A stretch of 64,000 nt of DNA from Octopus vulgaris (lineage: Eukaryota): positions 13,516,001 to 13,580,000 of the forward strand of contig OX597820.1 of the NCBI GenBank assembly GCA_951406725.2. The letters run 5' to 3'. Each line of letters starts with the position of its first letter. The first letter of the stretch is position 1. Shown in pieces: positions 1 to 64,000 of this stretch. The position numbers and the translations under genes are program-made. The notes under the pieces were generated by a model. It saw only the letters and a list, made by a program, of their open reading frames with translations, was not told the origin of the DNA and made no database searches.

Positions 1-59
1 CTTCCACCACTCGGGCCCATCTCACGGTGTTGATTCCTTCACATCCCATATGGCGGATT

Positions 60-1103
60 CTAGCCCTGACAATGCAGCCCATGTTTGGCCTCGAGGTGCT
101 GGTTTAACACCAGTCTCTTGGACGCCACCTGAGCCGCAGAGCCAGTTTTCATGGCTTCCTCTAATTCCTTAACTAGAGTATTTTCCCTTCTAGCCTCTCT
201 AGCCACTACTCCTATGCTATATCTAATAGACTCAAACTTGATGGCTCGTTTGAGGGCGTACCACCATTTGTTATTAATGATGGTACCAGATAGTGCCCTC
301 TGAATTATATTCCTAATCCGGTCTTTGTACTCCTTAATCGCCAAAAGGGACGTATTAAGTTTCCAGTAACCGGATCCTCTATTTTTAACCTTATCTATGT
401 CAAGCTTACAAGTGACCATTTTATGATCACTGTAGCTGATCGGGTAAAACTGTGGACACTTAGCTATTTTACTGTCTACTTTTCTAATTAGTATTCTATC
501 TAAATATGACCTGGAAGATCCGTCGCTGTTTGACCATGTCCACAATGGAGCGTTCGGAAATTCCAGCCTATAAGGATCTGCTAGCTCAAAGCGGCTTAGC
601 AGTTCCATGAAGCCACTGTTACCTTTCCTATCTGGACGCGAGCCAACACAATCTACATCCGCTTTGCAAATTGTGTTAAAGTCTCCTAGCACCACTAATG
701 AATGCGAAGTACCAAGAAAGTTTTCTAGTTCACGAAAATAATCACTTTGCCTTGTACTGTTGGGTGCGTAAATTGCAACCAGTCTGATAACTTTACCGTT
801 ACTGAACGTCAAATCCATGACGACCAGTCTACCTTCTGGATCTGCAAAAATTAACTTTTTCTCAGAAACCCGGTTTCTTTTTAATAGGACCAACACCCCA
901 CTCCCGCCTGTAGGACTGCCAGGAGAGAAAAAACTCTCGTAGCCGTCAAACAGCGGGAGTAGACCTCTTGGCCCCTCTAACCGGGCTTCTGTAGCAACAA
1001 TAACATCTAAATTATGCGACCTGATATCATGCAGGAAGCGACCTTGCTTCCAGCCTGCTCCCAGGCCGCTCACATTCAAACAACCAACATAAATGTAATC
1101 CAT
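60..1103 (-). CDS. ORF2 N-terminus: APE endonuclease (probably frameshifted near position 60-80)
   Basis: Motifs LNVSGL, ATE, AIYAPN, LGDFN, WTW, SYLDRI, SDHK and YWKLN in ORF 60..1103. Confidence 0.9.
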   Translation of the reverse strand: MDYIYVGCLNVSGLGAGWKQGRFLHDIRSHNLDVIVATEARLEGPRGLLPLFDGYESFFSPGSPTGGSGVLVLLKRNRVSEKKLIFADPEGRLVVMDLTFSNGKVIRLVAIYAPNSTRQSDYFRELENFLGTSHSLVVLGDFNTICKADVDCVGSRPDRKGNSGFMELLSRFELADPYRLEFPNAPLWTWSNSDGSSRSYLDRILIRKVDSKIAKCPQFYPISYSDHKMVTCKLDIDKVKNRGSGYWKLNTSLLAIKEYKDRIRNIIQRALSGTIINNKWWYALKRAIKFESIRYSIGVVAREARRENTLVKELEEAMKTGSAAQVASKRLVLNQHLEAKHGLHCQG

Positions 1104-1398
1104 TACTTACCCTTATATCAGTGGTTCGACTTGTTCGACTTGTTTTTCGTCGTCTTCACTTTTATTTTTTTCCTTGGCTCGTGGGGGAGTCCGACGCAGG
1201 CCCTCGTATAGATATGGAGACATGTCCAATCTCAGAGGGCCCACGTCGTGGAAGAATTCGGATTATATCCGTCTGTAATCCTTCCGGCCTATTTTATAAA
1301 CAATGCAGTCTTTTGCTTTTCTCACTCTTTCCACTTTGGCCATGGCTGCCAAAACATTACCTAGTCTGTTATTGGTGGCCTTAATGGCCATAAATGAA

Positions 1399-2436
1399 TT
1401 AGTTGCTTCCTTTCTCTTCTTCTGGTTCTCTTCCTGAGGGCTGGTTTCTGTTTTCCGTTTTTTTTTTGGTAACTTTTGACCACCCCTCCTCTTTTTCCTT
1501 TTCTACGCCACTTGTTGTTTCTACTACCTCTTTGGTTTCATGTGTTTTTTCTTCTGTTTCCTTTTCTGTTTTTTCCTTTTCCGGCGGTGCTTCTACCTGC
1601 GGTTTAGGTTGGTACTCTGCTCTTACGTGCCCCTTTTTACCGCAGCCGAAGCACCTCGGCTTTCTTCCCTCCACGAACACTAGCACCCTCTCCTCCTCGC
1701 TGAGCCTCAATATCTCCGGTATTTCTTCTAGTGTTTGGACTTCGGCTTGGATCGCCATTGTGATGCATTGGCCTTGCCAAAACCCTTCCTCCTCTACTGT
1801 AGCCTGGAGGATAGTGATCTTGTCCTCCAGGCCTAGCATCACTGCCGCCACCAGGCATGTGGCGTCCGCTTCTGGCGGAATATTTTTCATTACTATTTTT
1901 GAGGTCCTTCTGCCTCTGTACAGGGGTAGGACTATATTCCCTACTTTTTGAGGTTCGGTTGATAGCTTCTTTGCTATCTCCTCGGTCTTAAACCTCACCT
2001 CAACTGTTCCAAACCTTCTGCCTCGGTTTATGTACGTTATGTCTTTTCTTATTGCCTTCAGACAATCCTCTATTTTCTTTTCCTCCACTTTTTGGATGCT
2101 TTTCGTCGTTATATTGTAGGTCTTGTAGATGATCCTTTTTCTTTCTATTTCTTCTTTCTTTCCGACGTCTGCTTCCACTGCTATTTCGTTTCCTTCCATT
2201 TTCAAAAGGACTTCATATTTTTCTAGGTTGCTCCTATCTGTGTTGATCCTTTTTTGTTTTCGACCTGCGACTTCCGCGAACTTCTTCGCTGGGGCCTTTT
2301 CTTTTTCTGGCGTCACCGCCGGTTCTTTTTCCGGCGTCACCGCCGGTGAACTTTCTTCACCTGAAATCGGTGAATATGAGATAGGAGGTTCCATCTCAAG
2401 CCTTTTCAATTGGCTTTCACAGCCTTCAAAAGACAT
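1399..2436 (-). CDS. ORF1 nucleic-acid-binding protein of element 1
   Basis: 345 aa; RGRRFGTVEVRF RRM-like block; knuckle CFGCGKKGHVRAEY (last Cys lost); K/E-rich tail; probably continued into 1120-1398 before decay. Confidence 0.85.
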   Translation of the reverse strand: MSFEGCESQLKRLEMEPPISYSPISGEESSPAVTPEKEPAVTPEKEKAPAKKFAEVAGRKQKRINTDRSNLEKYEVLLKMEGNEIAVEADVGKKEEIERKRIIYKTYNITTKSIQKVEEKKIEDCLKAIRKDITYINRGRRFGTVEVRFKTEEIAKKLSTEPQKVGNIVLPLYRGRRTSKIVMKNIPPEADATCLVAAVMLGLEDKITILQATVEEEGFWQGQCITMAIQAEVQTLEEIPEILRLSEEERVLVFVEGRKPRCFGCGKKGHVRAEYQPKPQVEAPPEKEKTEKETEEKTHETKEVVETTSGVEKEKEEGWSKVTKKKTENRNQPSGREPEEEKGSN

Positions 2437-2688
2437 TTTGGCTTTGCAAGCCTTTTGTGTAGATTTTTAAATGTGTTCCACACAAAATGTCCCACAATAA
2501 TTCCCCCGCAAGAGGGGAACTAAATACGCAGCCTTCGCGCGAAGGCCACTGACAGTCTTATACAAAAGACACAATATATCAAAGCAACAGTAATTAAATC
2601 AACGAATCGGTATTAACAAAGTAGCAGCAAATGACAAACCAGACAGGCACTCGAATAAGTATTCAGTTGGTGACAATTAAATTGAATT

Positions 2689-4610
2689 ATTTTATTATTA
2701 CCCACAAGGGGCGAACATAGAGGGGACAGTACAATCGGGGAAAAAATAAAATAATGAAATATGAAATATGTATAAATGTGGTGTAATGCCCCACCCGATC
2801 CCCGAAATCAGGTGGTTACATTTCGTCGTTTTTAATTACATTTTATAATGTTTTCAAAAGTAACAAATTCATTTTTCAGCATTTTGCAATACATTTCAAT
2901 ACATTTCAAAATATAATTTCAAAATACACTATCAATTACAGAAAAATTGTTTTCACAAATTCACATATAAAGCTTTCGCAATACATCTTTAAGATTTCAA
3001 AATACATTTGAAATAAACAAAAGTCTTTCCAAATTCTCTCTTTTTTTTTTCTTATAATTTTAATTTAGTTCCATTACCTTTTTCAGGTCATTGTAGTTTT
3101 CCATTTCTCGTGGGTATCTTAGTAGTCGGCACTTCGTGTGTCTTGTTACGTTCATACCAGCGGCCTCGATAAACGCATCGGCGTTGTCTTCATGGACCAG
3201 TGCACCCGTTTCCTTCCACTCCGTGCCCATCCTGACCCATGAATATCCCTCCGTTTCACTTATTAGTTCCTCCATCTCCCCACAGTGTCTGTATTGAACT
3301 AATGTTCCGTAAAATTTGTATCTTCTATTTGACCCTATGTTTTCTTTAGTTTTCCTTTTCGGACTTACTTCTTCTTTACCTTCCTCTCTCGGTTTTTCTC
3401 TTTCTCTCTTTTTGCTTTCCTTTTCTTTTTCCTTCTCTTGTCTTTTTGGTTCTTTGTCTGTCGTATGTTCTTTTCCTGTTTTTTCTTTTTCTTTTTGTGT
3501 AGCAGCTTTTCCTTTCTCTTGATTCTGTTCCTTCTCTTGTTTTTTTCCTGTTTTTTCTCTTTCCTTTATTTTACTTTCTTTTTCTTTCTCTATTGCCTGT
3601 AACTTTTGTTCTTCTTCTATTAATTTCTTCTCTTTGCTTTCATTTTCCTTCCGTGTATTGTTATTTCCTTTTACCGTTGTTTCCCTTTCCTTGCTTTCTT
3701 TCTCCTTTAGAGTATTGTTCCCTTCTTCGGGTTCTTTTTCTTTCTCTTTTTTGTTTTCCTCTGCTTTTTCACACTCCGCCACGTATTCGTAAAGCGGACA
3801 TTCTTTTTTAATGTGACCTCTTGTCCCACATAAATAACAATTGGGTTTCCTCCCCTCAACGATTACGTAGAGGGTTCTACCATCTTCTACTTCTATTTAG
3901 AAGGGAATTCGATCTATATCGCTGTTTGTGGCCATCAGCCACATCTCTACTCCGAATCCCTTCCATTTCACTATGCTAGTCTCCTTTACCGATCCAATTT
4001 CTATATCTTCCTCTGCTGATCCTAGGATGGCTGTTACCAGCCATTCTGTTTTTAAATCTGGGGGTATATTTGGGATTTTAACCCGTACCCCTCTTTTCCC
4101 TTTGTAGGTAGGCCACATGACGAAGTTTTCGGCTCTGAGTACGGTGGTAGCTAGCGAGGCCGCAACTTCTTTTGTTGCGTACCTCACCTCCACCGTACCA
4201 TATTTCTTGCCTCTGCACACAAAGGTAGCCTTTTTCATAACGTCGTCCAGACATTTTTCTATGTCTTCTATTGCTATTCTTGATAGCTTTCTTGTGGTCG
4301 TGTCCTGTGTTCTATAAATTATAGTTTTGTCCTCTTTTTCCTCCTTTGCTTCAGCAGGGGGGACCAGCTTCATTCTGTCACCCTCCCTTTCAATGAATTT
4401 CTCAAATTCCTCTAGCTGTTCTTTTTTAAAGAACACCTCTCTTACTGTCAGCGGCGTATCGCTTTTCATTGCGGCGACCCCCGCGTAAGTCTCCATGACT
4501 TGAGGGTCGGCGCACCTTCTACAAAAAGTTTCCAACGCGCAGCGGCAAATGCCTCGCGCGATTCAAATTTCAATTTCTATATACAAAAATTAACAATTAC
4601 TTAACACAAT
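2689..4610 (-). mobile_element. ORF1-only Tx1-like element 2 with 15-bp TSD
   Basis: Direct repeat CAATTAAATTGAATT at 2674-2688 and 4611-4625; contains only ORF1 plus ~370 bp 3' UTR ending in an A-rich tail. Confidence 0.85.
3060..4496 (-). pseudogene. ORF1 of element 2 (about 479 codons, one in-frame stop at 3897-3899)
   Basis: ORFs 3897..4535 and 3060..3782 share a frame; the gap encodes an intact knuckle CYLCGTRGHIKKEC; RGKKYGTVEVRY matches element 1. Confidence 0.85.
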
Positions 4611-4889
4611 CAATTAAATTGAATTGTTAGCTCTTCTTTTTTCTCTACATTGTATACTTTATAGACATTAGTCTTTTCTTTAATTTGATTTTTTATCATC
4701 CATCTGGACTATTCCATTTCTTCACGCTAATTTTATTTTTAATTTATTCCCATTCATGTGAAACCACTTATTCAAGTTCAAATCATTGATGCAATTTTAT
4801 ACCAAATGCTATTTTTACTTTTGTATGTTACGATTATATTATACTTTAGTTTGATTTTAATTATTACTTACTACATATAATTCAATTGT

Positions 4890-5152
4890 TGTTATCTTTA
4901 TTGTTAAAGTGAAAGCATCTGACATAAAATAGAGAAATATTTTTGTTTCACTTTTAACACGTAATACTGAAATAGTGGAGAAGATATATTGCTATGGGCT
5001 CGCTCTAGGCAAGAAGTTGAACTTTTTTTGCCCATGAAACTACATGGACCCTAAGTAAGGCATGTCTAAAATTTGAATGAAATTGGTCGTGTAGTTTTAG
5101 GGAAACACAGACACAGACACAAACACATTCTCAGTTTTATATATATAAAGAT
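4890..5152 (-). mobile_element. 5' fragment of a non-autonomous Helitron-like repeat
   Basis: Minus strand starts TCTTTATATATATAAAA..TGTGTCTGT, like the copies at 31801 and 41170; no 3' end seen. Confidence 0.4.
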
Positions 5153-5449
5153 ATATATATATAGGATACCGATAGAATATATTTCTTTATTTACCAATGT
5201 AAAAATGTTTACATAGAGGGGACGTTACAAGGACAGACAAGGGACATGTAGGATACAAATACGCTTCTTATATACAAGATGAAAAGACAGATGGATTTAC
5301 ATATATTTTACGGATGGAAATTAAAAATATATATGATGATTGGATGGAAATTGGGTCCGGGTTAGTGAGTTAACCCGCCGGTTGGTCATCCCTTTTGGTA
5401 ATCTTTTTCCTTCCTTTTATGCTCCGACCGACCGTGCAAGCACAGCCTC

Positions 5450-6600
5450 GTGCATTCTCATCTTTCTTACCACTGTCATCCATCTTTTTTCCTAACGCTC
5501 TTTGCGGCAGGCTCCTCCTCTCCAGACGGATCTTGCTGGAAAGATGGGCAGCGAAGTAATTCCCCAGCCCACATCCGGAGATGAATTGGCCTGTCGCAAT
5601 CCCTTTCGCTCGCGTCTTCCATACCACATCTTTCAGTATGGTTACTACGCAGAGAAAAGCTACCTTCTTTTCTTTGGTGAAAGAGGAAGGTGGTACAATC
5701 TTTATCATGGACTCGGACGAGAGCCGTACTCTTTCCGCATCCGACAACAGCTGTTCGGCAAAGGCCATCAACTCCCTCAACTCCTCAGTGTACGAAGGCG
5801 TGCATAACCGTTTCACTGGCACGGCCGCACCTCGGACACGTGGGGGAGGTGTCAGTACCATGCTTTGACGACCTTCCTTGAACCGGTAAAGCCGATCAGT
5901 AGCACAGCCAGGTCAAAGATTTCTTGTAGTTATCCACAAATCTCGACCCGAAAGTCTAAAACTACACTTTTCTCTAACGCTTACTACTATCCTATCTATA
6001 TAAGACATGACCAATCCGTCCTTCCTGGCCCAAGTCCACATTGGGACGTTTGGATTGTCAAGTCTATATTCGATCAACCCGTCTGAAATGCTTCAGCAGA
6101 TCAATGAGGCATGAGTTAACTTTTCTACCTTTCGAGCCTACGCTATCCGGGCGTGCATCCAGTATAGCGCTAAAGTCGCCTAACATAACTACAGTCCTTG
6201 AAGTCACAAGGAAGTTCTCCAGGCGTCGAAAAAAAAATCAACCCGTTTGCCTAGAATCCCAGGCGCGTAGATGCCATCCAACCTGACGGCCTTACCTCTG
6301 TACGTCAGGTCCAGAACGACCAACTCACCTTCCGGGTCCACGAAAATTGTACGTGTCTGCATGACCAGGCTTTTTCGGATCAAGACTGCGACCCCTCTGC
6401 TTCCCCAGTCCTGGCTAGGAGAAATTATCTTCTCGTAGTCGTTCAGGAGGTCTGAGAAGACCTGCAGCTTGCCCAGCCTGGTTTCTGTAGCAACCATAAC
6501 ATCTATACCGTGTGACTAGAGGTCGTCGAAGAGGCAAGCTTGTTTCCTCTTCGAGCCCAGGTCACGTACATTCAAGCATGCAATACTTAACACGGTCATC
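5450..6600 (-). pseudogene. Deleted ORF2 of element 3: APE fused to the C-terminal CCHC domain
   Basis: ATETRL, GVAVLI, IYAPG and LGDF in shifted frames, then TCPRCGRASETVMHAFVH near 5790-5845; no RT motifs between. Confidence 0.75.
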
Positions 6601-6699
6601 TCACATCATAAAAGGGAGGAAAAACCATACTTACCATTAGTTACCTTTCAAGGGGAATGGTTCTCAAAACTTTTGAGACCATTCCTCCACTTTCATCTT

Positions 6700-7110
6700 T
6701 CTTGTTCAAAAAGGGTTCAACCGGCGGGTCGAACACTTTTTCAGTCTCTTTGAGAGCCCCATGTCTTTAGGGTGTAACTTTGCCAGATCAAAATATAAAG
6801 TTTTCGTTATTCTGGCAAAAGTTACTGGACTTTGTTTAGAGTCATTTTGATATAAAATCGTATCTAATGTTTCGGATTTTGAAACTTTTGTTTTGAGGGC
6901 CTGTGTCTTTGTGGGGGAATCCATTTTTTTGAAAGTTTTCATGTATATGTCTAGGGAGTGGCTGTGTGGTAAGTAGCTTGCGAACAAACCACATGGTTCC
7001 GGGTTCAGTTCCACTGCGTGGCATCTTGAGCAAGTGTCTTCTGCTATAGCCCCGGGCCGACCAATGCCTTGTGAGTGGATTTGGTAGACGGAAACTGAAA
7101 GAAGCCTGTC

Positions 7111-7166
<56 letters not shown>

Positions 7167-8395
7167 CTGTGTTTGTCTGTGTTTGTCCCCCTAGCATTGC
7201 TTAACAACCGATGCTGGTGTGTTCATGTCCCCGTCACTTAGCGGTTCGGCAAAAGAGACCGATAGAATAAGTACTGGGCTTACAAAGAATAAGTCCCGGG
7301 GTCGATTTGCTCGACAAAAGGCGGTGCTCCAGCATGGCTGCAGTCAAATGACTGAAACAAGTAAAAGAGTAAGAGTAATCCTTCGCTTGAGTCCTGAATG
7401 CTGGTTTCCTCTGCACTTGTTGAGGCGGTCACCTTGGCTTGGAGTGCCGCCTCTTTGGTAGATGCACTCCTGGTAACGGCCTCCATGGCCGGGAGTGCAC
7501 CCTCTTGGATTCCTATCGAGGTTGTGCTCTGTGTAACAACCTTCCTGGCCGCGGGTGCGGCCACTTTTTCCTGTAGGTTTTTTGACTTTTTGATTTTAGA
7601 AGTCCCTTCCTGGGGTCCACTTCCTTGGAGGGGATAGTGACAGGTTTGCTTCTTTTTTATTATTTTCAAGACACTTCTCCTTTATGTGTCCTTTCTCCCT
7701 GGATTTGAAGCATCGGGGCCTTCTTCCCTCTACGTTTATGGGCAGACTTATATCTTCCATCACTCAAATTTCTGGGAGTTCTTCTAGATCGTTGGCCGTG
7801 GCTTGGACCAAGATCTCAAGTGTCTGGCCCCACCAATTTTTAGGTCCGTTTTTTGCGATCTCGATTAATTGGATTTTGTCCTCTCGCTTGTATAAAAGTG
7901 TGGCCACAATCTAGCCTACCTCTACTTCTGGTGGGGGTGGGGCATTTTTAATCTTTATCCGGGACATCCTACGTCTCAGATATAATGGTAGAAATAGAAT
8001 ATTGCCACTTTGCAAGGTTGGTGTCGAATACTCCCTTGCACGCTCCGTTGACTTGAACCTTGCTTCTATTGTGGAGAATTTACCGCCTCTGGTGTGGTAT
8101 CTAATTTCTTGCATTATAGCACTAAGACATTTCTCTATGGTGCTTTCTTCCAAGTGCTCGAATCTTTTTGTTTCCACATTGTATATATTTTGTAGACGAT
8201 GGTCTTTTCTTTTATCTTGTTTTTTTTTATTTCATTTGGAGGTGTTATTCTTGATTCACCATCTTTCTCAGTTATCATTCCAAAATAAGTTAGAATCTCT
8301 TCAATCTTTATCTTTATGAATTCGCGGCCGCCGACGGCTGCAGCGAAATTCATGTTTGAGCTCTCTTCTATCGAAGACATTTTTGATGTAAACAC
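6700..8395 (-). pseudogene. Frameshifted ORF1 of element 3, interrupted by a SINE
   Basis: IEKCLSAIMQEIRYHTRGGKFSTIEARF block; knuckle RPRCFKSREKGHIKEKC near 7670-7720. Confidence 0.75.
6953..7378 (+). mobile_element. tRNA-derived CORE-type SINE (octopus OR-like) nested in element 3
   Basis: A-box GTGGCTGTGTGG, B-box GGTTCAGTTCC, CORE-like GTGGCATCTTGAGCAAGTGTCTT, internal (TA)n(TG)n, tail GACTGAAACAAGTAAAAGA. Confidence 0.85.
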
Positions 8396-8634
8396 TTCCG
8401 TATAAACGGCGAAATATTATCAATTTCCCAAAACAGGGACACAGTTCAATATTTAACAATAACCGAAGCTGCTTCCCCCAAAGGGGGAGGCTCACAGTTC
8501 ACAGTTATATTACAAATTCAATATAACGTTTCCCTTACAGGAAACCAACAAACACAATAGTTAAACAGTAATAACAACAAACCTTACGGTGAATCAAAGC
8601 AGTACTAACTCGAAGCGGTGTCGAAATCGAATAG

Positions 8635-8750
8635 GGATACCGATAGAATAAGTCCTAGGCTTACAAAGAATAAATCCTGGGTCGATTTGTTCCACTAAAG
8701 TCGGTGCTCCAACATGACCGCAGTCAAATGACTGAAACAAATAAGAGTAA
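8635..8750 (+). mobile_element. 3' tail fragment of CORE-type SINE (insertion target of element 3)
   Basis: Matches 7257-7370 of the full copy. Confidence 0.75.
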
Positions 8751-8813
8751 AAAAAAAACAAGAGTAGATATCAATTATATTTTTATGATATAGACATTCT
8801 TCAAGGGTTAGAG

Positions 8814-8922
8814 GTACTACTAGCGAACAGTGGTCCCGGTGCGCGCAAGTCGTTGTAGGATCGACTACTTACGACTAGCTAGCGCGGATGCGCGTACCGG
8901 GACTACTATTCGCTAGTAGTAC
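8814..8922. repeat. GC-rich 109-bp hairpin / MITE-like element
   Basis: ~34-bp inverted arms GTACTACTAGCGAAcAGTgGTCCCGGTgCGCGCA / TGCGCGTACCGGGACTACTATTCGCTAGTAGTAC, 3 mismatches. Confidence 0.7.
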
Positions 8923-9584
8923 TGGGTTCGATCCTTAGGCAGTACCAATAGGAGTTTATGCAACAGTCTCACTAAAGGACGAAAAATTAACTAAAGTATA
9001 GAAGCCATCTTATCATGGCTAACCACATTGGGGAGGGGGTGTTACTGTAGCTTTATAGCCCCAAGAGATCTTCGTCTCTAGCTGGCTTTAGACACAATAT
9101 CTGTGACCTTGGAGTATTTGCAAAGGGAGACCATCCCTTCCTCGCAAGCCTCAGTGATACGCAATTAACTGCAATGGATAAAGTCGTTGACATTCAACAA
9201 CAGAATCCACTACGAAATTGTGTTAGTCTACCGTACATATCGAATAAAGAGGAACACAGAACTGTCTTTGACATAATGGAACCAATATTCTTGGTTATTA
9301 TGGGATTAACGAAAAATGTTAGACAAAATGAAGAGAAGCTTAAATTGTCAGCTGAGAAGCTTAGTGGTGAACTTAGAGGAAGAAAAACGGATTACAAATA
9401 AAAAGAAAAGAGTACGTTAGGTAAATTGAAAAGTAAAGATGTTGAGTGGATTGTCAATCAAGTAGAAATAAAAACAATACCAGTTGTGTAATTACCTAAA
9501 GGTGAAGACTACAGAAGGGAGATAATTACCAATCGTGCTTGTATAAAAAGTGTTTAGAAGAAAACTAGTTATTTTTTTTTTATA

Positions 9585-9972
9585 TTGGTTTCAGTCATTT
9601 GACTGCGGCCATGATGGAGCACTGCCTTTTAGTCGAGCAAATCCACCCCAGAACTTGTTCTTTGTAAGCCGAGTACATATTCTATCGGTCTCTTTTCCAG
9701 AACCGCTAAGTTACGCGGACCGTAAATACACCAGCGTCGGCTGTCAAGCGATGGTAGGTGGGACAAACACACACAAGTATACACGCATACATGCATATAT
9801 ATGTGTGTGTGTGTGTGTGTATATATTTGTATGAGGGGCTTCTTTCAGTTTCCGTCTACCAAATCCACTCACAAGGCTTTGATCAGCCTGCGGCTATAAT
9901 AGAAGACCCTTGCGCAAGGTGCCATTCAGTGGGATTGAACCCGGAAGCATGTGATTGCGGCGCAAGCTTCTT
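9585..9972 (-). mobile_element. CORE-type SINE split by element 4 (its first ~25 nt lie at 12708-12733)
   Basis: Reverse complement of the SINE consensus; the head resumes as ACCACACTCGCGCCT after the second TSD copy. Confidence 0.8.
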
Positions 9973-10149
9973 TATTTCATTAAATTGGCCATATAGGCCT
10001 TACAAAGAGAAGCTTGTGGGCTGGACATGGACAAGATGAGATGAAATGAAACAAAATGATACGGATGAGAGGGATGTCGGCGCCCACCGACCGACATACC
10101 CTCGAATACAAAGTTTCTTACAACAATACAAAGTTTCTTAAAACAATTC

Positions 10150-11364
10150 TCTTTGTCAGGTACCCCAAGCAAAGTGACTTGCCGCCTGCAGACAACTCTG
10201 CATCGACAAGTCGGGGCCTGCAAAGAGGAAAGCAAATTCTTCCTTGTCAAAGGTCGCTGTGACCTTTGACAGAATTCAGGCCATATCGGACTACTTGAGC
10301 AGACCGAGTACACACGTTCTCGGTCACCCAAGCCGTCCAAAAATTTACTCACCGTCCCTCCCTCGTGGTAAAGGAGGACAAACACCTCATCACAGGAAGG
10401 GACCTCACACTGCTCCGTCAGTGGGAAGTGTGCCACTGACGGAGCCCTATCCGCAGGTGGCACACATCCCACCTGCGGCTCCGTCGGCGGCCCAGAAACA
10501 TCCGCCGACCGTCCTCTGTTCCTCTTTCTCCTCTTTATTTTTGAGGCTGCTAGATCAGGGGGCTCCGTCGGCAGACACGGGGGGTCGCCACCCTCCTCCG
10601 CCGCCAGAACATTTTTTGGTGAGCAACCATTGTTGCTCACCTGTCTTCTTTTCGTGGAGGCAACTTCCTCCACGACTTCCACCGTCTCCCCCTCCAATGA
10701 GGGGGGGCGGGCACCTTCTCTTTCTCATGCTCCAGGGCCCCACCACGGCCCCCTGGACAGTTCCTTTTGATATGGCCAGGCTCCAGGCACAGGTGTAACT
10801 TGGGGAGGAGGTCCCTCAAGTATCACCGGGTACCTGTACCCGGCCATTTTTAGGAAATCCGGAAACATCATGTCTCCCTCGGCCACCGGGGTCCACAAAA
10901 TTGCCTTTGACCCCTCCCAGTCGACCGCGGGAGTAATCTTCACACTCAATAGCCTGGGCCCGCTATCCCTCAGGCCTCGCTGAATGGTCTTCTCGATTCA
11001 TCCCGCCTCCGTGCCCGGGGGCAGCCCGCACACCCAGGCTCTTCTTATTTTCCTCCCACAATAAGTGGGTAGGAACAAAATTTCTTCTCCCTCAAATCTG
11101 CCAGTTTCCTCGGGGGTACCAAACAGCAACCACACCGTTGCAAATTTGGTCCCCCCGAGAAATAAATTTTATAGTTGGCAGGTAGTCTGCCAACTCTCTT
11201 TCTATTATGCTCTTGTCGAAGAGGGCGATGGCACCACGCGACCTAGAATAGGTCCGTAGTACCACTGTCCTCCTCTCAAGATCTTTAATCCACTGTTTGG
11301 GTGGGACAACCTCCCACTCCAAGGCAGTGGCTTCATTCTTCTTTGCCATGTGTAAAAAATTCAA
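10150..11364 (-). pseudogene. Frameshifted ORF1 of element 4
   Basis: TVVLRTYSRSRG..IERELADYLPTIKFISRG block homologous to elements 1-3; knuckle (L)HLCLEPGHIKRNC at ~10755-10800. Confidence 0.75.
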
Positions 11365-11843
11365 AGTTCACGATAGATTTAAAAATGAGGAAGATACAAA
11401 AAAAAAGGGAAAGCATAACAGAAGGGAAGAAATCAAAAGAAAGTCACAATAAACAAAAAGGAGAAAGTCAAATAAGTTTAGAAGAAAGTCAATAATTCAG
11501 GAACACGGCAAAAAATCTTCCGGCCATTCGGTACTCCCGGCCTAAGTTGAACCCGGAACGCCGCAACTGGAACACAACTTCCACAATAATTGGTATAAAA
11601 ATTGTTCAATCTTCGGAGGCAAAACACTCCCCCATACAGCAGTTCTCACAATTCTTAAAGTTCTTCAAAAGGCACAATACAAGCAATAATTCTCACAATT
11701 ACGTGAGAACACACACGTCTCCACTGCAAGGCAGACAAAAAAAGCTCCGAATCCAGTAAGGACTCCTTGCTAGTACAAAAAATAAAGCCTACAAGCAACA
11801 AATCCTACTGGACTCCAGAAACAGTAGAGCGTCTTTTAATTCA

Positions 11844-12670
11844 CCAGCTGCACCAGCGTGGTGACTTCAGTTCAATTTTCGCCAGCTGCAAACCAGCGTG
11901 GTGACTTCAGTTCAATTTTCGCCAGCTGCAAACCAGCGTGGTGACTTCAGTTCAATTTTCGCCAGCTGCAAACCAGCGTGGTGACTTCAGTTCAATTTTC
12001 GCCAGCTGCAAACCAGCGTGGTGACTTCAGTTCAATTTTCGCCAGCTGCAAACCAGCGTGGTGACTTCAGTTCAATTTTCGCCAGCTGCAAACCAGCGTG
12101 GTGACTTCAGTTCAATTTTCGCCAGCTGCAAACCAGCGTGGTGACTTCAGTTCAATTTTCGCCAGCTGCAAACCAGCGTGGTGACTTCAGTTCAATTTTC
12201 GCCAGCTGCAAACCAGCGTGGTGACTTCAGTTCAATTTTCGCCAGCTGCAAACCAGCGTGGTGACTTCAGTTCAATTTTCGCCAGCTGCAAACCAGCGTG
12301 GTGACTTCAGTTCAATTTTCGCCAGCTGCAAACCAGCGTGGTGACTTCAGTTCAATTTTCGCCAGCTGCAAACCAGCGTGGTGACTTCAGTTCAATTTTC
12401 GCCAGCTGCAAACCAGCGTGGTGACTTCAGTTCAATTTTCGCCAGCTGCAAACCAGCGTGGTGACTTCAGTTCAATTTTCGCCAGCTGCAAACCAGCGTG
12501 GTGACTTCAGTTCAATTTTCGCCAGCTGCAAACCAGCGTGGTGACTTCAGTTCAATTTTCGCCAGCTGCAAACCAGCGTGGTGACTTCAGTTCAATTTTC
12601 GCCAGCTGCAAACCAGCGTGGTGACTTCAGTTCAATTTTCGCCAGCTGCAAACCAGCATGGCGACTTCAA
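11844..12670. repeat. 40-bp minisatellite, about 21 copies
   Basis: Unit GCCAGCTGCAAACCAGCGTGGTGACTTCAGTTCAATTTTC; 19 identical copies over 11881-12640 plus variant end copies; no spacers. Confidence 0.97.
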
Positions 12671-12744
12671 CAGGCGAGTGAAGAACAACTAACGACCGGA
12701 ACCGGAAGCAAGCTTCTTACCACACTCGCGCCTAGTTATTATTT

Positions 12745-13120
12745 TATTCTATTACTTCAGCCATTTGACTGCGGCCTTGCTGGAGCACCACGTTTTAGTG
12801 GAACAAATCGACCCCCAGGACTTATTTTTTGTAAGCCTAGTACTTTTGCCGAACCGCTAAGTTACGGGGACGTAAACGCACCAGCATCGGTTGTCGAGTG
12901 ATGGTGGGAGGGGATAAACACTGGCACACAAGTACACACGCACACATATATATATATACATATACGACGAGCTTCTTTCAGTTTCCGTCTACCAGATCCA
13001 CTCACAAGGCTTTGGTCGGTCCCAGGCTATATTAGTCACTTGCCCAGGGGGCCATGCAGTGGGACTGAACTCGGAACCATGTGGCTGATAAGCAAGCTAT
13101 TTACCACACAGCCACACCTA
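12745..13120 (-). mobile_element. CORE-type SINE
   Basis: Reverse complement of the family at 6953-7378. Confidence 0.8.
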
Positions 13121-13149
13121 CCCTTATTTAGCTTTTTTTTTATCTTTCG

Positions 13150-13350
13150 CTTTTTTCACTCATGGGACTGCAGCCATGCTGGAGCACCGCATTGAAAGAC
13201 TTAGTCAACCGAATTGACGTCATTATTTATTTATTTATTTTTTAAGTCTGTTACGTATTCCATCAGTATCTTTTTGGCAAGTCGCTAAGTTACAGGGATC
13301 CGAACAATGTAACACCGGTTGTCAGGCGGTGGAAGGGACAACACAAACAT
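13150..13350 (-). mobile_element. Degenerate CORE-type SINE, 3' half
   Basis: GACTGCAGCCATGCTGGAGCACCGC and CGCTAAGTTAC blocks. Confidence 0.6.
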
Positions 13351-13529
13351 AAAGAAACACACACGTTGAGTAGAACAATACACATGCACACGCGCAGGTA
13401 CACACAACACATGCACATACACACAGCACACACACACACATATGCACGTACACACAAACACACACGTGCACACACATACACGTATACACACACACATGCA
13501 TGTACACACAAACACACGTACACACACAT

Positions 13530-13583
<54 letters not shown>

Positions 13584-14113
13584 TTGGTCAAAAGTCACCT
13601 GACAGTAAATCAGAACCATTTAATTCTAAGATTTATTTATGTTTAACAACTGAATGAATTTAATAAAAGCATCTAAATATGAAACATCATGAAAATTGTT
13701 CAAACTGAAGTCCTTCTTGAGCGATACATTTTTCCATTCGAGTCAATACAGAATTACAAATAGCATTTATGGAATTTTTATTTACTGTCGGATGACGTTT
13801 GGCTAACCCTGTATAAACATATATAGGACAGGCTACCACACAGTTTCCGCTTACTAAATTTACTCACAAGGCATTGATCGGCTACGATGCTGCAGACTAG
13901 GACTGAACCTGAAACCACGTGACTACAAAGTGGACTTCTTAACCATTCCTGAGTCTGAATCAAATATTTTAAAGAAAAAAAAAACGTTTTAGTTAATTTT
14001 GTAAATAATGAAGAATTTGAAATTTACTAAATATAAATATTTTGCCATTATCCTGGTGTTTGAAATAAAATTCAACAAATGTTAGATTCACGATTTTTCT
14101 TTTTTTGTAACAA

Positions 14114-14350
14114 GTGGAGGCGCGTGGCTTAGTGGTTAGGGTGTCAGCACCATGATCGTAAGATTGTGGTTTCGATTCTTGGACCGGGTGACGCGTTGTG
14201 TTCTTGAGCAAAACACTTCATTTCACGTTGCTCCAGTCCACGCAGCTGGCAAAAAATGAGTAACGCTGCGATGGACTGGCTGAGGAAGACATACGCCATT
14301 GAAACCGGGAAACCGGGCCCATGAGGCTGGCTAGGCTTTAAAAGGACGCA
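14114..14350 (+). mobile_element. tRNA-derived SINE, second CORE-like family (related decayed copy at ~25060-25270, minus)
   Basis: GTGGAGGCGCGTGGCTTAGTGG A-box, GTTTCGATTC B-box, GTGTTCTTGAGCAAAACACTT CORE-like block. Confidence 0.7.
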
Positions 14351-15780
14351 GAAAAGAAAGAACTTTATAACAAGCAATTTTGTAACAATGTACCAGAAGC
14401 TGCAGTATGTGTATTGCGGCATCGAAGAGGTTGAATAAGGAAAGAAGAAATCGTATTATACTATACTACATTCCAAAAACATGTTAACTGATCATCGGTC
14501 AACAAGACACATCAGTGGATGTTCTACAGCAGCCACATCACATTTGAAAGTGTAGACTTTTTGCCTTTTTATAGAATAAAATATTAGATACCAATGTACG
14601 AAAAAGAAAGAACTGAAAACTTATTTTAAAACAATAATCATTAAAATTGTTTTGACAATTACTAAGACAATTAAAACTTCCAAAAGTTAATGCCATGAAT
14701 TTAATTAATATCCGTGTTATTGATTGAAAATATAAAAGAAAATTCCAGCAACAATAATTTTAGTTTTGTGTTGTTTGTTTTTGTCCTGGTGGTAGTGGTG
14801 GAGTTTAATGAGTGAATTTCTGAACTGAAAACTAATTAAGCCAGCTCAATTAAAACTAAAATTATTCTTTATCTGTTTTCAAAACGGAAACAGTATGTGA
14901 AGCTGAAGAATAAGCTATCGCCTCTCAGGATCTGGATAATCTCCAGGACAGAATTCAGGAAGTATTAGTCTGTGGCAAGTAATTTTAAATAATGTATATA
15001 TAATCAGTCTGTGGTGAACGTACATATATGCATGTATATCTATAATGTGTATGTATGTATATATATAATATATATATATATATATGTATGTATATATATA
15101 ATATATATATATATATATGTATATATATGTGCTAGAGGTTGCTTGTGGATATGTATAAGTGTATGTGTGTGTGTATACATATAATTATGTATGATTGTGC
15201 GATTGATCTGTCGATGTGCGTGTGCGTATTTGCGTTTCTTGATTAACTAACCGTAAAATTTCTTTTGTGATTCAAATTTCAAACTACAAGCCAATCGAAT
15301 TAATCTAGAATAATCAATATCAAGCGGACAGAATAACTAAACTCATAGTTATTTCGATTTTGAAAGGATGGACTTGGTGCAAACATAACTGTATCTATTA
15401 TTATTATTAATATTAATAGTAATTTTTATTGACTTTTATAGGTTTATAATTTTATGAACTGAACTATGGTTTTTTATTATTTTTCAGGTATAGGTATGAT
15501 TTTACTTTAAATAGTAGTGCGCATACATCTCCCTATGTGTTAGTTTTTTAAAACTATTAGCCAAATATGTATAATAACTGTGCTTATTAATATTAATATA
15601 TACACTGATATATATTTTGTTTTATTTTGTTTTGTTTACCTTGCATTATTGTATCAATGAGTATTATATATGTGTAGCATTATGGAGTTTATGCACAAGT
15701 TTTTATATTTTACATTTTTATATTTTTATATTTATATGTATATGGAAAAATAATTTTTTCACAATTATAACAAATTAAAT

Positions 15781-15890
15781 TCTCTGAAGAGGCCGTGGGG
15801 CATCCTTGTTAATGCCTCATTTATACCTGCCTTTATGGCTTATAGGTTAAATGAGGTATGACTACCCTTACTGCCGAAACAGCTGTCAGA
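15781..15890 (+). ncRNA. Type I hammerhead ribozyme with long stem II (PLE pLTR remnant)
   Basis: TCT-CTGAAGA-GGC...GCC-GAAAC-AGCT-GTC-AGA: full catalytic core, palindromic stem III, GUC cleavage triplet. Confidence 0.8.
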
Positions 15891-16069
15891 TATGATATAA
15901 TTACATATTATATTTTATATTTATATTTCCTTGTCTATTTATATTTACTATATATTTTGTATAATGCCTTTACTGATATGTAATGGTGTAATAAAGTATT
16001 GATTGGGTATCATCTGATAGTTGATGTTTTATTGATTTAAGTATGTTTCTCCATTTTCTAATTTTGTAG

Positions 16070-16126
<57 letters not shown>

Positions 16127-17589
16127 TACATGCTGCGTATATATTCTGCGATGACATCCCTCACGCCGGACTTCTCTCTGATGACCTCGGTACTGATGTG
16201 CTCTCTCAACGAGATTTCAGGAGGACGATTGGGATCACGTGGATGAGAAAGGCGCCATCCAGAGAGGAGTGGACAGCGTGCTGTGGCCAGCGGTGTCAAA
16301 TGGACGCCCGACGGACTTATCGGCCAAGGTGATATACATAGACACAAAATTAGAAAACGAAGTAGATAAAATCTGGGCTACTTAAGTTCCATAGCTAACA
16401 GAACCTCGGAAGTTCCTGAAAGTTTTTATACCTTCTACAGACTGCTCGAAGCTTACTGACTTCCTACACCTTGATTCTTGCATCTTACCTTTATATATAT
16501 ATATATATATAATGTGTGTGTGTCGTAGCTTGCTATTCTTCTCCTCCTCTACATTAATTTGACAGGAGTGTCTTTCAATTCAGGAATAATATAGAAAATA
16601 GAACGCGTTGAGAAAGAAATTACTTACACCAGGATATACTTAGAGATAGTTACTTAAAGTAGTGTTAGAATACTGTTAAAATAAACTCAAGGTGACCTGA
16701 ATAGGCGTGAATTACACGATTGCTTTTCGTCAAAGCAACTCTACTTGAAAGGTATCGTACTATGTTAATGCTTCGATGAGAATAGAATTAACCACGAGAA
16801 CATGAATAAACTTTAAATTAACGACTTGCAATGTTAATACAACCAATCTTAAAGAGTATACTTTTGTAAACACAATTTGGATATAAAAAAGAAAAAAGAG
16901 TAAAACACCAAATGACCTGATCAAACCACTTATCTATTGACAGGCGCATTGATTCTCTTCGAAGTAACGGATCGAAGATAAGACATCTTATTACATTAAA
17001 TATCAACAGAAGCTTCATTATAGGCGGATTAAGTAGAGGACAAATTACCTATAAAACGGATGAGAATGCGGAGGCGGATAAAAGTTCAGCTAAGAGCAGA
17101 CAAACCGTTATACCTAATTTCAGAAAGAAGACAACATAATCTCGCTATGCTGTGATATATATAATGCGGCCAGTCAAATAATAGATACATAGTTCACATT
17201 CTGTCGGTGAATTTGCATTAGGTTTTCATCTCGAACTTGTTTAGAAAGAAATAAAGTGTGTGTGTGTGTGTGTGGATAGATCCAATATAGGCAGAATCAA
17301 CAAAAGATAGATAGATATTAATGGAATCAAATCAATAAGATTAAAGCGCTGGTTTAGAGTTTGCTGTAAAAAGAGAAAATAATATAAATTGCATATGAAA
17401 CACCAATGAACTCGTAAGGCCAGGGGGCAGTGCGATCCCAGAGTTAGAATCGATGCGTGACCTGGGAATTCCACATGAGCAGTGACGCAACATCCCATGT
17501 GCACATTGCCAGGATGACAACACTGTGCAGGCGAGTGCCTTTGCTATTCCTAGTTGTCCTCGGTCGTCTGGATTTCTGACCCCAACTGT

Positions 17590-18120
17590 GGCTGTCGCAG
17601 GGCGTCAAACTAGAGGCAGAACTTGAGGCAATCCGGCGCCACTATACAAAGAAGGTTGACCCGGTGAAACAGATGAGCTACTAGAAGCTACGAGAACTGA
17701 AGCTCTACTCCCTGGGGGGGGGGGGGAGACGAGAAAGGTAAGCAAGGATATACATAAGGAATATCCTGGAAGATCTAGAGCCCATCTTTGGAATTAAAAG
17801 CTATACCAACCACCGAACTGGGCGTCACTGCATAATGCCAAAGATATTGCCTTCTTCATCTCAGATAAGGACCCAGTATTGCAAGAGCTTGGGTTTCAGC
17901 GGAGCACAACTGTTTAAAATCCTGCAAAGGAACTTGAGAGATCTACAAGGTGTAGATGTGGAGACGTTCAAAAAGCACCTGGAATCCCAGATAAGCCCAC
18001 TTAGCGACAGGAAACACAAAGAAGAGCAACTTCGCCCAACTCGCTTCTTCACCGGAAACAGACCCAAAAACACTGAAAGGCGGCGTTCTAACATGGCTCC
18101 AGCCTCTGGATGAAACCAGT
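17590..18120 (+). mobile_element. Decayed 3' fragment of a CR1-like LINE
   Basis: LKLYSL, SLGFSGAQLFKILQRNLRDLQGVDVETFKKHL; homologous to the C-terminus at 48448-48830. Confidence 0.75.
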
Positions 18121-18347
18121 AAATGGATAGTGGTATAAATTTGTGCGTGTATGTGCGTGTGCTTATGTGTGTACGATTGCTTTCACATTCACTTTTAATA
18201 CATTTCAGTCAACAGGGACAGAAATGTGTTAATGACTGTTGTGTTTCCTCATAGGAGAACATCTTATCCTTACAGACGAGTATGTGTTCATAACTTACAC
18301 GATTCATTAGAGTAAGAGGTTCCTGGGATATCTGGAGTTTCCACATC

Positions 18348-18508
18348 CTTTCAAATTCCGCCGAGATCGACTTTGCCTTTCATCCTTTCGGGGTCGATAA
18401 ATTAAGTACCAGTTATGCACTGGAGTCGATATAATCGACTTAATCCGTTTGTCTGTCCTTGTTTGTCCTCTCTATGTTTAGCCCCTTGTGGGTAGTAAAG
18501 AAATAGGT
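18348..18508 (+). mobile_element. Meta-domain-like SINE, 5' truncated
   Basis: TCGACTTTGCCTTTCATCCTTTCGGGGTCGATAAATTAAGTACCAG block; tail ...GCCCCTTGTGGGTAGTAAAGAAATA. Confidence 0.7.
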
Positions 18509-18518
18509 ATTCTGGATT

Positions 18519-18903
18519 GTGGAAGCACTCCGTCGGTTACGACGACGAGGGTTCCGGTTGATCCGAATCAACGGAACAGCCTGCTCGTGAAATTAACGTG
18601 TAAGTGGCTGAGCACTCCACAGACACGTGTACCCTTAACGTAGTTCTCGGGGATATTCAGCGTGACACAGAGAGTGACAAGGCCGGCCCCTTGAAATACA
18701 GGTACAACAGAAACAGGAAGTAAGAGTGAGAGAAAGTTGTGGTGAAAGAGTACAGCAGGGATCACCACCATCCCTGCCGGAGCCTCGTGGAGCTTTAGGT
18801 GTTTTCGCTCAATAAACACTCAGAACGCCCGGTCTGGGAATCGAAACCGCGATCCTATGACCGCGAGTCCGCTGCCCTAACCACTGGGCCATTGCGCCTC
18901 CAC
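18519..18903 (-). mobile_element. Full-length tRNA-derived SINE (third family) with TSD
   Basis: Head GTGGAGGCGCAATGGCCCAGTGG..GTTTCGATTCC; TSD ATTCTGGATT at 18509-18518 and 18906-18915; near-identical to 25716-26105. Confidence 0.85.
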
Positions 18904-19399
18904 AAATTCTGGATTAGTGAATCTAACAAAAGACCGTGGCTCTTGTTTATAAGTTAAGCAAACAAATTATTTACTAATGTGTGCCAATATCTACCAACCG
19001 ATGACACATCGTCATGAGCATGGTGCACGTCTAGAATCCAAACGATGGTTTGCGTGTTTATTCTTGATGCATTTCAGCAGATTCGAACGTGAAAATGGTA
19101 ATCGTTGCTGTGCTTCGACAGAAGAAAAGAAGCTCTTCGAAATGAAAATTCATAAAAGTCTCGAATCAAAAGCGTTTACGTTTTGAAAAGTCTCAAGTAC
19201 GATGGTTTCAAACTAAAATGACATTTTTAAGTGGTTTAAAAATAACTTTGTACGTTGAAATGATCATCGTGAGGAGTCTTAAGAAAGAAACATAAAAACT
19301 TTTCATGTGTATCAGGCATTCAGTACTAAATTTGAAAGCAGTCTACTTCCATTCAATCAAATACAACAAAGTTAAAGTAACGTGTGTCTGTGTGTGTGG

Positions 19400-19740
19400 C
19401 TAAGTCTACGATAAAAGTAAAGCTATATGCATCGATTTGATGGAAGGAAATTTAAAGAAGCCTATGATATATATATGTGCAGAGATGTATATCTATACGT
19501 GTGTGTGTCTTTTTGGCTGCTTGTCCCCACCACCACCACCATCACCATCACCGCTCGACAACTGGTGGTGGTGGTGTATTTCTGTTCCCATAACTTTGCC
19601 GTTCGGCAAAAGATATCAATAGAGTAAGTACCAAGGTTTTTAAAAAAATACTGGGGTCAACACATTCGACTAAAAGTTCTTCAAGGCGGTGCCCTAGCAT
19701 GGCCGCTGTCTGAGTGAAACAAGTAAAAGATAAAAGCTGA
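19400..19740 (+). mobile_element. Degenerate CORE-type SINE
   Basis: GTTCGGCAAAAGA and GGCGGTGCCCTAGCATGGCCGC..GAAACAAGTAAAAGA. Confidence 0.6.
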
Positions 19741-19781
19741 AAGATGTGTATATATATATAGAGAGAGAGATAGGGAGATAT

Positions 19782-19962
19782 ACTCTTTTATACGTTTCAA
19801 TCATTTGACTGCAGCCATGCTGGAGCACCACCTTCAGTCAAGCAAATCGACCCCAGGACTTATTCTTTGTAAGCCTAGTACGTATTCTATCGGTCTCTTT
19901 TGCCGAACCAATATGCTACGAGAGTGTTAACACACCAACATCGGCTGTCATGCGATAGTGGG

Positions 19963-20045
<83 letters not shown>

Positions 20046-20205
20046 TACACGACGGGTTTCTTTCAATTTCCGTCTACCAAATCCACTCACAAGGCTTTGG
20101 TCGGCCCGAGGCTATAATAGAAGACACTTGCCCAAGGTGACACGCAATGGGAATGAACCCGGAACCAAGTAGTTGGGAACCAAGCTTCTTACTACACAGC
20201 CACAT
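19782..20205 (-). mobile_element. CORE-type SINE
   Basis: Full reverse-complement copy with internal microsatellite. Confidence 0.8.
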
Positions 20206-20795
20206 GTATGTATGTATGTATATATATATATATATATATATAATGGAATAAATATGAACATATATGACATTTATATATCTATACAACGCATTGGGAGAAA
20301 TGAATTCTTTCGGGAGCTTAAATCACAAGAGATCAGTAAAAGTTCGATTCAGGAATATTGTTAATGGTTGCGATATATGTTCGTATACTTCCGAAATAAT
20401 TTTGCGTGCGTATGTGTATGGTGTGTGTGTGTGTGTTAGCATTAATATTTGCTTTATGTCAAGTTATATATGAATTTAATTTAACATTAAGCTGAAGAAC
20501 TACTCGATACATTTTAGCAAGTACTTGTTTGTTAAACTTTTCCATGAGGAGCGGTGATAGCGACTTTGAAGTTTTGGTTTGCCATCCTTCTTCATATCGT
20601 CATACTGTCTGAAAAAGGTTAGCATGCCGAAGCTTCAATGTCACTGTCACACTCTACTTCTAAAAATTTAATACACACACACACACATATACACATACGT
20701 ATGTGTGTATGTGTGTGTACATGAATGTATATAATTGTATGTATATATGTATCTAATGATGTATATATGTATCTAATGATGTATATATGTATCTA

Positions 20796-20838
<43 letters not shown>

Positions 20839-21921
20839 ATATGCATATATATTTACTTACATACATATATATACATACATAGATGTATGTACATATGAAT
20901 ATATATACCCTGTATATGGATGGGTAGATAGGTAGGTAGATAGACAGACAGGTAGATAGATAGATAGATATATAGACAGACAGGTGGGTAGGTTGATAGA
21001 TAGATAGATAGATAGATAGATAGGTGGGTAGGTTGATAGAGAGATAGATAGATAGGTGGGTAGGTTGATAGAGAGATAGATAGGTGGGTAGGTAGGTGGA
21101 TGGATGGATAGGTAGATAGATGAGGGTAAAAATAAAGGAATTTTAGTCATTTAAGCGTTATTCTTTGGTTTTCTGAAAATATTTCAACGCTAAGATTATC
21201 CCACAAATACTTTTCGTATTCCCAATGTGTCTTTATTTCGTATTGAATACATAATGGCAGATACCACTTAACCAAGCAGAGTTTATTTTTAGTTTTTGTT
21301 TAAATAATTAAAGGTATTTAAATCTGACCGAGGTTATGGAGTTCCTTGGTTGGTGCAGAACTAAGATAAAACAAAACTGCATAACTTCTATGCAGTAGAA
21401 TTACAAATAAAATAGCAAGGGTCTAAGAGATAACCGAAATTACCTGACGATCTCGACTCTTGGGAACTTACCAACCTAGTCTTTGTAGCTCAACATCTCA
21501 AAGCAATAAAAATGTTAACGCTTACAGTAATAAATGACAATAAGTACGATAAACACGACTGGAAAAAGATGTATTAGGAAATATGAACAAAGGAAAAGAA
21601 CTGCTGCGAAGTAAATATAGATGTAAATAACAAACTTCACTTTCCTTAAGACTTTTAGAAGAATAAATATATATTGGTTTGAGTTTTCTCTTAAACTACT
21701 TGTATTAGATTTCCATTGATTTGTATCTTCAGATTAGGTATATGGGCATCGATAATGCTGTGCATATCTGACAAAGGAATCAATCTAATATTCTCCCTTT
21801 CACTCGCTCTGCCCTCCTCTCTCTCTCTCTCTCTCTCCACACGTACACACTCACATACATATTTATCTAGGAAGACTTGTCCATATGCATACACACACAC
21901 ACATACCTTGTATATATACAT

Positions 21922-21972
<51 letters not shown>

Positions 21973-22118
21973 TATATATGTGAGTATATATTTATATATA
22001 TATATATATACAAAATTAATACAAGCATATATATATATATATATATACATGCATATATATGTGAGTATATATTTATATATATATATATATATATATATTA
22101 TACAAAATTAATACAAGC

Positions 22119-22152
<34 letters not shown>

Positions 22153-22294
22153 GAGCCTTTGCAGATACATATATGTTAACATATATGCATGTGTGTGTGA
22201 ATGAATTGCTTGTGTTATTTGTGCAAGAATTTAACTCCCTCAAACCTACATTTTCCTGCACATAAAATTATTTTATAGCAATAAGAATACATAA

Positions 22295-22323
<29 letters not shown>

Positions 22324-22328
<5 letters not shown>

Positions 22329-22568
22329 GGTGTTCAAAAAGTCTCTCCGCAGTGAATTTTTTTTTGATCCTGCACATCACCATGGCGCTACTTCAAGAGT
22401 TTTTCAGTGAACAGATTATTTCGAAGGGACATTGGCCACCAAGATCACCTGATTTTAAGCCGCCAGACATTATTTTTTTTTACCTGGGGAGCAAGTAAAG
22501 GATCAGTTTACAAGAATCCACCGAAAACCACTAAATACTTACTGCGAAGAGACTTTTTGAACACCCTA
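22324..22568 (+). mobile_element. Tc1/mariner-superfamily deletion derivative (MITE)
   Basis: TIRs AGGGTGTTCAAAAAGTCTCT.CGCAGT / ACTGCG.AGAGACTTTTTGAACACCCT; internal remnant WPPRSPD..WG..K..VY. Confidence 0.75.
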
Positions 22569-22829
22569 TATATCGTTTACTTTTTTAATATATACATTTA
22601 TGTATGTATATACCAGCTTGCTCATTTTGGAACATCTTACGTTTTCATAGTCGTAACATTGGTTAATATAACGGAATGGTTTAAGGACAAATATGCTTCA
22701 TGAGAAACTGAATATTTTAAAACTCTGTATGTCTCTATATTCCCATGCCAATGTTTTAGAATACGTGTGCATATATACTTATGAAAATACATACATACCT
22801 ACATAAATATATATATATATATATATATA

Positions 22830-23100
22830 TTAATATAAGGGTATCAAAAAAATTCTAGAAAAAATTCTCCGCTACCAGCGGTCTAGTGGGAAAGAAAAGA
22901 TAGTCAAAGACTATATAATATACATTCAAAAATATAAGGAATGGCCCTACTAGGCCATTCGACTCACTAGAAAGAGCAGCCAAACTCAAACCGCTAAATA
23001 GTTGTAATTCTGAAATTGAAAGAGAAATAAAAACATTTACCCGTTTCATCTCTGGACTATGCATAGTTTCGACAAACTTTCGTAAACAAATTAATCAAAT
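22830..23100 (-). mobile_element. PLE pLTR-like fragment between (TA)n tracts with half a hammerhead
   Basis: Minus strand CGAAAC-TATGCATA-GTC at 23052-23071; plus-strand motif CTAGAAAGAGCAGCCAAA shared with the fold-backs. Confidence 0.45.
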
Positions 23101-23869
23101 TAAATTAAATTTATTTATATATATATATATATGTGTGTGTGTGTACGCTTATTTACATACATATATTTATTATATTTATATACAACGTAGAGAAATAAAA
23201 AGAAAGCACATTCTCAGCTTAAACTAAAACCGGAACTTTATGGAATAGAAAATAGAGCCCCTAACCAACTCCCTAAATAAGAACATCATCCGTAATTATA
23301 AAAAAAAATAGTTTGGCATACATATCTAAAATAATATATATACTGCAGGAAATATATAGAAAATTGTTCAGAAAGTGAAATTAGACAATAGATTTTATTG
23401 TATGCAAAGACGATAAGGCAAATACTGCTTCCGACAGTATATGCAAATTAATCTAATCGATTAGTGTACGTAGTGGATTGGAGGCAAATAGCGTTGGATT
23501 TCAGGAAGATTCAGAATCGGCTTAATTAATATGCTTATCTTAATTTGTATTAATTGTAAGATTATGGGGTTAAGCTATTTCCAGCAACAGAAGAATAATG
23601 CTATTATTATTACCATCAGTTAGTTTTGGAGCTGTAATTATAAGAATTACCCAGCTTCACCCATTTTGATAATATCGAATTATTCTTTATATCTAAAAGC
23701 CTATGGGTGTTGAGAGCTCTAGAATTTTCTAATTTATATAAGAGTGCAACTGACATGCGTGAGTAGATGCTTCCGAACAATAAGAAAATACAAATCAGCG
23801 ACAAAGACGCCATCTTTCTCTTTAAAAAAAATGTCAGAGTTCACAGATCCGTTTGTTATCTTTTATTTC

Positions 23870-24880
23870 TTATCTTTTACATATTTCAGTCTTTAGACTG
23901 TGGCCATGCTGGAGCAACGCTTTGAAGAATTTATAGTCGGATGTATCGACCCCTGTACATTTGTTTTGAGCTTGGTACTTTTTCTATCGATATATTTTGC
24001 CGAACTGTTAAGTTACGGTGATATAAACACACCAACATCGGTTATCAAGCGGTGGAGGTGAGGGACAAACACAGATACACATACATACGTACATACATAC
24101 ATACATGCATGCATACATACATATATATATCTATTATATAAAATCCGTTCTGTGTGTGTGTGTGTGTGTGTCTTCTGGGATCTCGGGCATCCCTCATCCG
24201 ATTGCGCTCAAATTTCATATGTAGATACCGACGGTATCAGGGCGTGTATAAGTCTTGAAAAAAATTACAAAAATCGATTCCAGGTGAGAATGCGATCAAT
24301 AAAGCCGTGGGAACGTGCATTTGACAACTCACCACCGTCCATTGGACGGGGGACATTTTGCTCGCATATATATATATACGACGGGCTTCTTTCAGTTTTC
24401 GTCTACCAAATCGACTCACAAAGCTTTGGTCAGTCGGATATTATGGTAAAAGACACTTGCCCAAAGTGCCATGCAGTGGGACTGAACCCGGAACTTTGTG
24501 ATTGGGAAGCAAGCATCTTACAACACAGCCACGCCCGCGCCAATCTGTGATCTCGACGATTTGGATGGTAAGAGGTTTGCTTTCCAGCCACATGGTTCTG
24601 GGTTCAGTCCCACTGCGTGGCACCTAGGGCAAGTGTCTTCTACTATAGTCTCAGGCCGATCAAAGCCTTATGAGTGGATTTGGTAGATGGAAAATGGAAG
24701 AATATATGCGTGCGTGTCTTTGTGTCTGGGTTTGTTCACCAACACCGCTTGTGTTTACGTACCCATAACCGAGCGGCTCGGCAAGAGAGATCGATAGAAT
24801 AAGTACTGGGCTTAAACAATGTACTGGGGTCGATTAATTCAAGTATGGTCGCAATCTAATGACTGAAACAAGCGAAAGAT
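23870..24880. mobile_element. SINE cluster: minus CORE-SINE (23870-24080 and 24375-24540) split by a Helitron-like insert, then plus CORE-SINE (24565-24880)
   Basis: Recognisable SINE blocks on both strands, arranged head-to-head. Confidence 0.7.
24130..24364 (+). mobile_element. Non-autonomous Helitron-like element
   Basis: 5' TCTATTATATAAAA; subterminal hairpin CCGTCCATTGGACGG about 11 nt before CTCG (degenerate CTAG). Confidence 0.55.
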
Positions 24881-25715
24881 AAAATATGTGTATTCTAGAT
24901 GTACTTGAAGATACATCTATTACAATAGATACAGGCACATACAAAGATGGTATATCGGTTATATCCCAGTATCTACGGGTATGCATTGTATACTCTTATC
25001 CTCCTCCTCATCATCATCGTGGACAATAGTGTCTCAAATACGAAGACTAATAGGACTGGTTACTCGGTTTCCATGGTGTATAAGCGACCGTGGTCACAAT
25101 ATTTCCCTTGAACGGGTTCGTCATTTATAGATGTGTATACTGGAGCTTTGGAAAATGAATAGTTTTGCTCAAGATCACCACGCACCGCCCGGTCCGAGAG
25201 TCGAAAGCACGATCTTGCGATCGCGAATGCCTGAATGCAACGCCCTAACCACTAGGCCATGCACATTCACTATTGTATAATTTTGGAGATGTTAATACGA
25301 ATTAATGTTTATCGCTCATTCAACAGTATTGTTACTGCCATTTTAACCCCTTGGGAGGACGCCGCCTCCAGCAGGTTATTCAATGCACGGAACAGTCTTG
25401 ATGAAGGGGCTGATAAACATTATTTCTCAGCATAGTTACTACTTTCATCTCTTATAGGGATTTTCTATGTTAATAAGGTTTTCTCTAATTAGAGAAAGCT
25501 AATTAACGTCTTCTATAGCTTCAGCCTAAAATTAACTACCAAAACGAAATTATGTGTAGCAAATCCCTTGCTCTAAACAGAACGCTAAATACGTACAAGT
25601 CATATAGAAAGCTTCATGAAAACTTCACATATTAACGAGAATCCTACTTGATACCCATGGTTTTCAAAGACTTTACTGTTAATATCTATAGAAAATCTCT
25701 AACCTCTCACTGAAT

Positions 25716-26105
25716 GGATGGAAGCACTCCGTCGGTTACGACGACGAGGGTTCCGGTTGATCCGAATCAACGGAACAGCCTGCTCGTGAAATTAACGTGT
25801 AAGTGGCTGAGCACTCCACAGACACGTGTACCCTTAACGTAGTTCTCGGGGATATTCAGCGTGACACAGAGAGAGTGACAAGGCCGGCCCTTTGAAATAC
25901 AGGTACAACAGAAACAGGAAGAAAGAGTGAGAGAAAGTTGTGGTGAAAGAGTACAGCAGGGATCACCACCATCCCTGCCGGAGCCTCGTGGAGCTTTTAG
26001 GTGTTTTCGCTCAATAAACACTCAGAACGCCCGGTCTGGGAATCGAAACCGCGATCCTACGACCGCGAGTCCGCTGCCCTAACCACTGGGCCATTGCGCC
26101 TCCAC
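25716..26105 (-). mobile_element. Full-length tRNA-derived SINE (third family) with TSD
   Basis: TSD TCTCACTGAAT at 25705-25715 and 26107-26117; near-identical to 18519-18903. Confidence 0.85.
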
Positions 26106-27340
26106 TTCTCACTGAATAAAGCAAACATAAACAGCGCGATGTAACTTCAAGTACAATAAAACAGTTGAAGCTTGTGTTTTTAAGGTTGAGAACGCTTATA
26201 CCCTTCAATTTCCAGACCATCCTATATCAATAATAGACACCATTGTATTAACTGGTTCACACAGATCTTGAGTCTAGTATTGAAAAACATTCCTGGCTTT
26301 AATAAATAAACATTTCCCAAATAAGCATTAATGCAGAAAAATATTCAATAGAAATAACTTTAAGCCGAGTTTCAGTGGTGTAGCATTATAAAAAGGTAAG
26401 CAATGTTGAAGTGTTTATCTACAAAGCAGAACTCAGTTCCATTATACCAAACCATTGTGTGTAAATATTGTTTGTAGGGAGGAATGTAAATTCTGGCAAA
26501 CTCGCTTCGAGCATATTTCTTTCTTCAGAAATATTGAATAGAGAAAAACAATAAATCAATCCATTTGCATTTGATAAAACTGAAATATGTTACTGCATTC
26601 GGCATTAAGCACAAGGTCTTCGAGAGAAGGAAACCATATGGAAACAGTGCAAAACGCTGTGGTATACGTATAGCTGTAAAAAGCGTCATGCTCAAGAGAA
26701 TCAATAAATCCTCAGACTATTTTGATATTAGATCAGAGAACTTGGTCAAATATCACCACTTCGATGAATATCTACTGAATTACGAGATTATACCACCGAT
26801 TGAGCGAACGGATTAATACTTATTTACAGGGAGGAATCCCACGGTTATTTTTTCATCCTCGGTTTAACCCAAAAGGAGACGCTCCAAAGCCGAGAGGCAT
26901 TAAATCCAACCAATAACTCACTCATTGAAACTTGCATAACTTTAAAGGTTACTATACTTTAACAGATAGCTGTTTGTTAACAGCCCCTACAAAATTAGTC
27001 ATAATTCATGTTCTTACTTTTTATTTTTATCGAAACGAACCAACGGAAAACCCCAAAATCTGCGGCAGTTTCCTACATTGCAAAAGGTTTCTTAACTAAA
27101 AAAGAAATCAAATGATCAATGCTAAAATTATAAAGAACATTTAGGTTTAACCCAACTTAGATAGACGAACGATTTACTACATTCATATTCGCATTCGTCC
27201 TCTGATTGCGGCTTATTCACAAATTCAACCCTACAGCTGTATTTACTGTAAGAAACACAATGAATTGATATATGTAACAACTATAACAAAATACATATTC
27301 AATTGTTCAATTGGATTTCAATCGGTGTGTGTATGTGTAT

Positions 27341-28497
27341 TGGTCCAGCCCATAAATAATGCGGTTTTTTTTCGGTTGTATGAACTAAAAGTCGGAGGGG
27401 GACGGGATAAACTACCTGCATCAACTTGCTATAAGAGCAGGTAGTAATTTTACCTTATCCTTATTCTTAGTGTAAGTTTTGAAGAGTGCAGTTCGATTTT
27501 AACAGTTATTTTTTCAAAGCTATAATGGAAGTGACAAAGGAGCATAATCGGCATAGTTTGCTTTATGAGTTTAATAAAGGCAACAACGCAAAGGAAAGTG
27601 TGAGGAATATTAATGCAGTATATGGGAATCAGACAATAAGCGTAAGCCAGTGTCAATGGTGGTTCCAGAAATTCCGAGCCGGAGACTACAGCCTAGAAGA
27701 TGAGCCTCGTTCTGGAAGATCTGTAGAGCTCGATGAGGACGTCCTACAAACCCTGGTGGAACAAAATCCCATCTTAACTATTGAGAAACTAGCAGAGAAG
27801 CTTGGATTTGGTCTTTCAATCATTCATCGACACCTGCGTGCCGTCCGAAAATTGGGTGAATGGGTTCCTCACATACTTTCCGAGTCTAAGTGCGTGCAGA
27901 GAGTGAATGTGTGCTCTTCTTTCCTTGTTTGGACCGAATAGTGACTGGTGATGAGAAATGGAGTCTATAAAAATATCAAGCGCCGTAGACAGTGGGTAGG
28001 GAAAAGAGAAACTTCGGCACCCCGAGCTAAAGAAAATCTTCATCCTTGTAAGGTGTTGTTATCAGTTTGGTGGGATATGAAAGGTTTAATCTACTTTGAA
28101 CTTTTAAACCCAAACCAAACGATAACAAAGGCTTAAGTTAGCGCTAGAAGAAAAATGACCATCTTTGGTTTGAAGACGAATGATCTTCCATCAGGATAAC
28201 GCCTGGCTACATACAGCAAGGATGACATTCCAAAGGCTGGAGATGTTTGAATGGGAAACGATACCTCACCCCCTATATTCGCTGAACATTGCCCCATTTG
28301 ATTATCATTTATTCCACAGTCTTCAATAGTAATTCTGTAGATGAGGTCACAACAGTACAGGAGGAATATTTTTCGTCACAGGCAAGTGGATTTAGGAAGA
28401 GGGGCCTTCGAAGTTACCAAATAAATGGAAGAGCATTGTAGAAATTGAAAGAGAGAATATTCTAGATTATTTATGGCATTGTTTATGGTATAACCCA

Positions 28498-28500
<3 letters not shown>
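27341..28500 (+). mobile_element. Decayed mariner DNA transposon
   Basis: Degenerate TIRs (..CCATAAATAATGC / GCATTGTTTATGG..), TA flanks, ~1.16 kb. Confidence 0.85.
27525..28470 (+). pseudogene. mariner transposase pseudogene
   Basis: MEVTKEH..LLYEF..WFQKF..LEDEPRSGR, WVPH, VTGDEK, SVWWD, HQDNA and a YSPDLAPSDY-like remnant, broken by stops and frameshifts. Confidence 0.88.
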
Positions 28501-28551
<51 letters not shown>

Positions 28552-28701
28552 GGTTTAAGTAATTGAGATTCAAGTGAATTCTAATGAATTCACATGAATA
28601 TGGTCCTTAACTAGGATGCACCGGAAATCTATATGGTGTTAACCATACGACAAGTGGGGTGATTACAAATAGGAAAAAAGCAACAAGAATGGATTAAAAT
28701 C

Positions 28702-28785
28702 TCAGTACAATTGTTTCGTACGAGGACATCTTTAATAAGCTACAAAAAATGCAGTAAATACAGATGGCTCGTACTCGTCAGCCGA
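28702..28785 (-). ncRNA. Hammerhead ribozyme (left arm)
   Basis: Reverse complement of 30190-30273, with one G-U pair in stem I. Confidence 0.78.
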
Positions 28786-30189
28786 AAAAACATCAGAGAA
28801 TTCCAAAACATCAAAAGGGGTAGATACAAAAGAGGGTGTAAGATTAACTGCATTGAAGAAAGTTCGATTCCTGGAGATCCGATGAATGGTCTTAAACTTA
28901 CAGAATTTGTGCATGTCTACATATAGCTCATATTGAATTGCTAATCAAGTTATGTGAAGAAATTTCGGATACAGTCATGCGAAATTTCTGAAAATCCGAG
29001 TAAGAAGCAAAATGACTGTCATATCGTGTAGAGGAAAATCTGAGTAAGAAGCAAAATGACTGTCATATCGTGTAGAGGAACAGATTGTTATTGAAATTTA
29101 CAAGAATCGCAGATAAGTTCGATTCTTGGAGATCCGATAAAAAGTCTTGAACTTACAGAATATGTGCATGTCTTTATAGTTCATAATCCAGTTATGTGAA
29201 GAAATTTTGGGTACAATCATGCGAAAATATCAGGGAATCCGAATGAGAAGCAAAATGACAGTCTTATTCTGTAGAGGGCAGATTGTTATTGAAATTTACA
29301 AGAATCACAGAGGGAGGAGGAAGGAAGTAGAATTTAATCAGTTACTGCTATTAATGCTATCAAAGAGAAGGGAACGGGAAGCTAAGGGGATGGACACAAG
29401 TTGATACTATAAGAAAATCTAAACTTGTTTGGTGCAAAATTCGAACTGAGGTCAATTTCTTTCTTTCTTTATTTATTTATTTATTAATAGTAACATTTAT
29501 AAATAAAGAAATAAATTGTTGACCTCAGTTCGAATTTTGCACCAAACAAGTTTAGATTTTCTTATAGTATCAACTTGTGTCCATCCCCTTAGCTTCCCGT
29601 TCCCTTCTCTTTGATAGCATTAATAGCAGTAACTGATTAAATTCTACTTCCTTCCTCCTCCCTCTGTGATTCTTGTAAATTTCAATAACAATCTGCCCCT
29701 CTACAGAATAAGACTGTCATTTTGCTTCTCATTCGGATTCCCTGATATTTTCGCATGATTGTACCCAAAATTTCTTCACATAACTGGATTATGAACTATA
29801 AGGACATGCACATATTCTGTAAGTTCAAGACTTTTTATCGGATCTCCAAGAATCGAACTTATCTGCGATTCTTGTAAATTTCAATAACAATCTGTTCCTC
29901 TACACGATATGACAGTCATTTTGCTTCTTACTCAGATTTTCCTCTACACGATATGACAGTCATTTTGCTTCTTACTCGGATTTTCAGAAATTTCGCATGA
30001 CTGTATCCGAAATTTCTTCACATAACTTGATTAGCAATTCAATATGAGCTATATGTAGACATGCACAAATTCTGTAAGTTTAAGACCTTTCATCGGATCT
30101 CCAGGAATCGAACTTTCTTCAATGCAGTTAATCTTACACCCTCTTTTGTATCTACCCCTTTTGATGTTTTGGAATTCTCTGATGTTTTT

Positions 30190-30273
30190 TCGGCTGACGA
30201 GTACGAGCCATCTGTATTTACTGCATTTTTTGTAGCTTATTAAAGATGTCCTCGTACGAAACAATTGTACCGA
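30190..30273 (+). ncRNA. Hammerhead ribozyme (right arm)
   Basis: TCGG-CTGACGA-GTACGAG...CTCGTAC-GAAAC-AATT-GTA-CCGA. Confidence 0.82.
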
Positions 30274-30298
30274 GATTTTAATCCATTCTTATTGCTTT

Positions 30299-30338
<40 letters not shown>

Positions 30339-30710
30339 AAACCACAGTGAAAAAGGCTAGACACTGGATTTGGTTAAAAAGAGACGATGAGCGATGGCTA
30401 GAAGAATATTGAGCTATATTTAATAGCGAGTTGATCTAGCAAGCGGGGCCTCATATCAGTGAGGAGGGATGGTGCGCATTCTCTCCTGATGTCCCAATAC
30501 ACTTGCTGGTTTCCGGTATGCGGAGTTCTCGATTGGTAGCACTTGCATGTGCAAGTTGTTTGCAAAACGTATATATATTCCTGTCCGCCTTTATATCGTC
30601 TATTTGTCCGGATGTTTTGTTGTCCTCTATTGCGTTTTTGTTCCATTTATGTGCGTGTGTGTCTGTGTGTGTATATGTGTGTCTGTGTATATATATATAT
30701 ATATATAAAT

Positions 30711-30753
<43 letters not shown>

Positions 30754-30757
30754 AACA

Positions 30758-31121
30758 CATGATGATTCAAAAGTCTCCATACATAGGAAAACGTTATTTT
30801 TTTTATAAGAGACAGTTTATAAGATCCCCTGATCTGACCCCTTTTGATTTCTATCTTTGGGGGCATTTGAAAGACATGGTGTATTGCAGAAAGATAAAAG
30901 ACATAAATCATATGAAGGAAAGCATCACCGACTCCTTTGCACAGGTATCACCAGATGTGATATCACGAGTTCACAATGAGTTGGATAAACGTATTGCAAT
31001 GTGGATTCAGAACAATGGTAACCATATAGTGCCTGTTCAATAATAAAAACACTGTTCTTATAAACTGTTTCTTATAAAAAGATAAATTGTTCCTATGTAT
31101 AGCGACTTTTGAATCACGCTG
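30758..31121 (+). mobile_element. Tc1/mariner-superfamily deletion derivative
   Basis: ~65-bp imperfect TIRs (TGATTCAAAAGTC..CAGTTTATAAGA); internal transposase C-terminus RSPDLTPFDFYLWGHLKDMVY. Confidence 0.8.
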
Positions 31122-31148
31122 TAATATATAGATATATAAATATATAAA

Positions 31149-31460
31149 TATATATATATATATATATAGGCGCAGGAGTGGCTGGGTGGTAAGTAGCTTG
31201 CTAACCAACCACATGGTTCCGGGTTCAGTCCCACTGCGTGGCATCTTGGGTAAGTGTCTTCTGCTATGGCCCCGGGCCGACCAATGCCTTGTGAGTGGAT
31301 TTGGTAGACGGAAACTGAAAGAAGCCTGTGTTCGGCAAAAGAGACCGATAGAATAAGTACTGGGCTTACAAAGAATAAGTCCCGGGGTCGATTTGCTCGA
31401 CTAAAGGCGATGCCCCAGCATGGCCGCAGTCAAATGACTGAAACAAGTAAAAGAGAAAAG
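31149..31460 (+). mobile_element. CORE-type SINE with central deletion
   Basis: Complete head GGCGCAGGAGTGGCTGGGTGG and tail; microsatellite segment missing. Confidence 0.85.
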
Positions 31461-31612
31461 ATATATATATATATATATGATTCTAAAAGGAAGATACGAT
31501 ATAAACAGTTTAACCATACATGCCACATTGCTACCATTATGATAATATATAAGAATCCGATGAAAAGTAGTGCTGTTCTATGTGGTTAATTTACAAACTT
31601 TGTTTGTAGGAC

Positions 31613-31731
31613 GAAACGAGGGTCCCAGCTCGGAACGAGGGTCCCAGCTCGAAACGAAGCGTCCCAGCTCGAAACGAGGGTCCCAGCTCGAAACGAGGGT
31701 CCCAGCTCGGAACGAGGGTCCCAGCACGAAA
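31613..31731. repeat. 19-bp tandem repeat, about 6 copies
   Basis: Unit GAAACGAGGGTCCCAGCTC. Confidence 0.9.
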
Positions 31732-31800
31732 AGTTAGGCTGCCTTTTTTCGGCATGATAAAATTAATTTACTCCACGCTGCAAACAACCTTTATTACCAA

Positions 31801-32200
31801 CTAGCAGTATCGCCCGGCGTTGCTCGGGTTTGTAAGGGAAATAACTATATAAGCATTTTTAGAGAGTTATAGTAAAAAAAATAGCAAAAAAATGCATTAA
31901 AAATGGGAAAAAAATGATGGTAAATTTTTTTTAAATCGTTGACTCATCGTAGACATTTTTAGAGAGTTACTTCCCTTTTTTTAATAGCGAAAAAAATGCA
32001 TTAAAATGGAAAAAAATGATGGTAAATTTTTTCTTAAATCGTAGACTCATCGTAGACGCGCACTAATACCCAGAATGGCTCGATATGAATCACGACTATA
32101 AGATACCCGCTTTTGGTTAAACTGCACCGCAAAATGTGGGAGTAGTTAGGAATCTAAATCGTAGGAGACAGACACACAACCTCTCTTTTATATATAAAGA
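31801..32200 (-). mobile_element. Non-autonomous Helitron
   Basis: Minus strand A|TCTTTATATATAAAA...CCCGAGCAACGCCGGG hairpin..CTAG|T; no TSD; second copy at 41170-41567. Confidence 0.8.
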
Positions 32201-32515
32201 TATTTCATAAATATTTTTTATCGAACACTGAAAATCTCAATGCAAACTTCACAGGGATATTATTGAAGAGTAATTGATACATTTAATCCTGTAAAAACAA
32301 AACCTCCCTGGCCAACCACTTCCGCCAAACTCCACCACGCCAATTGTTTTAAATATTGATTCTAAGACGAATATTAGAATTGTTTGGAAGAAAGAGAAAA
32401 CGAGGAGTATCCATGTGAATTTTTTTTTATGATTGTTTTGTATTTGTTTTACGTTCTCTTTGATTTTGTTATCTATTTGTTTTGTATTTGGTTTCGTGTG
32501 TAAAAATATATGAAT

Positions 32516-32546
<31 letters not shown>

Positions 32547-32659
32547 CTCGTATATGATGGGTTTTTCAATGTTTCATCTTTTCATCTACATGTTTAATTA
32601 TTTTACCTTTTTAAAGTGTGTATATATATGTGTCGGGGCATGAGGGTGTATACGTCTGT

Positions 32660-32666
32660 ACTTGTG

Positions 32667-32728
<62 letters not shown>

Positions 32729-33285
32729 TGTATGTATATATGTATGTATATATGTATGTATGTATGTATGTATATATTATGTTTGTGTATATATCTGTAT
32801 GTATGTATGTATGTAAGTACGTATACACGCTTATACCTATGTATGTATACACGCTTGTATGTATGTATGTATTTATGTATGTACGCACGTATGTATGTGC
32901 GTAAGTATGTATACACACTTGTATGTATGTATGTATGTATGTACGTACGTACGTATGTGCGTAAGTATGTATACACGCTTGTATGTATGTATGTACGTAC
33001 GTACATACGTACGTATGTATGTAAGTATGTATACACGCTTGTATGTATGTATGTATGTATGTATGTATGTACGTACGCACGTATGTATGTGCGTAAGTAT
33101 GTATACACTCTTGTATGTATGTATGTATGTACGTACGTATGTACGTAAGTATGTACACACGCTTGTATGTATGTATGTATGTATGTACGTATGTACATAA
33201 GTATGTATACACGCTTGTATGTATGTATGTACGTACGTACGTATGTATGTGCGTAAGTATGTATACACGCTTGTATGTATGTAGA
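32660..33285. repeat. Compound (TA)n/(TATG)n microsatellite with higher-order units
   Basis: Recurring GTAAGTATGTATACACGCTT unit among TATG runs. Confidence 0.9.
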
Positions 33286-33399
33286 GTTTAATTGATTTGC
33301 ATTGGTCTCATATTTTGGAATTTTTATCTCATTTTCGTGTTTTGTCCTTTTACTTCTTTTTTGGGGGTTTTTGTTAGTTGTGATGTTTTATTATCATCT

Positions 33400-33910
33400 A
33401 TTCTTTTTTCTTCTTTCTCTACTTTTTCTTCGCTTTCTCTTTACTCTCTCTTCTCTTTCTCTTCTTTTTCTTCTCTCTCTCTTCTTTTCCTCTTCTTTCT
33501 CTTTTTCTTCTCTCTTCTCTTTCTCTTTTTCTTTTTCCTTCTCTCCTTTTTCTTCTCTCCTTTTCCTCTTCCTCTTTCTTTTCTTTTCTTCTCTCTCTCT
33601 TCTCTTTCTTTTCTTCTTCTTCTACCCCTTCTTTTTCTTCTCTCTTTTCCTCTTCTTCTCTCTCTCTCTCTTCTCTCCTTTTCCTCTTCTTCTTTCTCTT
33701 TTTTCTTCTTCTCTCTCTTCTCTTTCTGTTTTTTCTTTTTCCTTCTCTTCTTTACCTCTTCTCTTCCTCTTTCTTTTCTTTTTCTTCTCTCTCTTTTCTC
33801 TTTCTTTTCTTCTTCTACCCCCTTTTTCTTTTCTCTCTTTCTCTTCTTTTCTTCTCTTTTTTCCTCTTCTTCTCTCTCTCTCTTCTCTCTCTTCTTTTCC
33901 TCTTCTTTTC
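33400..33910. repeat. Polypyrimidine (CT/CTT) low-complexity tract
   Basis: Almost pure C/T; a purine-rich tract follows at 34230-34500. Confidence 0.9.
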
Positions 33911-34589
33911 ATGATTTTAATTATAGTTTATATATATATATATATTCATTTTGCTATGGTTTTCATTGTTTTCTTTATCTCTTATGCTAGAATCTACTTT
34001 TAAGCGTCATACAGTGTAACATCGCACGCATAGAGTGATACTTATGCACAAAGACATACACTCACACTCACACTCACTCACACGCACGAACGCGCACACA
34101 CACACAAAAGCACATAGGTACATACATACGTGCCCGCATATAGGAGTTTGTGTGTGTATATAAAGTCTGTGGATATATATGTTTATTTATGTCTGTGTGT
34201 GTGTGTATAAAGGAGAGTGATGATGATGATGGGGGGAGGAAGAGGAGGAAGAGGAAGAGGAGGGGGAAGGAAAAGAGGAGGAAGAGGGTGATGGAGAGGA
34301 AGAGAAGGACGAGGAGGAGGAGAGAGAAAGGGGGAGGAGGAGGGGAAGAAGGGGAGAGAGATGAGGAGGGGAGGAGGAGGAGGAGGAGGAGGAGAGGAAG
34401 AGAAGAAGAAGAAAAAGATGAAGAGGAAGAAGAAGATAAAGAAGAAGATGATGAAGAAGAAGAATGAGGAGTAGGAGAAGAAGAAGAAGTAGAAGACCAG
34501 TAACATTGTTGGGATCAGTTGTGAGAAAAGTGGAAGAGTAGAATCGCAGATTGGGCAAAATGTTGATAGTATGTTCTTTTCTACTCTAG

Positions 34590-34905
34590 GCACAAGGTCC
34601 GAAATTTGAAGGGAGGGGGCTAGTTGATTAGATCGACCCCAGTACGTAACTGGTACTTAGTTTAACGACCTCGAAAGGATAAAAGACAAAATCGATCTCG
34701 GCGGAATCTGAACTCAGGCGAAATACCTATTTCTTTACTACCCACAAGGGGCTAAACACAGAGGGGACAAACAAGGACAGACAAAGAGAGTAAGTCGATT
34801 ACATGGACCCCAGTGCGTAACTGGTACTTATTTATCGACCCTGAAAGGATGAAAGACAAAGTCGACCTCGGCGGAATTTGAACTCAGAACGTAACGGCAG
34901 ACGTT
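34590..34905 (-). mobile_element. Meta-domain-like SINE, tandem pieces
   Basis: Two successive GAAAGGAT.AAAG.CAAA.TCGA.CTCGGCGGAAT.TGAACTCAG blocks with different tails. Confidence 0.7.
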
Positions 34906-35574
34906 ACATCTTTTTTAAATGTGTGCAGTGAACCATAATGAAATTCTACCCCTCCATAACCCCATCACTTCTTTCAAACTCTTAAAAGTAGAAGTTTTAT
35001 TACGAAGTGGTTGTGACATTAATGTTATTATGCATTTTAAGAACAAGTTGCAAATTTGCGATAATTCTTTGGGAGTGAACTGAAGTGAAACTAGTGGCCA
35101 AGTTTTGGTTGAGTTATATATAGAATCTTACGATAAGGTTGAAGTTTCGGGATGAAAATGTTTGTCAATTTAAAGATATACCTCGGAAGGGAATCTGCTC
35201 TGCGGAGTTCGATCTCCGCCATGATAATGGATTTTCCTTTTGAAAAGTACAAATGATCAAATAATGAATGTGGTATATTGATCTAATTAAAAAGTCAGAT
35301 TTAAAACTTACAATAAATATGAATCTAAGTATAGTCAGTGTTTTTTTTTTAGATAACTTTAAAGTACTGATAAACACGGCCGTTATAATACACGTAACGA
35401 GAAATCATAATACGTAAGTATAGTTCCAAGTATAACCAAACAATGCTGCAAAAAATATTAGTAATCTCACCCCATTGTTGAGAAGTCTTTTAATCACGTT
35501 GTTCTTTACGATATAGTTACTTTGAAATGAAGGTGATTTCAAAGGTAGCATATTTTGTTATTTTGTTTGGTATC

Positions 35575-36193
35575 AAATTTTGGCACAAGGCCAGCAATTT
35601 CGGGTGAGGAATAATTCAATTACATCGTCTCCAGTACTTGACGGGCACTTATTTCATGGACGACGAGAGGACGAAAGGTAAAGTCAACCCCGGCAGCATT
35701 TGAATTCAGGTGATAAAGTCAGAAGAAATGCCGCTAAGAATTTTGTCCGGCGAGTAACGATTCTGCCAGCTTACCTATTTCTTTACTACCTATAAGGGGG
35801 TAAATACAGAAAGGACAAACAAGGACAGACAAACGGATTAAGTCGATTACATCGACCCCAGTGCGTAACTGGTACTTATTTAATCGACCCCGAAAGGATG
35901 AAAGGCAAAGTCGACCTCGGCGGAATTTGAACTCAGAACGTAGCGGCAGACGAAATACCTATTTCTTTACTACCTACAAGGGACTAAATACAGAGAGGAC
36001 AAACAAGGACAGACAAACGGATTAAGTCGATTACATCGACCCCAGTGCGTAACTGGTACTTATTTAATCGACTCCGAAAGGATGAAAGGCAAAGTCGACC
36101 TCGGCAGAATTTGAACTCAGAACGTAACGGCAGACGAAATACGGCTAAGCATTTCGCCCGGCGTGCTAACGTTTCTGCCAGCTCGCCGCCTTA
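35575..36193 (-). mobile_element. Meta-domain-like SINE cluster: one tRNA head with two head-to-tail 184-bp bodies, plus an older copy
   Basis: Head AAGGCGGCGAGCTGGCAGAAACGTTAGC; unit repeats start at 35774 and 35958. Confidence 0.8.
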
Positions 36194-36777
36194 AAGATGT
36201 ATATATTACATACAGGCCATTGCTAATATTCATAAGCGAAACAATGGAATTATATGGTACAATCTTCCCTATTCTTTAAATGTTCCTTCAATGATACCTG
36301 AAAATTCCTTAACACTACAAATAAGACTTCTTAAACGTTTTTCTCAAACACTTTGCTGCTTTTATAGTCAAAATGAAGAGAAGAAAGGTTTTGAATACAG
36401 ACACATAAAACTCTTCTGAAACTATTTTCTCACCTTCCAACGGTAAAATAAACATTTTCCAGCGAAATTTTTCAGTGGCCAATCAAATTTCGGTTTACTA
36501 TTAACTTTTCATAATTCGATGATAAATCATATTCGATATTTGTCGTATGAACTATCGTACTGTTACATGTCATCAATCATCTCAAGAATTGCTACCACGA
36601 CATTCATAACTATAAGGTGAGATAATTCGGTTTCTAAAAATACATAAAAGCAACAACTTTCACACCATGCGCATACATACTTATACTTATATATGTATGA
36701 GTGTATTTCAACACTCACAAACACACACATGCCAGCATACATACATACATACATACACGTATTCGTACATAAATATG

Positions 36778-36828
<51 letters not shown>

Positions 36829-37241
36829 GGATAGGGGTAGTGTGTGTGTAGAGAGAGGTGTGAATTGAGTTAGCAATTTTAGTTCCATTATGATACCACA
36901 CTTGAAGTATTATTTGTCACTTATCGAATAAAACAAACCTACTGGTTTAGAACTAAGTTCACAACACTTTATTTACATTATTTACATTTTACGGATATTT
37001 GTCCTCACCTTGTTTGCTGTCTAAGTGTTCTCGTGAAGCTTGAAGTGTCTTCGCTCAATAAACACTCACATCACCCGGTCTGGCAATCGAAATCACCGAG
37101 TCCGCTGCCCTAACCACTGGGCCATTGCGCCTGCATAAATATATATATATTTTTTATTTTTATCTAGTTTCAGCTCACGAGCTGTCGCCATGCTGGATAT
37201 ATATATACTTACATATATATATATATATACTTACATATATA

Positions 37242-37618
37242 CATTACCGTCAGAAATTAATTAGCACCCTTGATTTGCTCTTCACTCAAGGTATGTGCTG
37301 TCACCTAGTGGCCATATCTCGAACTATTGCTTTGTTGCGAGTTCACTGTTGCGCAGAACGATGACGTAACTTTGTTTGCAGAGCAGTTTGAGAGTCTACA
37401 GCCTTATGATGTTGACATAGCAGTGCAACAAATTGGAGTGCCGATGCAGACAAATCTTCCTTTGTTTAATAGATATAGGTAGCGCCTCGCAAGGACCGAA
37501 ATCACACCATACTAAGTTTTCTCATCGCGTAAGACGTTTTGAACAGCTCATAGGTTAATTGATTTAACCTATTTAATGTAGAAATTTGAGAAGTGCTAAT
37601 TAATTTCTGACGCAAGTG
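37242..37618. mobile_element. Tc1/mariner-type MITE
   Basis: TIRs CAttacCGTCAGAAATTAATTAGCAC / GTGCTAATTAATTTCTGACGcaagTG with TA flanks. Confidence 0.75.
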
Positions 37619-37630
37619 TATATATATACT

Positions 37631-37668
<38 letters not shown>

Positions 37669-37749
37669 CATATATATATATATACTTACATATACATATA
37701 TATACTTACATATACATATATATACTTACATATACATATATATATATAC

Positions 37750-37790
<41 letters not shown>

Positions 37791-37829
37791 TATACATATA
37801 TATATATATACATATATATACATATATAG

Positions 37830-37869
<40 letters not shown>

Positions 37870-37907
37870 GCATATATATACATATATATATACATACATA
37901 TATATAT

Positions 37908-37948
<41 letters not shown>

Positions 37949-38148
37949 CACCAGACTGACTCAGAAACATGTCTCTGGGTGCAGGCCTGGCTGTTAGGGG
38001 TGCTTGTCTTCCCTTTGTAAACATAAGGACACAGGAAATGTGTCAAAGCCGACCAGAAGCGTTGATGCTTCCTAGGGCTAAATAGCAGTGATGTGATTCC
38101 CTTTATGGGACTGTCACGTTAAGTCTCTTCTACTATATATATATATAT

Positions 38149-38204
<56 letters not shown>

Positions 38205-38217
38205 TATGCATATATAT

Positions 38218-38281
<64 letters not shown>

Positions 38282-38291
38282 GCATATATAC

Positions 38292-38322
<31 letters not shown>

Positions 38323-38329
38323 CGCATAC

Positions 38330-38366
<37 letters not shown>

Positions 38367-38410
38367 CCATATATATGCATATATACATGTATATATATAC
38401 ATATATATAT

Positions 38411-38442
<32 letters not shown>

Positions 38443-38444
38443 GA

Positions 38445-38860
38445 TATCTATATTTCAGCTCACGAGCTGTGGCCATGCTGGGGCACCGCCATTTGGTGTT
38501 GCTACATGGTTTTACTTCACGAATGCTTTTTAGCAACTGCCATTTGGTGCATGAGAGAGTTCGATGCAGCTGCCCTCATCTGCACCTCCTGCCGTGAAGT
38601 TGGTTCATCCGGGACACCTGACAGGAAGAGATCCAGTCCTACTTTAAAAACATCCGCATCTACACCATGCAGGTCCCTCAGGTTCTTCGGGAGGATATTG
38701 AAGAGCTGTGGGCCTCTGAAGCCCAGGCTATCACAGTATCTTGTCCTACATCTTGATGGCAAATTTGGAGTCCTTGGTACCACACAGTGGCGCCCGGTTC
38801 TGGCATTTGTGTGAGTCTCGATGCCAAAGTTTGGGACAAGTCCTTCCAGGATCTTCCAGA
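38445..38860 (-). mobile_element. 5'-truncated CR1-like LINE 3' end inside (TA)n
   Basis: [56 protein letters not shown], plus a short 3' UTR. Confidence 0.85.
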
Positions 38861-38893
38861 TATATACATATATATATACACACACGCACACAC

Positions 38894-38950
<57 letters not shown>

Positions 38951-39021
38951 CATATATATACATATATATATATGCATATATACATGTATATATATACATA
39001 TATATATACACACACGCACAC

Positions 39022-39080
<59 letters not shown>

Positions 39081-39527
39081 GTAGAAGAGGGTTAGCGTCA
39101 GAGACAGAGTAATTATATGGTTAAATGTTCTTTAGTTGTACTGAGAATAACCTTTTTTTTTATGCCAACCGACTAATAACAGGGCCCCATAAAAGCCAAA
39201 CGAATCAGATATAATACATAAAATGCGATAATATACACAATGCAACTAATACGAAGGGACACTTAAAAGTAAGTTCCTGCCGCATATTGGACTAAATATA
39301 AACTCTATCTCCATATATAGATGTCTAGATATGTGTGTATGGTGGAGTGTATGTGTCAATACGTAACATAATTTTATTTTCCAGTGTCACTTTGAATTAG
39401 CATCATATACCAGTATTTCACTTGGCATTATATATCTGTGTTTCTGAGTGTGTGTATGTGTTTATGTATATGTGTGTACGCATGAGTGTGTCGGTGTTTG
39501 TGTTTCATGTATATATATATATATTTT

Positions 39528-39613
<86 letters not shown>

Positions 39614-39804
39614 CATATATATGTATGTATAGATATATATGTATATATATATATATATATCATACATATATGTATGTATAGATATATATGTATATATATA
39701 TATATATATACATATATGTATGTATGTATAGATATATACGTATATAATATATATACATACATATATGTATGTATAGATATATATGTATATATATATATAT
39801 ATAC

Positions 39805-40110
39805 ATCCTAATCCTTAAATCCTTAAAAATGTTTTAGCCCGAATATGCTGGGGCACCACCGCTGAATGAGCCACACTAGTTTGTGAATCCACCTCTGATA
39901 CGTGGCACTTGATCAAGAAGGGAGTTCGATGCTGTGCCCGCATCCGTGTCTCCTGTCGTGAGGTAGGTTCATCTGGGACTCCCAACAAGAAGAGATCCAG
40001 TTTAGTTTTAAAAAACACATCCACACCATGTAAGTCTCTCAGGCATTTAGGGAGGATGTTGAAAAGCTGTGGTCCTCTGAAACCAAGCTGTTGCAGTATC
40101 TGGACCTGTA
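39805..40110 (-). mobile_element. 5'-truncated CR1-like LINE 3' end inside (TA)n
   Basis: [35 protein letters not shown]; ends in short TAAGGAT repeats. Confidence 0.8.
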
Positions 40111-40474
40111 TTATATGTATGTATGTATAGATATATACGTATATATATATATATACATACATATATGTATGTATAGATATATATGATATATAGATATATA
40201 CGTATATATATATATATACATACATATATGTATGTATAGATATATATGTATATATATATATATATACATACATATATGTATGTATGTATAGATATATACG
40301 TATATATATATATATATACATATATATGTATGTATGTATAGATATATACGTATATATATATATATATACATACATATATGTATGTATGTATAGATATATA
40401 CGTATATATATATACACATACATATATGCATATATGTATGTACTTATATATAAATGTATACATACACAAACATG

Positions 40475-40523
<49 letters not shown>

Positions 40524-40736
40524 TCACTCACATTTACATATGTACTTCTGTAGGTTAAATCTATTTTAACTATTGTCGATCAATAACTGAAAAGATAAAA
40601 CACTAAACCGTATAATTGGGGCCTGTTTATTGTACTGTATCCTTGCACACTCTTACTTTGACCTTGAAATTCCTTTTTTAATTAAAGATTTCACTACTGT
40701 TCATGTTTTGCCTACATACACACACGCACACATACA

Positions 40737-40767
<31 letters not shown>

Positions 40768-41012
40768 TATATGTTAATAAAATATATGCATATATATAAA
40801 CATATATGTACGTACCTACCTCTACATGTACATATACACGCATATATGTGTACAGGACACCAAAAGGACGTCGAACACATAGAGAGACGAAAAACATAGA
40901 CACAAACCAAGGAACAAGACAAGCAAAAAAATATATTAATAGCGTTCAGTAAATCACTATACATATCTATCATTTTCTGTTAATATGTCTTATTAACGAG
41001 TTTCATTTCTTC

Positions 41013-41100
41013 ACTTCCCTGAAGAGAAGATTAGATTGTTTTACACCATTTATTCCTTTGGAATAATATCAGTGAAATCTTCGGAACATGTGTCGGAAGT
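41013..41100 (+). ncRNA. Hammerhead ribozyme with a core mutation (GGAA for GAAA)
   Basis: ACTTCC-CTGAAGA-GAAGATT...AATCTTC-GGAAC-ATGT-GTC-GGAAGT: perfect 6-bp stem I and 7-bp stem II. Confidence 0.7.
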
Positions 41101-41169
41101 AAAAGTATTTGAATTATATCTGCGTAAACTCCATTTATATATATATATACATATATGTATATATATATA

Positions 41170-41567
41170 CTAGCAGTATCGCCCGGCGTTGCTCGGGTTT
41201 GTAAGGGAAATAACTATATAAGCATTTTTAGAGAGTTATAGCAAAAAAATGCATTAAAAATGCATTAAAAATGGAAAACAAATGATGTTAAATTTTTTTT
41301 AAATCGTTGACTCATCGTAGACATTTTTAGAGAGTTACTTCCTTTATATAATAGCGAAAAAATGCATTAAAATGGAAAAAAAATTATGGTAATTTTTTTT
41401 TTAAATCGTAGACTCATCGTAGACGCGCGCTAATACCCAGAAGGGCTCGATATGAATCACGACTATAAGATACCCGGTTTTGGTTAAACTACACCGCAAA
41501 ATGTGGGAGTAGTTAGGAATCTAATTCGTAGGAGACAGACACACAACTTATCTTTTATATATAAAGA
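41170..41567 (-). mobile_element. Non-autonomous Helitron (same family as 31801-32200)
   Basis: Same TC..hairpin..CTAG termini at an A|T target. Confidence 0.8.
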
Positions 41568-42143
41568 TATATCATACATACATACACAGGTGGGCTAAAT
41601 AGGCATACAGTTTTTTGATAAGAGTGGAATGTTCATTTCATCTCTCTATTTGTTTTTTAAAGCCTAAGTAATTCACATATCGACTGAGACATCTTCATGA
41701 GATGCCTAGTTTACCGGGAGTCCTCTTTTCTCTTATTTCTGGGGACTTTGAGTGAACGTTTGATGCACAAGCATTTCATTTTCTTCAATGGTAACAATGA
41801 CCGGTCAACCAGTTTCCTGTGCCTTGCAGATGGACCAAATCTGCTCAAATTTGTTACGTATTCTGTAACTAGTCTTTGAAATTCTTCAGTTCATTTCCAT
41901 CTAACCATTTCTGCATTCTCCGTTTTCCAGTACTGCTTGATTATCCACTTTCGTTCATCGTTGATTAAATTTCCAGCCATGTAATAAATATCTGAAATTA
42001 GAAATAATTATTTTATTATAGAAAAAAATATGTAAAAAGGGGGCTAAAAAAGGTAATGACATTGTCCTAATCAGGACTGCTAAATTACGTTGTACTGTTA
42101 CTACTTATTTCTCGCTCAGAGATTTAAAACTAATTATTTTCCT

Positions 42144-42199
<56 letters not shown>

Positions 42200-42205
<6 letters not shown>

Positions 42206-42694
42206 ATTCGAGACAAAACCACTATTTTAAAACCAAACAAGAAAAGACTTAATCAATACATAAAATTTTAATATAAATTTATTTATATATTTTTTCTGTA
42301 CTTGTTTCAGTCATTTGACTGCGGCCATGCTGGAGCACCGCCTTTTTTAGAGTGGTGAAAGAGTACAGCAGGGATCACCACCTCCTGCCGGAGCCTCGTG
42401 GAGCTTTTAGGTGTTTTCGCTCAATAAACACACACAACGCCCGGTCTGGGAATCGAAACCGCGATCCTCCGACCGCAAGTCCGCTGCCCTAACCACTAGG
42501 CCATTGCGCCTCCACATATATATATATTTAATTTATATTAAAATTTTATGCATTGATTAAGTCTTTTCTTGTTTGGTTTTAAAATAGTGGTTTTGTCTCG
42601 AATTATATTATATAATATTTTACTATAAAATTGGATTTAACCCTAAATCTGATTTTTCCCTGTAATTTTGGATTCATTCCCTAATATTTATTAT

Positions 42695-42695
<1 letters not shown>
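42200..42695. repeat. Fold-back element of the same family as 51527-51930, centre replaced by SINE pieces
   Basis: Arms ~42200-42280 and ~42530-42610; right extension TAAAATTGGATTTAA..CCCTAATATTT shared with 51855-51930. Confidence 0.8.
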
Positions 42696-42726
<31 letters not shown>

Positions 42727-42748
42727 CTATTCTAAAGTTCGGTATGAG

Positions 42749-42794
<46 letters not shown>

Positions 42795-42798
<4 letters not shown>

Positions 42799-43415
42799 CA
42801 ATAATAATAAAGGGTAAAGTTAATTAATTAACTAGTAATTAATAATTCCACCAAGTAGTATTCGGCATGTTAAAAGGACCATTTATCGGTAAACTTAAAC
42901 AATATTTTATAATTATGAGTATAAATATAATTAAGGTTCAGCAAAAATTTGCTTTACCTTATACCGAACTTTAGAAATAGCAGCCAAAGAACCGTAGCTA
43001 TTTCTTCTACTATAAGAAGAAACTCCCGGTCAACAAAATACTCAAAATAAACCACGTAGACAGAGAGGAAAAATAACGAAATTCGCTCGGTATTTGATTA
43101 GCTGTGGACACGTTTCGTGGAATCGTGGAATCCTGTGCTGAGGAGGAAAATGTTTGGGTGAAGTATGATTTTTACATTCTTCATACCGATCTAATTCCGA
43201 AACGCGTCCACAGGTAATCAAATACCGAGCGAATTTCGTTATTTTTCCTCTCTGTCTACGTGGTTTATTTTGAGTATTTTGTTGACCGGGAGTTTCTTCT
43301 TATAGTAGAAGAAATAGCTACGGTTCTTTGGCTGCTATTTCTAAAGTTCGGTATGAGGTAAAGCAAATTTTTGCTGAACCCTAATTATAATTATACTCAT
43401 AATTATAAAATATCG
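42795..43415. repeat. Fold-back pLTR pair upstream of the Penelope ORF
   Basis: Arms ~42903-43118 and ~43198-43413; ~105-bp unpaired left extension next to (TA)n. Confidence 0.9.
43132..43214 (+). ncRNA. Hammerhead ribozyme in PLE pLTR
   Basis: CCTGTG-CTGAGGA-GGAA...TTCC-GAAAC-GC-GTC-CACAGG. Confidence 0.82.
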
Positions 43416-43416
43416 T

Positions 43417-44950
43417 TATACACCGCCTGAGTAACTTCCTAGACATCCTTTTGAAACCTTTCCTTATCTACATCAAAAGTTTCATTAGGGATGATCTGGA
43501 CATGCTCAAACACCTCCCGAAAACAGTTAACGAGGAGGCGCTCCTGGTATCCTTTGATGTCATCAACCTCTACACCAACATCCCACATGAATATGGTATT
43601 GAGGCAATTGATTTCTGGCTAGAAAAACACCCAGAGACATTCCCTGACCGCATTCACAAGACCTTTATTACGTAATCACTCAAGTTCATTCTGACAAACA
43701 ATTTTTTCCTCTTCGACAACACACACTACCGTCAAAAATGTGGTATTGCGATGGGTACCAAGGCTGCACCAGTCCTTGCGAACCTCATAATGGGTTTCTT
43801 CGAACTATCACTCTATGAAATATCACGCCAGAAATTTGGACATGTTTTCCATACCTACCTAATGGGAAACTGGAAAAGGTATTTGGATGATTGCTTCATC
43901 ATATGGAAAGAACCTTATGAAAAACTTCTGGAATTCAAAACCATACTGAACAACATACATCCCAACATCCAATTCACTATGGAATTAAGCAAACATCCTC
44001 TCCCTTTCCTTGATCTCCTAATTATAAAAACACCTAAGAACTAAATCATAACAGACATCTACCACAAACCTACAGACTCACAACAATACCTCCTCTTTAG
44101 TTCATGCCACCCAAAACACACCAAGACAAATATCCCTTTCAATTAGCTAAAAGGGTATTCACCACAGTCTCGGATCCAAAAACACAAGAAATACGCCTTC
44201 AAGACCTCAAAAAAACACTATTACAACGCCAATATCCCTCCACCCTTATAGAGTATGGAATAAAACGCGCCAAAGAACTAGACAGCATTACACTGAAAAC
44301 CACCCAACCTAACACCACACACAACCCCAAAATACTTCCATACATTTCCACCCACAACCCCAAAAATATCGAAGCATACACCACAATCATACAAAACCTC
44401 AGTCTACTGTCAACAGACCCAAAAATGAAAAACATTATAAATACACACAAAATCCTCAAATGTAAAAGGCAACACAAATCTTTAAAAAACTCTTGACAAA
44501 TGCCAAACTTCACACACCACATCCACCCCCAGCAGTAAAAAAATGTGCACGCCCAAACTGTGGCACCTGCCCCTTCCTACTTGAAGGCTCTGAATTTATC
44601 TTCAAACAAGGAACGAAGTTTAAAATCAAGACTAACTTCTCCTGTTCCTCCGAGAACCTTATCTACGTTCTCACATGCGCTGGTTGCCAACATAATTATG
44701 TTGGACAAACGAGTCTCCCGTTACGTAAACGAGTAGCGGTGCCGAAAGAACAAAAAAATCTCCCGGAATACCCACAAATTCCACTGAGTGACCCACATAG
44801 ACTCATACGCTAAAGACATAAATCCCAAATTCTACATATTCCCCTTCTACCAATGTAAAGACGGGATCACCACACAGGAGAGAATTAACAAGGAGAATCT
44901 CTTTATTGAAAAATTCAAAACGCAACTTAATATGCAAACTCCTCGTTGAT
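43417..44950 (+). pseudogene. Penelope-like element RT + GIY-YIG endonuclease (5' truncated, disrupted)
   Basis: LVSFDVINLYTNIP, GIAMGTKAAP, WKRYLDD, LPFLD, linker CARPNCGTC, NLIYVLTCAGCQHNYVGQT; several stops and frameshifts. Confidence 0.92.
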
Positions 44951-45815
44951 CATACTTCCTCTTTCTACCTCATTCTTCATGGATGGACTAACACAAATAT
45001 ATAAGGATACCATGCATTCATCACTTCAAGCTAAAACTTATACTCTTTAAATATCATTATTATTATTGTTGTTATTATTATCATTTTTATTATATATGAC
45101 ATAACAATCTGAAATGTAAATATAAATTGGTTTATGCAAATTTATATAATTAGAAAATGATATAAATAAAGTGTTAAAATCTGAATGTTAAGTTAGCAAA
45201 CAATTATATAAAAAAGATAATGCAAATGAAGCTAATGTGATTATTTTATAATTTAAGGTTTATTAACACCCTTTATTACAAAACATTGATTAACACAAAT
45301 TGAAGAGCTCAAAACCCATAGAGTTGTCTCCCCTTATTCACAACACAGGAACTGAAGAACTACTACTACTACTACTTTCTGTTTTGCCAACACCCTTAAT
45401 TAAACTAAACAACACATGATTTTAATCCCATTGGATCCTAATACTTCAAGGTAATTTTTTCGTGAACAATCATTAAACTCAAGATACACAAAGACTTCAC
45501 AATGTATCGGAGTACTTATTTCTTAATTTTTGTATATATTTATTATTATTTTTTTGCAAAAAACAATGTAATTTTCTTTTTTCCCCCTTCTCATTTAAAA
45601 AAAAAATTTTCCTTTACAACTCTTGAAAAGTCACATTATGACGAAAACCGGTTTGAATTAATATATATTTATATATTTTATCAATTTTTCAAAAACTTTT
45701 TCCATACACCCATTTTCATTAAAATTTTCTTTCAATTTAGCATTCTGCCTTTTTACAATTTTTCCTTGCTTATCATTTCTCCACGTGCGGTCAACACAAC
45801 CCCACCATTTATTGA
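43417..45815 (+). mobile_element. Penelope-like retroelement body with AT-rich 3' region
   Basis: ORF above, plus a degenerate hammerhead TTGAAAA-GTCA..TGAC-GAAA-ACCGGT at ~45621-45656. Confidence 0.75.
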
Positions 45816-45849
45816 TCTATATATATATATATCTTTTTCTGTTATTCTG

Positions 45850-46240
45850 TTACTTGTTTCAGTCATTTGACTGCGGCCATGCTGGAGCACCGCCTTTAAT
45901 CGAGCAATTCGACCCCGGGACTTATTCTTTGTAAGCCCAGTACTTATTCTATCGGTCTCTTTTTTGCCGAACCGCTAAGTGACGGGGACGCAAACACACC
46001 AGCATCGGTTGTCAAGCGATGCTAGGGGGACAAACACAGACACACAAACACACACATATATATATATACATATATACGACAGGCTTCTTTCAGTTTCCGT
46101 CTACCAAATCCACTCACAAGGCATTGGTCAGCCCGGGGCTATAGCAGAAGACACTTGCCCAAGATGCCACGCAGTGGGACTGAACCCGGGACCATGTGGT
46201 TGGTTAGCAAGCTACTTACCACACAGCCATTCCTGCGCCT
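45850..46240 (-). mobile_element. Full-length CORE-type SINE
   Basis: Complete reverse-complement copy. Confidence 0.85.
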
Positions 46241-46499
46241 ATATATATTGCAAATAAATGGAAAATGGAGAAAACCACAGTTTAATCTTTGGTTTACACC
46301 ATTTTCTCATTATTTGCATTGATTCCTGATAAACTCTTGTTTATCCTGTTGTTACCTGCACTCTATGTGTATGATGTGCCTGCACACCAATGTCCGGGGA
46401 TAACACAGGTAACGGATACCGATAGTATATACGAATATTTTATCCCTTAGTCGGTTACTATAACCGCCAACTCTGTTTACATATGTATATATATATATA

Positions 46500-46753
46500 T
46501 TATAATTTAAGGTATCTAAGAGATACCATCACGCTGGAAATAGCAGTCAAAACTTGACTCTAAAACCACATTAAATGTTCGTGCTGTATGAACATTTAAT
46601 GTGGTTTTAGAGTCATGTTTTGACTTTATTTCCAGCGTGGAGGTATCTCTTAGATACCCTAAATTATAATTTTAAGTAATTATTACCTTTGAAAGGTTTT
46701 TATTCTCATGCTGGCCACCTGATAAGATCGGTATTTAAATATCGATTTTACCC
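46500..46753. repeat. 170-bp fold-back (46500-46669) with ~85-bp right extension, flanked by (TA)n
   Basis: Arms TTATAATTTA.GGTATCTAAGAGATACC..AACCACATTAAATGTTC; contains ACGCTGGAAATAGCAGTCAAA. Confidence 0.85.
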
Positions 46754-46783
46754 TATATATATATATATATAATCTCCAAACCT

Positions 46784-46832
<49 letters not shown>

Positions 46833-47042
46833 GAACTTCTTGCAGTTTCTGTCAACAAAATCCACTCACAAGGCTTTGGTGGGTCCGAGGCCATAGTAGA
46901 AGATATTGGACCATGTGAACCTACGACCATGTGGTTGGGATCAAGGTTCTTAAAACTCTTTTTGTATCTGACCCTTATGGTGAAACTCAGGTGGATTTAC
47001 TCTTTGATAACAAGTCGCCACCTGTGATCTCAGCCATTCAAG

Positions 47043-47043
<1 letters not shown>

Positions 47044-47083
<40 letters not shown>

Positions 47084-47109
47084 ACATATATATATGTGTG
47101 TGTGTGTAT

Positions 47110-47140
<31 letters not shown>

Positions 47141-47211
47141 ATTATATATGTATATATATATATGTGTGTGTGTATTATATATGTATATATATATATGTAT
47201 ATATATATATG

Positions 47212-47292
<81 letters not shown>

Positions 47293-47621
47293 GTATATGT
47301 ATATATATATATGTATGTATATATGTATGTATATATATGTATATATATGTATATATATATGTATATATATATGTATATATATGTATATATATATGTATAT
47401 ATATGTATATATATGTATGTATATATATATGTATATATGTATGTATATGTATATATATATGTATGTATATGTATGTATATATATGTATATATATATGTAT
47501 GTATATATATATGTATGTATATATGTATGTATATATATATATATGTATATATATATGTATGTATATATATGTATATACATGTATGTATATATATGTATAT
47601 ATATATGTATGTATATATATG

Positions 47622-47660
<39 letters not shown>

Positions 47661-47767
47661 GTATATATATATGTATGTATATATATATGTATGTATATAT
47701 ATGTATATATATATGTATGTATATATATGTATATATATATGTATGTATATGTATGTATATATATGTG

Positions 47768-47804
<37 letters not shown>

Positions 47805-47911
47805 GTATATATATATGTATGTATATATATATATGTATATATATATATGTATATATATATGTATGTATATATATATGTATGTATATATATATATATGTAT
47901 GTATATATATG

Positions 47912-47946
<35 letters not shown>

Positions 47947-48151
47947 GTATATATATGTATATATATATGTATGTATATATATGTATATATATATATGTAT
48001 ATATGTATGTATATATATATATGTGTATATATATGTATATATATATGTATGTATATATATATGTATATATATGTATATATATGTATGTATATATATATGT
48101 ATGTATATATATGTGTATATATATGTATATATATATGTATGTATATATATG

Positions 48152-48219
<68 letters not shown>

Positions 48220-48289
48220 TATGTATGTATATATATGTATATATATATGTATGTATATATATGTATATATATATGTATGTATATATATG

Positions 48290-48356
<67 letters not shown>

Positions 48357-48360
48357 GTAT
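47044..48360. repeat. 1.3-kb (TA)n/(TATG)n microsatellite
   Basis: Direct reading; source of the spurious 420-480 aa ORFs. Confidence 0.97.
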
Positions 48361-51332
48361 AACTTAGAATAACTTAGAAAGGTTTTTGGCCAGTATTGGC
48401 CCAGGCCATGTCTAACTTAATAGCACCACCTGGCGAAGTCTTTCAGTTCAGGATTTGGGCACCAAGGCCCATTCGAGCAGAGAGTTATTGTTTGCGGAGA
48501 CATATCCGGGTGTGGGTGGTTTGTCCGGTACTGTTTGAAGGAATTTGTCCAAAGACTTCTTGAATTTTGTGTGGTCAGTTTCTTTTTTGACGTGTCCTGG
48601 TGTAATGTTGAAGAGAGCAGGTCCAATTGAGGTGAAATAGTTGTGCCGTATTGTCGTTATGTGATGCGATTTAGATTTTTGTTGTGGACGGATGGCACGT
48701 GGTCCAAGCCTTGGATGCATTTTGAAGGTGATGCCAACATCATTCGGACAGTGCTGATGGAATATTTTCCACATCATACAGATAATGTAGCGTTCACGGC
48801 GTCGTTGGAGTGAATACAATTTCAGCTTCTCTAGTCTACCCCAGTAGTCAAGGTCTGACATGCCATCTATCTTTTTTGTGATTGACCTTTGGGGAGCTTC
48901 AATTCTCATAATATTTTGTTTTGTGTAGGGAGACCACAGTGGACAGCAGTATTCAAGGTGGGGTCGGGCAAAAGTGGAGAAGAGAAGGATAATAGCGTGG
49001 GAATCTCTCGACTGGAAGGTTCTGAGAATCCAGGAACACATTCTGCGGGCCATGTCAACTTTGCTGCTTATATGTGTAGCCCAGCTTATGTTGTTGTCCA
49101 CTGTTACTCCCAGGTCTCTGATGTTGTTGGATGCCATGAGAATTTCTCCAGAAGGAAGAGAGTATGGGAGTTTCAGAGCGTCCTCCCTTCCAAAGTGGAT
49201 CAGTTCGAATTTGTCTTCATTTAGCAACATGTTATTCTTTTCCGCCCATTGGACAACAGCCAGTAGGTCTGACTGAAGGTTTATTCGGTCATCCACGCCA
49301 TTGATGACCTTCTGGAGCTTGGAATCATCAGCGAAGGTTCTGATGTTGCTGTGTTTGATGGTGTCAGTAATATCATTTATGTAGATGATGAAGAGAAGTG
49401 GGCCCAACACAGTGCCTTGTGGGACACCACTGCTGACTTTGGCTGGGCTGGATTTGACTCCTTCGACTACAACATGTTGGGTTCTGTTAGACAGGAAGCA
49501 CTTGATCCACTGCAGCAGCTTTCCAGTGACACCAATATTGGACAGCTTTCTCAGAAGGATCTTATGATCAACCCTGTCAAAGGCCTTGCTGAAATCAAGG
49601 TAGATGACATCAGTGTTGGAACCTTCTCCCAAGGCTCTCAAAATGTCATCAAAATGATGCAGTAGCTGCGTCAGGCAATCTCTCCCATTACGGAATCCAT
49701 GCTGGTTGGGGTTCAGCATATTATGACTCTCAAGGAAGTGAGTCATACGCGATCTCAACACCCTCTCAAATACCTTGATGATATGAGAGGTGAGTGAGAT
49801 TCGACGGTAATTCACGGCAAGCGATTTGTTTCCTTTTTGAAAACTGGGACAACAGACTGGGATAGAAGGTCTTCTGGTATATATCCAGCATCCAGTGAGT
49901 TCCGCCACAGATTGGCTAGAGGGGGTGCAAGTTGGTTTTGACACATCTTCAAGACACAAGCAGAGAACCTATCGGGACCTACTGCTGAATTATGCTTCAT
50001 TTCCTTTATTGCTGCTAAGACATCAGGGGCACCAAATGTTATGTCCGATAAAGTGTATTGGGGAGTAACATCACTGATACAGCCCAGATCAGTCATATCA
50101 GGATTGCTGAAAACAGAGCAATATTGTTTCTGCAATATCTCTCCCATGGTTTGGCATTGTCTTGAAGAGTACCATTTTCATCAATCAGAGGGCCAACAGT
50201 AGAACCAGTGACTCTGTGTTTTTTTGCAAATGAAAAGAACACTTTGGGATTGAGTTTGATCTTCTCAATGGCCTAGGCCTCTTCAGCTCTTCTTAGACAT
50301 CATGTTGTTTTGGAGTTTATGTTTTTTAATCTCTAGCGACGAGATGGCAGTCAGGTTGGTGTGTTGCTGTTGACAGTATTTCAGCATGTTGATCTTTTTG
50401 TTAATTCTTTTAATTTTCCTTATGAGAGATTTTCTATTTCTAGGGATTCGACACTTAGATTTGTTTGCAGATCTTAATGGGGTGTGTCTTACACATATGT
50501 TCGTGATGGTGTCTACAAGTGACTGCCAGGACTTTTTGATGTTAGTGGGTGTGTATGTGTGCGTGAAGGACCAATCGACTTGTGCAAGATCATTATTGAT
50601 CGCTTCCCAGTTTGCATTGTGGAAATCCATAGTGTCAAATGGATGAACAGGAGGGATGACATTTGTTTTGCATTTTGGCCAGTGAAATCTCAGATCACAG
50701 AGAACCATGTCATGGTCGGAGAGTAGGGTTTTCTCCACTGCAATATTGTGGATAGTATCAGTGTGATTGCTGAAAATTAAGTCTAAGACGTTTTTGTGAC
50801 ATCTCGATGGTTCGAGTACCAGTTGGGACAGGAAGAAATCATCCATGAAGTCAAGAAGCGATTCCACTGCCTCCCTGTCAGGGGTTGAGAGAGAAGAACC
50901 TGGCGGCAGACTGTTTGTAGACCAGTCAACCCCGGGAAGGTTGAAGTCTCCCATCATTAAAATGTTGTCAGGTTGACACTGCTGAATGAAACACTTTATG
51001 CTGTTGAGGCATTCCTTGAAGCATGGTAGGGGCGTTTGGGGTGGTCTGTAGAACCCAACTACTGTTAAGTTGTTGGTTTGACTGAATACAGCGACTGCTT
51101 CGCAGTATCCATTGGAAAATATGTTCATGGCTTCTGTTGAGAATGAATCATGGACATAAATGGCAGTCCCACCCTTTCTTCTGCCAGCACGATCAGCACG
51201 AATGGTTTTGAAATTTTTAACTTTCACCTCGGCTTCCAAGTGGAGGTCACTAAGATGGGTTTCAGTGAGGACGAAGAAAGGGATGTGGTTTGGATGGGCC
51301 TCGACCCAGTCCTCCAGGAATCTTATCTTCCA
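48361..51332 (-). mobile_element. CR1-group LINE, nearly complete ORF2 plus 3' UTR, between TA tracts
   Basis: APE and RT domains; 3' end with a duplicated TTCTAAGTT; 5' end cut just inside APE. Confidence 0.9.
48448..51332 (-). pseudogene. ORF2 (APE + reverse transcriptase) with about 3 frameshifts
   Basis: TETH, GGTAIYV, YRPP, GDFN, LDL, SDH; NYRRISLTS, QHGFR, YLDFSKAFD, GVPQGTVLGPLLF, FADD, LEYCCPLWSP. Confidence 0.92.
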
Positions 51333-51399
51333 TTTTTTGTATATTTATATATATAAAAGTATATACATTTTTTTATATTTATATATATTTATATTTTTA

Positions 51400-51467
<68 letters not shown>

Positions 51468-51493
51468 TATATATATATATATATATAATATAC

Positions 51494-51538
<45 letters not shown>

Positions 51539-51623
51539 TTAGAGACAAAACCACTATTTTGCAAAACAAACAAGGAAAGACTTAATCAATACATAAAATT
51601 TTAATAAAAAGTCAAAAAAACCG

Positions 51624-51666
51624 CCACTACAATTGTTTCTTGTCTTGATCGACAATCTTCAGGTGG
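51624..51666 (-). ncRNA. Minimal hammerhead ribozyme (left arm)
   Basis: Exact reverse complement of 51713-51755. Confidence 0.82.
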
Positions 51667-51712
51667 ACTTCCAATAAGTCAGTTTCAAATTTGAAACTGA
51701 CTTATTGGAAGT

Positions 51713-51755
51713 CCACCTGAAGATTGTCGATCAAGACAAGAAACAATTGTAGTGG
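51713..51755 (+). ncRNA. Minimal hammerhead ribozyme (right arm)
   Basis: CCAC-CTGAAGA-TTGTC-GATCAA-GACAA-GAAAC-AATT-GTA-GTGG. Confidence 0.85.
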
Positions 51756-51926
51756 CGGTTTTTTTTACTTTTATTAAAATTTTATGTATTGATTAAGTCT
51801 TTCCTTGTTTGTTTTGCAAAATAGTGGTTTTGTCTCTAATAATATTATATAATATTTTACTATAAAATTGGATTTAATCCTAAATCTGATTTTTTCCCTG
51901 TAAATTTGGATTTATTCCCTAATATT

Positions 51927-52031
<105 letters not shown>

Positions 52032-52036
52032 CATAC

Positions 52037-52103
<67 letters not shown>

Positions 52104-53089
52104 GTATTAGTGATATTATTAGTCTTAACGCCAAGGTATTTGCAAATGAAAACAATATACTAAACACAAACAGGAGCACATACACCCGTGCACACACGCA
52201 CACACACACTCACATACATACACATAGACATGCACAAATAGGAAGAAACATACGAAGCACACGCATATATATACACAGAGCAATAGAGGGGGAATGATAA
52301 AGGGATAGTCGGAACACGACGGATCAATTGTGTGGATAGGTCAATAAGTACGTACATTTAAGAACTTTGCAATAAATAAAAATTAAATACGACTTTTTTT
52401 CTATTAATCTTCTCTCTTCGCTCTTTTACGCCATATGGTCTCAACTCTCCCCCCTTTTCATCTAACCTCCCCGACTCCTACTTCTCTTCAGTCCTTCATC
52501 TTTTCACCCCTACTCTCTTCCCCTCCTCTTCCCCTCCTCTTCCCCTCCTCTTCCCCTCCTCTTCCCTTCTTTCCCTTCTTCCCTCTTCTTTCTTCTTCCC
52601 TCTTCCCCTTCTCTCTTTCTCTCTGATCCCTCACTCCCCTTCTCTCCCCCTCCCCTCCTCTCCCTCTCCCCTCACCTCCTTGTCCTCCTCTCCTGCCTTC
52701 TCCTCTCCCTCTCCCCTCTCCCTCTCATCTCCTCTCACCCCTCACCCCCCCCTCTCTCTTCTCTCCCCCTCTCACTCTCCCCACAACCCCCACTCTACCC
52801 CAACCCCCAGCCGAACCCACACCCCTCATGGGCTTTCCCCACTCTCGCCCCCCACCTCCCCACAACATCACACCACACTACACTACACCATACGACATTA
52901 CACATCACATCATACATACATACACACGTCCAGACCACCAGCCCTCTTTCACACGCACATACATACTCTCTTATACACACACGCACCTTCATGTTGGGGC
53001 AAGGTCACTTGACCCTGTTATCTCCCCTACTATCCCTCTAGCGTCTAACGTCTGACCTCTGATCTCTGACTTCTGCCTGAAATCAGAAC

Positions 53090-53285
53090 GCCATGTTGGA
53101 CCGTTAGCTCCTACACGCATTTTCTCTCCTTGTTTCTTTTCTGTGTATCTTTCTGTCGAAGAGCGTAGGCTCGAAACGTAAAAGACTTGTTTTATTTCTA
53201 TTCCTGAGCGCCATACTAATACATTTGTTTGTTTGTACTCCACCTGCCTTCGTCTTTTGTTTATTTTCGTAAACCTTCCCGTTTT
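53090..53285 (+). mobile_element. PLE pLTR-like repeat with variant hammerhead-like motif (53149-53184)
   Basis: CTTT-CTGTCGAA-GAGC-GTAG-GCTC-GAAACGTA-AAAG; related copy at 59150-59340. Confidence 0.55.
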
Positions 53286-54130
53286 TTTTCTATTAACCTT
53301 TTTCCTCGTAATTCCTTAATTTTGAATTCAAATTTGAAATTTCACGTACACAAATATAGATATGCGAATATATGAACTTACGTATACATACATATGGCTG
53401 TATACATACAGAAAGAAGTTATATACTCATGTATGTATGTATGTATGTATGTATGTATGTATGTATGTATGCATGTATGTATGTATGTATGTATGTATGT
53501 ATACATGTATGTATGCATACATCAATATCGCTGCTATGTGCAACATATATATATATATATTATTCATTTATATTACGTCAAAATACAAAGACAAGCGAGA
53601 TATACTGAAAATATTTATGTGTATATGTATATATAATATATATGTATATATATGTATATTTGTGTGTATAAAACGTAAATAAACATAAATACGCACAAAC
53701 GTTAACGCATATATTGACACGCACACACCCGTTATTTATATTCTTTCATAATTGAATACATTTTTTTCCTTTTATTACAAACGTCAACATATCAAACGAT
53801 GTATGGACATTGAAACTTGCGGACACATGAATCTGTAAAATGTAAAGACTTGCTTTTGCTTATCTTTTACTTCACTCTTTCGCAACGTAACACCAATATT
53901 CAAAATTCGCCCATGTAGTTGGAAATGTGTGTGTTTGTGTGCGCGTGTAATCAATGTGTGTGTGTGTGCTTGTGTCTGTCTGATGAATGTATTGTTTCCT
54001 TTGTGTGCTTTGTATGTGATAACCCAAAAATTTCACAATACACGTTTTATACCAGTGCAGAGATATAAAATATATATTCACATAAATGTGTGTCACTTAT
54101 CTGCAAACATCTTTTGAAAGATGCATATGG

Positions 54131-54177
<47 letters not shown>

Positions 54178-54184
54178 CACTTGC

Positions 54185-54228
<44 letters not shown>

Positions 54229-54429
54229 GACAGCTATGTTAAATACACATGCAACATTTTATTGATTTAATAAAAATTTTTTCTTTTCTCTCAAATAATT
54301 CAAACTTCGACGTTCGGAGAATTTTGTCTTTTAAACGTTCGATAATCTGATATTTAAATCATTTGAAATTTGACCTCTTTGCGTTCAGTGTTATGATCAA
54401 CACCATCCTCGGAACACACACCTACATGA

Positions 54430-55054
54430 TGCACAAACATTCACACACACACACACATACACACATGCACACCTATACACACTCGTCCTCAACAAGTATA
54501 CACATTCATACACGTTTTCATAAACACATTCAGTCAGGCACAGGTTCACACACATTTTCTCACACACACATTCTCAAACATACATACCTATACTCAAGCA
54601 CAAGTGTTATACACACACTCATATGTATACACACACAAACAACCACACCCATACATACGCATACACACTTTTTCATACATCCATGCACACACATGTATAT
54701 ACACTCACACACACACAGTTTCAACAAACACACATATATATATATAGACACACACACACACACATACTCATATGTACACCTATACACACTCGTCCTCAAC
54801 CAGTATACACATTCATACACGTTTTCATAAACACATTCAGTCAGGCACAGGTTCACACACATTCTCAAACATACATACCTATACTCAAGCACAAGTGTTA
54901 TACACACACTCATGTGTATACATACACAAACAACCACACCCATACATACGCATACAAACTTTTTCATACATCCATGCACACACATGTATATACACTCACA
55001 CACACACAGTTTCAACAAACGCACGTACACACATATACACACACACACATACAT

Positions 55055-55070
<16 letters not shown>
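54430..55070. repeat. CA-rich low-complexity segment duplicated in tandem (~300-bp period)
   Basis: CACCTATACACACTCGTCCTCAAC..CAGTCAGGCACAGGTTCAC occurs at ~54468 and ~54777. Confidence 0.8.
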
Positions 55071-55093
<23 letters not shown>

Positions 55094-55439
55094 GATAGAG
55101 AGAGAGAGAGAGACTCATATACACACACTGACATATACACCACATACTACATCATTATGCATTGTTCAAAAATTTTTTTTTTTTTTTTTTCATCTTTTGA
55201 AAGTTCAGAAAATAATTATTGTTTCGCTTCATTCTAATTATGTTTTGTTTATTGGAAGTTTTATCAAAGACTAATACTGATGTGGTGATGACTGTTTGTA
55301 GTTGTTGTTGTGGTTGCTGTTGTAGTTGTAATTGATACTGCTGTTGTCTTCTTGTTCATCTTCTTCTTCCAATCAGGACTCACGCCATTAGCCACACATA
55401 ATAATCTCTAATTCGAGCCTACTCTAAGCTACTAAAAAT

Positions 55440-55835
55440 GCGTGCGGCAACTTGAAGATCCACCCACCACACGCGATAGACTGGCGGTTGCACGGGTGCG
55501 AAAGCTACGTTGTTACCTCATTCCGTAAACGGTGGCTTTTAACGGGTGGAGAGCTGAACCATCCTGGGGTACAGAGGATTCGCAATCTAGAATTGGGTCT
55601 GAAAGTTTACCACACCATAGTGGGTTACACCAGGGTTCCTCTGCTTTGAGGCAGAAGTAGGAAGAAAGAGTGAGAGAAAGTTGTGGTGAAAGAGTACAGC
55701 GGGGTTGACCACCCCACCCCCGCCGGAGCCTCCTGGAACTTAGAGTTTTTTGCTGAATAAACACTCACAAATCAAAACAGCGTTCTTACGACCGCGAGTC
55801 CGCTGTCCTAACCACTGGGCCATTGCACCCCCACT
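55440..55835 (-). mobile_element. Variant of the third SINE family with a different 3' body
   Basis: 55655-55835 matches 18715-18903; 55440-55650 does not. Confidence 0.6.
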
Positions 55836-55899
55836 GCTGCTGTTTTTGTTGTGGATTGAAACCATTGTGAGAGAGTTGGGAAAAAACGCTTTACGGTTT

Positions 55900-56890
55900 T
55901 TATTCTGTGTTCAAATCCCATCGAAGTCGACTCTACTATTCATACCTTCGGGGTCAATAAAATGAAATACTAATCAAGGGGTCGATGTAACGACTAATAA
56001 CCTCCCTTCAAAATTATGGCCCTTACACCTAAACTGAATTCAAATTTTGGTACAAGGCCAGCAATTTGAGGGAAGCGGTAAGTCGATTACATCGATCCCA
56101 GAGTTCGACTGGGACTTATTTTATCGACCCCGAAAGGTTGAAAAGTAAAGTCGACCTGAGTGGAATTTGAACTCAGAACGAAAAGTGGGACGAAATGCAA
56201 CTAATTATTTCGTCCGGCGTGCTAACGATGTTGCCGCTTTGCTGCTTTAGTCTTACACCTAAATTGAGACAATTATCATAATTAATTAATTTATTATGTT
56301 GTTTCCTTAATATTTGTTTTATATGTTCTGTATGATTTTTATCGTATTGTTTTAATTGATTTATTTGTTTTTATTTGTTTTATCTGTTTTATTTTGTTCG
56401 TTTACTTGTTTTGCTGGCCGTTGATTTAATTGATAGCCATCAACGAATTTCGCTACCAAGGTGCTATGCTGTGGGCTGAGCCTGGAAACCATGGAACTTT
56501 CCATGTATATATATATATATGGTTTCGGGTTCAATCCCACTGCATGGAACCTTGGGCGAGTGTCTTCTACTATAGCCTTGAGCTGAATGGATTTGGTAGA
56601 CAGAAATGGAAAGAAAACCGAGGTATATATATATATATATAGATAGATAGATAGATAGATAGATGTGTGTGTGTGTCTTTGTGTCTGTGTTTCTTCCCCA
56701 CCACCGCTTGACAACAGGATTGGCGTGTTTACGTCCCCTGTAACTTAACGGTTCGGCAAAAGTGAACCGATAGAATAACTACCACGTTTTAAATAACTAA
56801 GTCCCCGGATCGATTCATTCGACTAAAAATTCTTCAAGGTGTTGCTCCAGCATGGCCGATGTTTAATGACTGAAACAAGTGAAAAATGAA
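55900..56890. mobile_element. Decayed SINE cluster (Meta-like at 55900-56010 plus and 56040-56245 minus; CORE-type at 56520-56890 plus)
   Basis: Recognisable family blocks. Confidence 0.65.
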
Positions 56891-57155
56891 AGATAACATA
56901 TACATATATACATAAAATATTCGGAATAGTATATTAGGACCCAGGAACTATGTCTACCAAAAGTGAACAAAAGTTCTTAGGGGAACAGCGTCTTCCTGAA
57001 CCTGACCTGTGACATTGGTACCATAATTTGGATCAATCAAAATCTTTGGTGACAGTCTTGGCATTCAAAACTTCTGAAGTAATAAATATATATATACATA
57101 TCTATATGCGTGGATGTATGCGTGTACGAGTGTATACGAGTGGGTACAAACATAC

Positions 57156-57196
<41 letters not shown>

Positions 57197-57235
57197 TATA
57201 AATGTATATGGGCATATATGTGTATCTACTTACGC

Positions 57236-57269
<34 letters not shown>

Positions 57270-57474
57270 ACTTACATATATATATATATATATATATGCA
57301 TGCATGTATGTATGTATGTAGATGTATATAGGCGTTTATGTATATCTACATACGCATATATATATATACTCATGTATATATGTATATTTGTATATACGTA
57401 TCTATGTATTTGTATATATTTCTATACATACACCCATATTATATGTATATATATATATATACATATATATATGT

Positions 57475-57514
<40 letters not shown>

Positions 57515-57982
57515 AGATGTATATAGGCGTATATGTGTATCTACATACGCATATATTTATATAAATGTGTACATATACACATGTATATATATATATGTAT
57601 ATTTGTATATATGTATCTATGTATTTGTATATATTTCTATACATATACCTATATTATATGTATATATGTGTGTGTGCGTTTGTATGTATGTACGTATATT
57701 CTCGATATCTGACCTTGCGATCGATCGCTGTCATGAAATAATAAGTCACTGTGACTTGGATACTAGTAATTCTCCGAAAGCAAGATTTCTGTCTTTGCGT
57801 CAATCTCATTCTCAGTCTTTCTCTGCTTTTGTTGAAAATATTTCCTCAGCTTCTTATTACTATATCGAGCAAGACCTACTATATATTTGTAAGTATTACG
57901 CAACGCTCTAGAAGTACAGCGAAAATTATGCAATTAGAATATGAGGAAGTTTCTACAAACGTCACACAGAGTATTTATTCAG

Positions 57983-58305
57983 TAGGCGTAGGAGTGGCTG
58001 TGTGGTAAGCAGCTTGCTTACCAACCACATGGTTCCGGGTTCAGTCCTACTGCGTGGCACCTTGGGCAAGTGACTTCTACTATAGCCTCGGGCCGACCAA
58101 AGCCTTGTGAGTGGATTTGGTAGATGGAAACTGAAAGAAGCCCGCCGTATATATGTATATATATGTATTTATATATATGAATGTGTGTGTTTATGTTTGT
58201 GTGTCTGTGTTGGACCGCCCCAACATTGCTTGACAACCGATTCTGGTGTGTTTACGTCCCCGTAACTTAGCGGTTCGGCAAAGAGACCGATATAATAAGT
58301 ACTTG
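57983..58305 (+). mobile_element. CORE-type SINE, 3' truncated
   Basis: Head AGGCGTAGGAGTGGCTGTGTGG and CORE block GTGGCACCTTGGGCAAGTGACTT. Confidence 0.82.
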
Positions 58306-58647
58306 CCCAAAGTGCGTGAATAGATCCGGATAAGGGACAACAAAGTGGAGAAATGAAATGAAAGAAGATGAAGTAAAATAATGCAGAGTACACTAAAGTT
58401 AGTAGAATCCAAGGAAGTTTAGTTTTCTGTAATAAGTCGGAGGATATAAAAATCTGTGAACACTCACGTATATAAGGGCTTCAACGGGTCGTGGCGTCGT
58501 GGATGTAAAAGTCTGAAAAGTTTTAAAGGCTAAATTCTTTTCAAAAGTTTAAGGATGCGCATAAGGTTTGTGGATATAGAAGTGAGTATAAAAGTAGATA
58601 GCAAGGTAGGTGGATAGACAGACAGAGAGGTAGGTAGGTAGGTATGC

Positions 58648-58686
<39 letters not shown>

Positions 58687-58689
58687 CAG

Positions 58690-59095
58690 ACACTTTCCTT
58701 TTCAAGTGATACTTGAAGAAGTTGATGAGAGATTGACCAGAGAGGAAAGTGTTTGTCTCTAATCCTTTCAGATGCGTCCACCAGATACATTCTTTCGCCA
58801 TAGCCACAAGTATTATAATAGCTCTTCCTTCCCGTTTGAAGGAAGGAAGCGTGACGATATTGACGATAGACTTGGCTGATAAACCGACTCGTCCCACACG
58901 TGACAGCAGTCGTTCGACACTGGTTGGACACTGCACGACTGATTGCAGAACGGTTTCGTCGCTCTGACCACATCTCGGGCAGGTCGGCCCCGTGTTTCTC
59001 GAACCGTGTCTGCAGAGCTTATCCCGAACGGGTAGCGCTTCTCGGCAGCACTGCCAGGCCAGGGATCTCTGATAATAAGTGTTCCCATGCCGGGA
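58690..59095 (-). pseudogene. Tx1-like ORF2 C-terminal (zf-RVT-like) fragment between GATA repeats
   Basis: RSLAWQCCREALPVRDKL..TCPRCGQSDETVLQ..AKECIWWT..FFKYHLKRK; homologous to 5450-5870. Confidence 0.75.
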
Positions 59096-59149
59096 ATCGA
59101 ACTAGATAGATGGAATGGCTAGATAGGTAGACACATACACCGATATATA

Positions 59150-59340
59150 TATGTTGGACCACTGACCTCAACACATTTTTTTTCATTCTCTCTCTGTTTA
59201 TCTTCTCTTATTCCTTTCTGTTAAAGAGCGTAGGCTCGAAACGTAAAAGACTTTTCTATTTTTCCCGAGCGTCAAACTAATTCATTTGCTTGTTGTTCCT
59301 ACACCTGTCTTCGTTTTTGTTTTTCTATAAATTTGAACTA
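59150..59340 (+). mobile_element. Second copy of the pLTR-like repeat (hammerhead-like motif 59214-59249)
   Basis: CTTT-CTGTTAAA-GAGCGTAGGCTC-GAAACGTA-AAAG. Confidence 0.5.
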
Positions 59341-59349
59341 TATATGCAT

Positions 59350-59380
<31 letters not shown>

Positions 59381-59612
59381 AAATTTTTTATGACCTACAT
59401 TTGAGCGAGAGGAAAATATTGGGACGTTACCAGGTTTTGCAAGTATGTTTTTCTTTGTTGTTTGTGGTGTTGTTGCTGCCGCCACCACCGCTGCTGCTGC
59501 TACTGTTGTTGTTATTCTTCTTCTTCTTCTTGCAGTTGTTGCTCAACTGCCGTGAATGATGTACGTTACGAAAAAGAGAAAAGCAGGTCGAAAAAAAGAT
59601 TGATTTGGGTGG

Positions 59613-59657
<45 letters not shown>

Positions 59658-60127
59658 GAGAAACAGTGCACAGCATGCTTACTGTTCGGCATATCGATAC
59701 GCATGCGCAGATTCGACCTGCAGGAGTGGTTCCGCTCAACCTAAATATGAATGTATGCCACGCCACGAATATTAGTAACACAATCGAACCGTAGACGTTT
59801 AGAACACACCTTTACTCCTCTATGTGAGCGGGGGCGTAAGTGATTGCATATGCATGTGTGTGTATCTGTGGTGTGTGTTTTTGCATGTGTGTGTGTGTGT
59901 GTTTATGCGGATGTGTATGTATTTGCGAGTCTATGTATGTCTGAGTGGGGTTTTTTTATGTGCGTACAGTGGAAACGGTCATGGATGGGTGGAAATATTG
60001 TGCGGTAATTTATGAATGACCTGAAGGATGTGAAGGAGAGGAGGAAACTGATGTCACATTTATAAAATGGCATTTGCTTCGTTCCGAAAATACAAATCAG
60101 CAGAGACTATAATGGTGCGGATATATG

Positions 60128-60189
<62 letters not shown>

Positions 60190-61210
60190 CGTGTGTGTGT
60201 GTATGTGTGTGTAAACGTGTGTGTATATGTGTGTGTGCGTGCGTGTATGTGTGCAGGTGTGTGTGTGTGCATGCGTGTGTGTGTGCGCATGTGTGTATGT
60301 GTTCGTGTGTGCGTGTTTGTGTGCGTGTATGTGAGAGTGTGCGTGTGTTTGTATGCGTGTGTGTGTGTGCCTGTGCGTGTGCGCTCTTGTGTGTTCGTGC
60401 GTGTGTGTGCATGTGCATGTGTGTATGTGTGTGTTTGTGTGTATGTGTGTGTTTGTGTGTATGTGAGTGTATGTGTGTGTGCGTTCATGTGTGCGTGTGT
60501 GTGTGTACGTGTGCGTGTGCATGTGTGTGCGTGTGCATGTGTGTGCGTGTGTGTATGTGTCCGTGTGTGTATGTGCGTGTGTGTAAGTTCTGTTGTATTT
60601 GTAATTATTTGCAGCCTTCCTCTAAGCAAGGCGCTGGTTTCGAACAAAGATACACATTTCCATTGTTGGAATCTGCAGAGAACAGAAGACAATGTCACAT
60701 TTTCACCTTGGCACTGTTTGCCATACTTTCACTTTCCAGTTCGCAGATTGGATTCGGAATGTGCGAGGTGGCTGCTTCATCTACGTTCCTATGTATGCAT
60801 GTATGTATGTATGTATGTATGTATGTATGTATGTATGTATGTATGTGTATCTATGTATGTTTATATGTATGTATGTATGTACGTATGTACGTATGTATGT
60901 ATGTATGTATGTATGTGTGTATGCATGTATGTATGTATGTATGTGTGTATGTATGTATGTATGTTTGTATGTATGTATGTATGTATGTATGTATGTATGT
61001 ATGTATGTATGTATTTATGTACGTATGTACGTATATACATATGTACGTATGTATGTATGTATGTACGCACGCACGTATGTATGTACGTATGTGCGTATGT
61101 ATGTATGTACTATATATGTATGTATGTACGTATGCACTACGTATATATGTATGTATATATGTGTGTATGTATGTATTATGTTTTATGTATGTATGTCGTA
61201 TGTATGTCTG
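60128..61210. repeat. (TG)n-rich and (TATG)n microsatellites around a 200-bp unique island
   Basis: Direct reading. Confidence 0.9.
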
Positions 61211-61333
61211 CCTGAACATTCTCTCCTGTTTTTTTAATTATTTGTTAGATACCATCTCCTTGGAGGAAAATTTCAAATAATTAAAAATACAAGGGAACAT
61301 GTATATATGTGTGTATGTGTCTGTGTGTCTGCG

Positions 61334-61363
<30 letters not shown>

Positions 61364-61368
<5 letters not shown>

Positions 61369-61655
61369 GTGTACTTTTAAACACAAGAGAAAACTACCTT
61401 TAACAGGAAATTTTTACACGCTAGAATAAGCAGTCAAAACGACCAAAACCGCATTTAAGGGCAATTGCTCTTAAATGTGGTTTTGGTCGTTTTGACTGCT
61501 TCTTCTACCATGTAAAAATTACCTGTTAAAAGTAGTTTTCTCTTGTGTTTAAATGTACACTATTTTATATTGAGAATATGTTGTCTATTGCCTTTTGATA
61601 CATGACAGGCCACTGGTGGTGAAATTTCTAAATATATTCGCCATCACATATATTT
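61364..61655. repeat. 200-bp fold-back (61364-61565) with ~85-bp right extension
   Basis: Arms AAATAGTGTAC..ACACAAGAGAAAACTAC..GCAGTCAAAACGACCAAAACC; centre GCAATTGC; (TA)n on the left. Confidence 0.85.
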
Positions 61656-61659
61656 TACG

Positions 61660-61887
61660 TACTCTCTTTTACTCTTTTACTTGTTTCAGTCATTTGACTA
61701 CGGCCATGCTGGAGCACCACCTTTAGTCGTGCAAATCGACCCCGGGACTTATTCTTTTTAAGCCCAGTACTTATTTTATCGGTCTCTTTTGCCGAACCGC
61801 TAAGTGACGGGGACGTAAACACACCAGCATCGGTTGTCAAGCAATGCTAGGGGGACAAACGCAGACACACAAACATATACACACACA

Positions 61888-61937
<50 letters not shown>

Positions 61938-62095
61938 TACGACAGGCTTCTTTCAGTTTCCGTCTACCAAATCCACTCACAAGGCATTGGTCAGCCCGGG
62001 GCTATAGCAGAAGACACTTGCCCAAGATGCCACGCAGTGGGACTGAACCCGAAACCATGTTGTTGGTTAGCAAGCTACTTACCACACAGCCACAC
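61660..62095 (-). mobile_element. CORE-type SINE
   Basis: Full reverse-complement copy. Confidence 0.85.
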
Positions 62096-62547
62096 TTATA
62101 TTTATATACGTGTGTGTCTGTGTGTGTGCAGTGCTCTAAATACCACGGATATTGGTAAAACATCTGAATACGTTGACTGAGCAACAATAAAACGTACCGC
62201 CGATTCATTTTGTGTTTTATCTCTAACTCTTCCAGGAACTGCATGACAATGTCCAACTGAAGCACATGTTTTATATATTTGGAAGATGTAGTAAATGTTG
62301 ATTAGATTGTCTTTGGTTCTTATCGATTCTGATTAAGGTCAGAATTGATATCGACACCATTTGAACTCCGAGCGCAAACAGGTGTAACTAAGGCATACAA
62401 CACAAGACATAACCTGTCGCTGAAGCGATTCTCTCTAACTTCTTTTCTAGTATTGGTTCAAATACCTAGCACTGTCCTTAGACATACATATATCGATTAA
62501 TCTTATCTTGCCTGTATGTACTTAGATATGAAACAACTGTAAACTGT

Positions 62548-62960
62548 AGGCGTAGGAGTGGCTGGGTGGTAAGTAGCTTGCTTACCAACCACATGGTTTA
62601 TTCCCACTGCGTGACACCTTGGGCAAGTGTCTTCTACTATAGCCTCGGGGCGACCAAAGCCTTGTGAGTGGATTTGGTAGGCGGAAACTGAAAGAAGCCT
62701 GTCGTATATATGTGTGTTTGTGTGTGTATGTATGTGTGTATATGTTTGTGTGTCTGTGTTTGTCCCCACAACATCGCTTGACAACCGATGCTGGTGTGTT
62801 TACGTCCCCGTCACTTAGCGGTTCTGCCAGAGAGACCGATAGGATAAGTACTAGGCTTACAAAGAATAAGCCTTGGTGTCGATTTGCTCGACTAAAGGCG
62901 GTACTCCAGCATGGCCGCAGTCAAATGACTAAAACAAATAAAAGGATAAAAGAATAAAAG
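62548..62960 (+). mobile_element. CORE-type SINE
   Basis: Complete head, CORE block, microsatellite and tail. Confidence 0.85.
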
Positions 62961-63627
62961 AAACCCTAACCACTGAGCCACGCGCATCCACAGCTCGATT
63001 CTTGCCGATCTTTGATCAAACAGATTCCAAACCTGACCACCACCGTATCTTTAATCCCATTATTTCTGAGCCAGTAACGACATATTTCGGTATTGTTTTC
63101 TATTTTACAAGACGGTAAGGTGAAATTTGAGAAAAGTACATTTAGCTGCTATTTCTAGCTAGCCTAACGACTAGATAACAGCTTCCTTGATGACTAGAAA
63201 ACCAATACTTTTGAACTGAGCTGCCGTCTTTCCTACTAAGCCAAATTAGGAGAGTTTGTACAGAATCTTCCGGATTCTATGTCTTAAAACACATACGTCT
63301 ATACGCATTCACAGACAAACACACCAACACGTACTTTACTGTACTTAACATCCACGGATGAAGGGAAGTATAATATTATTCGACCTTTATACTTTGAATC
63401 AAAATGATATCGTGAAGGAAACGAACCAGACTGACATCTTACATGTTATATAGGTTATCTCGAATTCTCGTTTGTGTATTATTATTATTATTATTTTCTT
63501 TTCTTTTTTTTTTGTTTTTGGCTTTCTTTTGATTTATTTTCTCTGATTTATTTCGAGCATAATAATGCTGAATGCGAGCATTGTTTCACGTAATCTATAA
63601 TGTATGTGTTAGTGTTTGCTAGTATAA

Positions 63628-63666
<39 letters not shown>

Positions 63667-63720
63667 CATACATATAGATACACATACATATATATATGTA
63701 TACATTATTCATTAGCGTAC

Positions 63721-63771
<51 letters not shown>

Positions 63772-64000
63772 CATACATATAGATACACATACATATATAC
63801 ATGTATACATTATTCATTAGCGTACGTTTATATATATATATATATATATATACATATATATATGCATACATATACATTTACATAAATATATACACACTTA
63901 TACAGAGATATATTTACATATATATATATATATATATATACATATATATACCTATGTACACACCTATATATACACATACATTTGTGTGGCTGTGGATGTA

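Follow-up and report, generated by a model that had tools for sequence, protein, structure and literature searches.

The window, a stretch of 64,000 nucleotides of Octopus vulgaris DNA (contig OX597820.1, positions 13,516,001 to 13,580,000), carries at 9973-12703, on the minus strand, a decayed non-LTR retroposon of the ORF1-only kind that interrupts a tRNA-headed SINE. In window coordinates, the parts of the element and of its host are as follows.

9580..9957, minus strand: 3′ part of the host tRNA-headed SINE (B box at about 9931-9942, body, microsatellite, tail), by match to a SINE consensus built from fetched loci
9958..9972, minus strand: 3′-side copy of the 15-bp target duplication, three of its last four letters unlike those of the 5′-side copy
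9973..10155, minus strand: 3′ UTR, 183 bp, with an AATAA end and no poly(A); its last 36 nt are 84-89% identical to the tails of autonomous LINEs at the same site
9987..9999, minus strand: short 3′ stem-loop common to all families at the SINE site
10008..10016, minus strand: tail motif of 9 nt, complementary to the target; across families, the base in its middle varies with the target
10156..11349, minus strand: ORF1, broken in this copy (start 11349, stop codon 10156-10158)
about 10160-10430, minus strand: clade-specific C-terminal domain of ORF1
10412..10445, no strand: 13-bp inverted repeat inside ORF1, with an 8-nt loop at 10425-10432
about 10755-10800, minus strand: CCHC knuckle within ORF1
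11350..12703, minus strand: 5′ UTR, belonging to one of the several 5′ types that are interchangeable within the family
11840..12669, minus strand: 40-bp unit, 20.8 copies, 99% identical
12704..12718, minus strand: 5′-side copy of the 15-bp duplication, with no difference from the target in the old-SINE consensus
12719..12733, minus strand: 5′ part of the host SINE head (A box region)

The original prediction placed a repeat at both ends of the element, and GCAAGCTTCTT indeed occurs at 9962-9972 and again at 12708-12718, with no third occurrence on either strand of the window. The duplication itself is real, but its length had been set at 11 bp; it is 15 bp long (12704-12718 and 9958-9972), with 12 of 15 letters alike. 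As also predicted, excision of 9973-12718 rebuilds a continuous tRNA-like SINE head from A box to B box. At 9958-9968, the three altered letters of the 3′ copy create a short, nearly perfect palindrome of the kind that a template switch would leave. The predicted contents, a 5′ UTR with 40-bp repeats, an ORF1 and a 3′ UTR (183 bp), are all present, but the ORF1 is broken, with several frameshifts and an in-frame stop at 4.1% divergence from the family consensus, and the repeat array is private to the window copy, where 19 of 19 exact genome-wide matches fall. A tandem-repeat 5′ UTR was therefore rejected as a family trait. No endonuclease or reverse transcriptase (RT) was found in the interior of the insert. 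The 8-nt hairpin loop at 10425-10432 is inverted relative to all 18 other copies scored, a micro-inversion. Among contigs from sequencing runs over 9150-11800, none spans the junction of the element.

The host repeat has the high copy number, the A/B box head and the short length of a tRNA-derived SINE. ARAGORN called no tRNA gene in the window, and an Rfam search of the SINE flank returned microsatellite noise only. CORE-SINEs have a CORE domain of about 60 bp behind the tRNA head. An octopus repeat, OR1, is listed as a CORE-SINE in the part of PMC4824008 covered here.

Searching the 2.8-Gb genome with the 3′ part of the element gave 465 first-look candidates, 40 of which were scored, and a 35-letter pattern from the 3′ UTR has 35 exact matches. 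Both junctions are visible in 22 of the 40 fetched loci, and the duplication is 15 bp in all 22. The 16 copies longer than 1.5 kb that were aligned with the window copy (1.5-2.3 kb) hold ORF1 and a short 3′ UTR only, without APE or RT, and their 5′ UTRs are of several unrelated types. Multiple copies, duplications of their own and 5′ truncations are all seen, as expected of amplification as an ORF1-only element. A single-copy element, or ORF2 in the family, had been named as evidence against the original prediction; the element proved to be multicopy and its family to lack ORF2. In the unrelated 5′ UTR types of loci L034-L068, a splice-donor-like GGTAAG or GGTAGG lies some 60-120 nt behind the start, and NRF1-like or ETS-like words open many of the 5′ ends. 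In 7 of 51 5′-end clusters, a DPE-like motif begins at position 29, counted from the first letter of the duplication; the 5′ type of the window copy has no such motif.

To what extent the SINE position is a preferred site can be judged from the 38 loci that were picked by element sequence alone and scored for their target (2 of 40 were unscored, and L032 and L033 resemble duplicates). Thirty-one end at the same SINE position, 26 running into the SINE and 5 into the 5′ end of another element that stands behind the same target letters, while 7 are without an ending at this site. The 26 share the same base and the same orientation. Assuming 1e6 SINE copies, the chance of hitting the site is at most about 2e-4 per insertion. 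Because 31 of 38 relatives found by element sequence end there, the position is a target and not a chance location; the proportion also lies above the criterion of one repeat class in more than 20% of flanks (PMC4494074). The 15-bp duplication sits between the A box and the B box. Across the genome, exact junctions number 329 for the old type and 502 for those with SINE continuation over all variants, with none for reversed controls; exact empty SINE heads number 58,747, so that about 0.85% of such heads are filled. That this SINE position is a specific, repeatedly used target, common to ORF1-only elements and autonomous LINEs, is the main point of this analysis and was absent from the original prediction.

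The host SINE has three main subfamilies that differ within the target and are 13.9%, 6.7% and 1.1% diverged (6, 18 and 19 copies, respectively). Old families, including that of the window, sit in the old SINE variant, and all 31 cases of young families that were found without recourse to the target pattern lie in one of the two younger variants. The old type accounts for 16 of the first 100 listed empty sites, which differs from the 31 of 31 younger sites of the young families at p of about 0.01. An “escape” of the SINE from targeting was considered and rejected, as all three subfamilies are occupied roughly in proportion (first 100 listed empty sites and first 100 listed filled sites). A minor variant, with the young first change and the old ending, makes up 9 of the first 100 listed empty sites and none of the 100 filled ones.

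We surveyed the occupants of the site at the first loci of the match lists, 39 with an old-type junction and 40 with a younger one. Many ORF1-only families (1.3-2.3 kb) occur there, as do two-ORF elements with internal deletions (L073, L096 and L087), a second SINE and truncated copies. The 406-bp insert in L071 is a different SINE-like element with a LINE-type tail, at the same target and with its own duplication. Searching with the RT DNA of one occupant led to full-length LINEs of 5.4-5.7 kb at the identical position, and in at least 3 of the 20 loci found in this way ORF2 is unbroken over more than 1,100 residues. The autonomous ORF2 has 1,133 aa, and that of L125 matches PF03372 (APE), PF00078 (RT) and PF13966 (zf-RVT) in Pfam above cut-off. 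The ORF1 of L125 has a knuckle, and its two ORFs, APE, RT and C-terminal zinc finger together form a Tx1-type architecture. The 120 listed RT relatives of the partner LINE carry no clade names; the label “Tx1” is used here on the ground of architecture.

Autonomous and ORF1-only elements at the site have a common 3′ end. The last 36 nt of the window element best match the tails of L111, L072 and L112, an older autonomous lineage (86-89%). The likeness to partners is confined to these 36 nt, and the ORF1 is only 27-29% identical to theirs. Among 90 tails bearing the core of the 3′ stem-loop, the closing pair is T-A or G-C in 83, and Watson-Crick closing pairs make up 94% versus 57% expected; 31 of 121 tails are without the core.

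Elements also stack head to tail, forming arrays of 7, 8 and 9 units within a single SINE, one of which carries an autonomous element at its 3′ end. In L201-L207 and L210, 7-9 ORF1-only units that are nearly identical are lined up within a single SINE. One ORF1 frameshift is common to many array units across contigs, and the subfamily has spread to several contigs; because the units share this frameshift, multimer copying or trans-complementation is possible.

Having established the site, we placed the window element among its relatives by ORF1. The large tree of ORF1 cores rests on a quick search (73 of 96 extracted cores, near-copies omitted), and a careful tree was built from 24 of those. 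In these trees the window element falls into a long-stemmed, fully supported clade (100/100), together with an Octopus sinensis protein that is the sole database relative found for an intact ORF1 (61% identical). Its subfamilies are 40-100% identical, old and young, and young members retain an intact ORF1 of about 415-420 aa. Among 117 distinct clade copies with enough flank, none has ORF2 and 112 end at the target junction; this set takes in array units and loci picked by junction pattern, so it measures the absence of ORF2 and not targeting. An autonomous element with a clade-type ORF1 could have been missed, because only 150 of 11,990 first-look candidates were scored. The idea of an old, diversified ORF1-only lineage is borne out by the 100/100 support for the clade.

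Purifying selection has acted on this ORF1. Of 10 comparisons with L146 between subfamilies, 9 give a dN/dS of 0.11-0.26 in the RRM-knuckle core and one gives 0.35, similar to the 0.13 of an autonomous pair. Within subfamilies the ratio is mostly about 0.5, as decay after insertion would give, and in the C-terminal domain it is near 1 in close comparisons. Since a frameshifted subfamily has spread and the C-terminal dN/dS is near 1, ORF1 may not always be needed in cis.

A single-sequence structural model of ORF1 was uninformative (pLDDT 42), whereas one from a 41-row alignment reached pLDDT 70. It comprises two predicted RRM folds, a CCHC knuckle, a disordered, basic, low-complexity linker and a confidently predicted C-terminal domain. 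The RRM folds match tandem-RRM proteins in Foldseek (E about 1e-4) and the La RRM by VIA (Z 8.4, rmsd 2.8 over 83 residues). For the C-terminal domain we obtained no Pfam match and no usable Atlas match. In the fold searches the RRMs filled the lists, so that these say little about the fold of this domain. An iterated profile of this domain matched clade members only, on which ground we rejected it as a remnant of ORF2 or a homologue of the C-termini of element 2 or of the partners.

Two further elements lie near the left end of the window. Element 2 (2674-4625), an insert of roughly 1.9 kb with ORF1 only, is bounded by 15-bp repeats that do not resemble the SINE target and lies immediately upstream of the two-ORF element 1 (1-2673, continuing into L110). 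Its 15-bp duplication is common to element 1, after which the same letters stand, and exact junctions of this type number 3 genome-wide; elements 1 and 2 form a second stacking site. A dense same-strand cluster of Tx1-like elements, several of them with ORF2, reaches from some 20 kb to the left of the window up to window position 8400 (G000 C7; L211, L110) and includes one more ORF1-only clade member. At 48448-51344, the window holds a nearly intact LINE ORF2 of another, CR1-like type, in two parts with the endonuclease and RT frames.

The ORF1 of the window element is, as predicted, distant from that of element 2 (35% identical over 174 residues), and element 2 is outside the clade and at another target. 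Two other ORF1-only groups also fall outside the clade, both at the SINE site. With these three outsiders, several origins of the ORF1-only state are favoured, in line with the prediction that it arose more than once. Three changes are needed on the best tree, and none of 200 bootstrap trees has a single change, although the AU test does not formally reject one origin (p = 0.072).

The tails of the elements track their target. An exact tail motif is present at 109 of 191 junctions and is complementary to its own target variant in 108 of the 109; 82 of 191 lack the exact motif. It lies 66-81 nt from the end in autonomous tails and 43-48 nt in ORF1-only tails. Of 60 tail clusters, 20 are informative, and all 20, autonomous and ORF1-only alike, agree with their own target, a covariation that is confounded with age and kinship. 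We considered an RNA hairpin between the tail motif and read-through target and rejected it, as folding of the window tail with read-through leaves the motif unpaired; since folding does not favor an intramolecular hairpin, only RNA-DNA pairing would remain as a candidate.

The 5′ side shows partly family-specific features. An extra T is found in 20 of 111 5′-side junctions versus 0 of 191 3′-side or empty sites, one family has an identical 5′ variant at 11 loci irrespective of the 3′ copy, and autonomous family B has the young variant on the 5′ side in 3 of 3 middle-type SINEs. Contrary to an element-borne copy, the full-length L052 has a private change on both sides, and its 5′ copy therefore derives from the target. 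Because the tail motif tracks the target and the 5′ duplication copy is partly family-specific, we infer that both ends of the element RNA likely pair with the target. On the simplest reading, the template RNA would often begin in the target and the cDNA would anneal to upstream target, as proposed for R2, where upstream 28S sequence on the 5′ end of the RNA would anneal to the target and give uniform, heritable 5′ junctions (PMC3774820, in the part covered here). R2, for its part, has a restriction-like endonuclease, a single ORF and a ribozyme. An element-borne canonical 5′ copy beside an already mutated target would explain the contiguous match of 11 of 15 letters in the window; later mutation of the 3′ copy accounts for it equally well.

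Given these features, the window element is very probably a decayed copy of an ORF1-only family fixed at one position of the SINE head and copied by the endonuclease and RT of a full-length LINE at the same site. Trans-mobilization by a partner that shares the 3′ end is likely, and at the time this partner was probably the older lineage represented by L111, L112 and L072, while younger autonomous families would serve younger ORF1-only subfamilies. The ORF2 protein of the partner would bind the common 36-nt tail with its stem-loop, nick the SINE between the A and B boxes and then prime reverse transcription, with the tail motif pairing with the target. The element may retain ORF1 in order to package its own RNA. 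An RNA that starts inside the duplicated target would allow the cDNA end to anneal to upstream target in an R2-like 5′ joining, and the regenerated site could receive the next insertion, giving rise to arrays.

Three alternatives have to be weighed against this explanation. ORF1-only copies might be repeated, recent deletions of an unsampled autonomous LINE with the same ORF1 type, the selection having been earned in that ancestor. Internally deleted two-ORF elements do occur at the site (L073, L096, L087), the genome search scored the best candidates only, and the ORF1-only structure seems to have arisen several times in this genome. We nevertheless regard this origin as improbable: ORF2 is found in 0 of 117 clade copies even though the subfamilies span 40-100% identity, old and young, and the whole clade has one tail type and one C-terminal domain, undetected in the autonomous ORF1 and ORF2 sequences examined. 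That no longer fused protein was found points weakly the same way. Slightly less credible still is targeting in which tethering to factors of RNA polymerase III at active SINEs plays the main part, the endonuclease has only a loose preference, and the tail and 5′ matches are by-products. Tethering to transcribed copies predicts the 31 of 31 young-family insertions in the two younger SINE subfamilies; set against this are single-base precision and a constant 15-bp stagger, re-insertion at the 5′ junction after the B box had been displaced by kilobases in arrays of 7-9 units, and the covariation of tail and target.

That one ancient insertion was amplified along with the SINE, by hitch-hiking or segmental duplication and without targeting, has a very low probability. 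A few loci are segmental duplicates (the C14 group, L032/L033 and the C7/C2 group). In two young families, however, the elements differ by 0.3% and 1.5% and their SINE flanks by 8%, and 5′-truncated copies of 38-240 bp (L078, L043, L037) interrupt the SINE with their own duplication. Because flanks diverge far more than elements and copies as short as 38 bp insert independently, hitch-hiking is refuted. It is also contradicted by the range of occupants at one site, which comprises dozens of unrelated families as well as truncated copies and another SINE, and by the occupation of three SINE subfamilies of unlike age. Returning to copying by a same-site LINE, a more far-reaching version can be put forward tentatively, at somewhat less than even likelihood: a LINE lineage and its long-lived ORF1-only passengers would have specialized on a single base in the polymerase III promoter of the SINE, with their own RNA as a partial guide. 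The tail motif and the target copy at the 5′ end of the RNA would pair with the insertion site and would have been rewritten in both lineages at each change of the SINE target letters.

The system resembles several known ones in part. HAL1 (half-L1) of mammals is a non-autonomous LINE derivative that encodes ORF1p only and had several independent origins, and the part of PMC5753468 covered here does not describe this L1-derived element as site-specific. The window clade is likewise an ORF1-only LINE derivative, but differs in its RRM-RRM-CCHC ORF1, the absence of poly(A), its fixed target and its young intact members. L1 ORF1p has a coiled coil-RRM-CTD organization and is not known to carry a knuckle. 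With predicted tandem RRMs and a CCHC knuckle, the octopus ORF1 does not have the mammalian L1 ORF1 origin that defines HAL1 proper. Tx1 elements are known to insert into transposons: in the part of PMC4494074 considered, Tx1L occurs in Tx1D, Tx1-Mar with SINEU in Mariner-N4_AMi, Tx1-9_AMi in Harbinger, and Tx1-8_Crp and Tx1-4_AMi in LTR elements. There too, an APE-type LINE and its passengers prefer another transposon as their site; in the octopus, by contrast, the target is the polymerase III head of a SINE, the passengers code for ORF1, and mixed-family arrays form at one base. Drosophila HeT-A, an ORF1-only element that needs the two-ORF partners TART/TAHRE and forms head-to-tail arrays at telomeres (PMC4700185, in part), resembles the octopus system of ORF1-only elements and two-ORF LINEs in head-to-tail arrays at a dedicated site. 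Telomere ends make the endonuclease unneeded and serve the host, whereas the octopus site is an interspersed selfish repeat with a 15-bp stagger.

Active L1-Tx1 families are listed in the part of the octopus repeat annotation PMC13282606 covered here, in whose main text the words “target”, “nested” and “non-autonomous” do not occur. We found no report of a SINE-targeting LINE or an octopus ORF1-only Tx1 in the literature, with Repbase Reports, subscription journals and the supplement of PMC13282606 outside the scope of that search. For annotation, our findings advise caution, as octopus ORF1-like “genes” and short “TSDs” are open to misreading.

In this genome, the usual relation in which a SINE parasitizes a LINE is reversed: the SINE offers LINEs and half-LINEs a safe place to land that is renewed with each insertion, and they split its promoter. 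The three dated target variants provide a natural series for studying how the specificity of an APE endonuclease changes and whether targeting is aided by RNA-DNA pairing, and this series also bears on site-specific retrotransposon tools. Furthermore, with an ORF1 under selection and no ORF2, this clade opens the old question of the cis role of ORF1p to direct testing.
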